From Paraspadella gotoi (Eukaryota > Animalia > Chaetognatha): a stretch of 7,468 nucleotides of DNA. The stretch spans positions 1 to 7,468 of the forward strand of contig JBJCIZ010000644.1 in NCBI GenBank assembly GCA_051294375.1, read 5' to 3'. The notes beneath the pieces were generated by a model. It was not told the origin of the DNA, did no database searches, and was given only the letters and a program-made list of their open reading frames with translations. The translations under genes and the position numbers were made by a program. Positions 1-7,468 of this stretch are shown in pieces (within the stretch, counting starts at the first letter, position 1; each line of letters starts with the position of its first letter).

Positions 1-204
1 CGTCTAAAAAAATCGTTCCAATCGACGACAGGTACAGTCAGCGCGACGGTCGGAAATGCCGGCGTGGAAGCCGGCGGCGTCATCCTTAACGTCGAAGCGA
101 TGACGGCCGGTATAATACCCACCGTAGTAATAATAGTCATCCGGGATGACTGGGCGAGCGAAGGTGAGCGCGAAACAGCACATCGCGAGGACAAGCGGAA
201 TCAT
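1..204 (-). CDS. 5' part of a putative secreted protein with a signal peptide; runs off the window edge
   Basis: MIPLVLAMCCFALTFA-RPVIPDDYYYYGG looks like a signal peptide plus cleavage site. A neighbouring frame is open from ~200 to base 1 (…TPPASTPAFPTVALTVPVVDWNDFFR). Confidence 0.5.
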
Positions 205-249
205 CTTTGTTGGTTATTTGAGAGAAAAGTCGGAAAAAAAGTTCAGAAG

Positions 250-294
250 GCGAAAAGCGGAAAAAGTGAAAAGCGAAAAAGTGAAAAGTGAAAA
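250..294 (+). repeat. Six degenerate tandem copies of G(C/T)GAAAA(A)
   Basis: gcgaaaa gcggaaaaa gtgaaaa gcgaaaaa gtgaaaa gtgaaaa, upstream of the - strand ATG at 204. Confidence 0.8.
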
Positions 295-364
295 GGAACA
301 ATGGAAAAAGAAACTTATCAGTTGACAGGAAGAAAAACTTTCGGAGCTCTAGGGTCATTAGTCA

Positions 365-370
365 TTTATA
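365..370 (-). promoter_or_regulatory. Possible TATA box for the leftward gene
   Basis: TATAAA on the - strand between the GA tract and ATG 204; motif match only. Confidence 0.3.
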
Positions 371-398
371 GATAAGAAGGGAAAGAAGAAAAACCACC

Positions 399-624
<226 letters not shown>

Positions 625-650
625 CAGCAACTAACAATCAACATCTGTCA

Positions 651-1620
651 ATGTTTTTCCGTAAACGCGCGCTCGCGCGTGCCCTCTCAACCATGACGAT
701 CGCGTTCGATTCGACCGAAAAAAGAATCGACGTCATTTCCCCATTTCGCGCCATGGCATCGAGTCCTCATTTTTCCTTAATTTCTTCCGAAGAGGACGAA
801 CGAAAACAGAACGAAACTTTTTTCGACCAGTCTCTAACCATTTACAAAGTAAGCGAAGAAATCGATTTTCCTCAACAAGTAAAAGACAAAATAATTTTGT
901 TATGAAGAACGAAATTGCCAAACACTGCGAAAATTGCCACACCATCCGCGCGCAACAGGAACAACTCATTTCGTCCTTTAAAACTTTTGTGAACAAACAA
1001 ATAAAAAATTCTCCCCGAACCAGCCGATCTTCACCAAAACCGTTTACAAACCGCAGGAGAACATCTCAGAGAATTATGCGTAAGTCGACACAACGCGCCC
1101 CGCTGGACCTGTCCGTTCTCGCCAAAAAAAATCCCGCGCGATTGAGCGCCGAGGAAGTAGATTCGTATTTTCGTTCGAAAATTCACAGACTTTTCCTACG
1201 ATCCCAATCCTGACTCCGCACCCCCGTCACCGTCTTCCACCCAAGAATTTCACAACGCCGTTCTCACACCGACAATTTCGTTCCTCACGATTCGATGAAC
1301 CGGAACCGGAAGCGGAAGACCCCTAGAGTTCATACAACACTCATCACGACACCTTTTAAAAAAAAAAAAAGGACAAGATAATTTATGCCACAAGAACTTA
1401 ATTGCTCTGTTACGAATGTTTTCTACTAAACATGGAAATGACTTTTTACGCCGAATTCATCGAAGGTACCTTTACCCACGAAGAGATGTACATAAACGAT
1501 TATTTTTCGACCGATTCACCCACAAGAAGAAGATGCGATGATGAACTCTCCAACCCCACCACCGACGAAGGAGACGTCAGGATATCGCGGCGAACGAAGC
1601 GTCATCATGGACATTACTAA
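651..1620 (+). CDS. Putative frameshifted regulatory protein(s) with PLDLS and LxCxE motifs (E1A/E7-like)
   Basis: Successive + ORFs at 651-905, 902-1213 and 1402-1620. PLDLS at 1100-1114, LLCYE at 1402-1416 with acidic sequence downstream, and CENC/CYEC cysteine pairs. Start is ATG 651 or the strong-context gccATGG at 753. That these form one gene is inferred. Confidence 0.5.
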
Positions 1621-2986
1621 CGCCCCCCTTACCCCACCAACAACCCCTAAAACTAAATCATAAAACGGAAAAACGAAAAGAAAAAAATTACTAATATCCC
1701 AAATTCGTAATTATCAGAACCCAAATTGCGATCATGTAAATTTTTCTAACCACAAACATTTGCCATTGTACTTTAAACACGTAATCACGGACCACTTCGA
1801 AATAAAAAAAACAAAAAAAGTTAAAAACTTCTCGTGAAAACGTTGAACTCTCCCGACATCATATCGTTTTTAAAGAATCAACGACGACACCGATCCACAT
1901 GCCTTCGACCGTATCGTTCCGCGACTTTTGTGCAACGCCCCATCGACTCATGGATCCATTCTTCGCAAAGAGGAACGGGAGAAAGTTCGGCGCAGGGTCA
2001 ACCCCCCACCCCCCTTCCGCCCTGAAACGAATCCTGCAAGCGTCAACCCACCGCCACCCAGCAACGAATTCCCACCACGCAGCAACGACACGACCCCAAC
2101 CGAGGAGGAACCGACATCGACGACGAACAAACGTCCGGAGTCCCATGAGGAAGAGTCCGACGATTGGGAGGATGAAGAAGCATTTTACTAACAATAATTT
2201 TAAAAAAAAATTAGCCCTCTCGGTAAAAAGGACGAATACGAGAGTCTTTATTCGGTTTATTCTCAAGAGAATGTAGATTTTATTTTAAGTTCGTATCAAA
2301 AATCATTAGGCAAAATAATTCAATCGTTTAGATTCGTTCCTCGCGAAGAGTCAGCCGATTTCGTCGAACTACTCAACAGAGCCAAACCTCTTTTTAGTAA
2401 TATTATACTTTGAGAACTAAAAAAACAAAAATCTATCAAGTTTTCAGTAAAAATTCGTTTAGCTTTATTTTCCGCCGTAGGCACGTCCACCGACATGGGA
2501 GAAGAGAGCGACGTCGAACACATCGAAGACGCCGACTTGATATATTACGAAAGTCAACAGCCCGTAGAGATCCTGATTCGTGGGGACGGGTTACGGAGCA
2601 CGTTGAACAGGATATTCGAAAATTTGTTTTACGAGATTTCTGAATTAACGTTGAAATGATCCGGACTCGTCTATCTATACACAGTATTTTTAAAATTAAA
2701 TATATTTCGTTTTAAAAATATTATGAGTGTCGGCGGGGCTCACCAAAAATCCCGAAGTTCATCAGAAGAAAGAACGCGCTTTTAAACGTTCCAAGCAATG
2801 ATGGTAAATGTCTGCTGAATTGTATAATAGCATCAATTTTTAATTTTTCCTCAAAAACCGCCAAGTGGGAAAAAAATTATAGACCCTTTTATAAATATAT
2901 TAATTACGAAGGCGTGAATTTTCTGATCACCAGTCCGAGACAAATCGAAAAACTAGAGAAACTTAATAAAAATTTATTTGCCATTC
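1607..2986 (+). pseudogene. polB: N-terminal part of the same pPolB (frameshifted, with in-frame stops)
   Basis: 2219-2986 reads ...LK*SGLVYLYTVFLKLNIFRFKNIMSVGG / PKFIRRKNALLNVPSNDGKCLLNCIIASIF...INYEGVNF...IEKLEKLNKNLFAI. This matches the Polinton PolB N-terminal block (GSGW..L.I.KY..GS.YI.LP..I..K.A.INV.N.D.KCF..S...F.GI.FP...I.KFEK.N). The start at ATG 1607 (A at -3, G at +4, same frame as ORF 1928-2191 and 2219-2745) is tentative. Confidence 0.8.
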
Positions 2987-3291
2987 AAAAAAGAGAGAGA
3001 TCATTAGTAAGTTTCCCCTCTCCGTCCTGATAATAAAAATGTAAAAATTTAACAAAATTCTTTTTATTTTTTCTTCGTTCGATCAGACATCTTTACGTTG
3101 AATCGTCCTAACGGTTACGAAAAGATCGTTCTAAGAGAGAAGGGAAAGAAGAAGGAAACGTGTCGTAACCACGACCGACGACGCGACCGATCGACCGAGC
3201 ACCAACCAACCGGTCTTCGAAAACGTTTTTCGGTAAGGTAAAAAAAAAAAAGATATTAAATTACGAAATGACGAAATGTCTCGTCGGGGAT

Positions 3292-3340
<49 letters not shown>

Positions 3341-3377
3341 CTCTCTTTCTCAGTCTCTCTCCTCTCTCTTCTTCTCT

Positions 3378-3423
<46 letters not shown>

Positions 3424-3501
3424 CTTTCGAATCTCGAAATATCGGAATCTCTCTCTTCTCTCTCTCTCTCCTCTCTCTCTCTCTCTTTTCGATCTCAAAT
3501 T

Positions 3502-3565
<64 letters not shown>

Positions 3566-3621
3566 GGAAAAGCGCTACTGACGATCGAGGAAAAAAGAGG
3601 CTCTCTGTCATTTTTTTATAG
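2987..3621 (+). CDS. Putative spliced 3' part of the secreted-protein gene (exons 2987-3006, 3087-3232, 3567 to ~3581/3621)
   Basis: Intron 3007-3086 has a GTAAGT donor, a TTTAAC branch-like site, a pyrimidine tract and CAG. Splicing gives the open frame KKREII-N-IFTLNRPNGYEKIVLREKGKKKETCRNH. A second donor G|GTAAGG lies at 3233, and the CT tract ends in CCAG|G at 3566. Confidence 0.45.
3007..3086 (+). other. Predicted 80-nt GT-AG spliceosomal intron
   Basis: GTAAGT...TTTAAC...TTCTTTTTATTTTTTCTTCGTTCGATCAG; AT-rich; its removal preserves an open frame. Confidence 0.6.
3295..3563 (+). repeat. Compound (CT)n microsatellite in three blocks with two related spacers
   Basis: TC blocks at 3295-3420, ~3448-3485 and 3506-3563; spacers at 3421-3447 and 3486-3505. 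Confidence 0.98.
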
Positions 3622-3733
3622 GTAAAAAAAAGGTAACGATTCATCATATGTACATATATTTACAAATTATAATTGGCAAACAATAATTATGGATAGAAAT
3701 ATTTATATACATATTTACAAGTTTCAAAATTAT

Positions 3734-6700
3734 TCACCCCTTCTTTTTTTCTCTAAAATTTCCTTTTTTTCTCTTGAGGGCGGGGGTATTTCATACAACA
3801 TTCTTTTTTCGGTGTAATTTGATATGGGGTGATTAAAGGGCAAGTTTTTAACGCATTACGGAAAAAAACTTAAGTCGAAGGATTTAAACTTTTTTTTGAT
3901 AATTCAAGCAAGTACATAAATGTCTATGACTACGTAGAACATGATTTAGTATATTGTACATTTTGAAAATATAAACTTTTTACGTAGTCCTTCATACCGA
4001 TTTTTTCCGCCGCGGCGCTATCCACCCCTTTCAGTCTAATCTTTTTATCATAAGTTTCTTTTTTATAGTCGAAAGTCAAAAACTGTAAGCTTTGGCCTTC
4101 AGACCGGCAAACTGCGCGCTATTTGATTGGGGTAGATCGATCTTAAATTTCCATTAACTTTTTCGTTCTTTTTTTGCCATTCGAAAAGAGTATCCTTTAT
4201 ATTTTCATTATGGTGAAATAAGGATGATCTTTATCCAGATTGCTAACATCCACAACTTATGTAATTTAGCCATTGATTTATAAAAAAAATCCGGACCGTC
4301 TCTTCGAATTGAATAATACTTTTAGGCATACCGAATCCGTATCGGAGGCGAGGACTCTCACGTTGTCGTTCCCGGGGAAGGTGCGGAACTGGGCAATATG
4401 AATTCGTGGAGGCATATCTGGAGGTAATATTTGAAAGGTCTAACACACCCACCGTAAAGATCAGTCGTCCAGCAGTACCTTTTTTGTTGTAAGATTTGCG
4501 TAAATGCAATTTTCTGAAGAGATCATGGCGTCGATGAAGGCGTGGTCGGATATGGTCTTCAACGCCTCCCTCTCGCTAGTAATAAACTTAAAATTTAGCC
4601 ATTTGCCTCCCGCCCACTAACTTGCCGTAGATTACGTTCGAGACAATTTTGCTCTAGAACATTGTATTTTGCTCTTAGATTTTGCCCTTAGTCGATATTT
4701 CCCTGCACAAACTCTCGAAACACACCTTTTGGCGAAAAAAAATAATATTATTGACTCTGGTCAGTTTCACTCCTCTCGTCAGCAAATACTTAAGAAAAAA
4801 GGAAATGTATGAGATAATTTTTTTTCTTGTTAAAATCTACAATTAATTTTTGAACTTTAGCATTTTTTGTTCCGGTTTTAGCCATAAGAATCTTAGTGAA
4901 GGGGGACAGTTCGTCGGGTCGAGGATTCTGTTTTCGGTCAGGGGGGGAACACGTCGAACAAATGCTTGCCTTTCTGTGTAAACTAAATCCACATTAAGAA
5001 AATAACCTATATTACCAAAATTATCTATATTATTACCGGAATTGATTAAAAACTCTCTTTTAATTTCTTTCAGTTCCCGACCCCTCAAATATCGTAAACC
5101 CGCGTAAGGCAATTTATATTTTAATAAAATCTGGCATATAAAGAGTTGATGTCTAAGGGCAAAATGAGCAGGAATCGTAAAGAGGGGTGAGGTGATATCT
5201 CAGACCCTGCCAAATTTCTTCACCCCCTTCCCTCCCTTCCTTCCCTTCGTCCTGCTCTCCGAATCGATGCCCTTCCGATTGTATGATTTTTTAGCTAAAA
5301 TTAAAGCTTCTTTCCGCTTCCTCTAATAATTTATCGCTTATTTTAGCGATATCTTCCGGATGGGTTTGGTAATTAATTCGTCGTTCGATGAGCGTAATTC
5401 ACGAAAATACCCGACCAACCCCCCGTATGGATCGGCGAATTTCTTTGTAAATATCGATGGATCTGAGCATTCTAATTTTACGTTAGATTTATACTTACAA
5501 GCGTCAAAGCGAAAGCTGGTAACGAAAATAACGAGTTATGTCTAATTTAAAGATAGAATATAATTCTTTTCTTAAATTAACGATATTGTCTAATAATGAA
5601 TGGTGTCAATTTTACATAAATGCTGGCATACTCTCCCAAGTTTTTGCATTTTAATTATTATACATGTCTAAAGCTTCCTGATAGTCGCTCTCCGAAATGT
5701 TTTTTCGTTTGAGTCGTGAATAGAAATCTTCGTGTTTAGGGAATTCCGTCTGTTGTAACACGTTCACCCTTGAAGAAATCGTAGAAAAAGTTTGCTTTTC
5801 TGAGAAACGGGGCTAAGGATTCATCATAATTATTTCTTTACAAATTGATGAGTATAAAAAAAATTTTCTTTTAGTCTCTCTGCGCATTCTGGGCATGGGG
5901 TTCCGACCCTTTTTCGCCCCGACAGACGCAAGTATTATTTTCGACTAATTTACTCACTAGGGAGTCCAGGCTCTCAAAATTAAAGTAGTTACACGAATCG
6001 AGAAGGAAAAGCCTCAGTCTTACACTCTTTACATGATTTTTTCCTTTCATTGTTTATAAAACTCCTAATCCTTCTCTCTTTCTTTTAGGTGATTCATCGT
6101 CATCGTCCTGTCGTCCTGTCATCTCTCATCTCGTATTGGAGACTTCGTCAAGTCCTGGCCCCCCGTCGTTCGAGTCGAACTCCATCGTCATCGTCGCTGC
6201 ATCGGGTTTCTCACCGGCTTCCACGCCGTCCGGCCTCCAACGTTTCCACTCGGTCGTAAGCTTCGCTAATACCGGGCATGTCGGCGAAACCCATCTTTCT
6301 CCCTCTTTTTCTCTCTTCTGCTATGTTGGAACCGCCCCTTTGTATATTCTTCGATCTTTCTCTTCTTTCGGCTCTGCATTCAGGCAAAAGAAGCGAATGC
6401 TGACCTCAATCACTTTTCTTCCGTCTTACCCAAACTCCACTCTGCGAAAATAATGGCTTAAGTTCGCTATGGAAGAGGAAGAATCTGGGTAAATCATAAC
6501 TGAGATTTTGTATGGCTATAATTATTTGCTCTTGTCTATCAATGCAAATTCATCGATTGCAAACTAATGCATATATTTTATTGTTAATGTGTAATTCAAA
6601 TTCAATTTACCGGATAAATGTTCGTGATGTAAAACTTTACTGTGTTTTTGAAATAATAAATCATTTTTTTGGGAAGGAATCTTACATAATTCACATTTTT

Positions 6701-7468
6701 TGCTCTTTTGTACTCTTTCGGATTTTATCGTTATTTTTAATTCATTTTGGTAGTTATGAGTTCGTTTAATTCGTATGAATCGTTATACAGAGAATCCAAA
6801 AAATGTTTTTGAACTTGTAATTTTCAAATTCTTCTTCCTCTCGCCTGATAGTGCCTGATAGGAAAGGTATGTGTTTTATCATAGGTATTAATTATCTGAT
6901 AAGCGTATGAAACCAATCTTAAATTACTTATGATTTACTTCGTTTTAAAAATTCTTGCATGGCATGTCGCTGCCACATTTTTCGCAGTCCTACTGGCGTG
7001 TCGTTTTCGTGCTTGAATTGCACCAAGGTCTGTTCTTGCCTCTCCTCCCCCAAGGGATGTACTCTCTATTCAGAATTCAAATTTTTATTCAGTATTTATC
7101 GCTTCGGTGTCGCAAGCGCCAATGAATTTCGAACAGTAAAACGAAGACCATGATTTAAATTCGATGTGAGTGCCCGGTGGGGTCAGTACAAATTTTTGAT
7201 TTCTTTTTTTTTTGAAACATGTTTCGTAATGTGTGATTTTTTTAAGTATAACTTCCAAAGGATCTTAAACATTTAACCAGAAGAACTTCGTACGGTATTC
7301 CTGCTTATGGATGACGACAAGGAGTCTGGAGAGGACGAATGACCATGAAGTGGCTGGCCCTTTCCGTCTGTAATTAGTGAGTCGAACTGCGGTTTCTCGT
7401 TGCACGAGCTAATGAAAAACGGGAAAATTTCTAATTTCTTATTCTTGTAAATTCGTATGTGTAGATAT
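3734..7468 (-). pseudogene. polB: Protein-primed family B DNA polymerase, central and C-terminal part (many frameshifts as sequenced)
   Basis: Manual - strand translation across frameshifts gives collinear motifs: Exo I FIGACDTEA (CDTEA 7114-7100); CELC...KVLHHEHLSGK...CNR (6695-6551); Exo II AIQNLSYD (QNLSYD 6510-6493); LRLFLLDS...SLDSLV (~6020-5955); FLRKANFFYD, EDFYSRL, KNLGEY (~5810-5625); SIRGG (~5430); motif A DINSLY (5153-5136) then LPYAG and GYFLNVDLVY; motif B NVIYGK (4638-4621); motif C SDTDS (DTDS 4343-4332); FAGLKAKAYS and LKGV (~4110-4020); LPFNHP; TGA at 3736-3734 (end approximate). Confidence 0.93.

Follow-up and report, generated by a model that had tools for sequence, protein, structure and literature searches.

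The region 651–1663 of the DNA analysed here (a stretch of 7468 nucleotides, hereafter the window) very probably contains two separate small genes, ORF-A and ORF-B, as judged from comparison with other copies of the same element. Our reading as a whole, which we regard as evenly balanced, is that they are two Oncoid-class accessory genes placed before a Polinton PolB, with ORF-A directed at CtBP through a PLDLS motif and ORF-B directed at Rb through an LxCxE motif. The features on which the argument depends are as follows.

~753 to 1326–1362, + strand: ORF-A, ~200 codons, in several frames in the window, with SSEEDE, CENC and PLDLS; both ends are presumed
783–800, + strand: SSEEDE, an acidic patch that includes two sites of CK2 type (frame +3, six-frame translation)
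926–937, + strand: CENC, the single CxxC of ORF-A, His-flanked (frame +2)
1100–1114, + strand: PLDLS, CtBP-type motif (frame +2)
1300–1317, + strand: CGGAA repeated three times in tandem, retained by the copies that diverge most
1327–1376, + strand: T/A-rich stretch with an A run, variable in length among copies (from piece net lengths), containing the ORF-A/ORF-B boundary
~1368–1663, + strand: ORF-B, ~100 codons, LxCxE near the N-terminus and an S/TP-rich C-terminus; start broken in the window (frame +1 open over 1402–1617)
1402–1416, + strand: LLCYE (LxCxE), with the overlapping CYEC at 1408–1419 (frame +1, stop immediately before)
1625–1645, + strand: PLTPPTT, Fbw7 phosphodegron-like (frequency in shuffles 0.0067 in the region, 0.03 window-wide)
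1664–2987, + strand: 5′ part of the Polinton polymerase gene (profile positions 346–430 at 2746–2988, E 1.7e-11; presumed start near 1664)
3750–7468, − strand: rest of the polymerase gene, inverted, with its EndoVII-like, exonuclease and catalytic parts (seven collinear profile matches)

Element type, polymerase and copies

By its sequence, the window is one copy, rich in indels, of an element of the Polinton/adintovirus type that exists in many copies. A first pattern scan of 120 loci found no Polinton polymerase among them. A scan with a polymerase motif gave eight viral loci (L124–L131) that were used as Polinton references; we take them to be Polintons since they encode a double-jelly-roll capsid, an rve-chromo integrase and an A32 ATPase in addition to EndoVII. 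The three full-length reference polymerases tested all match EndoVII and none matches PF03175 (0/3). A profile built from 11 ORFs of the eight loci was searched against 353 frame pieces of the window and gave eight collinear matches at E < 0.5 (best 1.7e-11): the one in the 5′ part of the gene and seven on the − strand, which cover profile positions 625–1183 from 6755 down to 4467 in the window (E 5.6e-8 to 0.21). This collinear homology with the EndoVII-type Polinton polymerases bears out the adintovirus-like element type suggested in a preliminary description of the window. The polymerase appears to belong to the divergent, non-PF03175 ‘Beta’ PolB class described in the parts of PMC8502044 available to us, since the absence of PF03175 from the references fits this class.

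Using Pfam, no OTU-like N-terminal domain was found in the broken frames of the window or in the three reference polymerases, and no match from these broken frames passed the curated cut-off, the polymerase being found by the profile only. Of the other hallmarks of Polintons (hexon, rve-chromo integrase, packaging ATPase and terminal inverted repeats), none is in the 7.5-kb window. Protein searches with polymerase pieces of the window were negative (0/59 and 0/1835), and one such search returned eukaryotic clusters at 0.93–0.96. One candidate locus (L001) was rejected because its surrounding genes are unrelated and phage-like; another (L003) has one weak short match to a polymerase piece and contains no polymerase-like match, and two plasmid matches to polymerase pieces are due to chance.

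Relative to the sequences of other copies, everything in the window from 2988 onwards is inverted. The loose contig ends behind 2987 resemble, by eye, the reverse complement of the right end of the window in 4/4 runs. In other copies, the polymerase passes from ~2987 directly into the last base of the window (7468), read backwards. The 2987/2988 break coincides exactly with the point where the record ends, which suggests an artefact of the assembly or the library over a natural inversion. The + strand polymerase piece was rejected as a separate paralogue, being joined to the − strand part in other copies. Once the inversion is taken into account, the region 651–1663 directly precedes the polymerase 5′ end; its earlier placing ‘directly upstream of the polymerase’ thus holds for the 5′ part of that gene, according to both the profile matches and the other copies.

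Nine sequencing runs of organism A, from three studies, contain part of the stretch; two of these (X3, presumably RNA, and X4, a DNA run) are near-identical in the tables and were counted as one data set. The contigs that align (507, 268, 105 and 106 in four identity bands) are all from organism A, and hundreds of short contigs lie on 630–3290, in identity bands from <90% to >99%. Such a spread over identity bands is expected of a multi-copy family, the identity among copies being 80–99%; contig depth here is no measure of copy number, and none of the aligned contigs showed a host junction. The gap density is very uneven: five of the 30 listed pieces, spanning 751–1990, have 61 gap letters compared with 39 substitutions (5.7 gaps per 100 nt), and four listed pieces spanning 2024–2987 have four gap letters compared with 65 substitutions (0.4 per 100 nt). 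Nearly all of the gap letters are missing from the window (12/12 indels among those listed). Since gaps exceed substitutions, and do so one-sidedly, they point to read errors; the frame breaks in the window seem mostly to be errors of this kind, and some decay of this copy may be added to them. It should be noted that a low-depth contig class is identical to the window over 2024–2258, although frame +2 has stops near 2190; the lineage of this class may be partly decayed, or 1664–2190 may be a separate ORF.

Two genes or one between 651 and 1663

The motifs previously pointed out in this region (SSEEDE, CENC, PLDLS, LLCYE and CYEC) are all found at their claimed positions in the six-frame translation, though spread over three frames. 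They are probably in coding frames, as indicated by the net lengths of other copies and, for ORF-A, by the pattern of silent differences. Net lengths were tallied for 25 of 32 listed pieces (seven with other end points were omitted) and for eight of 30 from a second listing. ORF-A would start at 753 (or 651/693), where the ATG at 753 has a G at −3 and a G at +4, and would end between 1326 and ~1362. A net length of +7 over 751–936 brings the frames of SSEEDE and CENC together, and a single contig with net +11 over 962–1251 and net +2 over 1096–1251 connects the CENC frame to the PLDLS frame; the listed pieces reach 936 and resume at 962. Among the listed differences at 783–845, 3/3 are silent in frame +3 and 2/3 in frame +2. 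At 1115–1173, after PLDLS, 4/8 are silent in frame +2, with one and three in the other frames, and at 1198–1215 3/3 are silent in frame +1, as net +1 predicts; the counts are flat (2, 2, 2) at 1240–1265. One of the polymerase controls gave 9/14 in frame +2 over 2204–2656 and the other was undecided (3/9 versus 3/9). SSEEDE, CENC and PLDLS therefore probably share one ORF, since the net lengths tie their frames together and the silent counts agree.

Frame +1, in which LLCYE is read, is open for 72 codons, and frame +3 is open there too. A net length of +8 over 1442–1634 connects the LLCYE frame +1 to frame +2, that of PLTPPTT. Other copies have, by eye, a start codon after the A run, ~35 nt ahead of LLCYE, and net +2 over 1377–1435 fits the frame of this start codon with LLCYE, which thus appears to be read in ORF-B. 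This ORF ends a few bases from the presumed polymerase start and several of the listed indels lie at the ORF-B/polymerase junction, as would suit ORF-B being the outermost N-terminal part of the polymerase, or else a coupled replication helper, with only ORF-A acting on the host. We consider this unlikely: the ~345 profile positions before 2746 put the start of the polymerase near 1700, not 1370, and no reference polymerase matched 1368–1663. ORF-B is better viewed as a gene of its own.

The boundary between ORF-A and ORF-B lies in a spacer whose length does not vary by triplets. Over ~1192–1338, all nine tallied pieces (9/9) are net −3 (n = 6) or net +3 (n = 3), i.e. natural classes 6 nt apart, and such triplet differences inside ORF-A are as in coding DNA. 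Pieces over 1308–1390, on the other hand, have net lengths of 0, 0, 0, −1 and −2 (the −2 piece begins at 1320, beyond a listed indel), and two pieces from one run have net +2 and net +9 over 1308–1435. The stretch 1324–1376 also holds 13 of the 40 listed substitutions. Since well-covered classes differ by non-triplets across the spacer, a non-coding gap, and thus two genes, is likely.

We may wonder whether a single E1A-like protein could still carry all of the motifs, either in a continuous frame or by splicing across 1327–1400. Frame +3 is indeed open over 1299–1535 in the window, and in the parts of PMC5930299 available to us E1A itself joins PxDLS and LxCxE in one protein. However, besides the non-triplet lengths of the spacer, other copies have the start codon after the A run, and the joints across the spacer end TA..TG or TA..TC, with the intervening letters undefined, and not GT..AG; no donor-like word was found in 1085–1460 and no acceptor-like tract after 1025. 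All of this makes a single protein very unlikely, and the ‘one frameshifted protein’ of the preliminary description is probably wrong. The order of the motifs, which had been described as the reverse of that in E1A, would with two genes simply be the gene order.

Motif frequencies and predicted host targets

Chance estimates were made with dinucleotide shuffles, excluding the GA tracts from the window-wide, six-frame version. SSEEDE, PLDLS and LLCYE each have one exact match in the window, and CxxC has 14 outside the GA tracts. In the three + frames of 651–1663, the shuffle frequency is 0.0015 for PLDLS and 0.033 for LxCxE, and PxDLS occurs together with LxCxE in 2/4000 shuffles. The window-wide figures are fairer, because the region was picked after the motifs had been seen: exact PLDLS in 10/600 six-frame shuffles (0.017), LxCxE at 0.60, and PxDLS together with LxCxE in 54/600; the broad PxDLS pattern appears in 76% of the window shuffles. 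An exact PLDLS is fairly unusual by chance and LxCxE alone is unremarkable. Ahead of the polymerase, PxDLS is present in none of the five reference Polintons with upstream DNA (0/5; seven loci checked); loose LxCx(E/D) matches are present in 2/5, which shows that LxCxE arises easily.

No difference among those listed falls within PLDLS (1100–1114), compared with eight in 1115–1173; a blank 15-nt motif has a chance of ~10% at the local difference density, and six of the 13 differences in the 1096–1173 pieces carry no listed position. Likewise, no listed substitution falls within LLCYE (1402–1416). With copies that are 80–99% alike, motif conservation has little power. In the most divergent copies, alignment picks up again at 1405/1408, where it includes CYEC and leaves out the first Leu of LxCxE. 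The most divergent contigs also resume at 1301, for 23 letters, at the tandem CGGAA words, which we take to be a possible ETS-type promoter element for ORF-B. PLTPPTT, which presumably fits the Fbw7 degron pattern, was spotted post hoc, by looking at the sequence first.

The surroundings of LxCxE differ from what had been described. Instead of acidic residues, hydrophobic residues follow LLCYE, the nearest (S/T)xx(D/E) being 20 residues on, so that ORF-B has an LxCxE with no CK2 site within 19 residues; it also has no second CxxC. The SSEEDE patch was rejected as the CK2 site of LxCxE because it sits 600 nt upstream, in the other ORF (ORF-A). CENC and CYEC, which had been noted as cysteine pairs, are 160 codons apart on separate ORFs, and for this reason they were also rejected as one zinc finger. 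The CR1 motif (DEN)(LIMV)xx(LM)(FY) has 0 matches in the three frames of 651–1663, where a frame break could mask one.

By analogy with E1A, as presented in the parts of PMC5930299 available to us, the PLDLS of ORF-A would dock on the corepressor CtBP, relieving or redirecting repression, and the LxCxE of ORF-B would bind Rb-family pocket proteins and free E2F. The freed E2F would in turn provide the element with nucleotides and host replication factors in resting cells, S-phase entry of the host cell being the predicted outcome of the two genes together. PLTPPTT might limit the lifetime of ORF-B or act as a decoy for Fbw7, a role that we regard as doubtful. PLDLS is rather likely to be functional in the predicted CtBP binding; for LxCxE and the predicted Rb binding, function and chance are evenly matched.

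The two genes could also be real and one or both of their motifs incidental, with CYEC binding a metal or belonging to a small folded domain at the ORF-B start, and PLDLS as a chance occurrence in a disordered protein. That LxCxE is found in 60% of the window shuffles and that the broad PxDLS pattern is so frequent both agree with this, as do the hydrophobic residues after LxCxE, the lack of a nearby CK2 site and the point at which the most divergent copies resume. Against it, exact PLDLS occurs in only 1.7% of the window shuffles, ORF-B lacks a second CxxC with which a finger could be completed, and 1 kb at the described Oncoid site contains the two motifs together with an acidic CK2 patch and a motif of degron type. 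Incidental motifs are thus possible, but we do not favour them, and we retain the reading of two accessory genes for CtBP and Rb in what follows.

Comparison with Oncoids and tumour-virus proteins, and neighbouring sequences

Motif-bearing ORFs upstream of adintovirus PolB have been named ‘Oncoids’ (Starrett et al., 2021; PMC8502044), and the term is used likewise in an adomavirus paper (PMC13696692). In the parts of PMC8502044 available to us, Oncoids typically lie upstream of PolB and have an LxCxE followed by a CK2 site, (S/T)xx(D/E), and paired CxxC, with CR1 in some; E7 and large T are described there as having LxCxE plus CK2. The class rests solely on short motifs, as discussed in the accessible part of bioRxiv 10.1101/2024.03.25.586562. 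ORF-A and ORF-B are similar to Oncoids in being small motif-defined ORFs just before a Polinton-type PolB, with an LxCxE accompanied by CxxC, and the likeness to adintovirus Oncoids proposed earlier is confirmed to this extent, an LxCxE ORF upstream of PolB. Unlike a typical Oncoid, however, ORF-B lacks a CK2 site immediately behind LxCxE, as well as CR1 and a paired CxxC, and therefore fits only the loose definition given by position and LxCxE. ORF-A differs in being a second gene, with PLDLS and no LxCxE; CtBP is unmentioned in the portions of PMC8502044 and its supplement accessible to us. The CtBP motif is the new element here, Oncoids upstream of PolB being already published, and PxDLS-bearing Oncoids may already be recorded, for example among the supplementary sequences of PMC8502044. 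Literature searches, largely of papers open without subscription, found none linking Polintons or adintoviruses to CtBP and none on Polintons with retinoblastoma and the cell cycle.

Adenovirus E1A binds CtBP through PxDLS and pRb through LxCxE, and is also linked to Fbw7 (PMC5930299); all three have counterparts in ORF-A and ORF-B. Yet E1A is one protein with both motifs, whereas here there are likely to be two genes, with no CR1 and no four-cysteine finger. No Pfam, PDB or protein match to E1A was found, in searches whose sensitivity is lowered by the broken frames; by sequence, neither ORF-A nor ORF-B is an E1A or E7 homologue. Papillomavirus E7 is small, with LxCxE near its N-terminus and a C-terminal CxxC pair, and SV40 large T has a C-terminal Fbw7-type motif. 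ORF-B is similar to E7 in its size and in the position of LxCxE, and to large T in its C-terminal Fbw7-type motif, but it has neither the acidic CK2 run after LxCxE nor the C-terminal CxxC pair.

Searches for homologues of the 651–1663 region outside organism A gave 0/31 candidates. Two matches among 1.84 billion were repeat-summed artefacts, P0001 and P0002 were rejected as homologues, and L002 is a bacterial chance match. Two further searches returned no locus, a PDB search one chance match (E 0.49) and an Atlas search no usable match, and in Pfam no match to the broken frames of the region passed the curated cut-off. None of the upstream ORFs of L124–L131 clearly matches ORF-A or ORF-B. L131 has a different, acidic and cysteine-rich ORF directly before its polymerase (9775–10143, − strand; 124 aa, three CxxC), which has no LxCxE, PxDLS or Pfam match.

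More speculatively, the E1A toolkit may have been split over two Polinton genes. ORF-A would then be the first Polinton/adintovirus CtBP-binding protein and ORF-B a protein of E7 size that binds Rb and has an Fbw7 degron or decoy, driven by the conserved triple CGGAA in the end of ORF-A. If true, a family of endogenous viruses would have arrived independently at the early programme of tumour viruses. Oncoids have so far been motif-based guesses, and an exact PLDLS plus LxCxE in neighbouring genes of a multi-copy family makes CtBP/Rb manipulation testable. Real binding would support Polintons as real viruses driving entry into the cell cycle, with CtBP as a further host target; absent binding would weaken motif-only Oncoid calls.

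Finally, several features flank the two genes and the polymerase. A long (GA)n tract occupies 399–624 and a (TC)n tract 3295–3563; with the inversion undone, they would share a strand, one preceding ORF-A and the other following the polymerase. Across the (GA)n tract, head-to-head with ORF-A, a gene on the − strand (4–204) runs off the window; it starts with a hydrophobic stretch that by eye resembles a signal peptide and has no Pfam match. Tandem AAAAG(C/T)G words at 230–300, upstream of this − strand gene, are possible promoter repeats. At 3232–3566 (+ strand), a donor-like GTAAG, combined with the (TC)n tract and the CAG at its end, has the look of an intron.

Follow-up and report, generated by a model that had tools for sequence, protein, structure and literature searches.

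A strand switch in a Polinton-type DNA polymerase gene is marked by a PacBio adapter tail and is very probably a long-read artefact

Polintons or Mavericks (polintovirus, adintovirus-type elements) are characterized by a protein-primed family B DNA polymerase (pPolB). According to the available text of PMC8097293, intact elements are 12.7–24.6 kb long and end in an (AGT)2 or (AG)3 motif, and Maverick particles had not been observed as of that paper; in the part of PMC11131425 at hand, virions are argued from expression only. With regard to assembly errors, adapter-linked mis-joins and inversions are documented in the accessible sections of PMC8864876, which also print the sequences of the 45-base blunt adapter and of the C2 primer. 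Here we describe a stretch of 7,468 nucleotides (the window) in which a Polinton-type polymerase gene changes strand.

The pPolB gene occurs in two pieces on opposite strands, as had been described in an earlier interpretation made from the letters alone (the sequence-only reading). That reading let the plus-strand similarity stop at 2986, which holds to within one base, as contigs from other runs match through 2987. The 5' piece (2267..2987, +; start uncertain, with about a single frame change around 2700) is delimited by tblastn, frameshift-tolerant scores and contig matches to 2985–2987. The 3' piece (3829..7468, −), which was recognized by tblastn and collinear profile tiles, comprises endonuclease VII-like, exonuclease and polymerase regions and contains many frame changes. 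By tblastn, the N-terminal third of the homologues aligned to the plus strand at 2234–3000 and the remainder to the minus strand, with best E-values of 3e-7 (P0009) and 8e-12 (P0003), respectively; the matched segments were mostly 20–35% identical. The frame at 2716–2985 (+) aligned to residues 224–311 of homologue P0006 and 276–364 of P0009. In a profile of 16 full-length homologues (five proteins and 11 of 17 IMG/VR loci), eight tiles were found in order on the minus strand, from profile position 507 (at 6722) to 1146 (at 4055), and none on the plus strand within 3600–7468. Three of four plus-strand tiles within 640–2986 were collinear, reaching up to 2973. The first 750 nt of the minus-strand piece gave no profile tile of 2 bits or more, and the piece harbors about 490 and 160 extra bases relative to the profile. 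A frameshift-aware comparison, which had been asked for along with the sequence-only reading, yielded scores above those of shuffled sequences for both pieces: 167–265 versus 42–54 on the minus strand with five of five homologues, and 101–136 versus 33–45 on the plus strand with four of five, the fifth homologue scoring 47. As a rough figure, about 19–27 frame changes occurred over the ~1.5–1.9 kb aligned in the minus-strand piece. A comparison of the lineages of the two pieces was weak, the best segments reaching just 18–39 bits; L005 and P0012 ranked in the top three for both.

None of the 18 ORFs of the window and none of its 12 frames with stops set to X reached a Pfam cut-off. A library query with 4846–5199 (−) led to the PolB fragment P0003 and from there to ten relatives, five of them longer than 1000 aa, among which PF03175 was present in two and PF02945 in all five (E 0.01). 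This likeness supports the earlier assignment to Polinton-type pPolB, and the comparison supports a gene that would work like, and descend from, a Polinton polymerase. Close relatives were not found in the databases searched, indicating a divergent gene among Polinton/Maverick PolBs. Window fragments used as protein queries gave no match at an E-value of 0.001 among 106 and 59 candidates, and matched no PDB entry and no phage. In the representative library three matches were obtained, with P0003 as the sole PolB piece among them. No relative was detected in metagenome_contigs, and none of P0003 in viral_contigs. The Atlas neighbours of the 2716–2985 frame were unnamed eukaryotic clusters, and the Atlas had no usable match for 848–1210. 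One candidate relative, L001, belongs to a tailed phage and was rejected as matching by chance.

To the left of pPolB, the window consists of short ORFs (1–360, −), a GA tract (399–623) and broken frames without known families (650–2200, +). A protein-primed family B DNA polymerase gene, as in Polintons/Mavericks, was recognized through homologues, with no Pfam match to the window's own frames. In homologous PolB loci, of which six of 17 IMG/VR loci and 38 of 48 of their shorter ORFs were scanned, an A32 ATPase was present in six of six, an rve integrase in four of six and a double jelly-roll capsid protein in two of six. Genes for integrase, packaging ATPase, protease and major or minor capsid proteins were not found in the error-rich 7.5-kb window, which is shorter than intact elements. 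Likewise, among 125 ORFs of at least 130 aa from L002–L016, none below 800 aa matched the window outside PolB at an E-value of 0.01. A candidate element terminus lies downstream of pPolB at 3006..3012 (+), which reads AGTAAGT, an imperfect (AGT)2. X1 and X3, which stem from one sample, each yielded a single contig with a perfect (AGT)2 motif, matching letters behind it and a different flank. This motif opens a candidate terminal region (3006..3600, +), which may represent a terminal inverted repeat (TIR); it is covered by contigs over 3043–3290 in four of four runs and includes a CT/GA microsatellite (3295–3563). Apart from GA tracts, no second copy of this region was found in the window, which has only one element end. 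The GA tract at 399–623 was considered as the partner TIR and was rejected because of its wrong sense. As the window offers a single end and none of the other hallmark genes, membership in a Polinton element appears partly supported. GC skew and AT skew both switch sign near 3000, and GA microsatellites are common in the window (23 tracts counted).

Behind the 5' piece of pPolB, an A-run followed by (GA)4T occupies 2987–3001 (+). Within it, 2989..3001 (+; AAAAGAGAGAGAT) matches the end of the PacBio SMRTbell adapter at 13 of 13 positions, in the sense written by a copying polymerase. The available parts of both PMC10936554 and PMC12257675 show the PacBio adapter ending in the same 13 letters. 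Against the sequences printed in PMC8864876, the 3' end of the C2 primer corresponds to the first A of the 13-mer, so that synthesis from the primer would write the remaining 12 bases first. No adapter loop motif was found near the junction. The 13-mer is present once in the window and in none of 200 shuffles. By Markov models trained on the window including its GA tracts, such a match has a probability of 2e-7 to 1e-5 at any one position; within 5 nt, with either strand allowed, the probability is at most 2.4e-4. The match was noticed post hoc, while its target was fixed by the published adapter. A host as GA-rich as this one is more likely than random DNA to contain a 13-mer resembling the adapter; one of the 23 GA tracts of the window has the form of the adapter tail. 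One or two extra A precede the tail, the A-run at the junction being 5–6 long where 3–4 were expected. Between the tail and the candidate element end lie four bases (3002..3005, +) that represent either flanking host DNA or the element's own terminal bases, as judged from the sequence and from the single flank-bearing contigs of X1 and X3. The sequence-only reading had noticed neither the adapter tail nor the candidate terminus of the element.

Contigs of four runs (three samples, three studies), all short-read assemblies, were aligned to window positions 640–3290. In all four runs, loose ends behind 2987 continue into the reverse strand of the window end, with seven such contigs among the matches listed. 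By eye, 16 of their first 17 letters agree with the reverse strand from 7467 down, and in the longest loose end, 30 letters, a further 11 of 11 agree after a short length difference. Six of the 32 contig pieces listed stop at 2985–2987, and none of the 32 crosses the junction into 3002; these counts rest on the matches listed, besides which at least 726 further pieces and at least 138 further loose ends exist, and these may include a bridging contig. This pattern strongly indicates that the normal arrangement has the two pPolB pieces adjacent on one strand, the contigs possibly being derived from other copies than this one. As the element is multi-copy within the organism sampled, the run-through contigs alone cannot exclude an inversion in this particular copy. 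The same alignments bear on sequence quality. Eleven of 12 indels listed (of 171) are single bases that the window lacks, and gaps outnumber substitutions in several contig pieces, for example 19 versus 6 over 962–1251. Over 2024–2230, contig and window do not differ at all, and such error-free patches indicate that the window is a corrected or assembled sequence rather than a raw read. The differences fit a partly corrected long-read sequence, and many of the frameshifts in the window are likely read errors, as judged from the 640–3290 compared. A search of viral_contigs with the junction pattern gave no match.

The sequence-only reading had further described a seamless, in-frame join of the two halves. 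The adjacency is what is seen in other copies; the frame is kept for no more than about six codons, and the downstream motif cited in that reading lies in another frame. Missing or duplicated residues at the join had been named as a point against it. The leftover bases at the break, one and two, together make one residue, matching the one residue found at this position in 15 of 15 homologues that cover the break (of the 16 full-length ones). The register at the break was fixed in part by visual inspection; the automatic alignments placed two of five homologues in the expected register, and the summed offset score showed no distinct peak there, which makes this a weak test on its own.

Based on the PacBio adapter tail at the junction and the run-through contigs in four of four runs, we conclude that the pPolB strand switch is very probably an artefact of PacBio long-read sequencing, with a single, ordinary Polinton-type element behind it. 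The flagged inversion is very likely not genomic, and as pPolB is unsplit in the other copies seen, the flagged feature is without biological content. The sequence-only reading had kept rearrangement and artefact both open while favouring the latter, a preference borne out by these two observations. Its argument from the break coinciding with the last base of the window led to the right side and is insufficient by itself, since a real inversion excised at the element edge would look the same. As to how the artefact arose, we lean towards a stall of the sequencing polymerase with a restart at the far hairpin. One hairpin-capped template would have carried the two pieces, A and B, in normal order. 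The polymerase would have copied the bottom strand (A) to 2986/2987, stalled at a lesion inside pPolB, and resumed at the primer on the opposite hairpin or jumped to the hairpin loop. The 12–13 adapter bases left beyond the primer would have been copied next, and the top strand (B) would then have been read from its far end inwards as far as that lesion, unless a redundant remainder was trimmed. The product would be A, the adapter tail and reversed B, its end coinciding with that of A; the tail may be too short for adapter calling and could so survive correction and assembly. Such a restart would explain the strand change, the base-exact fit, the lack of duplication, the loopless tail and the record ending at the break. 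In the literature searched, no description of a restart at the opposite primer was found.

Within the artefact verdict, a possible but less probable route runs through software: a read folding back through an unrecognized adapter (in the order A, B, adapter, reverse B) would have been pruned or mis-laid during correction, graph layout or long-read scaffolding, which would leave A and the second pass of B separated by the final adapter bases. Missed adapters are a known problem of CLR data in the available text of PMC8848313, adapter-adjacent inversions and mis-joins do occur in assemblies (PMC8864876, sections at hand), and the patchy accuracy shows that the sequence was processed. However, the loop of the adapter would have to vanish base-exactly together with B's forward copy, and the retained part coincides with the primer 3' end, which software has no reason to respect. 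Ligation in the library, with neighbouring shear fragments re-joined head to head via a broken adapter, is most unlikely. A broken adapter loop, being single-stranded, ligates poorly, and two fragments released from the same molecule would have to meet again with base-exact ends, even if adapter bases do lie between the pieces and chimeric adapter-bearing reads exist (PMC8864876, available text). Rotation of a circular contig, which had been offered as an option, is rejected, as rotation is unable to reverse a strand. Together with a plain mis-oriented contig join without adapter it is extremely unlikely: both would be in line with the break at the last base of the window, but the record has no N gap and the adapter tail would stay unexplained. 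Nanopore chimeras, proximity ligation and chimeras of whole-genome amplification were dropped, since none accounts for the SMRTbell tail.

A real inversion in this copy is very unlikely as well. It would require a first break in pPolB and a second one in the host flank, about 19 bases past the element end, with a flank that is adapter-like by accident and a window cut at the element edge. The second break would indeed fall just outside the candidate terminus, GA microsatellites are common here, multi-copy contigs are uninformative on any single copy, and vertebrate Mavericks are mostly degraded (PMC8097293, available text). Against this, the accidental 13/13 adapter match at the junction has a chance of at most 2.4e-4, no bridging contig occurs among the matches listed from the four runs, and the gap-dominated differences indicate read error rather than decay.

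With the inversion still taken as false, the position of the adapter four bases from the candidate element end would also fit ligation to a free linear Polinton genome instead of a sheared chromosome. The window would then hold the trace of a single molecule from a divergent polintovirus lineage that is active outside the chromosomes of its host, probably an animal as judged from the long GA tracts and the Polinton-type gene. A shear end placed at random would come this near the terminus in about 1 of 1000 cases. We consider this unlikely. A protein-blocked 5' DNA end is expected to resist adapter ligation, the end motif is imperfect, and a single flank was seen. The ends of a high-copy element may be fragile, or the terminus call may be wrong. 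If true, it would be direct evidence of an animal Polinton as free linear DNA.

Compared with known systems, the window gene is collinear with Polinton/Maverick PolBs (polintovirus, adintovirus-type) that carry PF03175 and PF02945 and have an endonuclease VII-like insert; a candidate (AGT)2-like end, imperfect in the window, lies downstream of PolB. In a plain missed-adapter fold-back, a palindrome is formed in which duplicates flank the adapter. In contrast, no inverted duplicate or palindrome around a full adapter was found here, the longest word common to both pieces being 14 nt. A tail of 12–13 bases goes undetected by the customary 44-base filter and is a mark of false inversions that look seamless, and AAAAGAGAGAGAT at a strand switch may serve as a quick artefact test for other apparent inversions. 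The closest counterpart is the adapter contamination described in the available text of PMC8864876 (Sim et al. 2022), where, as here, a false junction within a contig contains adapter bases and the strand changes. The adapter is in reverse-complement sense, as in 89.6% of the cases of that study, with 13 of 45 bases present, which is below its 44-base filter, and the sequence resembles corrected noisy reads rather than HiFi. Type D of that study is a duplicated inversion and type C a foreign contig; the present junction is neither, as the sequences that it joins are adjacent to the base in a single molecule.

Upstream of the gene for the Polinton-type protein-primed DNA polymerase B (pPolB), broken frames occur on the + strand at 650–2200. 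Contigs cover these frames at a depth range equal to that of pPolB, and the frames are therefore likely part of the element. They were without match in Pfam, Atlas or the homologous Polinton-like loci; inspection by eye revealed a Cys/His-rich stretch at approximately 1725–1800, which may represent a zinc finger. At the left end of the window, a broken frame (4–213, − strand) has a signal-peptide-like start, MIPLVLAMCCFALTFARP. A Pfam search of this frame yielded no match, and it is possibly a membrane or secreted accessory gene.

Contig comparison identified 1073–1681 and 1990–2147 as regions that vary between family copies, with 33–330 bases replaced or skipped in several contigs. Short GACC/ACCA repeats at 3170–3215 differed in length between contigs of one sequencing run (X9). 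The sequence also contains long GA/CT microsatellites at 399–623 and 3295–3563, one of which apparently sits within the element's terminal region.

Compared to the homologue profile, the 3′ piece of pPolB is over-length by ~490 bases at 6606–5758 and by ~160 bases at 5639–5115 (both − strand). Charged low-complexity sequence occurs in both intervals, and the extra bases would represent introns or natural insertions.

Among the Polinton-like IMG/VR loci carrying homologous PolB, domain scans identified accessory genes encoding a phospholipase A2-like domain (L002, 1053–1748, −), a Tet/JBP oxygenase (L011, 3925–4689, −) and a Peptidase_S74 chaperone domain (L007, 921–2741, −; L012, 2763–4529, +). 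In L013, a contig of 9821 bases, the terminal 12 bases at either end are mutually reverse-complementary, and this locus may represent an entire element that is bounded by inverted ends and whose PolB is broken.
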